Assembly: GCF_001194135.2 (NCBI RefSeq)
Contig: NC_068987.1
Location: forward strand, 6,899,154 to 6,963,153
Origin: Octopus bimaculoides
Lineage: Eukaryota
Length of the DNA: 64,000 bases
Direction: 5' to 3'
Shown here: positions 1 through 64,000 of the stretch, piece after piece
How positions within the stretch are numbered: position 1 is the first letter of the stretch
Layout: every line of letters starts with the position of its first letter
Translations under genes and position numbers: made by a program
Notes under the pieces: generated by a model
Database searches by the model: none
The model's input: only the letters and a program-made list of their open reading frames with translations
Told to the model about the DNA's origin: nothing

Positions 1-14328: not shown

Positions 14329-17147
14329 CATACACACACATACAGACACACACATACAGACACACACATACAGACACACACATACATGCATATATTACGA
14401 GACGAAATAACCAAAGGGAATCATTAAAGTATATGCACACATTTATAATCGGTGTACAATCGAAAAACGTATTCTTCATAGTGATATGACTCCTACACGA
14501 TAAGCGTGTATATATAGAATGTAAAACGGATTTCCTTTTATAATCATCTAATGAATATGAGTTAATACAAGTAAATATATATACAGTTATGTGTTTTTGT
14601 GTGTCTTAAAACGAAGTTAAAATTTTTCATAATTTAGCCCCCAAACAATATTTCGGATTTACAGATGAATTATTGATTATAAACTTCGAAATATGTAGAA
14701 AATTGAAATACTTACCGAAAAGGAAAAATACAAGCGCTGTTTCAAGAATGAACACATGGGCAGAAATTATATTTTTTAAAGTTATAATTGCAACACTTGT
14801 AAATATCATATTTAAAAAGGTTTTTTTTTCTAATTACAATGTAATCTATAGTTACAATACATGTTCTATTTATTGGCTTTTACGGAAAGAATAAAGTAAC
14901 ATTTAAATTAATAATATTTCTAGTCGAAACATATCTTTTTATATCGTGATATTCAGTATCATGTAAGCCATGTGTATCAACATCGTATGAGCCATGTATA
15001 TGACAATCTAATTACTTTATTTCAGTCATACTGCTGGGAGTCATACTGCTAGGGGTCATATTGCTGTTTGATTCACAATGCTATGAATCAAACATATCAT
15101 ATTTTCATCTTCGAATAGACTAGTTTTAACCCCTCATTTATAATACCATGTTGGTTGTGAAATAATTTATATTTTCCGTGTTAATCCGAAAAATCTAAAT
15201 TATTGATTGATTGTGAAGGTATTTTATTTAGTCTTTATTGGCTGCGAATTTCCTTCTGGCATAATTTCATTATCAAGTGTTATATCAATTTATAATACGT
15301 ATTACAATAAGGAATTATTTTTTTCATAAAAGCAATCAATAATGTCATTTACTTATAACGATAATCTATAAACCTTGTAATACGCAAAAACATTCAAGAA
15401 TTAAGTTCAACAAAATTCAAATGTTTTAGGATAGTTGTCATAACAATTAACACTTATTTGCTACACTACAGATAAGAATAAAGATTAGAAAACACTACTG
15501 ACAGAAAAATTACATCTTTAGGATAAGCTCTTTTGACTTAAATAATTTGTAATTCAACGATTGTAATAAAGATCATAACACAGAGGATTTCACTTTTTCT
15601 TCAGTTATAGGTCGATAAAGGAAGTGATGTCTATTCAATGTAATATACCGTTATCATATAATATAACATTTTGTCAATTGGAACGAGCAGGATACAGTTA
15701 TTTAGTGCGAGGTCACTCTATATAAAGAGTACCTGGATTGATACTCGCATTGAGGATATTCTTTTCATATATTTTGCTTCTATCAGTCATACAGATAAAT
15801 TTTAAATTAATTTATGAAGGAACATTAATAAAATAATGTTTATCTAATTAATAGTAGTGCAATATTACTCAACGAAAAATGCTGTAGAACTTTGCGGCAT
15901 CAATGAATGTTAGCAAATATTGTCATATTAGAAATAACATATGATTCTTATTTAATGAGAAAAGTTCCAAATGCTTGCTTGATGAATGAAAAGAGAAGGC
16001 TGGTTGAATAACCAAGAAAATAATTCTCCAAGATTATATCTAATAAACAACAAAAATTCCGTCATATGAGATGATTTCTATGCCTATCTTTAGGAAAAAA
16101 TTATATAAGCATCGAACTGGCAAATGAAGTAATAACATTTTTTTAATTAATTCTTTACTGGCCATGTGACTTTTATAAGGCTATTACTTACAACATAGGT
16201 TGAAGAGTCTTTTGCTATCATCTTTCGATACTAAGATCTCCTTCAGAAATGGAGATAATGGAAGAGATGATACTTTAAAAGATACACAGTTACGAAATCG
16301 ATAGTTATCATTTCTTTAGAATATATTAGCAATTATAGCAGTATCCTAAAGGCTTCCCATCAATTTTTCGTTCAGGCATTGTCATTTTTAGATGTGTGCT
16401 CCGGTAGCCTAAAGCTCAATGCATTCTTCCCCAAAAGATGATGCATCGAATTATATATTTAATATACAAAAATCAAATGCGAATAAGATCCTCTAAGAAT
16501 TATCAATAACATTCAATTCTTCTGAAATATATTTAACTCTGAAGAATTCTTCCAATTCATTCTAGCAATATCCATTTTCTTTCTCTATTAGAAGAATATG
16601 ACTAAAGTAATATAAAAATGACATCATGTATGCCCGTAGGGGCGCTGCCCGGTTATTAGTCAAACTCACGTTTCTTTTTTTTCAGAAACGTTATCTTTCG
16701 TATACATTGATATTGCTTAGCCGGCCACTGCCTGGTCATCTTATATCACTTGCTTAATCAATTCTTTGAATTTCAAGTTCATAATTTTGATTAGTCCTCA
16801 AGTCATTGAGTCTTCGATTATATTATCAATTTTCAGAAGATTTTAAATTGTATTTCCTTATTTTCTTTCAAACTTCATTTCTGCTCATAGTATATGTTGT
16901 GGAACCTATTACAGGGAAAGTCTTTAAGAGAAAGTCAAAGTCATGTTAGGCCTGTTTAAGTAATTGCTGTATATAAACATATGTGCGCGCGTGCGTGTAT
17001 TTGCATGTATATATGTTAAACATATAATATATATATACATACATGCATACATACATGCATACATACAAACATACTTATGTATTATATATTGGCACACAAA
17101 CACGCACACGAGCACATATACTATATATGCTGGAACCTAGCCGATAC

Positions 17148-17196
<49 letters not shown>

Positions 17197-17904
17197 TCGT
17201 ACATATGACCAAAGTGATGTTCCGCCGTATCTATACGACAATGTATTTACCATTGTGCTGTTTTGGAATTGAAACATTAAAATATCGAATTAGATAGCAT
17301 AACGGACTTGATCCATAGTTGCATTTATTTATAATTGCGTTTTTAGAGCATTATTTTGAAATAAAAGCATTTTTCAAAATGAAATTAAATTGGGAATAAA
17401 AGCAAAAAGAACAAACAGGGAATTTTTTCTTTTAACCTCTTCTTTGAGAATGGCAATAAACAGAACAATAAAGCTTAGCCATCATAACAAATTGTCAAAC
17501 CTTAAAACCTAAGATCGTTCGGCATTCATAAAATGATAAGCAATAAAAAATGAAAGAAGCGTTAAGACTAATAGCTGACAACTTGCCAAATGACTCACGC
17601 TACCTTATTTGAATTCTATCATTTTTAAAGTTATCACTGTAAAGTAAATAACAACATGCAATCAGCAGTAACGTATCCAATGGTATTTATAAACAAAAAT
17701 GATTATAGATAAAACAAATAGGATGGTGTAATAACAATACTACTTCTATTCTTTCTTCCTGATTAAGGTGCAATACGCATAGTAGAAGTGGGTAGATAAC
17801 GACCATCAACCTCAATACTTGTAGTAAAGTGCGGTATGAAATACCGCAAAGCATTTTATCAGATGTTCTTACGATTCTGTCTTCAAATTTTTGCACATAA
17901 TCAG

Positions 17905-18046
17905 CAGTTTTTTGGGGAGATGAGGAAGTCGATTACATTGACTAGTACATGACTGGTACGTCTTTAACCGACCCTCGGGACAATGAAAGGCAAAGTCGAC
18001 GTCATAACTCAGAACGCAAAGACGGTAGAACTGCCAGCTCGCTGCC
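17905..18046 (-). mobile_element. Internally deleted SINE copy
   Basis: GAAAGGCAAAGTCGAC core and CTGCCAGCTCGCTGCC head with the middle deleted. Confidence 0.75.
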
Positions 18047-20423
18047 TTAATAATAATAAGGGTTTCAAATTTCGACAGAAGAAAACCTACATATTTTCTT
18101 TGTCGGTGGGCAAGTTTGGCATCTGTTAGTAAACTCATCTCTTTGGCGGAAACGCGGTCCTGAGTCAAGAAAATACATAAATTGGGTGCTTGACTTACTG
18201 CTTTTTACAAGTATGGAAATGTAGTTGCTGGAAAATTCGCCTTAAAAATATATAGGGATCTGTTGGTGGGTAAGAGCAGTGATGTTCGCAGGGAAACTCT
18301 GGGGCGAACTAGTTGGTCTTTTCTGCTGGTGCCAACCTCATTCCCATCTATTAATATATTATTTATATAATCTTACGATCTCATTCGTTGGCATTTCATT
18401 ATCTCTTTTTCTACAATTACCCTCATGTTATCAACTTTTCCCTCTTCCTATTTTTCATTTTATATGTATATCCAAAACTATTTATGTATTTAAGAACTTG
18501 TTTTAAGTTCTAAAATTCACTATCAGAAAACAGCAACAATTCTGTAACGTGTTTAATTGAATATGGTACGTGATATCTCGATGCAACTGCATATATTTTT
18601 ATTGAATTATTTCCTTTCATACACCATAAAAAACATTGACAATGTTACTGCCAGAAGTTACTCAGAGAAAACACTCACATGAAGAACAGCTTGTTAGGTA
18701 GTGTTATAATATTTAATTCAAAAATTATCAAAACACCGTGATTCTCTTATTAGTGTTTTGTCAAATACAGTGAAGTTTGTACTTTGCTAAGATGCTTTGA
18801 TAAGATTGAAACATATACGAGTAAAAATGATCAATACTGAATTAACCATTGAAATAATATTATCTTTTTTCGTCGCATAAAGCGTACTTTTTCTCATGAT
18901 TTCTGCATTAAATACATTAACAAAGGTAACTTTTGAACACTTATCTAATGTGTGTTCAGTTTTACTGATGTGGAAGGATATCATATGTGTGCCAGGGGTA
19001 TGATTATTTGTAAACTTTATAGAGATATGCTTACGAATATATTTGTAAAGCTATTTGTGTTAAGTGTAGCGATTATTTTTTATGAATAAATCTCTTACAC
19101 GAGTTAAGGTGTGACAGTTCTTCTATAACGCGTTGTGGGCATGAGCCGTGTCATGTGATTTGATTATATATCTCACAATGTATAACCGTGTGGTGCGTAC
19201 ACTATTTCTCATAGTATTATTTTGTAGGTGGCAGATTCTTTACATTCTTCGTCGTGTAATTTGCACGTTATGTCTACCGTTTTTATACTAATCATATTAT
19301 ATAATTTCTTGATTATGACGTGGAGATTTTGAGAAGTGACTGCCGTTCGTCAATGCTTTTAGTTTTCCGAAAAAGTTTTTCACTAAACAGAAAGAAGTTA
19401 ATATTTTATCATCTAATTTATTTCATTTCACTCTTTCTCCTACTGCTATTCATAATGTTGCATCTGCTGTCACAAGTATTAAAGTTGTAGTGTTTTGTAG
19501 ACCATTCTTACGTCCCTCACGTACTCTGAGTTTAATCAGGGAGAAGTTATACGTTTGCTTATACATGGCTACATATACAGTGTTATATACACATGGTTAC
19601 ATCAATGACATAATTTACTATAGACAGTAGACTTCACATTGCTTTTCTCTTAAATTCCACAAAAATATTTAATTAAATTTGTGATTTTATTCGAAAATGG
19701 TTGCCTGAAATATTAACGTATGTAGTTATGAATATTTAAAGACTTATTTTCCTTGTGCAGGTGTAATTCTTATTAAGCGCTGTATTTTTTTCATATTTTC
19801 ACTGTATGACGTATGCATAACATGACATCTACTTCCTATACCACTTGAATCACATTTGCAGGAATGATTAATGCACATTAGTTTCACTCAAGGATCGAAT
19901 GACACACGCATCCATCTGATTGATCACTTGGCCACATTACCACATTCTAATCCATTCATTACTGCTTTATCTCATAGTCTATATTAATCCACTGAATTTG
20001 GATTAACATATTTGCTTTTTTTTTTGTCTCTGTATCTGCGAAGTCGATAACTGAACTCTGTATGCGACATTTGCCTATTCAGCTGTATGTTGTTTAGATA
20101 AAAGTGTTTCTATAAAGAACAGAAATCAAGTAAGATTCATAGCAAATAGAGAATTCAATAAACCTAGAGAAGCATAATAAATATAAAATCCCAACACGAA
20201 GGTTCTGAAAATTAAAGTCTGCAATACAATGTTGAACGTATACCTTAACCCTTATCATTATATGTTGTTCTAATTATTCTTCACCACACTCGGGTACGAA
20301 ACATGTCCATTTCTATCAGAGCCTTTGTGAAAAGAAACGAACTTTCAAAAACAAACTAAAGCTGCAAAGATCAGTTTAATTAGTAACTTAGGAAAATAAT
20401 TCGGTTGGAGTACCCATTGCTTC

Positions 20424-20592
<169 letters not shown>

Positions 20593-21992
20593 ACTAAGCA
20601 GTGTGTAATAAGTTGGTAACAATAGTGTTGTATAAGACTAAATAAAGTGAAACATTTGATTTTATAATTGACCTATCAGTATTAAGATCTCCCTTGAACA
20701 ATGAAATAGGAATTACCTTTTAGAGTTCTTTCAGACAGTTGTCGTTTTTGTCACAATGAATTATGGCTATTACCTATACAGAGAATGTACTGGCGTCATA
20801 GAAATAATAGACCACATCCACTTTACGCAAAGTTTATAGTAATTCTTTCCATTCTGATCGCAAAAATCTACCACGGCCGACCTTAGTCATTTTAGCATCA
20901 GCTGAAGTTTAAAAAAACGCCTGAAACTGATCAATGGAATCGCCAACAATTTATCGCATTTTGTCAATTTAAGTAACTAGTTTGATAGTTGTACTAATAG
21001 TCCTACTAAATAGTTTAGTTTTACTAATCATACTTGTAGTATTAGGCCTTCTAATATTCATTTATACTAATTTTACTTTTAAAATCATGGCTCAGGAAAA
21101 TCCCTTTTTCCATCAAGTTCAGCAAAACATAGGTGTAATTACTTGAAAGAGTTTTAATTTATAATTTACCACTTGTATATAAGAGTGTGTAGTTACCGAT
21201 ACGGATACACTCATATTTTCACATTCCACTCATATAAAATAAACATTATATAACACCGGCACATTTCCCTGGAAAGACTTTATAAAATCTTGGACAATTT
21301 CAAATTAAATGTGTATCCAAGAAGTTTATATCTCTTCTTTCAGTCGTTTGAGATTTTTCTAAAACAATTGTTTTAATGAAAACTAAATGGAAAGAATAAC
21401 AGTTATTGATTAGCTCGTTCTGTTAATTCCATTTATGAGAAATGTATATTATGTGTTTACCTTTCGGCTATCATATATTTACTTCTGATAATATGAAAAT
21501 GTAGTCTAAAATTCATACTTATGAAGGAAAATAGGATTTTCGAATTTGTTTTTTTAGAAACAGTACATTTAAAATATGTCAAAAGTTGACTATTTATGAA
21601 GCTGTTTTATGCTATGCTCTGTAACACATTTTATGTAATATAATTTTGTTTTAAGATATATGACAGCACAAGTAAGATTCACGATTAAATAATATTATTA
21701 CTAATCCAAAACTAAAATTTAATCACGTTTTTTCAAAATGATAAAAATAAGAAATGTGATTTTCACACTTGTAGTATCAATTTGCTGATTTTTTCAGTAA
21801 CTACTAACACATAAATGCAATTTTCTTACACCGATAATATTTCAAATGTGATTTGACTGTGTGTGATATGAATAAATACTGTTAGTTTTAAATCGTACGT
21901 TTTATCCCTGCTATTCATTTACTAATCAGTTTCTGCTTTGTTCATTTTTTTTAATGTTTTACTTCATCCCAACAAAACTACAATATCTACAG

Positions 21993-22114
21993 GCGTTGGT
22001 AGCTGAGACTTTGATATTAGCGAAAACCCATGGCTACGCGGATAAGATTGAAAATGAGTTGGAAGAAGAATTGCGTCGTGACAGTAAGGGGCCCCCAAAA
22101 GAAATTTCGGCGAG
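21993..22114 (+). CDS. Hv3: Hv-family proton channel (Hv3-like), first identified coding exon (cytoplasmic N-terminus)
   Basis: Acceptor tctacag|GCG, donor CGAG|gtaagt. 122 nt, open throughout (ALVAETLILAKTHGYADKIENELEEELRRDSKGPPKEISA-R). Ends in phase 2, matching the next exon. No Met, so an upstream exon is required. Confidence 0.85.
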
Positions 22115-23099
22115 GTAAGTGTTCATTTAGGCATAATTAGCATTTTATGTGGTATTAGTTTCAAATGAACATCGAATATAAAGGGACTCTTTGCAGGTAG
22201 CATGAATTTGCTAATGTGGAAAATATCTACTATATCAATGCAGAATAATTGTTGGCTTAAAAAAAATATTTTAATGCAAACTGGTATTTGAAACTCCAAG
22301 AGTAAATTGCGTTTATAAATCAGATGATTTCTGACACGAATTTAGAAACGATAACCTTCTTCGTTTCGGGAAGGGAAACCGTTAATGGATTCTTCATTTC
22401 CCTTTCTCTTGCATTTTTAATAATAGGAGAACCCTGTTTTTATTGATATATGATTTATATAAAAACACACATAATAGGTACGAGATAATAGGTACGAGTG
22501 ATAGACATAAAGGTAAAATAAATGAAATATAGAAGGACAAAAAGAAGAAAGTGTAAAAAATGCTTTAGTTAGAGCAATAATATCAGGTGCCTGCCTGTAT
22601 ATTTGGCTCTAACTGGGTGATGCTGGTGTTTCCCAAGTTTCAAAGTGGGTACGTTTCAATATGTCTGCATTTTGTTATTATCTATGATGTAAAGTATGTA
22701 TGCGATATTGTTTCCGTAGTCCACGAGAGATACTTCTTTTATTTTTCTCTATTGTATAAAGATCATAACTTTCATTCCAAACCTTACGAAATTGCAATTA
22801 TGTTATATATTACCTTGGCATACACATCATGCTTAATCGAAGGAGAGATGCCTGACAACAATTATGGACGAGTTATTCACCTTGACGGTGAATAATGTGC
22901 ATCTTTGTATCATGTACAATTCGGTATTTCTTATAATAATTATCAAGTATGGCACTAAATATAAATATAAATATATATATAAGTTAGTTTAAATAAATAT
23001 GTAATGTACATATATAAATTCATACGTAGTTACACGTATGCATACATACACATAGACAGACAGACACAGGCGAACAAATAGACATATGTTTGTGAAAGG

Positions 23100-23139
<40 letters not shown>

Positions 23140-24614
23140 AAATACATGTGATTGTGTGTTTATATGTGTTTGTGTGTGTTAATGTTTTTATATGCATACA
23201 AATACACGCACACAAAATTGTTTTCCGGTAATAACAGTTTTCTCCGAACTCATGGATTATTTTCCTCCTTACATCTAAGAAAGAGAATCTTTTCCAAACC
23301 GTTATGGGCTATAAAATACCCATGGAAGAAAATGCCTTAAGATACCTATGGAAGACAAGAAAACATCTCTTAATTTCAATTTATTTGCATAAATTTAACT
23401 AATTTTCATTTTTGCACAACCTCTCACCTGCTTTGATAGAATGTTTCTTTCAAATATATATTTTCACATAGCAATGGTTTCAGCAAACCGAAATATCCTT
23501 ATGTAATATATATATATATATATATATATATAGATGTATGTGTGTGTGTGTGTGTGTTTGTGTGTATTCATATGGATGATTTTATAAAGACACATACTAT
23601 GTTAAACTATGTTTTTCGTGTAGTATAACGATTTCGAACAATGAAATGTTCCTAATTGATGAACAAAGTACGTAGTGAAACTTAATGCATTACACTATAT
23701 TCCTTTCACCATGCCGTTCTTTAGAGGTCTCAGCTTCATTTTTCTACGTCTTCGCCTGAGAAAGTGCTTTCACCTGAGTAGAATCGAATACCGTTTTATT
23801 ACTAGAAGTGACGTTTTCTATCTTAAACAATTTTCTTTTGATAATCCCAGAAGTATCACGTAAGAAAAATATGTAGACAAATGTCTAAAATATGTCGACA
23901 GATGTATTCTCTATAATGAAAAGTTTATAAACGTCTGTGGTCATAAGCCTATGTACGTGTGAGTTTCTTTTACCGTGTTTACTATTCTATACTAAGCCTG
24001 TCAGAGTTTAGTGATAACGAGGAGACGGAAGAGGATATGTATTGATTGATACATTAATCTAATTAAGTAGTAAAAGGAAGGAAATCGATAAAAACTCTTC
24101 AGAGTTACTTTGGTTTGTTGTGAACAATAGAATTCAAATTCGTCTTGCGTGTTTATCATATCAATCACCACTAATACATCTAATTGCTATGCTCAAGAGA
24201 TGATTCTTTAGTGGTACCTAAATACCGTTGCGTATAATTTTCCATAAATAATTTCATTTACAAATATATGTATAAACCATGCAGGCAGTTGGTCTGTATT
24301 TTATTGTTCAAATATGACTATTTACATTTTAGTGTCATCTATTTTAGCTATATCCATTTATCAAATTTAAAACCTAAAATATTACTTATGACTACTTTTA
24401 GCAATTCAAGTTTTATTTTAGTTAAATATCTTTATCGTATCGAAATATCTATATATCCCACTTCGTGTAAATGTGTTATTATTATTCCAATGAAATCATA
24501 TTGTGTCCGAGAGGCGTTCTTCTTAAACGTCATAAAATAACTTATAAACAGATGCTTACATTGTTTTTGCCGCCTTTTAAAATTAAACCATACTTTATTA
24601 TTTGTAACAGTAAG

Positions 24615-24823
24615 GCGGTGAGCTGGAAGAGTAGTTAGTGCGCCGGACAAAATGTTTTAGCGGAATTTCGCACATGCTTATGTTCTGGGAGCAAGTCCTG
24701 CTGGGGTCCACCTATCCTTTCGGGGGTCGATTAAAATAAGTACCAGTCGAGTAATGGAGCCAATGTTTTCGAATTACCCCCCACCTACGAACGTGTTGGG
24801 TTTGAGACAAAATTTAAAATCAA
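24615..24823 (+). mobile_element. Diverged SINE copy
   Basis: GGCGGTGAGCTGG head and ATCCTTTCGGGGGTCGATTAAAATAAGTACCAG core. Confidence 0.75.
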
Positions 24824-26333
24824 TATTTAATAATAACCTGTATATTGCAAAACTACTTTGGAATTCCTTGTATTTTTATTTGTATTGACTCGACTCTTAC
24901 TGCAGAGTCATCGTCCAGCTCCTCCCCTTCTTGTTTTATTGATAATGTTTACTATGCATTATGAAGAAAGAATATTGCAAACTATGCAATTCGTTCACTA
25001 CACACATATAGTATTCATTTAATCTATGTATTTCACTGTCTCTTGTCTTGGCAGCAGCACTTTTAGTCATGATATGTATCTCGACAAATCGTGTGATAAC
25101 TACCTACGCGTAATATGTAACAGCTAGCAGATTACTAACGTATAAATAGCAGCTGGATTTTATTTGAGTCCTCCAGTCATAGAAGAATGTAATGTTGTGT
25201 TATTCGTTGTCTGTACTGTTTCTGTTAGTACAAACGTTCGATAATTATGTATTATCAAATTCTGTTTGCGTTTTAAACATTAATATAAATTTAATATTCT
25301 GTAAATCTATTCTGTCTTAATTCTATATTGATTTTATGTGTTGTGGTTAACATGAGATATTTATTATATTGCTTCATTGTCTGTTGAAATCAGTTCATCT
25401 GCATGTTGAGGCCATATATATCCGCTGAAGTCTTAAATGTCTAAATTGACTTGTATCTCAGATTAAAGGTAACCTTATCCTCAACATATAGTTCACATAT
25501 GAAATTTTTGCTTGTATATCTGAAAAGTAAATTCATATCAATAACAAACACCACAGTAGAATATAAAACTAAGAAATTGATAAAAGAGTTTTAATATTAC
25601 TGCATCATATAGACACATTAAAACATAATAGTAGAATAAAAAATTGATAATTTAGTGACGAACTCCATCATATGTGAGCTGTTATGTCATAATAACGGAA
25701 GGCCCTATATATAACTGAGAAGACCATAGCAATACTTAATCTGAAGCTGCAAGATATATTATTTGTAAACCTGTTATTTAAAGCTCGAGTCAACAAACTT
25801 TTATCAGAGAAGCTTTTATATCTTGGAGGTGCAGTGATGTTTTTAAGCGACAAATCGAATACAGTCATGACACCACTACTTCAAATATATAATAAAAGTT
25901 TACATTACCGATGTAAATGTGTAAATTTCTAATATTTTGGATGGAGTGCATTTCCTATATGAAGTTGTTTCCAGTCGAGTTATTTGTCACTGTGTCTACT
26001 CTTTCTCACTAGCTTGGAGTTCTTTTCTTTACACGAATTCATTTTTAGCGAAGCTTTTGAATGAACAAATTGTATTTCAACTATACTTTCTGTTTGGTTG
26101 ATGTTATTGCATAAAAGTAAAACTTTTATAAAAGTAAAAGATTTAGCGGAAGATGTTAACAGTAGTGCAAGGACCAAGGACTCATAATTGATTGCAAAGC
26201 AAAAAGCATTTTCATCATGTGCACAAGGCTGCATCATTCTTCAAAACATCTCTACATCATACACGGACGCTAGCACAAAACGCATTTACACATATCCACA
26301 CACACGTGCGCGCGCACACACATACTCACACAC

Positions 26334-26385
<52 letters not shown>

Positions 26386-29300
26386 GTGTGTTTAAGTGCA
26401 GTAACGTTTGGTTAAATGTGCGCACATATATATATGAATACACACATATAAATAATGTAAGTAATTTGAAAATTCATAATATCAGTTCTCTTCTTTCTAA
26501 TATTTATTTCTAATATTCATTTTTAAGAACGACTATTTGATTTCAAAGGAAAAATGTCAGTATTATCCAACAGCATTATTCAAGTTATATCAGACAATGT
26601 AATCGCTATTAATTTTGTAGAATTTGTTCCTGGACAATAATTCGGTTTCACTATTTTTTTGCGATAATGATAGTTGGTGAACTAAGTATTTGTGCATCTG
26701 ATCACCATTCTTTTGTTGAAGTTTAAATTTTTGCTTTCTTTTTTGTCGCAGTTTTGAAATTTATTTTGTCTCCTCACGTTCCTGTTACTTACGACTGCAG
26801 ATACATCTGTTTTGATCTTGTTTTTCACCCGCAGTTACAATATTACTATTCCTCCTAGATATCGAAATAAACTTTTCAAAGGCTGCAACATAAGTGTCGT
26901 GGAGGACTTTCAGCATGATCTTTGAGAGTATTTTCTGCATTCCGCTATCAAGACCATGGTGAGAGTCTGCCGCAACAGTATTTTCAACTGTTTGTCACCC
27001 AGCTCCATGCAAAGAAAAACAGAGTTGTCCCTAGATAAGCTAGTAATTTCTTGGTTATGTGTACATTGAACAATACAACGATTTTTTCGATGTGGTGAAG
27101 TTTCCGCAATTCAACCATTGCATGGATACTGGAATTGAGTTGTATGTGTATAAAGACATGCGTATATATGTATGTATATATGTGCACATGACAATAAGAT
27201 TTTGTATGATTCCTAATATGAAGTAACTCTAATAATTAATATGTGCGCGCGCATTTGGTGTATGCATTCTTTGTGCTTTGTGTACATAGCAATGTTTTTG
27301 TAGTGTACAAGTATCTGATCATCATGCCTTATTCCAGGAAACGTCTAATCATATTAAATCATGTGTTCATTCGCTTATTGAAACAGAAACAGATTTGGTT
27401 AGCACCCACCGCGCAAAGATTATCTCAGGATAACTTGGATGAAACTGTGAAGTCACTAGAATTGCAATATATGCGAAGTCACCTGAAAAAGAATATTGCG
27501 CAACTATTGTCCTCGTTTTTTTAGGAATATCTTTCCTGCGCTCGGAAAATTACTGGGGCTGAGATCGATTTGGGCGTTTTGTATGCGGAATATTGCCAAG
27601 CGTTCACTAAACTTAATCAGCTGGCCAACGTGACTGTTGGAGCATAAAATCTGACATTCTGTAGTGGAGTATATGAATGACAATAACCAGACAACAGATC
27701 AATGCATCGGATGAAAGTTTAACACTTCAGCAGGACATTCATGGGCAACGCTATGAAGAATTCAGTTTCAAAAAGACACATTAAGTCTGTGATGTGGGGG
27801 ATGTAGACAAATAGACGGGTAGCGGTTGACGACAGTCAATTCTATCCAAGCTGAATGTATCACGAACCCATTCGCCGTACACATGCTTTGTGTCGGTTCA
27901 GTGAAAAAAAATCTATGGAATTATATCTTACAATTGGTGTCACATGTGGTGTGTATTGGATTATCCAGCAAGTGTATCTCGACGATGACTCATCACTTTC
28001 CTTAGTAGAGAAAAACTCGTCAGTCTTTCTCTCTGGCAAGAGAAGATGGCGAACAAAAATGGGTGATGAAAGCCGTAAAATCACTGAGAGTAGACATTTA
28101 TCTCTCAACTCAATAACTCACCAGTTTCCTGAAATATTACTTGAACGTAAATATTATGTTGGAGAATGCGAAAATCCTACAATAACTATGTGGCTGCGGG
28201 CTGGCTGTGAGAATTCTCAGCTAACACTTTCTTTTGGTGTGTCAATTTATTCTTGAATTTTATGTGGATAACCTCATTTCGGGAATACATTCTAATTATT
28301 ATCTTGTTAATTGTCCTTTATTATTATTATTGTTTATAATTCTCATTTTTATTTACTCATATTACTGAATTCGCCATTTTTCTCAGTATATATTCTTCAC
28401 TGTCTTTACCTTTTGTATTTGTACTATCCCCAATAATAAATAATTGGTATCATTTTCCCATATCGTGTGCCTTCAGAGCACTGCTGAGCGCATGCGGTGT
28501 TTCGTTTTGGATTTGTAGTAAGTGTGCAATGTAAATGGTTACTGTTACTCTGTGTTGTGTATAAATCCTGGTGTTTTGCTTATGTACTTTGCATGCTTTC
28601 ATTATTTCCCAAAGCATGATTGTTTTTGTTGTCACATCTCTTCATTTTGGTTATCTCTATCTCCAGATCTTTCGATAATTCTTCCATTCCATTTACAGAT
28701 ACATCGTCATCTGTTGGTACTGATGCTTTCAGACTCCTTTACTTCTGGGCCTAACAAACGACGGCCTTAATAATACTGTGTGTGTGAATTGACATATTTC
28801 CGATTATAGTCGTTTTGTAATTCTCTTCGGCAACTTCTGGTGTACAATAATACATCCTTTTTTCTCACAGTATTCAATAATGTAATCACCAACGCTTTCA
28901 TGCCTGCAAACATATTCTGGTAAATTTGAGTAGGCAGACAAAATGAACTAATTGTTTCTTTCCTGTTTGCTCGTCATTCACTTAATTCATTTTGCTTTAT
29001 TAAATGCTTGTGGTAAATTTCTACTGGGGAAGATTTGAAGGTGTGTCACAATTAAGAACACTTTAATGTCATCTTTAGGTCCTGCTCTTCACAAATGCTG
29101 CGATTTATTTTTGTCTTATTCCGTCCTGTCCGCTGATCTGGATTTGGCTGTCAGCAGCACATTTTACAGTAGTTTTTAACCGTTTCGATTTGCTAATTTT
29201 GATCTCCTTTCAATCGCATTTGGATGTTTTTAAGCAACTATTTTATATTTGTTCATTTCTTTGAAGGCAAAGGAAAGTTTTTTTATAGCAGTTAGTTCTC

Positions 29301-30049
29301 CATGATTTGTATTAGTTTTCCTCGATTCTTCACAACATATTTTGTAGTTCTACACTGAATATTTCTTAATAGTTTTCCAGTTAGATAAGGCTCCCACCTA
29401 CTTGCAATCAATGTAAATATAATCTTTTGCATCATATTTTCAGTAATGTATTCTAAATGCAGTTAGTTTTTAAACGAGTTTTTTTTACGAAATTTCTCAA
29501 ATGCAAATATACCTATAAATGATAGTCCTAGATATATCGGATAAAAGACCTATGGACAGAAAATAGTGATGGGGACACCATCAGAATTGACGTCACACAA
29601 CTGCCTAACATCGGACGGCTGTTATTCCCATTACATTAGAAGAACCTTTCTAACTGAGCCATAAAATTTATAATGGATCATATTTTGGACAATACCTCTG
29701 AATCAAAAACACTTTCTTGAAATCCTTGAATTATACATTTCAAATATCATCTGAGGTAAAAAATATCTGGTAAAGTGAGTTTATGCGATCTTTGTACGAG
29801 GAAACCTTTCTTTTTCGCAAAATTGGCTCTCTTAATCTCGTACACAATAATGAGCTATACATTTTACAGATATAGGTGACGCTACAAAGAATCACCATAC
29901 GACAACAGAAATTGTCCAGGAACATGATTAACCAATTCTAAACAGAGGGTTTTTCCAGAATACATTCGTCATATTGATTCAACATATTTGCAAATGATTT
30001 TCATCATAAATTAGTTTCCAAATTGATTGATCTTGCTAAAAATTAATGT

Positions 30050-30480
30050 ATATTTCAATTAGTCTGTTATCACATGGAGACAACTGATTTACATAAAAAG
30101 GGTTCCACATAATATCTCCCATAATTTGTACATTAATGAATTCCACATTATTATGTCAACAACTCCAATCTTCACCGTCGAGAAAGAAACCGGTTTTAAT
30201 TCAAATATTTTATATCATGATACTGTTTCAACTGGTCCTTGAAATTTCACCTTGTGACTATAGTATTCCTCGATAAATTATGCTATTAATTTTTTAAAAC
30301 AAATCCACAATGAAATGATTAAAGCGTTATTGCACACTTGCTGTGAAGTGCGTCACAAAGTATCAAAGGAATACTTAACCATATAAATATCTGACCAGTC
30401 GTTGCATCTGCTTTTCAAACATTCTGCAGTCGTTATTTTCCTGATTGGGTTAAAGTTATATTTTAAGTGTGATGTATTTT
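30050..30480 (-). mobile_element. Decayed piggyBac-like transposase remnant
   Basis: Minus-strand FNPIRKITTAECL..SRC....YM.KY resembles the piggyBac YTPG..LTIDEQL..RGRC..MY...KYG region; LCGTL resembles VGTV/CGT. Heavily interrupted. Confidence 0.4.
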
Positions 30481-31274
30481 GCTATTCGTAAAATTTCCAT
30501 CGTTATTCGAATTTCTGTGGAATCAATTTCTATTTTTTAACTGAAGACATTTTCTGTATTGTATAAAATATATTACAATGGCATCTATTGTAAGTGCATA
30601 GTCAAGCAATGAGATCATGTCACACTTTTGCGCCCGATATTGAACACCGTGAGTAATAACATTTGTAACTGCCATACTTACATAGAACTTTGTATAATGC
30701 GTTGGTTGTTTGAAATGCAGTCGGTGTTTTGTGGTTTTGTGTTAGTGTGTAAGCTTTCCGTCTGGTGATTTTGCTGTGTATTCTGAATTTGAGCTTGAAG
30801 ACTACGTGTGGTATATGTTACATTTCTTTTCATGGATTTTAATGACGCGTTCATCCATTGTGTAATCGGAAAGTTATATTTGTATGCGCATCAGTAATTT
30901 TGTCAGTTTATTGTTGTAATTTGTCTGGACTACTAATTTACTAGAATACTTATTATTAAACTCTAATAGTGCTAGATTATACTATTTTAAACTCCTTTAG
31001 TAGATGAACATTCAAAAGCTACTCTAAGACGGGATTCGACAAATAAAATGTTGTTTATGAGGACCATTTGGGATATGTTGTCAGTATTCTGGCTATTGAG
31101 TACGTGTATATATAATCATGGCTATATATACTAGGGGCAATTAACAGGATGAGGACAAATGTAATGTTAAACCATGTATGACAAATGTTAAAGGAGCAAT
31201 AGGCTTTTAATGCGGATTATATTTTGTACAACTAATCGAAGGAGTATTCCATCAATATTTTATCGTTGGAAGAT

Positions 31275-31478
31275 GGCGGCGAGCTGACAGAGACGTCAGC
31301 ACGCCGGTCGAAATGCTTAGCGGTATTTCATGTGTCTTTAAGTTTTGAATTCAATTTCCGCCGAGGTCGAATTTACCTTTCGGGGTCGATAAATTAAGTA
31401 CTAGTTGCGTAACGGTGTCGATGCAATCGACTGCCCCCTCCCGCCAAATTTCGGGCCTTGTGCCTAGAGTAGAAAAAG
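31275..31478 (+). mobile_element. SINE copy within an inverted SINE+flank duplication
   Basis: Full family architecture with a small core deletion; variants shared with 39782-39989. Confidence 0.9.
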
Positions 31479-32442
31479 ATTATACTGTTTCTATTTATAC
31501 ATTTACTTTCCTCAGTTATATCTACAAATTACGAAATATAATGTCCATCAATCCAGAATGTAACAGCTTACGGAATATATAAGCCTTGATAAACACCCAC
31601 TCCGTAAACACAGACGACAAAAGCAAAGCAGTGCTATTATCTAGTAATTACTAGTTTCGATAATGTACCACAGTGCTAGACAACTAAGGTACGAAAGGTA
31701 TATTATTTCTCCCTGCCCAAGGGCCTCTGTAATTATTCATGAAAGCCTGGTCCCAGTTCGATGTACCAAATGTTGTCAAGTTTCAATCTTTCAGCAAAAT
31801 GTTCCTCGTTGAATCTCTTCCTATTTAAAAGAATGCCGGTAAATGACATTTTTTTGCTGTCTCTGTTGACACCCGAAAAAATACGTGCATGCACACTTCT
31901 TTTGTTGACAAGATTTCTACTCGCCAGTGTCGCTAAAATGTCTGCGTTTACTTTTAGTTGTTGTTTACTATAAATATTTTACTTTACAATTAAATCAGTA
32001 CTTTTTTTTGCTTGTTTTGTGTATGTGTCAAAAGTACGATATTGTACATTTTCCATTGTGCTTTTGTGAATATGCTGTGTGATATCCATAACCTTTTTTT
32101 GTCAATGACCTGAAGGCAAAGAAAAACTGTAAAAAATGTAACACAGAACTTATACTTTTCTTTTGTCAACCTCTGAAAGAGGAGAATTTAAACTGCAGAA
32201 AGTTATTTGTATGTTAGTATTCTTCGTAAAAAATTTATTTCCGTTAGCAGAATGTTTCCGAGCGAGGTTTAAGAAAACGTATACATTTGTAAATGATAAA
32301 AATAATAATAGTCTCAAACTCTGATAAAAGGCCAGAAATTTTGACGGTTTGAAGTAAGTCAATACCATGGACCCAAGTGCTTGACTGGTACTTTATTTTA
32401 TCGACTTTATTTTAATTGCTATGATCATATCCCGCCGTCTTT

Positions 32443-32830
32443 CGTTGAGAATGAGCGAGTAAAGTACATATGGGATATGACCATCTTTACAAACAGGCAC
32501 GTAGGACATAATCGTTTTGACGTCATGACTGTGCACACATGAATGAATCATAGTAGAAGTCGGTGTTTCTGCTGACCAGAATGTTTAAATTACCGAGGGA
32601 GTGAAGGTAAACAAATACCAGGATTTGGCAAGCCAGGCACGAGAAATACATCAAGCAACAGTCAAAATTGCCCCTTTTGTTATCTCTGCACTCGGAACAA
32701 TTTCAAAGAATCTGGATGCAGTACCTGAGATCTTCGGCTTGCTACATATATTATGGGAATGTAGAAATGAGTGCGGTGCTTTTAGAAGCTCATGTGAGGA
32801 GGAAGGTGTTGAGTCTCGGAGCTGAGGCAT
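32443..32830 (+). mobile_element. R4/Dong-clade LINE fragment (restriction-like endonuclease domain)
   Basis: ENERVKYIWDMTIFTNRHVGHNR.DV...IVEVGVSAD...KVNKYQDLA...VKIAPFVISALGTISKNL matches the RLE motifs (ILWDF, RPD, IDIAVP, KYQDL, VIGALG). Confidence 0.8.
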
Positions 32831-32999
32831 AATTACACACAATCCGACCGTGAAACGCCTAAGTGTTGGAAAAACAACGAAAAAATGATTTTTTAAAAAT
32901 CTACCCCAGTACTTCACTGGTACTTTATTTTAACGACTTCAGAATGACGAGAGATAAAATAAGAGTTCCAAGAACACATACTCAATGTCTGTAGAGACC

Positions 33000-33300
33000 C
33001 CAATATACGTAAATAAATTAAAAGGTCGCCGAGAAGTATGCGCAACGAGATGAAACAGAAGAATCCATTGTGAAAGCAAAACAAAGAAAAGCAGAAACCA
33101 AATCGAACGAAATTTCAGAGCAGCTTAATAGCAACAAGAAAAGAGAGAAAACAAGTCTCGAGGCAAAATCAGGTAAAAACTAAACATTAAATATCAACAA
33201 ATAATATATGAGAATCTTCAAAAGCTCTTCAGAAACAATGTTAGGAAATTTTACTAATAGCTGAGCCATGAGAATTAACATCAAGGGAATGATTTAGCAA
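33000..33300 (+). mobile_element. R4/Dong-like LINE pre-RT fragment
   Basis: QKLFRNNVRKFY resembles the QNRLF.NNQ..FY motif of this clade. Confidence 0.45.
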
Positions 33301-33357
33301 ATACTGAAGTATTTGTTATGTCATTCGATCAAATATTTGGAGCAAAGAGATTCAATA

Positions 33358-34120
33358 CACTAGTGAGTTGAACTGGTTATGGAAGTTTAAAATTGAAATG
33401 GCCTAACGATAAAATGTTTACAAATATACCAAATATAGTAAAAGTTCCTCAATCCTATGTTGTTTCGTTAGTGAACAGAACTGTTGAAAACTCTATCTTC
33501 TGCCCATTTCAGTCTCTTCTGCTTATGAACATCCTTCAGAGGGGGGGGGGGGCTTGTAACAAGTTTAACATTCCTGGCTACCTGCTTCAAGAGGCGACAC
33601 CTGGTAGTTTTGGATACCTCCTCCCTGCCACAATGTTTGAAGATTTCTCTACTTGTCAGATATGGGTTCTGCACAACTCTCCTTTTCACCCATGATAAAA
33701 TACGATTCGAAGCAACCCTCGAATGGCCCTTATCTGCCCTCGATCGGACAAAAATAGGAGACTGCAAAAATTTCTTCATTGTTCGGTGATTCCTTACCAG
33801 TATTTTGGATACTTCTATGGTTGTTTTTCCTCTTCCAAGCTTTGACACAATGGTAGACTTCTCATTTGAAGTAAGATCACATTTCTGATCCTTAATTATA
33901 CTTAAATTGGATACATGCCTAATAATTTGGGATAGCAGAAATATTGCTGCTACACGATAATGGCTGCCGTTTGTTTTCGTCTGCGCAGATCCAATTTATT
34001 TTAACAGAATTTACGCAGGTAAGGGTTGCCAACAGTCAGTGAGAAAACAACTGATTTTGAACGTATATACACTTATTTATTGAGAGAAGGTTGATTTGCC
34101 TAACAATGTGGGACGCAGTG
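33358..34120 (-). mobile_element. Internally deleted Tc1/mariner element retaining the transposase DNA-binding region
   Basis: ORF 33468-33848 (KRRVVQNPYLTSREIF...VSKTTRCRLLK...PPPLKDVHKQKRLKWA) is a Tc1 N-terminal HTH region; DDE domain absent. TIR CACTGCGTCCCACATTGTTAGGCAAAT at 34094-34120, a degenerate partner from 33358, and TA at 33356-33357 and 34121-34122. Confidence 0.85.
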
Positions 34121-34922
34121 TACTATCTTTCTTGAGGTTTCTATATATTTATTTATTTAATATTTATTTCTCTACTTGCTATTAAGTATCCTCTGTTATA
34201 GCGTTTAATGTGGTAGCATCTCCCCTCGAATGATGTTAACTCCGCATGATTTTGTAGTTTTTGTAATTTGTTTGTGCTATAACTTACCCTTCGATATTTT
34301 ACTCCATGTCTTGGGCCCTTGCGGCCAATAAAAGAAGCAATCATCTTTCATTGTCACCGGGAACGCTCGTGGTTAATGAAAAGATGAACAATTTATTAGA
34401 GAAGGTGATGAGATGTTAAGAAACAAAACTAAACTGCAGAAGTAAATTATTAGAAAATGTGAAAACGTGGAGAATAATATCCTAAGAGGACTCTTTGTCT
34501 CATACCTGAGAGGAATATAATGAGAAAATCCACACCTGCAAAAAGAGATTGCTAAAACCAGGGTCAAAATAAATATTCTGGCATACATTGATAAACTGTA
34601 CAGAAAAACTGAAAAATACCTGGAGTCACTAGTCCAATCTGTAAGAATATTTGTTTATAGGTATGAGTCTTAGGCTGAACAAGTCTGCAGTTATCACAGA
34701 AACATAACTCAAGATGAAATCATTAGATTACTGTGCTGCAGCACAGAATTTTGTCAGCGAACAGGTCGCGGTCTCAAAGCGACGAAAATATTTTGACAAA
34801 TTAAATTTAAATGTTGAAGTGAATCTAACGGTCTGTGTGTGTTATTTTAAATGGCTTATAAACACCTTCCACGCTATAACAATATTGATAATAATAACAA
34901 CGAAAACAACTACAGCAAAAAT

Positions 34923-34923
<1 letters not shown>

Positions 34924-34988
<65 letters not shown>
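34924..34988. repeat. (AAT)n microsatellite
   Basis: Direct inspection. Confidence 0.95.
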
Positions 34989-34989
<1 letters not shown>

Positions 34990-35014
34990 TAGCTGAAAAA
35001 AGTATCAATGAAAA

Positions 35015-35625
35015 ACAGAAACTGAGAGCACTATACTTGCAGCGAAAGACGAAGTTTTGGCCACACATTGGAGGGCAAACCTTTGGAATGAGCAAGTATC
35101 TCCACTGTACGACTTCTGTAATAGAGTAGACGAAACCTTTGCCTGTATAATGAATGAATGCCCTAGACATTCCCACAACCATTACAAGCTGTGGTAACAC
35201 GATGAGGTAGCGAAAGTGCTATAATGGAAACTGTGTGAAAAGCGGGGGTCTAGAGAGAAGTTAGATGTGGTATGAGCCCAAACCGTAGAGAATGGCAGAG
35301 TCGAAGACGTGCAAAATCCTGTGGGATTTCGCAATCCAGATGAACCAAGTGCTAGAGCATAACAGACCGTCCCTGGTGGTGGTGGAAGGAAGGCGAGAAA
35401 ATAGAAAAGATAGATAAAGTATAATCCTCATAGGTAGGAAATAACCCGGATATGGGAAATGAAGAAAGTTAAGATAGTGTCAATTAATGATGGTTCCTTG
35501 GGGACAGAATCAGACGGTATCAGCAAGACTATATAGAAAATCGGAATAGAATGTCCAGTAGAACTGTTACAAAAGGCTTGCCTCCCTGCCACGGCCAGAA
35601 TAATCAGGAAAGTATTAGATAGTTG
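35015..35625 (+). mobile_element. R4/Dong LINE 3' end (zinc knuckle and RLE to stop codon)
   Basis: ETESTILAAKDEVLAT...FC...ET....ECP...HDEVAK...WKLCEK...KILWDFAIQ...HNRP...GSLGT...LLQKACLPATARIIRKVLDS*. Confidence 0.85.
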
Positions 35626-35629
35626 AAAA

Positions 35630-36000
35630 ACACAGATTGCAGGCAAAAAGCCCACTACACATGCAAAACTTTAGGAGTTCCAACAAATCTTGAATTAACA
35701 AATAATAATAAGTTACTCATAGATAAAATGGTAATGAAGATTGTTAACGAAGAAGGACAAATTTATCAATGGCCTGGATATACTACCGCAAGACCTATGA
35801 CATGATTCCACGTCTTTGGATCAGAAAACGTTTGAATATGTCTGTGATTGCAAAGAACGTCAATAATGTTTCTTAGAAAAAACATGGAAAATTGGAAGAC
35901 AGGACTAACATCATAAAGATAGCACCAAGCAACGTAATAATTCAAGCAGAGTATTTTTTCAGGGTGACAGTGTCTCCTTGACTATTCGTTTAGAAATAAA
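35630..36000 (+). mobile_element. R4/Dong LINE reverse transcriptase fragment
   Basis: LLIDKMVMK...NLSMAWI.YRKTYDMIP..WI...IFQGDS = RT motifs (AWIDY.KAYD, QGDSLSP), frameshifted. Confidence 0.8.
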
Positions 36001-36169
36001 GAAAATAATCCGCAGGCATGAAACCAGGACTTGAATACACAGGAAGTTAAGTCAACATTAGGAAGTACTAAGAAAAGGGAGGTGGTAAAAGTATACACCA
36101 GATCGGGTTCCAGAGAATCACAAAGCAGCCATACTATGAGATATGTTAATGCATGCAATATTGTTGCCA

Positions 36170-36460
36170 GAGGTCAATTGGAAAATGTGTGGATTCTAGT
36201 TGACTTAACATTCTCAACGAGTGATAATATTTTTCCTAGAGAAACGGAGAAATTACTGAGATATATAACTCTTTAGATAGAGGAAACATAAATGTTAGGA
36301 TTCAATGCAGAAACACTCTCTATGGTAAGCGATAAGTGCCTTGGGAATGGTGAAAAAAACTTTAAGCAAATACTTAGCGAAACATCAATAACTTACAAAC
36401 TTGCACATTCTTCAGAAATTAACACACATACGTACTGCACATATATTAAGTAGAACACTT
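36170..36460 (+). mobile_element. Another R4/Dong LINE 3' end
   Basis: ILVDLTFSTSDNIFPRETEKLLRY...CLGMVKK...ILQK...TAHILSRTL; RLE C-terminus. Confidence 0.7.
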
Positions 36461-37509
36461 AAATACAATGAAAGATGGAAACCTCAACAAAACACTTCTC
36501 CTACTGGAGGTACACAGAGATGTGTCTCAAAAGTACAGTTAAATGATGCAGTATATTTCAGACTGCAAAGTAATAATAATATGATGGTTTTACTTACTGC
36601 AAAAATTTAGCTACAATATACAGTGCAAAAGCTTAACTGGGATAGTCTAGTTACATTTTTACTTTTCCGTAACAGCTTCACAAAAAACTATAGTTTTAAT
36701 TCCAATATATGAAACACCGCATTCATTCAAATTTGTCGTTGACTGTTTGGAAGTTAAGGTTTTTTAGAAAGCCGCGTAGGATAGTCATATAGTTATATTG
36801 CAAACCCACATCATCCCACATTTATCGCCAGCACCACTCTGATCACTCACACCCTGCAAATAAGTCAAGTCCAAAGTCCAAATGTTTGAGAATAAACGGA
36901 TTTGTACTAAAACAGGAGATTATTGCAAACATGAAATGATTTTATGAGCCATTATGCCAGCTACGATTGTACTGAATGACACCTGAATTTGAATGGCAAA
37001 TAACAATTCGAAAATTGAATACGAATGACAAACTTTCAAAGAAAAATTACTGAAAAATACCGTTCTTTCAAAATTAATATCCGTTTATTGTGTACTTTAG
37101 ACGTTACAAAAATGTAAAGCAAATTCTAACTAGTACGTCTAACCCTAATGAAAACTGCATTAGTATTTCTGAACGCTGTACCTCTAAAAATAGTTAAGAG
37201 AGAGATAAGAATTGTTCATTGTATAACTGAAAGAGTCAAGTCAATTCCATCACAGGTTTCAAGAGTAATGTTATGATTTCTACAGATGGTATGACGTGTA
37301 ATGATTACGCATTTGATCAATCAATTGACTAGTACTTTATTTTATTGACTCCGAAATTCGCGGAATTTGAACTCATGGTGTATAGAGTCGAGAAAAAAGC
37401 TATGCAAGTTGTCCAACTTCGCAGAAAGAGTACAAACGCGGACATGACAAGGTTGCCCAAAACCTTCACTGGCTAATATGCCAGAAGTATGGATACGAGG
37501 TAACGGGTG

Positions 37510-37554
<45 letters not shown>

Positions 37555-37619
37555 CGCCTGAACACGTGCTCAACCAGGTTGACAGATGCTGTTATAATAC
37601 ATTGCTGGGTACATTGACA

Positions 37620-37800
37620 TTTTGCATCGTTTTAGCCATCGAATGAGGCCACCTCGCTGGGTAGGCGAGCAAGCCAACATTCCCAGCAACATGTAATGAA
37701 GTATGTTGCTCGAGAGCAAAACGCACCGCCCGTTCTCGGAATCAAAGCTACAATCTAGCGATTGTATGTGCAACAGCTCAACCACTAGCTCACGTGCCAA
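37620..37800 (-). mobile_element. Second-family tRNA-derived SINE (degenerate)
   Basis: Reverse complement begins GGCACGTGAGCTAGTGGTT...GATTGTAGCTTTGATTCC...GGTGCGTTTTGCTCTCGAGCAAC, a tRNA-like head. Confidence 0.65.
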
Positions 37801-39162
37801 GCCATGATCGATCGTTGACCAAACACCATTCATTTTTTTTCTCCGTGTTTTTCTCCTTGTTTTCTCCGTACTCTTCCTGTTGAAGAGCGTAGCTCGAAAC
37901 GTTAAAGACTTTCTGTATTCCCGAGCGTCAAACTAATACATCCCTTTGTTGTTTACACCACCTGTCCTCGTCTGTTGTTGCTTTTTTTTTTCGTACATTC
38001 TCCCTTATATATATATATATATATNNNNNNNNNNNNNNNNNNNNNNNNNNNNNNNNNNNNNNNNNNNNNNNNNNNNNNNNNNNNNNNNNNNNNNNNNNNN
38101 NNNNNNNNNNNNNNNNNNNNNNNNNNNNNNNNNNNNNNNNNNNNNNNNNNNNNNNNNNNNNNNNNNNNNNNNNATACGTGTGTGTGTATGTGTGTGCGTG
38201 CCTTTCTTTATGTTCACTGCTTTGCTCGAAAAAAAGTGTTACTTAATTCTAAATATTACACAATGCAGCGGTTGGTTTTCTTTAAATCTGACGGTTTCAA
38301 AAACACATTTCATCCTTGGATGTGTGGGTTTTGTGATGTGCCCTGGAGGTGTTCCGGCGGTTACAGAAAGAGAATGACTATCCATATTCAATACTTTAGA
38401 AATACCAGATAATAGTACTTACTATCAACTGTATTTTTGAATTTTAAAATTTTAATTCTTTTTCTTTAAAAACATTTAAACACGCACAGAGAGACACAGA
38501 CACACACAGACACACACAGACACACACAGACACACACAGACCCACACATACTCCCACACCAGTGATCTATTTACTATTCAAGTCCGGTACAAAATCCTAG
38601 GTGCCTGCCACTGTATTAATAATAACATTCACGATGCGTACGTCTTTGTTCGATAATGAACTCATTAACCCAAATTGTTGATATGCACTCCCAATTTATT
38701 TCGCTCCAGTAGCTTCCGGACTTGAAGGTTGCAATGCATGTACCTATCTGCGACATAGAATTTGCTATACAAGAATGGTAAAAATGATGCAATCTGTTAA
38801 GTGGGAAGAAGGAATCTATTACATTTGGTAGTCCAGTCTCTATCGATTCCTTTAACTCTGACTTTCGATATATTAACTTTGTCAAGCTGAAATAAGAAAC
38901 GAAATATATCCATTAATGAAAGAGATGGCATAAAAATAATTAGTTTGATTGATATATATAGAGAGAAACAAAGAAAATCGTGTGTCGGTGAGTGTGTGTT
39001 TTTGTGTTTATGTCAATGCAATCTATTAAAAACTTCATCGTTAATACTTCATTATGTAATCTAAACTCTAACGAAATTACGCTTTCAATCACATTAAACG
39101 AATTCTTGTGACAATGAATTTCATTTTTATTCTGTATTGTTATGTGTGTTGTAACTTATATC

Positions 39163-39250
39163 AACGGTTCTCAACCGGGGTCTCTATGACACTTGGGAGT
39201 TCATATCAGATGTTGTTGCAAATTTTAATGTGTAATAAACTGGCTACAAA
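39163..39250. mobile_element. One end of a hAT MITE
   Basis: CAACGGTTCTCAACC resembles the TIR at 7709; partner end not found. Confidence 0.45.
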
Positions 39251-39409
39251 TTTATTTACACATTTATAAATTGCTATAAAAAGAAATTGTTTTAAATATA
39301 CGTTAACGATTAAATGTTTATAAAGATATTTATAAATGTCTTTATACAATAGGGACAATTAACAGAACGAGAACAAATGTGATGTTACACCACCTTTGGC
39401 AATTGTTAA

Positions 39410-39989
39410 AGGACACAAGGTCAGAAATTTTGGGGAAGGTGGGTAGTCGATTAAATTGCCCCCAGCACTCACCTGGTACTTATTTTATCGACCCCTAAAG
39501 TGATAACGGCAAAGCCGAACACGGTGGATTTGAACTCAGAACGTAAAGACAGACTAAATGCCACTTCGCAGTTTGCCCGTCGTGCTAATGGCTCAGCCAC
39601 TTCGTCGTTCTCTAACGGCAAAATATTGGTTTGAAATTTTGGGGGAGGGACTAATTAGATTAAATCAACCTTAATGCTCAACTGCGGAAGTTGAACTCAA
39701 AACTTAGAAACGAAATGCCGCCAAGCATCTTGCCCGGCGTGCCAACGATTTTGCCACCTCACCGCCTTCTAACGATAAAATATTCTTTTCTACTCTAGGC
39801 ACAAGGCCCGAAATTTTTAGGAAAGGGGCCCAGTCGATTACATCGACCCCAGTATGCAACTAGTACTTAATTTATTGGCCCGGAAAGGCAAAGTCGACAT
39901 CGGCGGAATTTGAACTCAGAACGTAAAGACAGTCGAAATACTTCTAAGCATTTCGCCCGGCGTGCTGACGTCTCTGTCAGCTCGCCGCC
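39410..39989 (-). mobile_element. Three head-to-tail SINE copies (39410-39607, 39625-39766, 39782-39989)
   Basis: Three family cores in the same orientation, each followed by TCTAACGRYAAAATATT. Confidence 0.88.
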
Positions 39990-40479
39990 ATCTTCTAACG
40001 ATAAAATATTGATACAATATTCCTTCGATTAGTTGTACAAAATATAATCCACATTAAAAGCCTATTGCTCCTTTAACATTTGTCATACATGGTTTAACAT
40101 TACATTAATTCTCATCCTGTTAATTGTCCCTATTATATATAACCATGATTATAAATGCACGTACTCATTTGCCAGGATACTGACAACGTATCCCAAATGA
40201 TCCTCATAAAGCAATCTGAACGTTTCGACTTCCAATTTAAATCGCAAATTAAATATACTTAAAAATGTATTCGCTCATAATTTGTCGGAAGTTTTTATTA
40301 CCTTCTGAAAGACAACTTAAAATTCAAGCATAATAGTTGTTTTATTCTCCTTCGTCAGAATCCATGATTACATGTTAAGAACGACAATAATGAATTGAAT
40401 GCTTAATGTTGCGACTCTAAAATTTAAAACTAGTTAAATTTACTGGGCAAATTGAGGATAAAATAAGAAAACATTGGTG

Positions 40480-40910
40480 AAGCAGAAAACTAATACAAAA
40501 CAGGAAATTGTCTTGGAATTCAAATTGTCGAAATAATTGCCTTCAAAGAATACCGACATTTAAAATAATCTGCAATATATAGAAGAAAACACAAATTTGG
40601 TAATATTGTGAAGTACCAATGGAACAGATATACGAAAGGGTTATGATGCTTCGTCATTTTGTGAAGTTCTAAGAGCAAATGCTGAAAAGAAGTTTATTTT
40701 CACTAAATTGAAATGCATTTGCATATTTTCATAAAGAAATGATCAAGTCGCGTTGAATAAAGAACTCAATATGCAAGATCTGAGTGTCAATAGACATCTT
40801 TGTCCGGAAACGTGTCAGATATCGGAAATAGATAACGCTCCATTATATACAGAAGCCTAGATTGAAAGACACATACACAGGGGAGTAGAAAGATAGCTAT
40901 ATCGATTAGT
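40480..40910 (+). mobile_element. Highly decayed non-LTR reverse transcriptase fragment
   Basis: DIRKGYDA...EVL and IHRGV resemble RT motifs D..KAYD and RGV.QG. Confidence 0.35.
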
Positions 40911-42746
40911 ACAAATAAAGTGTTGGAAAACGGGACTGAATTTGTTATTAGAGGCTATGATTTTGATGATAGTGATGCTGCAGATGAAGATAATTATAAT
41001 GTTGTTGAAAATGGAGATAAGAAATTGATTATAATAAGTCCTTCAATTTCACTCATAACATAATCTAGAGTAGCACCATCATCATCATCAACATCATATC
41101 CAAAAACCCTACTACCTCATAATGTTAACTTAAACGAATATTCAAAAGTCAACAGAATAAACGAACACTGTTTTAAGAGTTACTTAAAATGTTGTGCATT
41201 AAAATTCTCAAACCGGCAGCTATTACTGTAAATTATATATGCGAATATTATATACTTAAATACTTTTATTGCCATAGAATATACTCACTGCTGGATGAAC
41301 TGTTATGAGATCACTCTAATAACAGCTCCAGGGGACTGAATTTATTTTGCAAACATATCCAAGGTCTTTAATTTATGATATTTCTGTCCAAAAATCTGTA
41401 AGAAAATAATATCTGTATCGGTTGTATAAAGGACATCGCATTCATTGACCATTACTTCATTCACCCGAAACGTCTACATTTATGAGAGACTTTTCCTAGT
41501 TTGGAATCACATTTCTGTGATCAGCCTATGAAGCATCGTATAAAAGAAATCAGTGCCTCATTCTATCACTGGACATATATTACATTGGTTAGGCGCATCA
41601 TGACTATGATTTTACAGTAATTTCTGCATTAAATTTGATATGAATTTTAATCCATATATGTTTCGCCCGTGTATGACAAACAGTTGGTATGACAAAACGC
41701 TGGTGTTTTCCTGCCGTTCTTGTTTCAATGTCACACGACAATAATTTTGTTGTAACAACATATGTACACATATTTGCATAAAACACAGTGTTGTATTGAA
41801 GAACTGCTTAAAGATCAGAATGCATCTGATCCCCCCAGCTGTGTCAGAAGGGAAGAAAGAAACACAAGTTAGGAAAAGAAAGAAAAGATGGCCGATGGTC
41901 AAGTGGGAGCAACGAGAGAGCAAAGGAGGAAGAGTGAGGGAGAGAGAGAGAGACAGACAGAGAACAGTGAAAGGAAGAAGAAAAGAATGACAGAAAGGAT
42001 AAGAGAGAAAAAAGCGAGAAGGGGAGATAGAAAGAATTAGAGGAAGGAAGAGAGAAAACGGAAGAGTAATAGAATAGAATACATATATATATCGTGAGAA
42101 CAAAAATGGCGGTGATGGTATTATTTTTAATCTTTCATATACTCACATGCTCACACAAAAACCAACGGAGACAAACAAACAAACTGACCTCTGCACTTCC
42201 TAATACATGCACGTATATTCTCGGCATCATTTCTCACTCTCTCACTATACTCAAGTTCACACATATATACTCTTGCTCACCATATATTTACAAACATGCA
42301 GACACAAGTAAACCCAAGACACAACACTCACACACACGAACACACATGGATATTCGTATGAACACACACACACACACACACATATATATACACACAAATA
42401 TTTCACAGAGAATAGACTCATAGAAGAAACGAAAAACTGGAAGTCTTCATACAATTTGATATCTGGTAGCAATATTCGTGTTATAGAACAGCTGCCACTT
42501 CTAACGATTATATAATTCGAATTCTCTATATAAACATTTGCGTTTTTCGACAAAGCATGACCGTGGTACTTTACTGTTTTATTTGCGATGTAGTGTTATT
42601 CATTGGCCCCTTCTATTTCTATGTCCGTCCAGTTGAAAAAGTAAGTGACAATAACAAAGAAATCATTATAAAAATGGAACACTTCTTCACAATTACTGAT
42701 TAATTTTATCTACACCTTTAATTATAATTCATTTTAATTATTTCAG

Positions 42747-42871
42747 ATTACGTCGAAAAGGAGAGATGTTTTTCCATAGCCGCTTTGTGATTTTAACCGT
42801 TGTTATTTTGTGCGTTCTTGACTGCGCCTTGGTCCTGGGAGAACTTATTTTGGACTTGCACAGTGTTAGAG
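42747..42871 (+). CDS. Hv3: Hv3-like exon: S0 and S1 helix with selectivity-filter Asp
   Basis: tttcag|A...AGAG|gtaagt, 125 nt (phase 2 to 1). Encodes LRRKGEMFFHSRFVILTVVILCVLDCALVLGELILDLHSVR; VLDCALVLGELILDL aligns to human Hv1 VLDALLVLAELILDL (D112/E119/D123). Asp codon at 42820-42822. Confidence 0.93.
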
Positions 42872-45532
42872 GTAAGTGATTTGCTGTATCCTAAGTATTG
42901 TAATCGGTAGAATAAACTTTTATGAGAAACTAAAATATTATGAGAAACTAAAATATATCTTTTCTTAGAAAAGATATATAAACAGCATCAGCAAAAGCCC
43001 AATGACTTTTTGGGTCCTGTTACCAAATTGTCAAATATTTCTTCGGTTACATTTCTTTAGAACAGAAAAGTGAGTCGCTTGGTCTTAGATATAAACAAAG
43101 AACCATTCTTTTTCTTTTTGTATATCAATATGAGAACATAATATATAAAAATCCCAACCGTATCTAAATTTATCAATGCAAGCGTTTTATTTAAGAGCTT
43201 GAGTCTACGATTATCTGTCGTATGATTAAAATTTCTTAGTCTTATGACTGTCATGCATCATCTATTTAATCTTTATATCATTTGATACATACATAGGTCA
43301 TTAATTAATAGATTACTGATAATAAATCATAGATTGGTGGCCGTCTATCATTGTATTAATATCGCTCATCTACATACTATTGATGAAAAGTCAGAGCTCT
43401 TTGTTACACAGTTTGTTGGTTTCGTACCTCTTTACTAATAATTATTTTTCTAATCATCTTCAAAGTATATTTCATTGTTCTGTAGCCGTGATTGTTATAA
43501 CAATGATACTGTTCCTCAAATGAATATAAAAGGATTGAGATTTATATTCACTAAAATACCCGTACGCCAGCCTAAAGCAGAGACATATGAAGCACCACAT
43601 GGAACGAAATCATTTACATTAGTTTGCAATAAGACGGATTATACGAATACTTAGCAGAATAACGTTTTGTTTTGATTACAGTAGTAATCCCTCTGGCCAG
43701 GGAAGCGATAAGATTCTTTAACTCCTGCGATTTATGATTATCCAAGCATTCATCTTTGTTACAATAAATTGAGTTCAGCACTGTCTGATTCTTGATCATA
43801 AATTCTTGTTAGTCTTTCTCTAGCTAAGTTCTTGGATGTTTCCAGACCATTGTCAAGTGTTCACTTTATAGGTTTTCAACATGTTTAAGTAGATTTAGCT
43901 GTAGGGTCTTGAGAATAATCTGGTTGAAAAATTACTTCATGTGAATCACATGTAAAATAGCAAAGACAGAGAAATAAGTTCGTTTCCAAATAATTTCTGG
44001 CTTTTTTTTTTTAGCGTTCTCTTAATAATTTAAATGCAGATAACAAGCCTAAAGCTGATAGTATCCTTCATTCTTTCTCTAACACAGTTAGAAAGAAATG
44101 TTCACACGATTTGCATTACACATATTTCAGTCCATCGCTTCTAAAGATTGAGCTTTTTCGTCTCATTTCCCAATGACTTTGAGCCAAACTTCTGCTATTT
44201 GTCTCTAATCAATAAAAAAGATGCGAATGTTGATATATTTACACACACACACACAGATGTACGTGCGGGGTGTATGTTTGTGTATATGCATGTATGTGAT
44301 GATGTCTGCTTAATAAATATATAAGCGTGCATCCAAGAAACATTTATTTAACTAATACGCGTCACCCTCGACACTTCTCTCACGTAAATAAGTAAAAAGT
44401 ATGCACGTTGTTCATCGTATGTTGGAGTTGTTCTGAGCTACTTCATATCTGTGTACAATACGCAAATATTTCGGATGAACCAGAGATCAAACAAACCTAG
44501 TGCAGTTATTCAATCTTTCCTTTCAAAAGAGCTCTGCAGTTTAACCGCATTATTTGTTTACATAGCGAATCGAAATGTACTGTTACCCGCAGACATGTTA
44601 ATCTTAAAAAATTGCAAACAGTTTGCCTCAGTAATGAATATGCGCTGCTCATATGGACATGTATTCTTATATTCTATTTGTAGTTAAAATCCATTGAGAA
44701 ATGGCAGTTACATAGTACTGTAGTTATTCTTATATAGTACTTTAGTTTCTCTTATATTTACTCTTATATAGTACTGTGTTTACTCTTATTTGAAAATGCA
44801 GCTTCATTTCTAAAGTAATTTGATTAATTCGGAATCCAGGTATCGTCTTTGCATATATTAAATTTTTTCGGTGTAGGTTATCAATTATTTATTTCTAGTT
44901 TCATTTATTTGTGCATCACAATATATATTTTTAAATAAATATCTTCAACTAAGCGATTCAGTTGTTCTGTATTCCTGCAAACTTATCGTTTGAATTAACC
45001 TTTTCCAGTTTTTATACTATCCACAGGTGTATAGAATGGCATTTATAATTTTATAGAAAACTAATGCATTGTGTATATTTATTATATTCAGGCGATACAT
45101 ATTTTCCATGCAACATTACTTTCAAAATCCTGAAAGAGTATTATTTCTGAGTAAATGAAATAGTATATGATTGTGATTCGTGCATGTTTAATATCAATGG
45201 TGTTTCATTATAAATGTTGCTCGTTCTCAGCATCAGAGGAGCTACAAATTTACAAGCAGTTCTTATGCGAAAGACATTCCATGTTCCATCTATTTACAAA
45301 TCGAATGTTCCTGAAAGCAAGGCAGCTGGCGTCAGTGACGCGGAAACTGATTTACTATCAGGAGTTGTCATACACGAGAAAAATTATATAAAAAAAAATT
45401 ATCAAAAAACATATTATTGTAGAGACTCTTATTTCAGAAACACTTTTCAGCTCATCTGAAGCAACTATTTGGTTATTTCCAAGAAGTATATGTAACCATT
45501 TTCAACGCATGAAAAAGTTGATGAAATATATT

Positions 45533-45641
<109 letters not shown>

Positions 45642-46974
45642 TGTGTGTGTGATAACGTAACAAGTCAAATGGAAATTTTCATTTCAACGGCAAATACTGA
45701 TGCCAATTTCACCAACAATTGCACTTAACCATGCACACAAAAATGCACATTTTGGCAAGCAAATATTATTTATATTTGTCTCTATGTGTGTAGTCGTATG
45801 AATATAAAAATCACCACAGGAAAACACAAGCAGACGTTCTCTCACTCTCTCGCGCTCTCACTATCTCACTCTCTCACATGAACAGGCGCTCACACCCACA
45901 TATAGGCCTCTATATATGTGTAGATACACACGCACATACGTTCACATGCCCTACACACATATACACACATATGAATATAAATGTACATATGCAAGCATAT
46001 ATATATATAATTCAATACCCATATATATGCATGTATTGTGTATGTGTATGAATACATACATACATATANNNNNNNNNNNNNNNNNNNNNNNNNNNNNNNN
46101 NNNNNNNNNNNNNNNNNNNNNNNNNNNNNNNNNNNNNNNNNNNNNNNNNNNNNNNNNNNNNNNNNNNNNNNNATAGCCGCCCCCTCTCTCTCTTCCTATA
46201 TATATATATATAATGACAAATGCATTGATATAATTTTCAGATATCTGAAAATTGGTTTTGCCAGCGCAATTGCGAAATATTTTTCTCATACCCGTAGCAA
46301 TTTTGAAATATACGTAAATGATAACTTTAAGTTTCCAAGTCATATTTGTACTTACGAAACGAATAGCCGTATTATATATTTGAAATTGCTTTTAAAATAT
46401 TTTGTACTTATGCAGCTCACTCTAAAGAGCTACGCTGAGAAAATAATTTTGTTTCTATTCGAGAAAGCAGTTAAACTTGGCCAAGTATTCTTAAGTTTAG
46501 GGTATCTTTTTCTCGAGCTCTATAGTTTCTCCGTGCAAATGTCTAGGAATTGGATGCACATACATACGTACATCAACACTTTAGCATAAAGTTCCGTCAA
46601 GTTTATGACATCACACTTGGAATTCTGCAACCATACAATCCAAGAACATGACATCCCCACCAAGTACCTGAATCATAAAAAGTAGAAAACGGGTGACAGA
46701 GAACGTAGGCTGTAAAGGCACAATATTACCAACTGTGAAAGAATGTCTTATCCTAGAATATTTTATCCTATTTTAAAATTATATATATATATATATATGT
46801 AGCAATGTAGACGATTCAGTGAAGTAAAGATCCTTCAATGCAGTACTGATTCTATGCGAAATAATGGAATTTCTGTTAGATTATTTGTGGAAAATAATGT
46901 TTGTTGCCTGAAATTCATTAAAGTAATGTAGTGAATACTATTTTGAGGACGACTGCAAGTGTAGTGATATTGCT

Positions 46975-47360
46975 TTGAAATTTTGGTACAAACCAGCGGT
47001 TTTGAGGGGAGGGGCAAGTCGATTACATCGACCCCAATGCTCTGCAGGTACTTATTTTATCGAATCCGAAAGGATCAAAGGCAAATTCGACCAGAGCGGA
47101 GTTTGAACTCAGAGTGTAAAGACAGACGAAATGCCGTTAGGCATATTTTTCTTTTGTACTCTAGGCACAAGGCCCGAAATTTTGGGGAAAGGGCTCAGCC
47201 AATTAGATCGACCTCAGTACACAACTGGTACTTAATTTATAGACCCCGAAAGGAGGAAAGGCAAAGTCAACTACGGCGGAGTTTGAACTCAACGTAAAGA
47301 CAGACGAAATATCGCTAAGAATTTCGGCCGCTGTGCTAACGTTTCTACAATTTCGCCGGC
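46975..47360 (-). mobile_element. Tandem SINE pair (about 46975-47144, 5'-truncated, and 47148-47360)
   Basis: Two family cores in the same orientation. Confidence 0.85.
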
Positions 47361-49855
47361 TTAAGCATCTAGTAATATTGATTAAACAACGTTTAGAGAG
47401 CTTCATTGTTATGATGTCAAACAAAGAGAAGAGAAATATGTTATTATCTGGTTATAAATGTTCCAAATTTCATATTATAAGAAAGCTATCTTTCAAATTT
47501 TCAGAAGAGATTGTTGTTACTATCATAAAATATAAAACAAACATTATGACTAAGAAGTTGTTTAATGCTTTGTATGCCACAGTGACTTTTATGGCTGAAT
47601 AAAGAGTTGTTATATATTAATCTGCATAGTCACATAAAATTTATTTAATGTACTTGAACTGATCCCTTCGTAAATATAACTGATTCCTTCGTAAATATAA
47701 AAGAAACAAAAAAAAACCCAAAACACGATTTTATGTCAATCTAATCCTGTGAATGAAGTAAATAGTATAACAACAGTCTCTCAACTCATTTAGAATAGGT
47801 ATTTGTTTGAATAGGTAATCTTAGCAATGGATACTGTAAAAACTGGTGTTTCCAACTACGATTACGCAATTTGATCAATACGCTATCAATTTACTCCCAA
47901 TCGCTCCATTCTCTCGTTATGTTCGAAATTTTTAATCGGTACAGATGTAAAACCATTGACAAAAACGTATGTAGGTGGCGTGTTTTCGTACACGATATTT
48001 CATACATTTATGGGTTCAAATAGGTTTAAACACAAGAGCTTCCCTGCGCATATTATTTTTTCTAGCTTGGAGTAGTGCTTTTCAAATTACCAACTTAATG
48101 TATATAATAGGAAATCCAAACAATATGATTTATCATCTGCTACTAATGTACTTACAAATATACTCTCAAATATGCATATATATCTATACATGTGTGTGTG
48201 TGTTTGTGAGTATGTGTGTGCATTCGTATGTGAATATGTGTGTGTGTGTGTGTATCTGTGTGGCTGTGTGGGTGTATGTGAAATTATATCATCGAATAAC
48301 AGACCATATGATTTTGTGTGTTTTATGTGCATTCAAATGTTGTGATAAAAGAAAGTTGGTACATCAGGATGTAGAAATGCAATGAAAAGCAAATAGAATA
48401 ATATGAACAAATTAATAGTCATGTTTTAGCAGATTTCTTTGGCTGTATTGATTTTTGATACCTTGGTTTCTAAATTTCCTTTCACACTGTACGCTTTGAC
48501 TTATTACACAGTTTTGTCTCTTCCTCTCTCCGATTTTATTGAACACTCTTGCACATACGCAAATTATATTTGCATGTGTCTATGTATGTTTGTATCTGAG
48601 TTGCCCATCCGAATGCGACAATGATATACACTTCATTAACAATGTGGTCTTCCATGGTTGAACATCCACTTTTGGGTTCACACAACAATCACGATATGAA
48701 AGTGGACGATGCCAATGTGATTATTATGACAATAGTATTGGCGGCGAGCATATTCCCTGATTATGTACTGATCTCGCCTGGTTGCCATCTACATTTTCAG
48801 TACACCAGCTTCATCCTTACGCAGCCAACACTAAAAAGTATGGTCAGAAGTAGCGTCCTGCAACTCCATACATCTGATCTCGTAATTCATCTCTGCTGAG
48901 CAGCATCCATATCGTCTCACCAGCCATTACTGTAACTGAAATCTTTGCAGTTACTTTATGAAAATATTCTAGTGTGACCTACACACACAAGTAATTCTCA
49001 CGTTGTTCTGAAAGTAATTCATTGCGATGCAGTCGAAGGACTTGGTTTCATGACTACAAGCTGCTATGCCTTACATTTGGAGAGTTCGATTTTGATATAG
49101 ATTGATTCTATACAGTGACCTTTGTCCACCGCCTCTATGCAGCGGTAGACGGTACGCGGATATGTTAAAAATGGATGCTGACCGTCAACAACATTGAAGG
49201 CAGGGCAGAATGATTGAAACTGGCATTCGATTAACAGATACTCACGTACATACATTTGCATCTGTACATGTCTATATGGGTGTGCGACCCTGTGTTTATG
49301 TATGCAAGTGAGTTCGTATTTGTGTCCATGGATATGTATGAGTGTGTGCGTGGCTATGTATGTCTGTGTGTGCGTGGATGTGGATGTGTATGTGTGTGTA
49401 TAAACTGATTTTTAATTCACACTTTTCTATTTTTTTCTTTATACTCTTCAATTCTTTATACATATTTCTGTCCTAGCCATCTTCTATTTTCATCTCTCTA
49501 ATGTTCGTAATAATCTTTCTTTTCTTCGTTAACTTCTACCTTCTGTCTGCATCTCTCTTTCAATATCCACTTCTGTTTTGACATCTTATTCTGTATTTCA
49601 TACTCCTTGTCTCTCTCTAACCATATTTTATCAATTTTATCCAATATTACCATCAAGTATATCTCATGAAATATTTGTAAATTTATTTTACAGCAGCTCT
49701 TAACTTTATTAGTCGATAATACTTTGTACTTCATGTGCAAATGAATACGTTGAATATTTATCATAGCTGTCTTGCAAAGTTTTCCGAATGCATTTAGATT
49801 AAGATCTACATTTCAGAATTTGAAAGAAAAATGTGATGGTTGCAGTTCACATACG

Positions 49856-49857
<2 letters not shown>

Positions 49858-49944
<87 letters not shown>
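49858..49944. repeat. (CA)n microsatellite
   Basis: Direct inspection. Confidence 0.95.
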
Positions 49945-49946
<2 letters not shown>

Positions 49947-50294
49947 CATATATGTGTGTGTATGTGTGTCTTATGCATATACGTTTCTGTACATCAAGCT
50001 TTTTCAGAAAAAAAATAATATTGAAATAGATGATAACCAATCTGGCATTTTTCTGTATATGTAACTGTTTTTGAATTGCAAAAGAGTCGAACACTCTGAT
50101 CTAAGTGTGTGTCATATTTTATACGAAGTTAGATTTAAGAGCATATTAGCTTTGAAAAAACATTTAATCATAATTAATTTAATATAAATCGAGTATTTTA
50201 CCATGTTTACATAATATTTACTGTTTCAGTGAGACAAATATTCTAAACATTATACATGGAAAATCTCATTTTGTATTTTTTGTTTACATTTCAG

Positions 50295-50617
50295 ACACGC
50301 TGCAAGAAACAGAAAAACTTAGTGATTCATTTATAAATAAACTCAGGAACAAATACCCCACAGACATGGAAGGCATGCAGGAGCACTTGATCTATGTTTA
50401 TGAAAAAGTTCTAGACTCCGTAATGACGTGGCCCAAGAATAGCTCGGTGCCCAACACAACCCGTCCAACCCGCTCGCGACGTGCAGCCGACGTCGACCCT
50501 ATAATGGAAAAGTGGAATGTTCATGTGCGGTTACCCGGCTCTCATACGCTCGAGGAAGAGATAGGGCACGCCTTCCATTTGGCCAGTATCTCCATACTTG
50601 CAGTCTTAGTCGCTGGT
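50295..50617 (+). CDS. Hv3: Hv3-like exon: long extracellular S1-S2 loop and first part of S2
   Basis: tttcag|AC...GCTGGT|gtaaat, 323 nt (phase 1 to 0). DTLQETEKLSDSFINKLRNKYPTDMEGMQEHLIYVYEKVLDSVMTWPKNSSVPNTTRPTRSRRAADVDPIMEKWNVHVRLPGSHTLEEEIGHAFHLASISILAVLVAG. FHLASISIL matches Hv1 FHYMSITIL. The donor is weak, so the 3' boundary is less certain. Confidence 0.9.
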
Positions 50618-50920
50618 GTAAATATGCACTTTTATTTTTCCATTATTCATTATATTTTAAGAAAAAAAAAATGGTAACCGATAAAATGCACTTCACATAA
50701 ATAACCAACAATTGTGTAAACAAAATATATCCGAGAATTTATATTCATATGTGGAATGTGTGTGTGATGGTTTGCGTGTACGTATATATGTATATATACT
50801 TTCATTGTTTAATTGGCAGGTAGTTATAAAAGTGAGCGAAGCCTCGAGAGTGTCTGACATGGCGTTTATCGTCAATCTCTAATTACATATACACACACAC
50901 ACACAAACACGCAGGTACGT

Positions 50921-50970
<50 letters not shown>

Positions 50971-51959
50971 ACACACACATGCTTACAGATTTGGTAGAAC
51001 AAACAAAATAGTTAGTTTTAAATATTTATTATATTGACCATGGAAGGTTTTATCCTAGCATTTTCCAGGATGTTTTATTAATCTATTTGCTTACCTATTT
51101 AAGTTTAAAAAAATGCATCTTAGACTGTAAGCTCACAAAATATAACGTAGAATGTCGTTGTCATCCAATATCTGACTAGTCTTCTTGTCGTCATTTCAAA
51201 ATTATCCATCTGCTCCTACTTGTCATGTGACAAGAGTTTGTCGAATAAAATTCATGTTGGAAAGTAAAAATTTAGTTTTATGTAATAGTGAAGGACAATC
51301 CGCTGACTGTATCATGTTCTCTCCACTTATGATAATATATTAAAGTGATTTTGACGCATCTGTCAAGTTGAAGTAGACTCGGATATAGTAACCAACTAAA
51401 ATAATGAGCGATAAACATTCCATTGTGCAAAACAAATCAAATCCGGATTGTAATATATGCTTCTGTCACTCACTTATTCCTAGTTAATCTGTTATAATTT
51501 AGAATTTATTTCGATGCCTTCCTACCTTTAACTGTGATTCTTTCATATTATATTTAACTTTTTCACTATTTTGCTTATTTTTATAGCTAATGGCTAATGA
51601 TATTTTCTTTCAGTTTTCCTGTCTTCACTTCTAGTGGCATATTACGCAATCAAACTTCCATATAAACTTGATTCCTACGACGTATATTATGTGATTATAT
51701 ATGTGTGCCTCTCCCTATATACCTGTGCATATTGAACACGGCTAAATTTAATTATTTGCTGAAGTTTACTGTCTATTCTAGTCTCAATGATATTTTCTGC
51801 TGCATAGAATTTTCCTAAGAACGTGGTGTAATCCGTTCGATTCTTCTTTGGTTACAATGATACTATTACAATGATACCATTGCTATTACAATGATACTGT
51901 TGCATCCAATTTCAGCTTGTTCTGGCTCATTATGTTCTGATTTCAAATACCACCAATAT

Positions 51960-52080
51960 CAAGTTAGCTTATTATCCTTTCGGTTTTGATAAGATAAAGT
52001 ATCAGTCATTTAGAAGAGTCGGTGATATCGACTTACTCCCTCTCAAAATTTCTGATTTGTACCTAAATTAGAAATATTTA
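51960..52080 (+). mobile_element. 3' half of an old SINE copy
   Basis: TATCCTTTCGGTTTTGATAAGATAAAGTATCAG...CCCTCTCAAAATTTCTG matches the family core and tail. Confidence 0.55.
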
Positions 52081-52216
52081 TTATATTCATGCGTTAAGAC
52101 AAGTAGGAAAACTATCCTAGTATTGTTATTTTCTGTAATATCCTTATGTGTATGTAATTTGTAAATATCTTTACTGAAGTAGTTGGCCTCCATTACATTT
52201 GCACTAATTATAAACA

Positions 52217-52217
<1 letters not shown>

Positions 52218-52282
<65 letters not shown>

Positions 52283-52293
52283 GTATCTATCTA
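52218..52293. repeat. (CTAT)n microsatellite
   Basis: Direct inspection. Confidence 0.95.
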
Positions 52294-53498
52294 TCTCTTA
52301 TATATATANNNNNNNNNNNNNNNNNNNNNNNNNNNNNNNNNNNNNNNNNNNNNNNNNNNNNNNNNNNNNNNNNNNNNNNNNNNNNNNNNNNNNNNNNNNN
52401 NNNNNNNNNNNNNNNNNNNNNNNNNNNNNNNNNNNNNNNNNNNNNNNNNNNNNNNNNNNNNNNNNNNNNNNNNNNNNNNNNNNNNNNNNNNNNNNNNNNN
52501 NNNNNNNNNNNNNNNNNNNNNNNTTGAGTAAACGTAAGCAACGTTTTGAACCATGAAGAATTTGTACCGAATTCTAGCAGAGTTGTGAATTTGTTTTAAC
52601 ATTTTTTTGAAATTGTCTAATAATACAGACATGGTTGTGTGTGCCTTTTGCACTACTATTCTCATGGTTGTATGTTTTATAGTGCTTCAATTTTATTAGA
52701 TCAGATGTCTCACACAAGCAAGTCTGACCTGTCAGATTTTACAACACATTTGCCATTTTTTTTATGTCGTTAAAAGTAGGCATAGTCACCAACTCAGCCT
52801 AAACCTAGAGGAACATCGAGTATGTGACAGCTGAAGAGAAGCTGTACCTGCAGACTGTTAGTCTTAGGTTTCATTTGAATAGACTAGATCAAAGCCAACT
52901 GATCTTTGTTTGCTCAAATAGGACATTGTAATGCCCAGTCCTGAGATCGAACCCACAACCTAATGTTAACCAGTAAGCTACGTAACTTGCAATCCATTAT
53001 GTTAGAAAATTATATATATCCTGATGATTGATAATCTTTATATGTGTAATCGCCTGCCAGGATTTGTGTTCAATAATTAAAATTAGTGTGAATCTTCGTT
53101 TATTTTTCTATAACATGTACGTACCCTGTTAACTGATGCGTGACATATATATTAAGTTGTAATAAGATATCACAGCGTGCTTTCCGTTCTCCCTCTTACA
53201 TCTTTGTTTCAATCATGCCATTGCTATGCACACATTGTTAGTATCAGTATTTCAGCTGACATACTTTTTATGGTATTTCTTATTTTCCATAGCATTTTTA
53301 TTAAAAATTCAACCTGAAATTGCTTGCATATATGTAAAAAACATACCGAACATTTGTCTGGCATAAAGAGGTGTGCTACGAATAGTGTTTGTGCAACAGA
53401 AATATAGATATTAACAATGATTTATCTACTTTCCCATTTTTTTGTCTGTGCTTTACTGTTTTTAAGCATTCTATATTTGGCTTTACATATATTTACAG

Positions 53499-53552
53499 AC
53501 GTTATTAAAAATGATATGTTTCGGCACAAGATTTTTTAAAGGAAAATTGGAG
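53499..53552 (+). CDS. Hv3: Hv3-like small exon: end of S2 and S2-S3 linker
   Basis: atttacag|ACG...GAG|gtaagt, 54 nt, phase 0/0. TLLKMICFGTRFFKGKLE aligns to Hv1 IIFKLFVFRLEFFHHKFE (K157, E171). Too short to appear in the ORF track. Confidence 0.92.
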
Positions 53553-55416
53553 GTAAGTTAGCCATCAGATGAATTCCTTACTTTTCTTTTAAATCGTATG
53601 CGCATGTATAAGTCTTATATGTCTGAAAGAATGAATTGGATATTTCTTAGAGATGACAAGGAATTTGTAAATGTGATACAACAAATAACATTATCTCTAG
53701 GTAAACCAAGCAGAAATACTGGCTAAAGGTAATGGGACAATTGTAAACATGCTAATAGAATAAGTTTATTCACAAATAATGATACAACAAACTTTAAGAA
53801 ATATATTCATTTGAGCAAGAATACTTATGGGAGGGTGATGGAGATAGAATCCTCATGCACCTTTTCCATAGGGTTCTATCTGAAGCAACTGTTATTACAT
53901 ATTGAGGATAGATTCCCTAGAGTGATGATCTGAGGCTATAAATATTAGCCAGCCATCTCATTTTCGGACTGTCTGTCTATAGGTTTCGTACTGGTTGGCT
54001 GTGTGTGAAACCCTGTCTTTCAGTTTTTTACTACGACATTCTTATCACGTGTCTGTAGTATCTGGTTGAAGTAGCGGCGCAAGAATATAAAGTTAAGCCG
54101 TTATAACGTATCACAAGAATTTAATATGGAGTCAAAAGTCAAATGGACAATAAGGTTAAAATGAAGTTACTGGATCAAGATCTACTGAAAGCTGTATTGT
54201 AAGGGCTTTAGAAAAAAATTCTTGTACTAAGATATCTTATTGAAATGAGGTAAGCATGTGAAGAATATTTACCGACTTACCAATAAAACTACTGCCCAAC
54301 AGTATTTATTGACTATTTATCCATTCCTGAAATGTATTTATAGATAAATGGTCCCTTACAGAACAGTGGAAATACGTTAAAAAAAACCGCTCCAATGAAA
54401 AGGGTTTACGATGAATGCTTTGGGTTAGAGAGGTGAATGTCGAGGAAATATCTCAGACAGGTGAAAAATGTTATTGATTCCATTAAAGAAATTTAATCGA
54501 ATCTTCGAAGTAAAATAGTGATAGAAATAGTAAGAACGGAAGCTTAACGTATGAAAAGAAAAAGGAAAATTTAAGATCAGATATTTAACAAGTTACTTAA
54601 GATGTCATAAATGATGAAGATCTTTGGAAAATATATACAAATTTCAAGAAGCTTAAAAATATATGAGAAAATAAAATATAAATTAAGGATGATCGACATA
54701 ATGTCATAAAAGGTAAAATGTTACCTGGAAAGTACAATCTTATGACAGTGTGAGAAAGGAGTGAATTAGGAAGGGAAAGAAAAGGTGAAAAAGAAATTGA
54801 AGAACTTGTATTTAATAAAAGTTATGAAATATACATAGATTAGAATAAAACAAACGAGGGAAAGATGAAATAAAAATATAGCGGGACAATGTTTTAAGGA
54901 TGGGAAAAAAAGAGCGAAAATAAAACAAGAGAAAGAAGAGGAGAAAAATTTTGAGAGAAATATAATGCAACAAAGATGTGATCAGCAACTCAATTTCTTT
55001 GTAAACCACGCTTATCAAAAGGATGTTAGCAGTTACAGAGAGAATACCAATGCGTTGCCGTAAACATTTCTATATGTTTATCTATGCACTGTTATATTTT
55101 GTAAAGGAACATAAAAGAATTAAACAAGAGTTGAATATTAAGGAACTCTGGATGAACATGAAAATATACACACACACACACACACACACTCTCATTCACT
55201 AACACTCACATATATATATATATATATAAATAGAGAGAGAGAGAAAGAGGGGGAGATAAGCGAGAGAGAGAGAGAGAGATGAGAGAGAGACATTTGAGGG
55301 AGAGAGAAAGAAATAATGTAATATTAATTTGTGTGTATATTATCATTCTTAAAACAAACAACTGGTTTTTCTTCATATCTAAAATGTCATTATATATTTC
55401 TTTATATTTTCTGCAG

Positions 55417-55555
55417 GTATTTGATGCCGCTATCCTGATAGTTTCCTTCATTGTAGATCTTATATTCGTAAATGGCCTTCCAAGATATAAGATAGAGGAG
55501 TTTGTCTTCATTCTAGCCTTCCTGTTACCCTGGAGAGTTATTCGTGTAGTGAACA
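55417..55555 (+). CDS. Hv3: Hv3-like exon: S3 and S4
   Basis: ttctgcag|GTA...AACA|gtaag, 139 nt (phase 0 to 1). VFDAAILIVSFIVDLIFVNGLPRYKIEEFVFILAFLLPWRVIRVVN. Carries D174 and D185 equivalents and the Hv WRxxRxxN signature, with LP replacing RL. Confidence 0.95.
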
Positions 55556-55815
55556 GTAAGTTTATTTTTTATTTCATTTATTAATCTGTGGTTTATAGAG
55601 GCAAACAGAATATTAAATGATATGAAATACATACTTCAAAATTATTTCCTAAATCTTTTACAAATACCAGAAATATAAGATTGCTATACATAAGAAAAAA
55701 ACAGTACGAGTGCATGATCTTAAAGAACAGAACTTATTTATGATTATTTCCATGCATCGCTTCACAAAATGAAAAAAAAATAATACAATGAATACATTTT
55801 CTTTTAATTTTTCAG

Positions 55816-55931
55816 GTCTTGTAGTAGCTGTCAAAGATCACGAACACTTTCGCCTCAAACTAGTGTACAGTCGTAAAAAGAAAATTTTAGCCGTATTAAA
55901 ACAAAAAGAATTAAAATTAGATTTATTCCAA
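55816..55931 (+). CDS. Hv3: Hv3-like exon: S4 C-terminal extension and start of coiled coil
   Basis: tttttcag|GT...CAA|gtaagt, 116 nt (phase 1 to 0). SLVVAVKDHEHFRLKLVYSRKKKILAVLKQKELKLDLFQ. Confidence 0.93.
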
Positions 55932-56468
55932 GTAAGTTGATAAATGTTAACTTCCTTTAAATGGCGCAGTTCACTCCCAATCCTGTATTTCGGCATATAT
56001 ATATATATANNNNNNNNNNNNNNNNNNNNNNNNNNNNNNNNNNNNNNNNNNNNNNNNNNNNNNNNNNNNNNNNNNNNNNNNNNNNNNNNNNNNNNNNNNN
56101 NNNNNNNNNNNNNNNNNNNNNNNNNNNNNNNNNNNNNNNNNNNNNNNNNNNNNNNNNNNNNNNNNNNNNNNNNNNNNNNNNNNNNNNNNNNNNNNNNNNN
56201 NNNNNNNNNNNNNNNNNNNNNNNNNNNNNNNNNNNNNNNNNNNNNNNNNNNNNNNNNNNNNNNNNNNNNNNNNNNNNNNNNNNNNNNNNNNNNNNNNNNN
56301 NNNNNNNNNNNNNNNNNNNNNNNNNNNNNNNNNNNNNNNNNNNNNNNNNNNNNNNNNNNNNNNNNNNNNNNNNNNNNNNNNNNNNNNNNNNNNNNNNNNN
56401 NNNNNNNNNNNNNNNNNNNNNNNNNNNNNNNNNNNNNNNNNNNNNNNNNNNNNNNNNNNNNNNNNNNN

Positions 56469-56523
<55 letters not shown>

Positions 56524-57553
56524 TATATATTTATATATGTATATCTATATATAAATGTGTGTGAGAGTGTATATAGGTGTGTGTGTAAGTACGTGTGCGT
56601 ATCACTGTGTTTGTGTGTTTGCATGTGTGAGTTAAACAGAGGTAGCACATATGATGAATTGGTTAAGTGGTTGAAACATTTGAGAAAATATTGAAGACGC
56701 GGCAGTTTATGTACTGGTATGCGATGCTACTGTCACAAGTGCCTTGCATTAGACTACCTTAGAGGTATTTGGAGATTAGAGATAACTTCAATGAATTTAT
56801 TTGGATAATATTGGTAACAAGTCAGGAAATTGTGAGGAGGAAAAATCCTCTTAATGTTGTGGTACTTCTGCAATTTTTTGAAATGCAAGCTAATGCAACT
56901 GAATTATTTTACCAACCACGGAATTGGCTATGAACCAGAATAGGTTTTTGGTAAGTATATATATATATAAATCAGTTTTTAGCGTCCGTGTGTATCATTT
57001 AGAGAAAGAATTAAAGAGAACACTACACTGCACCAAACACATTACATTGCACCTAATACATCTAAATAAACGAAGAGTGTGCTGACAAGGCGCCAACTCC
57101 ATGAAATTAATAAAATTAGGTAGGTGTGAACGAAAGTAAAAACTTCGAAATTTCTTGCGATTATAACTCTAAATAAAAGGAATTTGTGAAACTGTATGCA
57201 ATATGCAAGTTGCCCTATTGCTTAAGGACTTTTCTGCTAAGGTCATATTTTCCTCAGCGAAGTATCTTATTGTTCTTAGGAACGCAAGATTATTCTTGCG
57301 ATTTCTATTCGTCTGCTTCTTTATCTGAATTTTCAAAAATGCTCGTATGTTATAAAAATATAAGTTGTACCAACAAAAAGTGCATTTGAAATCAAAACCA
57401 TAATAGAGGCAATTAAAAGATGATGAATTTCTTTANNNNNNNNNNNNNNNNNNNNNNNNNNNNNNNNNNNNNNNNNNNNNNNNNNNNNNNNNNNNNNNNN
57501 NNNNNNNNNNNNNNNNNNNNNNNNNNNNNNNNNNNNNNNNNNATGTGTGTGTG

Positions 57554-57609
<56 letters not shown>

Positions 57610-58288
57610 TGTACAGAATCCTACAAAAGTTTATTCATTTTAATTATGAAGCTTGTTAACACGTTTAACAAAAGCTGAACGTCACGCAATTTTTCCACAT
57701 ATTTATAAATGCAGTAGCCACACTTATTAAAATGTGTCCGTAATTGACAATGCTGATATTAGTAGATTTTTTTTAATGACATATTCTTTTGTGTGAGAAA
57801 ATAGTTTGCTAACTAGATATGAAGTAAATCAATAAATGAAATGATTCTGAAAAAGAAAACATTGTATATATTCATAACATTTTGTTTATAAACATGCCAG
57901 TAAATGTTGTCTAAGCTAATGATGAAAAAAGGAAAGCTTCTAATGATGAATAAAAAAATAAAAAAAGAAGTGTAATGCTCTTCTGTTCTCATTGGTCTTC
58001 CATAAAGTTTCGAAGAACGAAATACAAATTTATAATTTAGTTTTGGTAGTTATATGATGTGACTGTTTAGCATTGTAATATAACTTCTTAAAAACGATAA
58101 TCGGTGTAGTCTGATTACGACTTCATGATAAGTTGCCTGCGGTATTCTTTTACTGAATAACCATTGACTAAAAACACACGATACCATGAACAAACTGTTT
58201 GTGATATATATTGAATGGATCATAAATAAATATTTTCTCAGAAACAAACATTTTAATACTTATTTTCTCTTTTGTTTTATAATTTTAG

Positions 58289-58379
58289 ACTCAAATTGAT
58301 AGTTTACGAAAATTATGTGTATCACATGGAATAACTGACAGTCAAATTAACCAGTGCCTCTATCAAGAAGAACCAAAAG
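58289..58379 (+). CDS. Hv3: Hv3-like exon: distal coiled coil
   Basis: ttttag|ACT...AAAG|gtaggt, 91 nt (phase 0 to 1). TQIDSLRKLCVSHGITDSQINQCLYQEEPK resembles the end of the Hv coiled coil (human IERLNKLLRQHG). Confidence 0.88.
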
Positions 58380-59347
58380 GTAGGTGCCTAACAGCGTACC
58401 AAATCTTTTTTCTTTCTTTTTTTCTTTCTTTTTCTTCTTGCTTTTCTTATTATTATTAATATTTTATTTTATGATTTTGTTGTTTACAGTTATGCTTGTG
58501 GATGTTTATCTGTTGTTTAAATTATTTATTGAAATTAGTCATTACTCCCTTAGCATCTTCTCTTATTCCTGCTGCTCAGAATATGGGAATATAATTTGCG
58601 CAGTGGTCAGCCGGCGAAGGTTATCGGGTAAGTAACTGAAATGTTTAAGTAATTAGGCTGTGAGTAGTCAATGAATTACTTAAATATTTGACCAATACTT
58701 CCACGTGGTACAACAAAATCAGGCAAACAGAATTAAAACAACAACAACAACAACAATATAGTGATACTAGTGTCAATGATATTATGAATAACAATAATAA
58801 TATTAATATTAATTGTAATAATATTCAATATTATTATCATTATTATTATTACCATAATAATCCTGCATTATGATGATGATTATGATAGCATGTTCTTGTG
58901 GCTATATTAGGCATCATTGTTATTTTGAAAAAATAATGAAAATACCAAAATAATTGACCGGAAAAAGACAGAATGAATAATATTTACGACTCCGTAACCA
59001 TTAGATAACGTAATATGATTTTGATAGAATTATTACTTACAAAGAAGGATAACTAGAGCATTTATCTTATAGAAAAATATAATTTACCAATATAAAAGAT
59101 TACCAAAATCAGATGTATCAGAAACCTCTTTAGCATTGAAAAAGATTTTATTCCTTCAGCAGTTAACCTAAAGATAAGATCTATTCACTTGAAATAGATA
59201 ACAGCCGAACAGACTCTTTAGACGCATCATACCATTTCTGTTTCAAAACAGAAAATGTTAAGTTTTGTAAATTGATTCAAAAATTCAAGAGAGAAGTATA
59301 TAAAAAATGTGAATTTTTGCTATTTTCTCTTATCGTTTTTGTTGCAG

Positions 59348-59358
59348 GTAGTTTTTAA
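59348..59358 (+). CDS. Hv3: Candidate terminal coding exon (G-S-F-stop) of the Hv3-like gene
   Basis: Strong polypyrimidine tract and acceptor (ttttgctattttctcttatcgtttttgttgcag|GT), phase-compatible: G|GT AGT TTT TAA. AATAAA motifs follow near 59595, 59750 and 59992. No homology support; the true last exon could lie elsewhere. Confidence 0.4.
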
Positions 59359-60829
59359 ATATATTTGGTCAAAGCGTTCTATTCTATTCTCCATTTTCCC
59401 CTTCTCCTATCGAACAGTGTGATAAATTCATATGGTATATAACCCTCTACATTACTGAGATCTTGAAAAACAGGATCTTAAACATGAACATACACGTTTA
59501 AATAGAATGTTTGCCAATTTCAAACCCCAGTTTATTTGAACTATGTTAATTCACATATTTGGCCAAAATTTGATTTTAAATAAAGAGAAATTCAAAATAA
59601 ACATAGTTATGATATGAAGAAGAGTGACATATCCAATTAAAGCACTAGACAGTACAATTTTATGTCAGCGTTATCGTTCAAAATTTTAGCTTGTGTTTAG
59701 TTCTCCCTAAAGTGAAGAAACCTTTTAAGGATATAAAATCATATGGCTGGAATAAACTATTCTTAAATCAACTGATTCCCAAATTTTCTTCCATTGAGTC
59801 GCGTAGCATAAAAATATGATAACAACTAAACTCAATATAATCTTGCATTTTGAAATTGTACTATAGGCGTAACTGACATTTACATTCATGCCTTCAAGTT
59901 CTTACATAGATTCATAAATTCAGACAAACTTATATGACACCCTGGGTGAGAGCAGACGAATTTTGGGGATAGGAAAGTATTCTTTGATATAGAATAAATG
60001 CTATCTTAACATAATCTCACAACTACCTGACTATCTAAAAAATAATTGATTATTCTTCTGATTATTTGCATTAAAGAGTACGTTTATCCAGAATTGTTAT
60101 CATACTCAACTCAAACGCGAATCTCCCATGGGGGAATCAAATAAAAGCACAATGAACAACGTTAATAACTGATATTGCTGGGGTAGTCGATTAACGGTAA
60201 TATTTTCTTGAAAAATGACGAGGTTAATTTTATTCTCGAAAGAATAAATACTATCAAAATAACACCACATGGATCTGCTAGATAGGATATGATTTCACCA
60301 GTATCACGGCCCCTAATGTTCCTATCAAGTTTATCATTCAAGCTGACGGCTCTGATGCCATTTTGTCAGCTTGTACCCAGACTGCAAATCCAGCGAGAAC
60401 AGCGATCATAAAAATATACTAATATTCGAGAAGAAATATAAACGATTGGAATATATTCTAAGAGAAATCTTTCAAGAGAAGATTATTTCAATTTTTAAAA
60501 TATCTCTTCAGAAAATACCATGTTTAATTAGGATAATTAAAAGTCTCCAAATCAACTGGTTCCAGTACTGTTTAATGAAATCAGCAGTGAATATTCAAAG
60601 AAATGTAAAGACATTTCAGCTTCGCAAGTGAACGCTTAATTATATGCTCTTTTAACTGAACTGCTGCAAAGAAGCGTTTTCGACATATTGAAGAACTGGA
60701 CAAAAAGCAATACTGTAAAACAAAAATTGCCATCTTGTTAGTTGAAATTTGGAACAAAAGGGGAATCGTAAGTCTGTGAAGAATTATCAGTTATGTGTTA
60801 TAGCTTATAACATGAGTACACAGAAAAAA

Positions 60830-61810
60830 TAATTACACTCCCCAAGAACAAAGAATGAAAAGCTAACTAGAAACGTGTCTGGAGACAGTAATCTGACAAC
60901 AATCGAGTGCAAATTAACTCCTCTCACACAGGAAGATAAAATCTGCCAGCGAAATCTCCGCCTCAGTAGAGAGTAGCTGAAAGAAAGATAATAATGAAAT
61001 TTAACCGAAACCAAACAACGGTTTGTGGTGATATGAGTGGAGAGTGATTTATCGCAGAGAGGCTTCGTATTAGAAACGGGATAAAAAGGTGGAGTGAGAC
61101 AAAGGAGCTTAGTCAAGTTAAAGGATGTCTAGAAAAAAATCCGAAAGAATTATTGTTCCTCTATCAAACTAAAAGCGTACAGCATCAATGTTGAACCTTT
61201 AAGAGTGTAATTTAAAAACATCAGGATAGGAAAGCAAGGAGAACGGGTTTAATTGTCGGGCATCGCTACAAAAGGACTGACATCTTCATGATCTGCACCA
61301 ATAAGCTCTTAATAGATATATAAGTAAACACACCGAACTGATTGGCACTAGCAGGAACAATACAAATATCCCAAACAATACCACTTACATGGCTAAAAAC
61401 TACCGGTCAATTATATTCCAGAATCTTATATATAAAATGTGGACAGAATGCCTGAATCCACTCTTCCATGATCATTGAGATGATATTATAGCTGAATTAA
61501 TATTTTGTTGATATGCTGAATACCTTTTGATTAAGATGGCTGTGATATCAGTTGTGCGATGGCATAGAACGAAATAGTTCAGGCTAGCTGGATTACAGGA
61601 AATATTCGATTCTATTTCTCGCTTGTGGATACTAGAATATGCTCGATTTAAAAAAAGTTCCAGCTAGTAACAAAACCACAGAAAAACCTGGCTTCCTCCG
61701 GAACCACAATTCTAAAGTTGGTTGCTTCTATTGTCACTGAAAAGGGCTAGAAAATTATAGAGTTATATTTCAGGAGGGCAGTCTCTCTGCAATGCTGTAT
61801 ACACACTCAG
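60830..61810 (+). mobile_element. Decayed R4/Dong-like LINE RT region
   Basis: Frameshifted KLLIDI, A(W)..Y.K.FDSISRLWILEY and IFQEGSLSAML resemble DQLLIDK, AWIDY.KAFDS and IFQGDSLSPLL. Confidence 0.55.
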
Positions 61811-62440
61811 TATAAACGGCGCATTTGTATTGATAAGAAATTATAAACATAAGGCAGAAAAATACACCCACATGCAGACCACTCCACAAACATCCACATT
61901 AATACTTATGCACACACATACATGAAAGTTTAAAGTGCTTCACTGCACACATTAGCTATGTAAGCGATACAGTTTCGGATACATAATTTAAGACTCAAAT
62001 GAATCCCAGTTGGAAAATTCCACGCCTTAATTACATCAATTATGCACCGTTTTATAAATTAAATGCAATATTCCCTTTTCCTTTCCCTAATTTGTTGGAA
62101 TTACCTTTCTTTAATACAATAGGTATTATTCATATTTTATTTAATACGTTTAAAATAATACCTTTTATTTTTTTTTACTAATTGATTTGTTATGTCAAAA
62201 TTTATTTTTATTAAACCTTTACTTAGAAATTCAACCAGTTCACAATTCAGCATCGATAACGGATAAAATAAAACAAAACTAAGGATTGCAGCATTGGTTT
62301 TCGATAATAAGATTACCATGTGTCAGATTAAAGTATTCATTTAATTTACATCATGTCTGACATTTGATTGGTTTTGCATTTGTCAGCTTTTAATTCTCCA
62401 TCGAAGCAATCCAAAAGAGAAACCAATTTTTAATCCAACT

Positions 62441-62441
<1 letters not shown>

Positions 62442-62498
<57 letters not shown>

Positions 62499-62503
62499 GT
62501 CTG

Positions 62504-62550
<47 letters not shown>

Positions 62551-62571
62551 GTCTTTCTATCTGTCTATCTG

Positions 62572-62606
<35 letters not shown>

Positions 62607-62610
62607 GTCT
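62442..62610. repeat. (CTAT/CTGT)n microsatellite
   Basis: Direct inspection. Confidence 0.95.
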
Positions 62611-62819
62611 ATCCATCTGCCTTTCAGGCTGTCTGCATATATATANNNNNNNNNNNNNNNNNNNNNNNNNNNNNNNNNNNNNNNNNNNNNNNNNNNNNNN
62701 NNNNNNNNNNNNNNNNNNNNNNNNNNNNNNNNNNNNNNNNNNNNNNNNNNNNNNNNNNNNNNNNNNNNNNNNNNNNNNNNNNNNNNNNNNNNNNNNNNNN
62801 NNNNNNNNNNNNNNNNNNN

Positions 62820-62860
<41 letters not shown>

Positions 62861-62870
62861 CTATGTATGT

Positions 62871-62903
<33 letters not shown>

Positions 62904-63022
62904 GTATGTATATATATATGTATATATATGTACATATATATATATAGGTATATATATATATTATATATAGAAGAGTAAATGTAAGGACAAGTTAAGGAAG
63001 TCGATAAACAAAAAGTATCAAG

Positions 63023-63395
63023 TACATTTAATACAAAAAAATGTCCGACTTACACAGAATGGAAATGATATCAGGAATTAAGGGGGTTGAGTAGAGTTTT
63101 ATGAGTCCAATAGCTGTTTGTGGGTGTTTGGTGGTCCAAAGTATTGCTTGGTCCAAAGTATTATGTATAATCTCCATTCTGTCAACACCGCAATTGTAAA
63201 ATTCTTTCCTGAAGGCGACGGCTAATGGTATCCGATGATGGAATCAAGTTACAACAAATAGTTTGGACCACCAAGCCCCCAGAAAGAGATGCTGGACTCG
63301 TAGAACTTCTACTCAACCCCCTTTAATTCCTGATATCTGTGTAAGTCGGACTTTTTTCATATGTATACGTATGTACATTTTTTGTATTAAATGTA
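63023..63395. mobile_element. Fold-back MITE with ~110-bp imperfect TIRs
   Basis: GTCCGACTTACACAGA...ATATCAGGAATTAAGGGGGTTGAGTAGA...GGTGGTCCAAA on the left pairs with its reverse complement at about 63262-63356; outer TACATTTAATACAAAAAA pairs with 63378-63395. Confidence 0.8.
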
Positions 63396-63514
63396 TTTAA
63401 TAATTTTTGTATATCTACTTGCTTAACTTACCTGTCTCTATATTTAGTCCTCTACCTGCTCAAGTTCAAATCTCTTGCGCACTACGAAGAGTATTCTATA
63501 CAGAGAACACCTGT

Positions 63515-63554
<40 letters not shown>

Positions 63555-63678
63555 NNNNNNNNNNNNNNNNNNNNNNNNNNNNNNNNNNNNNNNNNNNNNN
63601 NNNNNNNNNNNNNNNNNNNNNNNNNNNNNNNNNNNNNNNNNNNNNNNNNNNNNNNNNNNNNNNNNNNNNNNNNNNNNN

Positions 63679-63719
<41 letters not shown>

Positions 63720-64000
63720 GCATGCATATATGGTTGTGTGTAAGTAAGTAGAGGAAGAGAGAAAATTGTTAAATTAGAAATAAATTAATATGATACCGAT
63801 TTAGGATTTATAGAGGAATATGAATATTGCCTTAACATGAACAATTACACCATGAAATCAGTACTGTATATTATATATTCAGAGTTAAACAATGCGATTC
63901 TGAAATTAGATTATCTAATAACTGAAACTAAGTGTTATAGGTCTAACAAGTATTTTATTTTATTACTTGAATTAACGTTTCTTTTAGTGCATTATTATTC

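What the first reader, a model, noticed from the sequence alone, without database searches (positions are those of the whole stretch)
50295..50580. Large glycosylated S1-S2 ectodomain with a furin-type cleavage site (RSRR|AA)
Seen: a ~95-aa extracellular loop (human Hv1 has only a short linker) with NSS (50438) and NTT (50453) sequons, followed directly by R-S-R-R-A-A (50471-50488). Established: R-X-K/R-R is the furin/proprotein convertase consensus, and lumenal cleavage activates ENaC; sperm Hv1 is also proteolytically processed, though at its N-terminus. Inference: this channel may be cut in the secretory pathway into an S1 fragment and an S2-S4 fragment, separating the selectivity Asp from the S4 charges. 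That would be a protease-regulated proton channel I do not know to be described.
Basis: partly seen in the sequence, partly recalled or inferred. Interest (0 to 1): 0.75.

Follow-up and report, generated by a model that had tools for sequence, protein, structure and literature searches.

The report
Conserved convertase site in octopus proton channel
The exon encodes the outer loop of an octopus Hv3-type proton channel, and its RSRR furin-type motif recurs at the same spot in relatives from four animal phyla, so these channels are probably cut into two chains during secretion, which nobody appears to have reported.

Summary
Window 50295-50617 (+) is exon 4 of Octopus bimaculoides LOC106869300 (XP_014770462.1, 436 aa, annotated only as "uncharacterized"). 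It is a voltage-gated proton channel of the Hv3 type: S1 selectivity Asp87, S4 = LLPWRVIR. The exon encodes a 95-aa S1-S2 loop with NSS (50438), NTT (50453) and R-S-R-R|A-A (50471-50488).

In the octopus loop alone the motif is only weakly unusual (5% of composition shuffles). Across the family it is not chance. Among 66 non-redundant xPWRxxR channels, 35 carry R-x-[K/R]-R in the loop, against 2.4 expected. The motifs align in one column block about 33 residues before S2. The next residue is Ala or Ser in about 70% of sites. Motif-bearing species include cephalopods, gastropods (including the characterised Aplysia AcHv3, RRRKR|SS), bivalves, a chiton, a bryozoan, a nemertean and an annelid. 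None of 15 classical Hv1-type channels has it. Some lineages have lost it.

AlphaFold places RSRR in a low-confidence, non-helical stretch (residues 153-186) between helical extensions of S1 and S2.

Cleavage and its functional effect are inferred, not shown. The two key Hv3 papers do not mention furin or glycosylation.

The parts
5496..5558 (+). Coding exon 1 (Met1-Arg21), cytoplasmic N-terminus
   Evidence: Exact match to P0007 residues 1-21, followed by a gtaagt donor
21993..22114 (+). Coding exon 2 (Ala22 to the first two bases of Arg62). It holds the N-terminal motif LVAETLILAKTHGYADKIENELEEELRRD shared by the orthogroup.
   Evidence: Exact match to P0007, cag acceptor and gtaagt donor. 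The motif recurs in orthologues.
42747..42871 (+). Exon 3: juxtamembrane RLRRKGE and transmembrane helix S1 with the selectivity Asp87 (VLDCALV). It ends in phase 1.
   Evidence: tblastn to human Hv1 S1, sequence, PDB 5OQK alignment, exact match to P0007
50295..50617 (+). Exon 4, the finding: the S1-S2 ectodomain (residues 104-194) plus the first half of S2 (HAFHLASISILAVLVAG)
   Evidence: An 86.7%-identical copy lies in related octopod contigs L002-L004 and a 66%-identical (nucleotide) copy in L001.
50294..50416 (+). Helical part of the ectodomain: continuation of the S1 helix to residue 123, then short helices 125-128 and 135-144 (conserved YxK[VI]L...W block)
   Evidence: AlphaFold model, pLDDT about 85 falling to 63; conserved columns in alignment A2
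50441..50542 (+). Predicted disordered linker, residues 153-186. It holds the S-S of the NSS sequon (its Asn152, 50438-50440, lies one codon upstream), the NTT sequon and the convertase motif.
   Evidence: pLDDT below 50 and mostly non-helical (DSSP assigns only a low-confidence helix at 172-178) in the model. It is the least conserved part of the loop between octopods.
50438..50446 (+). N-glycosylation sequon N152-S-S. It is conserved as NTS in the other octopod lineage and as NSS in Argonauta.
50453..50461 (+). N-glycosylation sequon N157-T-T (Asn at P10 of the cleavage site). It is not conserved: PTTT in L001, PSTP in Argonauta.
50471..50488 (+). R163-S-R-R166 | A167-A168: proprotein-convertase (furin-type) motif. 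The predicted scissile bond lies between 50482 and 50483.
   Evidence: Conserved as RSRR, RLRR, RNRR or RKRR in all six octopod sequences. Family-wide enrichment.
53499..53552 (+). Exon 5: 54-nt micro-exon for the second half of S2 (TLLKMICFGTRFFKGKLE)
   Evidence: Found through conservation with L001 18412-18465; exact match to P0007
55417..55555 (+). Exon 6: S3 and S4. The S4 signature is LLPWRVIR, which lacks the first arginine and has Pro, the Hv3 type.
   Evidence: xPWRxxR is defined as the Hv3 signature in PMC10377628.
55816..55931 (+). Exon 7: post-S4 helix (SLVVAVKDHEHFRLKLVYSRKKK...), predicted to continue S4 as a long helix or coiled coil
   Evidence: Helix 255-326 in the model.
58289..58379 (+). 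Exon 8 (TQIDSLRKLCVSHGITDSQINQCLYQEEPK)
58580..58627 (+). Exon 9 (EYGNIICAVVSRRRLS). This exon is skipped in the O. vulgaris model. Residues 361-436 of P0007 are not found in the window.

Best explanation
Window 50295-50617 is exon 4 of the Octopus bimaculoides Hv3-type voltage-gated proton channel gene LOC106869300.

Shown from sequence. The protein is a four-helix voltage-sensor-only channel with Asp87 in S1 and LLPWRVIR in S4. A 95-residue insertion lies between S1 and S2. That insertion carries two N-x-S/T sequons and R163-S-R-R166|A-A. The basic motif is a positionally conserved feature of long-loop Hv channels across Lophotrochozoa. Its extended consensus is [H]-[H/R]-R-x-[K/R]-R|[A/S]-[A], which is the preference of furin-type proprotein convertases.

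Predicted. The first ~45 loop residues extend the S1 helix and add short helices. Residues 153-186, which contain the sequons and the motif, are flexible and exposed. The S2 helix starts at residue 189.

Inferred. S1 inserts with its N-terminus in the cytoplasm, as in Hv1, so the loop faces the ER/Golgi lumen. There it is N-glycosylated. In the trans-Golgi a furin-like convertase cuts after Arg166. The single chain becomes two membrane-anchored chains: residues 1-166 (N-terminus, S1 and the glycosylated helical stalk; 19 kDa before glycans) and residues 167-436 (S2-S4 and the C-terminal helix; 31 kDa). The octopus loop has no cysteine, so the two chains would be held together only by non-covalent packing of the helix bundle.

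Most speculative step. Cutting the tether between S1 and S2 may change how freely S1 and S2 move relative to S4, and so tune the unusually weak voltage dependence and proton leak described for AcHv3. In members with two sites (AcHv3, Owenia, Physella) an intervening peptide would be released, as happens in ENaC.
For: Gene identity: the spliced model equals XP_014770462.1 at 100%. It matches human Hv1 (PDB 5OQK, E=2.9e-11) in two blocks, S1 and S2-S4, separated by a 92-residue insertion. There are four hydrophobic segments and no pore domain. The S4 xPWRxxR signature and long S1-S2 loop define Hv3 (PMC10377628; PMC10911540).

Conservation in octopods: O. bimaculoides RSRR|AA; O. sinensis and O. 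vulgaris HRSRR|AA; Argonauta hians RKRR|AA; an unnamed octopod lineage RNRR|AS (L001 and P0189/P0192); reads from SRR11869391 RLRR|AA. The flanks carry substitutions and indels.

Family-wide statistics: 35 of 66 non-redundant xPWRxxR channels have R-x-[KR]-R in the loop, against 2.4 expected from shuffles; 0 of 20000 simulations reached 35. Four of 9 LLWR-type channels have it and 0 of 15 classical Hv1. A further 13 of the 31 xPWRxxR loops without the strict motif, and all five such LLWR-type loops, carry at least one KR/RR dibasic site somewhere in the loop.

Alignment and consensus: MAFFT places the motifs in one column block. P1' is Ala or Ser in 30 of 42 sites, against a 16% background. 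P2' is Ala in 18 of 42. His is enriched at P5 and P6.

Taxa: cephalopods, gastropods including AcHv3 (RRRKR|SS), bivalves, a chiton, Bugula (bryozoan), Tubulanus (nemertean) and Owenia (annelid).

Lumenal exposure: sequons occur at 2.2 per 100 aa in loops (65 of 66 loops have at least one), against 0.5 in N-termini and 0.9 in C-termini.

Accessibility: AlphaFold pLDDT is below 50 with mostly no assigned secondary structure (only a low-confidence 7-residue helix at 172-178) for residues 153-186, flanked by confident helices.
Against: There are no protein data of any kind. The AcHv3 paper reports no immunoblot and does not mention cleavage.

The octopus motif alone arises in 5% of shuffles.

The motif is absent from heterodont-bivalve orthologues (Mya, Dreissena, Mercenaria), from a gastropod paralogue clade (Aplysia LOC101857936, Babylonia, Nucella) and from Pinctada, Mactra, Patella and C. 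gigas paralogues. Cleavage is therefore dispensable for some members.

Oyster orthologues have Pro at P2 (RNPR, RRPR), a poor furin context.

An N-glycan at Asn157 (P10) could hinder access to the site.

The sequences are related to each other, so the shuffle statistics overstate independence.

The AlphaFold model rests on 32 sequences and has a mean pLDDT of 70. Low pLDDT suggests disorder but does not prove it.
Confidence: 0.6

Rival explanations
1. The conserved basic cluster is functional but is not a cleavage site. For example, it could be an extracellular electrostatic element near the mouth of the proton pathway, such as a surface-charge, Zn2+/pH-sensing or glycan- or lipid-binding patch.
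For: The motif lies about 30 residues above S2, close to the conserved HxxH at the outer end of S2. His is enriched just upstream of it. Nothing here demonstrates cleavage.
Against: The information is concentrated at exactly P4, P2, P1, P1' (A/S) and P2' (A), which is the convertase pattern rather than a general basic patch. The loop overall is only 9.8% K+R. The surrounding residues are unconserved and predicted to be flexible. An exposed R-x-K/R-R in the secretory pathway is normally cut by ubiquitous furin (established knowledge).
Confidence: 0.12
2. The site is cleaved, but the cut has no functional consequence. It is a tolerated bystander event in a floppy linker, and the two halves behave exactly like the single chain.
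For: Whole clades have lost the motif yet keep the channel core. Oysters carry a decayed RxPR. Split voltage-sensor proteins can assemble from fragments (general knowledge, from memory).
Against: A neutral site would not be held at one position with a P1'/P2' preference across four phyla and many paralogues while the flanks diverge freely.
Confidence: 0.2
3. In the octopus the RSRR is a chance or neutral feature with no role, and the family-wide pattern reflects shared ancestry plus the composition of low-complexity loops.
For: 5% of shuffles of the octopus loop give the motif. Representatives are phylogenetically related. Cytoplasmic tails of the same proteins also show some excess of R-x-[KR]-R (N-termini 23 against 7.4 expected, C-termini 13 against 6.3).
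Against: The loop enrichment is about 14-fold, against 2- to 3-fold in the tails, and the N-terminal excess is explained by one conserved juxtamembrane RLRRKGE motif. The loop motif is positionally aligned, carries A/S at P1', and is retained in all six octopod sequences despite indels on both sides.
Confidence: 0.08

Closest known systems
Aplysia californica AcHv3 (XP_005094274, 980 aa) and the molluscan Hv3 family (Chaves et al. 2022, PMC10911540; review PMC10377628)
   Same: S1 Asp, an S4 xPWRxxR signature lacking the first arginine, a long extracellular S1-S2 loop, a post-S4 helix, and the same protein family (48% identity over the matched stretches by phmmer). AcHv3 also has the convertase motif in its loop (RRRKR|SS, plus RFRR|SN).
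   Different: The octopus loop is 95 aa against 298, and its C-terminus is about 160 aa against 535. The octopus protein belongs to a different orthogroup, marked by the N-terminal LVAETL(V/I)LAKTHGY motif. It has Gly where most family members and human Hv1 have the S2 glutamate. The published descriptions call the loop unorganised and do not mention glycosylation or cleavage.
Human Hv1 (HVCN1) and its sperm form Hv1Sper (Berger et al. 2017, PMC5330862, cited)
   Same: The same voltage-sensor-only fold and selectivity Asp. Hv1Sper is a precedent that proteolysis can tune an Hv channel.
   Different: Hv1 has a loop of about 10 residues with no convertase site and a full RxWRxxR signature. Hv1Sper is cut in the cytoplasmic N-terminus, not between transmembrane helices, and not by a secretory-pathway convertase (my recollection of that paper).
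ENaC alpha and gamma subunits: furin-dependent activation by release of inhibitory tracts (PMC9163703; bioRxiv 10.1101/2024.02.12.579964)
   Same: R-x-[K/R]-R sites in an extracellular region of an ion channel, cut in the secretory pathway. Family members with two sites (AcHv3, Owenia, Physella) could likewise release an intervening tract.
   Different: The fold is unrelated (two transmembrane helices per subunit, a large folded ectodomain). In ENaC the effect on open probability is demonstrated. Here it is only hypothesised, and most Hv3 members, including the octopus protein, have a single site.
Furin-made two-chain membrane proteins such as Notch (S1 cleavage), the insulin receptor and integrin alpha chains (from memory)
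   Same: A constitutive convertase cut in a lumenal linker yields two chains that stay associated and form the mature protein.
   Different: In those proteins the cut lies in a large ectodomain of a single-pass protein, and the chains are often linked by disulfides or calcium. Here the cut would fall between two helices of one compact four-helix membrane domain, and the octopus loop has no cysteine.

Membership tests
Voltage-gated proton channel (Hv) family | Four-helix voltage-sensor domain without a pore domain (S5-S6) | tested here: met
   Four hydrophobic segments are followed by a long helix. The sequence matches Hv1 structures 5OQK (E=2.9e-11) and 3WKV. Foldseek support is weak (Ci-VSP, E=0.22) and Pfam gives no hit.
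Voltage-gated proton channel (Hv) family | Selectivity-filter Asp in the middle of S1 (Asp112 in human Hv1) | tested here: met
   Asp87 in VLDCALVLGEL aligns with VLDALLVLAEL of human Hv1. The column is nearly invariant in A2.
Voltage-gated proton channel (Hv) family | S4 signature RxWRxxR | tested here: not met
   S4 is L-P-W-R-V-I-R. The first Arg is replaced by Leu. This is the deviation that defines Hv3.
Voltage-gated proton channel (Hv) family | Proton-selective, voltage- and pH-dependent conductance | not testable with these tools
   This has been shown only for AcHv3, which belongs to another orthogroup (PMC10911540).
Hv3 subtype ('unconventional' lophotrochozoan Hv) | xPWRxxR S4 motif with the characteristic proline | tested here: met
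   LLPWRVIR. The definition comes from PMC10377628.
Hv3 subtype ('unconventional' lophotrochozoan Hv) | Large extracellular S1-S2 loop | tested here: met
   95 aa, against about 10 in human Hv1. This is at the short end of the family range of 79-582 aa.
Hv3 subtype ('unconventional' lophotrochozoan Hv) | Enlarged intracellular domains | tested here: inconclusive
   The C-terminus is about 160 aa and the N-terminus 74 aa. Both are longer than in most Hv1 but far shorter than the 535-aa C-terminus of AcHv3.
Proprotein-convertase (furin-type) substrates | R-x-[K/R]-R motif with a permissive P1' residue | tested here: met
   R163-S-R-R166|A-A. The family consensus is R-x-[KR]-R|[AS]-A.
Proprotein-convertase (furin-type) substrates | The site faces the lumen of the secretory pathway or the cell exterior | tested here: inconclusive
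   This is inferred from the Hv1 topology (both termini cytoplasmic, established knowledge) and from the 2.5- to 4-fold sequon enrichment in loops. There is no experimental topology.
Proprotein-convertase (furin-type) substrates | The site lies in an exposed, flexible segment | tested here: met
   This is a prediction only: pLDDT is below 50 and the segment is mostly non-helical (only a low-confidence helix 172-178) for residues 153-186.
Proprotein-convertase (furin-type) substrates | Motif conserved among orthologues while the flanks diverge | tested here: met
   All six octopod sequences and many other molluscs carry it, with a 14-fold enrichment.
Proprotein-convertase (furin-type) substrates | Convertase-dependent cleavage demonstrated | not testable with these tools
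   This needs immunoblotting or mass spectrometry. No ProP-type predictor was available.
N-glycoproteins | N-x-S/T (x not Pro) in a lumenal segment far enough from the membrane | tested here: met
   N152 and N157 lie more than 40 residues from both S1 and S2. Occupancy is not testable. Only the first sequon is conserved across octopods.

The most novel reading that the evidence does not exclude
Long-loop (Hv3-type) proton channels of lophotrochozoans are made as single-chain precursors and become functional, or change gating, only after a convertase cuts the voltage-sensor domain between S1 and S2. This would be the first protease-matured voltage-sensor-domain channel. The histidines at P5/P6 would make the cut sensitive to compartment pH. 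The 'leaky, weakly voltage-dependent' phenotype reported for AcHv3 in furin-containing mammalian cells would then be the property of the cleaved two-chain form.
Probability: 0.2. Interest if true: 0.85.

Novelty: new variant of a known kind. Interest (0 to 1): 0.66.

Why it matters
Voltage-gated proton channels are the simplest voltage-sensor proteins and a model for how such sensors move. A natural family in which the sensor is cut between S1 and S2 would be an experiment done by evolution on whether the covalent S1-S2 link matters for gating and proton leak.

It would also add proteolysis in the secretory pathway to the short list of ways Hv channels are regulated.

It could change how the only functional Hv3 data are read. 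[quoted passage not shown]

The prediction is cheap to test with existing clones. The family is expanded in calcifying marine animals, where proton handling matters for biomineralisation (a speculation in PMC10377628).

Tried and rejected
- A regex for the classical S4 motif R.W[RK]..[RK] found nothing relevant, because this channel lacks the first arginine.
- An ATG-initiated ORF just upstream of the S1 exon (42557-42640, MTVVLYCF...) was considered as the first exon. I rejected it because its donor phase does not match the S1 exon. The real first exons are at 5496 and 21993.
- The second half of S2 could not be found by ORF inspection, and I suspected it lay in the 52309-52523 gap. It is a 54-nt micro-exon at 53499-53552, found by conservation with L001.
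- The first two word-indexed homologue searches returned almost only ORF fragments. The exhaustive HMMER search was needed.
- Pfam gave no meaningful hit for the spliced protein.
- Foldseek against the PDB gave nothing below E=0.2; the best hit was the Ci-VSP voltage sensor.
- There are no tRNA or Rfam matches in the window.
- Literature searches for furin or proprotein convertase together with Hv channels found nothing relevant.
- I did not run a phylogenetically corrected rate test or a ProP/PiTou-type predictor, because neither was available.

Full report
**What is at the coordinates.** The region 50295-50617 on the + strand is a clean internal exon. It has a tttcag acceptor and a gtaaat donor. 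In the frame set by a split codon it reads DTLQETEKLSDSFINKLRNKYPTDMEGMQEHLIYVYEKVLDSVMTWPKNSSVPNTTRPTRSRRAADVDPIMEKWNVHVRLPGSHTLEEEIGHAFHLASISILAVLVAG. The sequons NSS and NTT start at 50438 and 50453. The window is AT-rich (33% G+C), full of (CA)n repeats and holds 11 assembly gaps.

**The gene.**
- tblastn with human Hv1 found S1 at 42.8 kb (EMFFHSRFVILTVVILCVLDCALVLGELILDLHSVR) and S3-S4 at 55.4 kb, with S4 = LLPWRVIR.
- The S1 exon ends in phase 1 with G. The loop exon begins with AC, which gives Asp104, so the two exons join in frame.
- The missing second half of S2 is a 54-nt micro-exon at 53499-53552. I found it because it is conserved in a related contig.
- An exhaustive HMMER search returned a 436-aa protein that is 100% identical to my 252-residue spliced model. 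It is XP_014770462.1, [quoted passage not shown].
- Nine coding exons map to the window between 5496 and 58627. The last 76 residues are not in the window.
- The protein matches solved Hv1 structures in two blocks, S1 and S2-S4, with a 92-residue insertion between them.
- It has four hydrophobic segments and no pore domain.
- S4 lacks the first arginine and has the proline that defines the "unconventional" Hv3 channels of molluscs. A very large S1-S2 loop is already described for that group (PMC10911540; PMC10377628). The review counts four putative Hv genes in O. bimaculoides but does not describe them.

The loop as such is not new.

**Is the RSRR more than chance?** In the octopus loop alone, R-x-[KR]-R turns up in 5% of composition-preserving shuffles, which is weak. 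The comparative evidence is strong.
- **Octopods.** All six octopod sequences keep the motif, while the flanks change and gain or lose residues:
  - O. bimaculoides TRPTRSRR|AADVDPIM
  - O. sinensis and O. vulgaris TRPIHRSRR|AADVD
  - a third Octopus-like genome TRPIRLRR|AADVD
  - Argonauta hians PRPVERKRR|AAIVDPLL
  - a more distant octopod TRPL(R/H)RNRR|ASSSDQ(G/D)PS
- **Counts across the family.** I anchored the loop between S1 and the HxxH at the top of S2 in 93 non-redundant family members (at most 50% mutual identity).
  - 35 of 66 xPWRxxR channels carry R-x-[KR]-R in the loop, against 2.4 expected from shuffles. None of 20000 simulations reached 35.
  - 4 of 9 channels with an LLWR-type S4 carry it.
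  - 0 of 15 classical RxWR Hv1 channels carry it.
  - A further 13 of the 31 xPWRxxR loops that lack the strict motif, and all five such LLWR-type loops, carry at least one KR/RR dibasic site somewhere in the loop, for example QKR|EA, EKR|SA and RRAR|SA.
- **Position.** MAFFT aligns the motifs in a single column block. They sit a median of 33 residues before S2, about 72% of the way along loops that range from 79 to 582 residues.
- **Extended consensus.** The residue after the motif is Ala (19) or Ser (11) in 30 of 42 sites, although Ala plus Ser make up only 16% of loop residues. P2' is Ala in 18 of 42. His is enriched at P5 and P6. Positions further out carry little information. This is the pattern expected for a convertase site, not for a generic basic patch.
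- **Taxa with the motif**:
  - cephalopods
  - gastropods: Haliotis, Patella, Gigantopelta, Littorina, Babylonia, Physella, and Aplysia AcHv3 with RRRKR|SS plus RFRR|SN
  - bivalves: scallops, mussels, oysters, Solemya
  - a chiton (Liolophura)
  - a bryozoan (Bugula, RNKR|AA)
  - a nemertean (Tubulanus, RHRR|AL)
  - an annelid (Owenia, RRKR|GL and RPRRSRR|SL)

**Losses and weak points.**
- The heterodont-bivalve orthologues (Mya, Dreissena, Mercenaria) lack the motif.
- A gastropod paralogue clade (Aplysia LOC101857936, Babylonia, Nucella) lacks it.
- Single paralogues in Pinctada, Mactra, Patella and C. gigas lack it.
- Oyster orthologues have a degraded R-x-P-R.
- Cleavage, if it occurs, is therefore not indispensable to the fold.
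- The sequences are related, so the shuffle statistic overstates independence. I could not run a tree-corrected test.

**Context of the site.** The loops are rich in N-x-S/T: 2.2 per 100 residues, with 65 of 66 loops having at least one. The cytoplasmic N-termini have 0.5 and the C-termini 0.9 per 100 residues. This fits the expected lumenal or extracellular orientation.

An AlphaFold model built on 32 family members has a mean pLDDT of 70 and more than 85 in the membrane core.
- It extends the S1 helix out of the membrane to residue 123 and adds short helices at 125-128 and 135-144.
- It gives pLDDT below 50 and no confident secondary structure (DSSP assigns only a 7-residue helix at 172-178) for residues 153-186. 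That stretch contains the Ser-Ser of the NSS sequon (Asn152 lies just outside it), Asn157 and RSRR163-166.
- The S2 helix starts at residue 189.

The octopus loop has no cysteine. All annotated isoforms retain the loop and the motif.

**Most likely mechanism.**
- Shown: an Hv3-type channel gene, a 95-aa loop with two sequons, and a positionally conserved convertase-type motif.
- Predicted: the motif lies in an exposed, flexible linker.
- Inferred: the loop is lumenal and glycosylated. A furin-like convertase in the trans-Golgi cuts after Arg166. (Molluscan furin and PC genes are known; this is from memory.) The result is a 19-kDa S1 chain and a 31-kDa S2-S4 chain that stay together through helix packing.
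- Speculative: the cut alters gating or leak. In members with two sites it would also release a tract, as in ENaC.

My probabilities are about 0.6 that the site is really cleaved in vivo and about 0.2-0.25 that cleavage measurably regulates the channel.

**Known or new.** The Hv3 family and its long loop are published. The octopus gene is an uncharacterised member. Neither the AcHv3 paper nor the 2023 review contains the words furin or glycosyl-, and 'cleav-' (searched only in the AcHv3 paper) refers there only to sperm Hv1. Full-text searches that combined proton channels with furin or proprotein convertase found nothing relevant. Subscription-only papers are not covered by these searches. 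Within those limits, the conserved convertase site is an undescribed feature of a known family.

**Verdict.** It is worth a simple wet-lab test. AcHv3 was recorded in furin-containing mammalian cells, so the published phenotype may already be that of a cleaved channel.

Noticed in passing
window 50615-50617 (Gly211) with 53499 onward; alignment A2 around column 607: At the S2 position of human Hv1 Glu153, an internal counter-charge for the S4 arginines, the octopus channel has Gly (LVAG|TLLK). Most Hv3 relatives keep Glu (LV-E-T). A minority (Sinanodonta, Haliotis asinina, Ylistrum, Solemya, C. gigas, Mactra) also lack it.
   Followed up: partly
family-wide; octopods: O. sinensis/O. vulgaris P0153/P0187 'IHRSRR', P0189 'LHRNRR': Histidine is enriched at P5 and P6 just upstream of the convertase motif: 12 of 38 at P6 and 9 of 38 at P5. 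This could make recognition pH-dependent, which would be notable for a proton channel. It is not present in the O. bimaculoides sequence itself (P-T at P6-P5).
   Followed up: no
P0204 (Mytilus galloprovincialis) versus P0013 (M. edulis): Two otherwise near-identical mussel models differ by exactly 20 residues (SSIQYKVRVKRTLPMSTILPV). That segment contains the RVKR site. The difference is either an alternative splice form without the cleavage site or a gene-model error.
   Followed up: no
P0018 (AcHv3), P0069, P0072 (Owenia), P0067, P0078 (Physella); Some family members have two convertase motifs in the loop, 3 to 176 residues apart (38 in AcHv3). Double cleavage would release a soluble peptide, as with the ENaC inhibitory tracts.
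   Followed up: no
window 42747-42768 (R62-L-R-R-K-G-E): A second R-x-[KR]-R (RLRR) lies just before S1 on the cytoplasmic side and is conserved across the family (R[FLV]R[RHK][KR]GE). It explains the apparent motif excess in N-termini. It would not be accessible to lumenal convertases.
   Followed up: partly
P0003 (Pinctada imbricata FSP39_011377): This public gene model skips the 18-residue S2b micro-exon: S2 runs straight into S3 (…ILGVLTL|IFLDGII…). This is probably an annotation error caused by the very short exon. Other automatic models of this family may have the same fault.
   Followed up: partly
P0061, P0065, P0074, P0079, P0071, P0088 and others: A bivalve/gastropod paralogue clade with S4 ILPWRVIRIVNSF ends in T-[KRH]-L (…STKL, …HTKL, …YTHL, …NTRL). 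This looks like a class-I PDZ-binding C-terminus. The octopus protein ends in …SQSRP and lacks it.
   Followed up: no
window 49860-49946 and 50885-50980; N runs at 8620, 10358, 13216, 14070, 38025, 46069, 52309, 56010, 57436, 62646, 63555: Long (CA)n microsatellites flank the loop exon on both sides. Eleven assembly gaps (2037 N in total) interrupt the introns. Residues 361-436 of the annotated protein are not found in the window.
   Followed up: partly
window 58580-58627 (exon 9): The 16-residue exon EYGNIICAVVSRRRLS is absent from the O. vulgaris and Argonauta models and from the unnamed octopod transcripts (…QEEPK|VEPKS…). It is probably an alternatively spliced cassette in the cytoplasmic tail.
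   Followed up: no
(hit list): No squid, cuttlefish or nautilus orthologue appeared among the 92 best relatives, although four octopod genera did. This is either a database gap or a loss of this orthogroup in decapodiforms.
   Followed up: no

What the first reader, a model, noticed from the sequence alone, without database searches (positions are those of the whole stretch)
50600..53510. S2 appears to have lost both the E153 counter-charge and the F150 hydrophobic plug, at a weak splice donor
Seen: spliced S2 reads SISILAVLVAG|TLLK against human SITILVFFMME-IIFK. The F150 equivalent is Leu (50606-50608) and the E153 equivalent is Gly (GGT, 50615-50617), the last codon before a weak donor (GGT|gtaaat). 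Established: the S2 Glu and Phe form the charge-transfer centre and intracellular salt-bridge network of voltage sensors. Inference: paired loss of S4 R1 and of the S2 Glu/Phe could mark an even less voltage-dependent, open-biased proton channel. It could instead be a base error or a hidden micro-exon. Donor G|gtgtaa plus AG would give GAG (Glu), but that needs a non-canonical AC acceptor at 53496.
Basis: partly seen in the sequence, partly recalled or inferred. Interest (0 to 1): 0.72.

Follow-up and report, generated by a model that had tools for sequence, protein, structure and literature searches.

The report
Octopus Hv3 proton channel lacks S2 glutamate
The window holds an octopus gene for an unusual "Hv3-type" proton channel in which a normally conserved acidic residue of the voltage sensor is truly glycine in all cephalopods sampled. 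This is a real, modestly interesting lineage-specific variant, not a sequencing or splicing artefact.

Summary
Window 50295-50617 and 53499-52 are two exons of Octopus bimaculoides LOC106869300, an Hv3-type (LPWRxxR) proton-channel paralogue. The intron splits S2 straight after the codon matching human E153. That codon is GGT (Gly) and the F150 position is TTA (Leu).

The assembly gap (52309-52523) lies wholly inside this GT-AG intron and does not affect the reading frame.

The glycine is not an error or a hidden micro-exon:
- O. sinensis, O. vulgaris and Argonauta hians share it. The Argonauta intron is gap-free and ends its exon GGT|gtaaat.
- Run-level genomic contigs of another Octopus share it.
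- RNA-seq contigs of a more distant cephalopod read GCT GGC ACA: Gly by a synonymous codon, joined directly.

Orthologues in gastropods and bivalves have Glu (Gln in two), and the one chiton relative found has Glu, so E-to-G is cephalopod-specific and held under strong purifying selection.

The "lost F150" part is not special. No Hv3-type protein surveyed has Phe there, including the characterised Aplysia AcHv3. About a fifth of Hv3-type S2 variants also lack the S2 acid.

The idea of a more open-biased channel is a reasonable but untested inference. Interest is moderate to low.

The parts
5496..5558 (+). Exon 1 of LOC106869300 (start codon; MSSPIPPGDRKNSAIR[VSAIR]). It has tandem donors at 5543 and 5558.
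   Evidence: tblastn of P0009 against the window; exact coordinates.
21993..22114 (+). Exon 2, the N-terminal cytoplasmic helix (ALVAETLILAKTHGYADKIENELEEELRRDSKGPPKEISA).
42747..42871 (+). S1 exon (LRRKGEMFFHSRFVILTVVILCVLDCALVLGELILDLHSVR). It holds the equivalents of D112, E119 and D123. Donor AGAG|gtaagt, phase 1.
50295..50617 (+). Exon for the long S1-S2 extracellular loop and the outer two-thirds of S2 (..HAFHLASISILAVLVAG). Leu 50606-08 is the F150 position. Gly GGT 50615-17 is the E153 position and the last codon. Donor GGT|gtaaat, phase 0.
50618..53498 (+). GT-AG intron, 2881 bp as assembled. It contains the assembly gap 52309-52523, which is flanked by (TATC)n/(TA)n repeats. No conserved internal block.
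53499..53552 (+). Exon for the inner end of S2 and the S2-S3 linker (TLLKMICFGTRFFKGKLE). It holds the K157 and E171 equivalents. Donor GGAG|gtaagt.
55417..55555 (+). S3-S4 exon (VFDAAILIVSFIVDLIFVNGLPRYKIEEFVFILAFLLPWRVIRVVN). D174 and D185 equivalents are present. S4 has the Hv3 motif LPWRVIR, with R1 replaced by Leu and a Pro before the Trp.
55816..55931 (+). Exon for the start of the C-terminal helix (predicted coiled coil) (S)LVVAVKDHEHFRLKLVYSRKKKILAVLKQKELKLDLFQ.
58289..58379 (+). Exon TQIDSLRKLCVSHGITDSQINQCLYQEEPK.
58580..58627 (+). Cassette exon EYGNIICAVVSRRRLS. It is absent from isoform X3. The remaining 3' exons lie outside the window.

Best explanation
The finding sits in Octopus bimaculoides LOC106869300. 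This gene encodes an 'unconventional' Hv3-type voltage-gated proton-channel paralogue. Its hallmarks are the S4 motif LPWRxxR, a long S1-S2 loop and a predicted C-terminal helix where AcHv3 has its coiled coil.

An ancient phase-0 intron splits S2 straight after the codon matching human E153. The bivalve Pinctada has GAG|gtgaga at the same place. In the cephalopod lineage this codon became Gly (GGT or GGC). That change also removed the consensus A and G at donor positions -2 and -1, which is why the donor looks weak. The site is still used. The change has been fixed and kept under purifying selection across Octopus, Argonauta and a deeper-branching cephalopod.

Leu at the F150 position is the ancestral state of the whole Hv3 family.

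Shown: gene identity, exon structure, the reality and phylogenetic distribution of Gly, and selective constraint.

Inferred: neutralising E153 in human Hv1 shifts activation by -55 to more than -100 mV, because it destabilises the closed state. AcHv3 already shows leak and very shallow voltage dependence. By analogy, the cephalopod protein is predicted to be a proton pathway still more biased to the open or leaky state. Two further cephalopod-specific S2 changes may repack the inner S2 face: A-to-M at human position 158 and A-to-F at position 161.
For: Gene identity:
- P0009 (XP_014770462.1 / XP_052825150.1) matches every exon located in the window; the six exons from S1 on translate exactly to its sequence.
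- The Hv3 motif matches AcHv3 as described in PMC10911540.
- phmmer against human Hv1 5OQK gives E 4e-11 with a gapless S2 alignment.

Conserved intron position: Pinctada reads ATT GAG|gtgaga and cag|ACA ATT TTG AAG.

Gly in independent sources:
- O. sinensis and O. vulgaris proteins.
- Argonauta genomic sequence GCC GGT|gtaaat.
- Run-level genomic contigs of another Octopus, GCT GGT|gtaaat.
- RNA-seq contigs L002 and L003, GCT GGC ACA ATT, which is VAG|TI.

Constraint: dN is 0.10 with dS saturated over 282 codons. In S2-S4, dN is 0.035 and dS 1.2, giving omega about 0.03.

Orthologues: Glu in 23 and Gln in 2 of 25 gastropod and bivalve sequences. The one chiton relative found has Glu.

F150 position: no Phe in any of 132 distinct Hv3-type S2 sequences.

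E153 mutant data: PMC4969798.

Model: AF2 keeps S2 (residues 189-219) as one helix through G211, with pLDDT about 80.
Against: - No transcript of O. bimaculoides itself was available. The junction in this species rests on NCBI gene models, conservation, and a cDNA from a related species.
- No functional data exist for any Hv3-type protein that lacks the S2 acid.
- Ciona Hv1 E201G and E201A gave no current, so Gly might abolish conduction rather than bias the channel open.
- Neutralising the equivalent acids in Shaker had little effect (discussed in PMC4969798).
- The organism behind the outgroup cDNA (SRR29271455) was not identified, so the age of the substitution is only bracketed.
- P0009 does not reach any Pfam Ion_trans score.
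- The AF2 model as a whole is low confidence, with mean pLDDT 56.
Confidence: 0.8

Rival explanations
1. The glycine is an artefact of the draft assembly. It could be a base or indel error at 50615-50620, or coding sequence hidden in the gap at 52309-52523. On this view the true protein has Glu.
For: The window is a gappy draft with 11 N runs. GCTG-GTGTAA could be read as GCT GAG|gtgtaa with two bases missing, by comparison with Pinctada GAG|gtgaga.
Against: - The same Gly appears in O. sinensis, O. vulgaris and Argonauta.
- Run-level contigs of another Octopus also read GGT|gtaaat.
- A spliced cDNA reads GGC|ACA.
- The Argonauta intron is gap-free, and nothing inside the intron is conserved between Octopus and Argonauta.
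- S2 aligns to human Hv1 with no missing residues.
Confidence: 0.01
2. A different splice is used. Option (a) is the reader's G|gtgtaa donor with a non-canonical AC acceptor, which would restore GAG (Glu). Option (b) is the junction of an older gene model: G|gtgtaa plus ttttaag|CATTC, which inserts AFYIWLYIYLQ into S2.
For: The two candidate donors overlap and both are weak. Option (b) exists as a deposited model, P0157 (UniParc UPI0006954A77). It is in frame in the window.
Against: (a) GT-AC is not a known intron class. The outgroup cDNA has GGC, which cannot arise from G+AG.

(b) An 11-residue insertion breaks the gapless S2 alignment shared by every homologue. Argonauta has a TAA stop directly upstream of its cag acceptor and lacks the alternative acceptor. 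In the outgroup cDNA the last exon codon is GGC, so the shifted site would not begin with GT. All NCBI isoforms in three Octopus species use GGT|gtaaat. Option (b) yields no Glu in any case.
Confidence: 0.04
3. The protein is no longer a proton channel. With R1, Phe150 and Glu153 all absent, it could be a non-conducting or repurposed voltage-sensor-like protein, or a gene in decay.
For: Ciona E201G and E201A gave no current. P0009 gets no Pfam Ion_trans hit, whereas AcHv3 does. The review PMC10377628 notes that some mollusc Hv-derived sequences may no longer be proton channels.
Against: - Decay is excluded by omega of about 0.03 and intact exons across deeply diverged cephalopods.
- The S1 Asp selectivity filter, R2, R3, W207, N214, D174, D185, E171 and K157 equivalents are all kept.
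- AcHv3 conducts protons selectively and also lacks R1 and Phe150.
Confidence: 0.15

Closest known systems
Aplysia californica AcHv3 (LOC101855857, 980 aa; Chaves et al. 2022, PMC10911540)
   Same: It has the LPWRxxR S4 motif, with R1 replaced by Leu and a Pro before the Trp. It has Leu at the F150 position, a long S1-S2 loop and a predicted C-terminal coiled coil. The S1 Asp and the S3 acids are kept.
   Different: AcHv3 keeps Glu at the E153 position (LLIEVTMK). It lies in a different Hv3 subclade in the NJ tree. It is much longer, with a 299-aa loop and a 535-aa C-terminus. The octopus protein has Gly, a loop of about 90 aa and 436 aa in total.
Human Hv1 (HVCN1; PDB 5OQK) and its E153 mutants
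   Same: It shares the four-helix voltage-sensor architecture with no pore domain. S2-S4 aligns without gaps in S2 (E 4e-11). E153A and E153C shift activation by about -55 mV, and other neutral substitutions shift it by up to more than -100 mV (PMC4969798). These mutants are the experimental analogue of the natural Gly.
   Different: Human Hv1 has R1 (RxWRxxR), Phe150, Glu153 and a short S1-S2 loop. It is steeply voltage dependent.
Ciona Hv1 E201G / E201A (Chamberlin et al. 2014, as tabulated in PMC4969798)
   Same: The same substitution (Glu to Gly) at the same S2 position.
   Different: It is an engineered mutant in a conventional Hv1 background and gave no detectable current. The cephalopod Gly is natural, fixed, and comes with other S2 changes.
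Uncharacterised Hv3-type paralogues that lack the S2 acid. Examples are Crassostrea gigas LOC105333217 (Leu), Aplysia LOC101857936 (Ile), Lymnaea (Ala), and Mya/Mercenaria/Mactra (Trp or Tyr).
   Same: They are Hv3-type (xPWRxxR) proteins with a neutral residue at the E153 position.
   Different: They belong to other paralogue clades and carry bulky hydrophobic residues, not Gly. The cephalopod loss arose independently, within a clade that otherwise has Glu.

Membership tests
Voltage-gated proton channel (Hv) family | Significant sequence similarity to an experimentally established Hv1 across S1-S4 | tested here: met
   phmmer against the PDB: 5OQK human Hv1 E 4.1e-11 and 3WKV mouse Hv1 chimera E 1.8e-8. 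Ci-VSP reaches only E 0.3.
Voltage-gated proton channel (Hv) family | Four transmembrane helices (a voltage sensor only, with no S5-S6 pore) followed by a C-terminal coiled coil | tested here: met
   AF2 secondary structure shows helices covering S1, S2 (189-219), S3 (227-249) and S4 (255-283), then a long helix at 285-326, with TM pLDDT of 70-84. No further TM segment is present. Foldseek support is weak: the best hit is the Ci-VSP voltage sensor at E 0.13.
Voltage-gated proton channel (Hv) family | Asp selectivity filter in S1 (human D112) | tested here: met
   CVLDCALVLGELILDL aligns with VVLDALLVLAELILDL.
Voltage-gated proton channel (Hv) family | S4 signature RxWRxxR with three Arg | tested here: not met
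   S4 reads LLPWRVIRVVN. R1 is Leu, while R2, R3, Trp and Asn214 are present. This is the Hv3 variant of the motif.
Voltage-gated proton channel (Hv) family | S2 charge-transfer centre: Phe150 and Glu153 | tested here: not met
   The residues are Leu and Gly.
Voltage-gated proton channel (Hv) family | Proton-selective, voltage- and pH-dependent conductance | not testable with these tools
   This needs electrophysiology.
Molluscan unconventional Hv3 subfamily (as defined in PMC10377628 and PMC10911540) | xPWRxxR S4 motif, with R1 absent and a Pro directly before the Trp | tested here: met
   LLPWRVIR is identical to AcHv3 (P0029) and to most of the Hv3-type sequences surveyed.
Molluscan unconventional Hv3 subfamily (as defined in PMC10377628 and PMC10911540) | [quoted passage not shown] | tested here: met
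   About 90 residues separate S1 and S2 and are encoded by 50295-50560. Human Hv1 has about 15. In the AF2 model this stretch is partly helical and partly disordered.
Molluscan unconventional Hv3 subfamily (as defined in PMC10377628 and PMC10911540) | Large intracellular domains | tested here: inconclusive
   The protein is 436 aa, with a C-terminus of about 150 aa and an N-terminus of about 65 aa. That is larger than conventional Hv (200-250 aa) but far smaller than AcHv3 (980 aa).
Molluscan unconventional Hv3 subfamily (as defined in PMC10377628 and PMC10911540) | Groups with Hv3-type sequences rather than conventional Hv in a tree | tested here: met
   A profile search and an NJ tree place the cephalopod clade next to a gastropod plus bivalve clade of PW-type proteins. 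It is a rough distance tree with no support values.
Pfam PF00520 Ion_trans | Score at or above the gathering threshold (25 bits) | tested here: not met
   P0009 has no hit at E <= 0.01. AcHv3 scores 26.9 bits and the oyster orthologue 23.1 bits.

The most novel reading that the evidence does not exclude
Cephalopods have fixed a natural 'triple-null' voltage sensor with no R1, no Phe150 and no Glu153. Co-evolved S2 changes (A158M and A161F in human numbering) accompany it. On this reading it works as an essentially voltage-independent, constitutively open proton leak, or as a repurposed sensor. That would make it a natural experiment on what the S2 counter-charge contributes to Hv gating.
Probability: 0.25. 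Interest if true: 0.5.

Novelty: new member of a known kind. Interest (0 to 1): 0.3.

Why it matters
Glu153 is one of the most conserved counter-charges in voltage sensors, and Hv channels are the simplest system for studying gating. Here a natural Gly at that site has been kept under strong constraint across deeply diverged cephalopods, in a scaffold that already lacks R1 and the S2 phenylalanine.

This offers a ready-made revertant experiment (G211E in octopus, Glu to Gly in AcHv3). It could separate the contributions of R1, the hydrophobic gasket and the inner counter-charge to leak and voltage dependence.

The value is limited. The Hv3 family is already known to be aberrant. The gene is already annotated, as an uncharacterised protein. 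Neutral residues at this site also recur in other Hv3 paralogues.

Tried and rejected
- The first word-indexed protein search with the S1-S4 core returned only 7 hits and no cephalopods. The index is sparse, so absence there meant nothing. The exhaustive profile search and a profile-seeded search found the family.
- Exact-product look-ups failed for C. virginica P0001, O. sinensis P0155 and O. vulgaris P0170. Only Pinctada, Argonauta and the Logan contigs gave DNA.
- No paper mentions SRR29271455 or SRR29271462, so the outgroup cephalopod stays unidentified. A last protein search seeded with its protein found no named squid, cuttlefish or Nautilus orthologue.
- The Chaves et al. supplement, which holds the Hv3 alignment and octopus sequences, is not held as text.
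- The Rfam, tRNA and bacterial promoter/terminator scans were uninformative for this eukaryotic locus.
- The Foldseek search of the AF2 model gave only a non-significant voltage-sensor hit.
- A-to-I RNA editing was considered as a way to restore an acid. It is rejected on first principles, because GGU and GGC contain no adenosine.
- An in-frame donor further into the intron (TG|gtaacc at 50674) was considered. It is in the wrong phase and would add 18 residues.
Full report
**1. What is in the sequence**

The + strand at 50540-50617 reads ...CAC GCC TTC CAT TTG GCC AGT ATC TCC ATA CTT GCA GTC TTA GTC GCT GGT|gtaaat. At 53499 the sequence ttacag|ACG TTA TTA AAA ATG ATA TGT TTC GGC... begins, and that exon ends GGAG|gtaagt at 53552. 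Spliced, this gives HAFHLASISILAVLVAG|TLLKMICFGTRFFKGKLE.

Leu is at 50606-08 and Gly (GGT) is at 50615-17.

A tblastn with human Hv1, written out from memory, found S1 at 42763-42870 and S3-S4 at 55405-55557. I then fixed ten exons of the gene in the window.

For six exons, from S1 to 58379, I checked both splice sites. All six have AG acceptors and GT donors. Five of the donors are GTAAGT or GTAGGT. The S2 donor, GGT|GTAAAT, matches only 5 of 9 consensus positions, so "weak donor" is a fair description.

**2. The assembly gap**

The N run at 52309-52523 lies inside the intron 50618-53498 and is flanked by (TATC)n and (TA)n repeats. Four results show it has no bearing on the reading frame:
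- The two exons join in phase 0 and align to human Hv1 (PDB 5OQK, E 4e-11) with no gap anywhere in S2.
- The orthologous intron in Argonauta hians is 1194 bp with no N. It has the same exon ends, GCC GGT|gtaaat and aacag|ACA ATA TTA AAA.
- Between Octopus and Argonauta only the two exons are conserved, plus 8 and 4 flanking intron bases. Everything else that matches is microsatellite. There is no conserved micro-exon.
- A spliced transcript from a related cephalopod joins the exons directly.

**3. Identity of the gene**

An exhaustive profile search of 1.84 billion representative proteins returned 590 relatives. One of them, P0009, is 100% identical to my core query (S2 through S4 and the first residues after it).

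P0009 is XP_014770462.1 / XP_052825150.1, [quoted passage not shown]. All the exons I could locate are in the window, and the six exons from S1 on translate exactly to its sequence. The last exons lie beyond the window.

S4 reads FLLPWRVIRVVN. R1 is Leu and a Pro precedes the Trp. This is the hallmark that Chaves et al. describe for Aplysia AcHv3, a proton-selective channel with leak and an e-fold conductance change per about 60 mV (PMC10911540). The review PMC10377628 defines the "unconventional Hv3" group by xPWRxxR, a large S1-S2 loop and large intracellular domains.

The equivalents of D112, E119, D123, K157, E171, D174, D185, W207, R208, R211 and N214 are all present. Of the acidic network, only E153 is missing.

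**4. Is the glycine real?**

Yes. Independent sources agree:
- O. sinensis isoforms and the O. vulgaris protein read ...ILAVLVAGTLLKMICFG.
- Argonauta hians genomic DNA reads GCC GGT|gtaaat.
- Contigs assembled from single genomic sequencing runs of another Octopus (Logan SRR11869391, SRR11869394 and SRR11869384) read GTT GCT GGT|gtaaatatgcac.
- Two RNA-seq contigs of 1.6 and 2.0 kb (Logan SRR29271455 and SRR29271462) carry the whole spliced ORF. They read GTA GCT GGC ACA ATT TTA AAG, which is VAG|TILK.

That last species lies outside Octopus plus Argonauta. In S2-S4 it is 83% identical at nucleotide level, against 95% between Octopus and Argonauta. It uses a synonymous Gly codon.

This rules out a base error in the window.

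An older deposited model (P0157) uses G|gtgtaa with ttttaag|CATTC and inserts AFYIWLYIYLQ into S2. That junction breaks the family-wide gapless alignment. It is impossible in Argonauta, which has a TAA stop directly before the acceptor. It gives no Glu either.

**5. Constraint**

Comparing O. bimaculoides with the outgroup cDNA over 282 codons gives dN 0.10 with synonymous sites saturated. Within S2-S4, dN is 0.035 and dS 1.2, so omega is about 0.03. The gene is under strong purifying selection and is not decaying.

**6. Is it lineage-specific?**

In a rough NJ tree the cephalopod sequences form one clade. That clade sits next to a clade of gastropod and bivalve orthologues:
- Gastropods: Littorina, Patella, Haliotis, Gigantopelta.
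- Bivalves: oysters, scallops, mussels, Mya, Mercenaria, Dreissena, Pinctada.

I also counted the snails Physella, Biomphalaria and Babylonia with this set, because of their close core similarity and identical S4 motif.

In that set the site is Glu in 23 sequences and Gln in 2 (Mactra and Biomphalaria). The one chiton relative found, Liolophura, has Glu.

The intron position is ancient. Pinctada reads ATT GAG|gtgaga ... cag|ACA ATT TTG AAG. The Glu-to-Gly change therefore happened in the last codon of the exon. It necessarily removed the consensus A and G at donor positions -2 and -1, which explains the weak donor.

**7. What is not special**

Among 132 distinct Hv3-type S2+S4 sequences, the F150 position is Leu 100, Ile 14, Met 14, Val 3, one misaligned model and Phe 0. 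Phe occurs only in conventional RxWR-type sequences. AcHv3 itself (P0029, Aplysia LOC101855857, 980 aa) has Leu. Chaves et al. had already suggested a breach of the hydrophobic gasket as a cause of its leak.

The S2 acid is also missing from about 20% of distinct Hv3-type S2 sequences. These belong to other paralogue clades and carry Leu, Ile, Phe, Trp, Tyr, Val, Met or Ala. Examples are C. gigas LOC105333217 and Aplysia LOC101857936. Gly occurs only in the cephalopod sequences.

**8. Mechanism**

Shown: this is a conserved Hv3-type gene whose S2 counter-charge is Gly in cephalopods.

Inferred: in human Hv1, neutral E153 substitutions shift the activation threshold by -55 to more than -100 mV, and the inner acids stabilise the closed state (PMC4969798). 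Adding this to an Hv3 scaffold with two S4 charges and no Phe suggests an even more open-biased or leaky proton pathway.

Caveats:
- The same table lists Ciona E201G and E201A as giving no current.
- Neutralising the equivalent acids in Shaker had little effect.
- AcHv3 may work in intracellular membranes.

Besides E-to-G, cephalopods share three fixed changes against otherwise near-invariant Ala residues in or just before S2: A194G, A216M and A219F. A216 and A219 match human positions 158 and 161. This may be compensatory repacking of the inner face of S2, but that is speculation.

The AF2 model keeps S2 as one helix through G211, with pLDDT about 80. The model as a whole is low confidence, and Foldseek gave only a non-significant hit to a voltage-sensor domain.

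**9. Verdict**

The E153 loss is real and specific to cephalopods. The F150 "loss" is a family trait, and the functional consequence is untested.

The gene is an already annotated but uncharacterised member of a known, recently described channel subfamily. Interest is moderate to low.

Noticed in passing
window 5543-5558: Exon 1 ends in tandem donors, ATCAGG|gtaagtgcaataagg|gtaagt. Using one or the other adds or removes the five residues VSAIR (isoform X1 against X2).
   Followed up: partly
window 58580-58627: A 48-nt cassette exon (EYGNIICAVVSRRRLS) is present in isoforms X1 and X2 and skipped in X3. O. sinensis models also show several alternative C-termini after ...QEEPK.
   Followed up: partly
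P0009 residues 194, 216 and 219 (window about 50564-66, 53511-13 and 53520-22): Three more cephalopod-only fixed changes lie in or just before S2, each replacing an Ala that is near-invariant in gastropod and bivalve orthologues: A194G, A216M and A219F. The last two sit on the inner half of S2, below the Gly.
   Followed up: partly
P0231 (Mactra antiquata) and P0233 (Biomphalaria glabrata); about 20% of distinct Hv3-type S2 sequences: Two orthologues carry Gln instead of Glu at the E153 position. Whole Hv3 paralogue clades in bivalves and gastropods carry Leu, Ile, Phe, Trp, Tyr, Val, Met or Ala there. Natural loss of this counter-charge is therefore recurrent in the family. I found no description of this in the papers I read.
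   Followed up: partly
window 53466-53498 (intron) and P0157: An older deposited model (UniParc UPI0006954A77) uses G|gtgtaa plus ttttaag|CATTC and puts 11 extra residues (AFYIWLYIYLQ) into S2. The open frame is not conserved in Argonauta.
   Followed up: yes
window 33468-33848 (- strand): A 126-aa ORF resembles a Tc1/mariner-type transposase N-terminus (Pfam HTH_Tnp_Tc3_2, E 7.7e-5, below the cut-off). It lies in the large intron between exon 2 and the S1 exon.
   Followed up: partly
window 8620, 10358, 13216, 14070, 38025, 46069, 52309, 56010, 57436, 62646, 63555 (gap starts): There are eleven assembly gaps. Those I inspected are flanked by (TA)n, (CA)n or (TATC)n microsatellites, so the breaks appear to be driven by repeats. 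None falls inside a coding exon located here; the gap at 56010 begins about 80 bases after the exon that ends at 55931.
   Followed up: partly
window 52900-52990: A stretch in the S2 intron looked like a reverse-strand tRNA-derived SINE (..gatcgaacccacaacc..). ARAGORN and Rfam found no tRNA in the window.
   Followed up: partly
P0009 whole protein: The octopus protein gets no Pfam Ion_trans hit at E <= 0.01. AcHv3 scores 26.9 bits and the oyster orthologue 23.1 bits. Domain-based annotation would therefore miss this gene, which fits its 'uncharacterized protein' label.
   Followed up: yes
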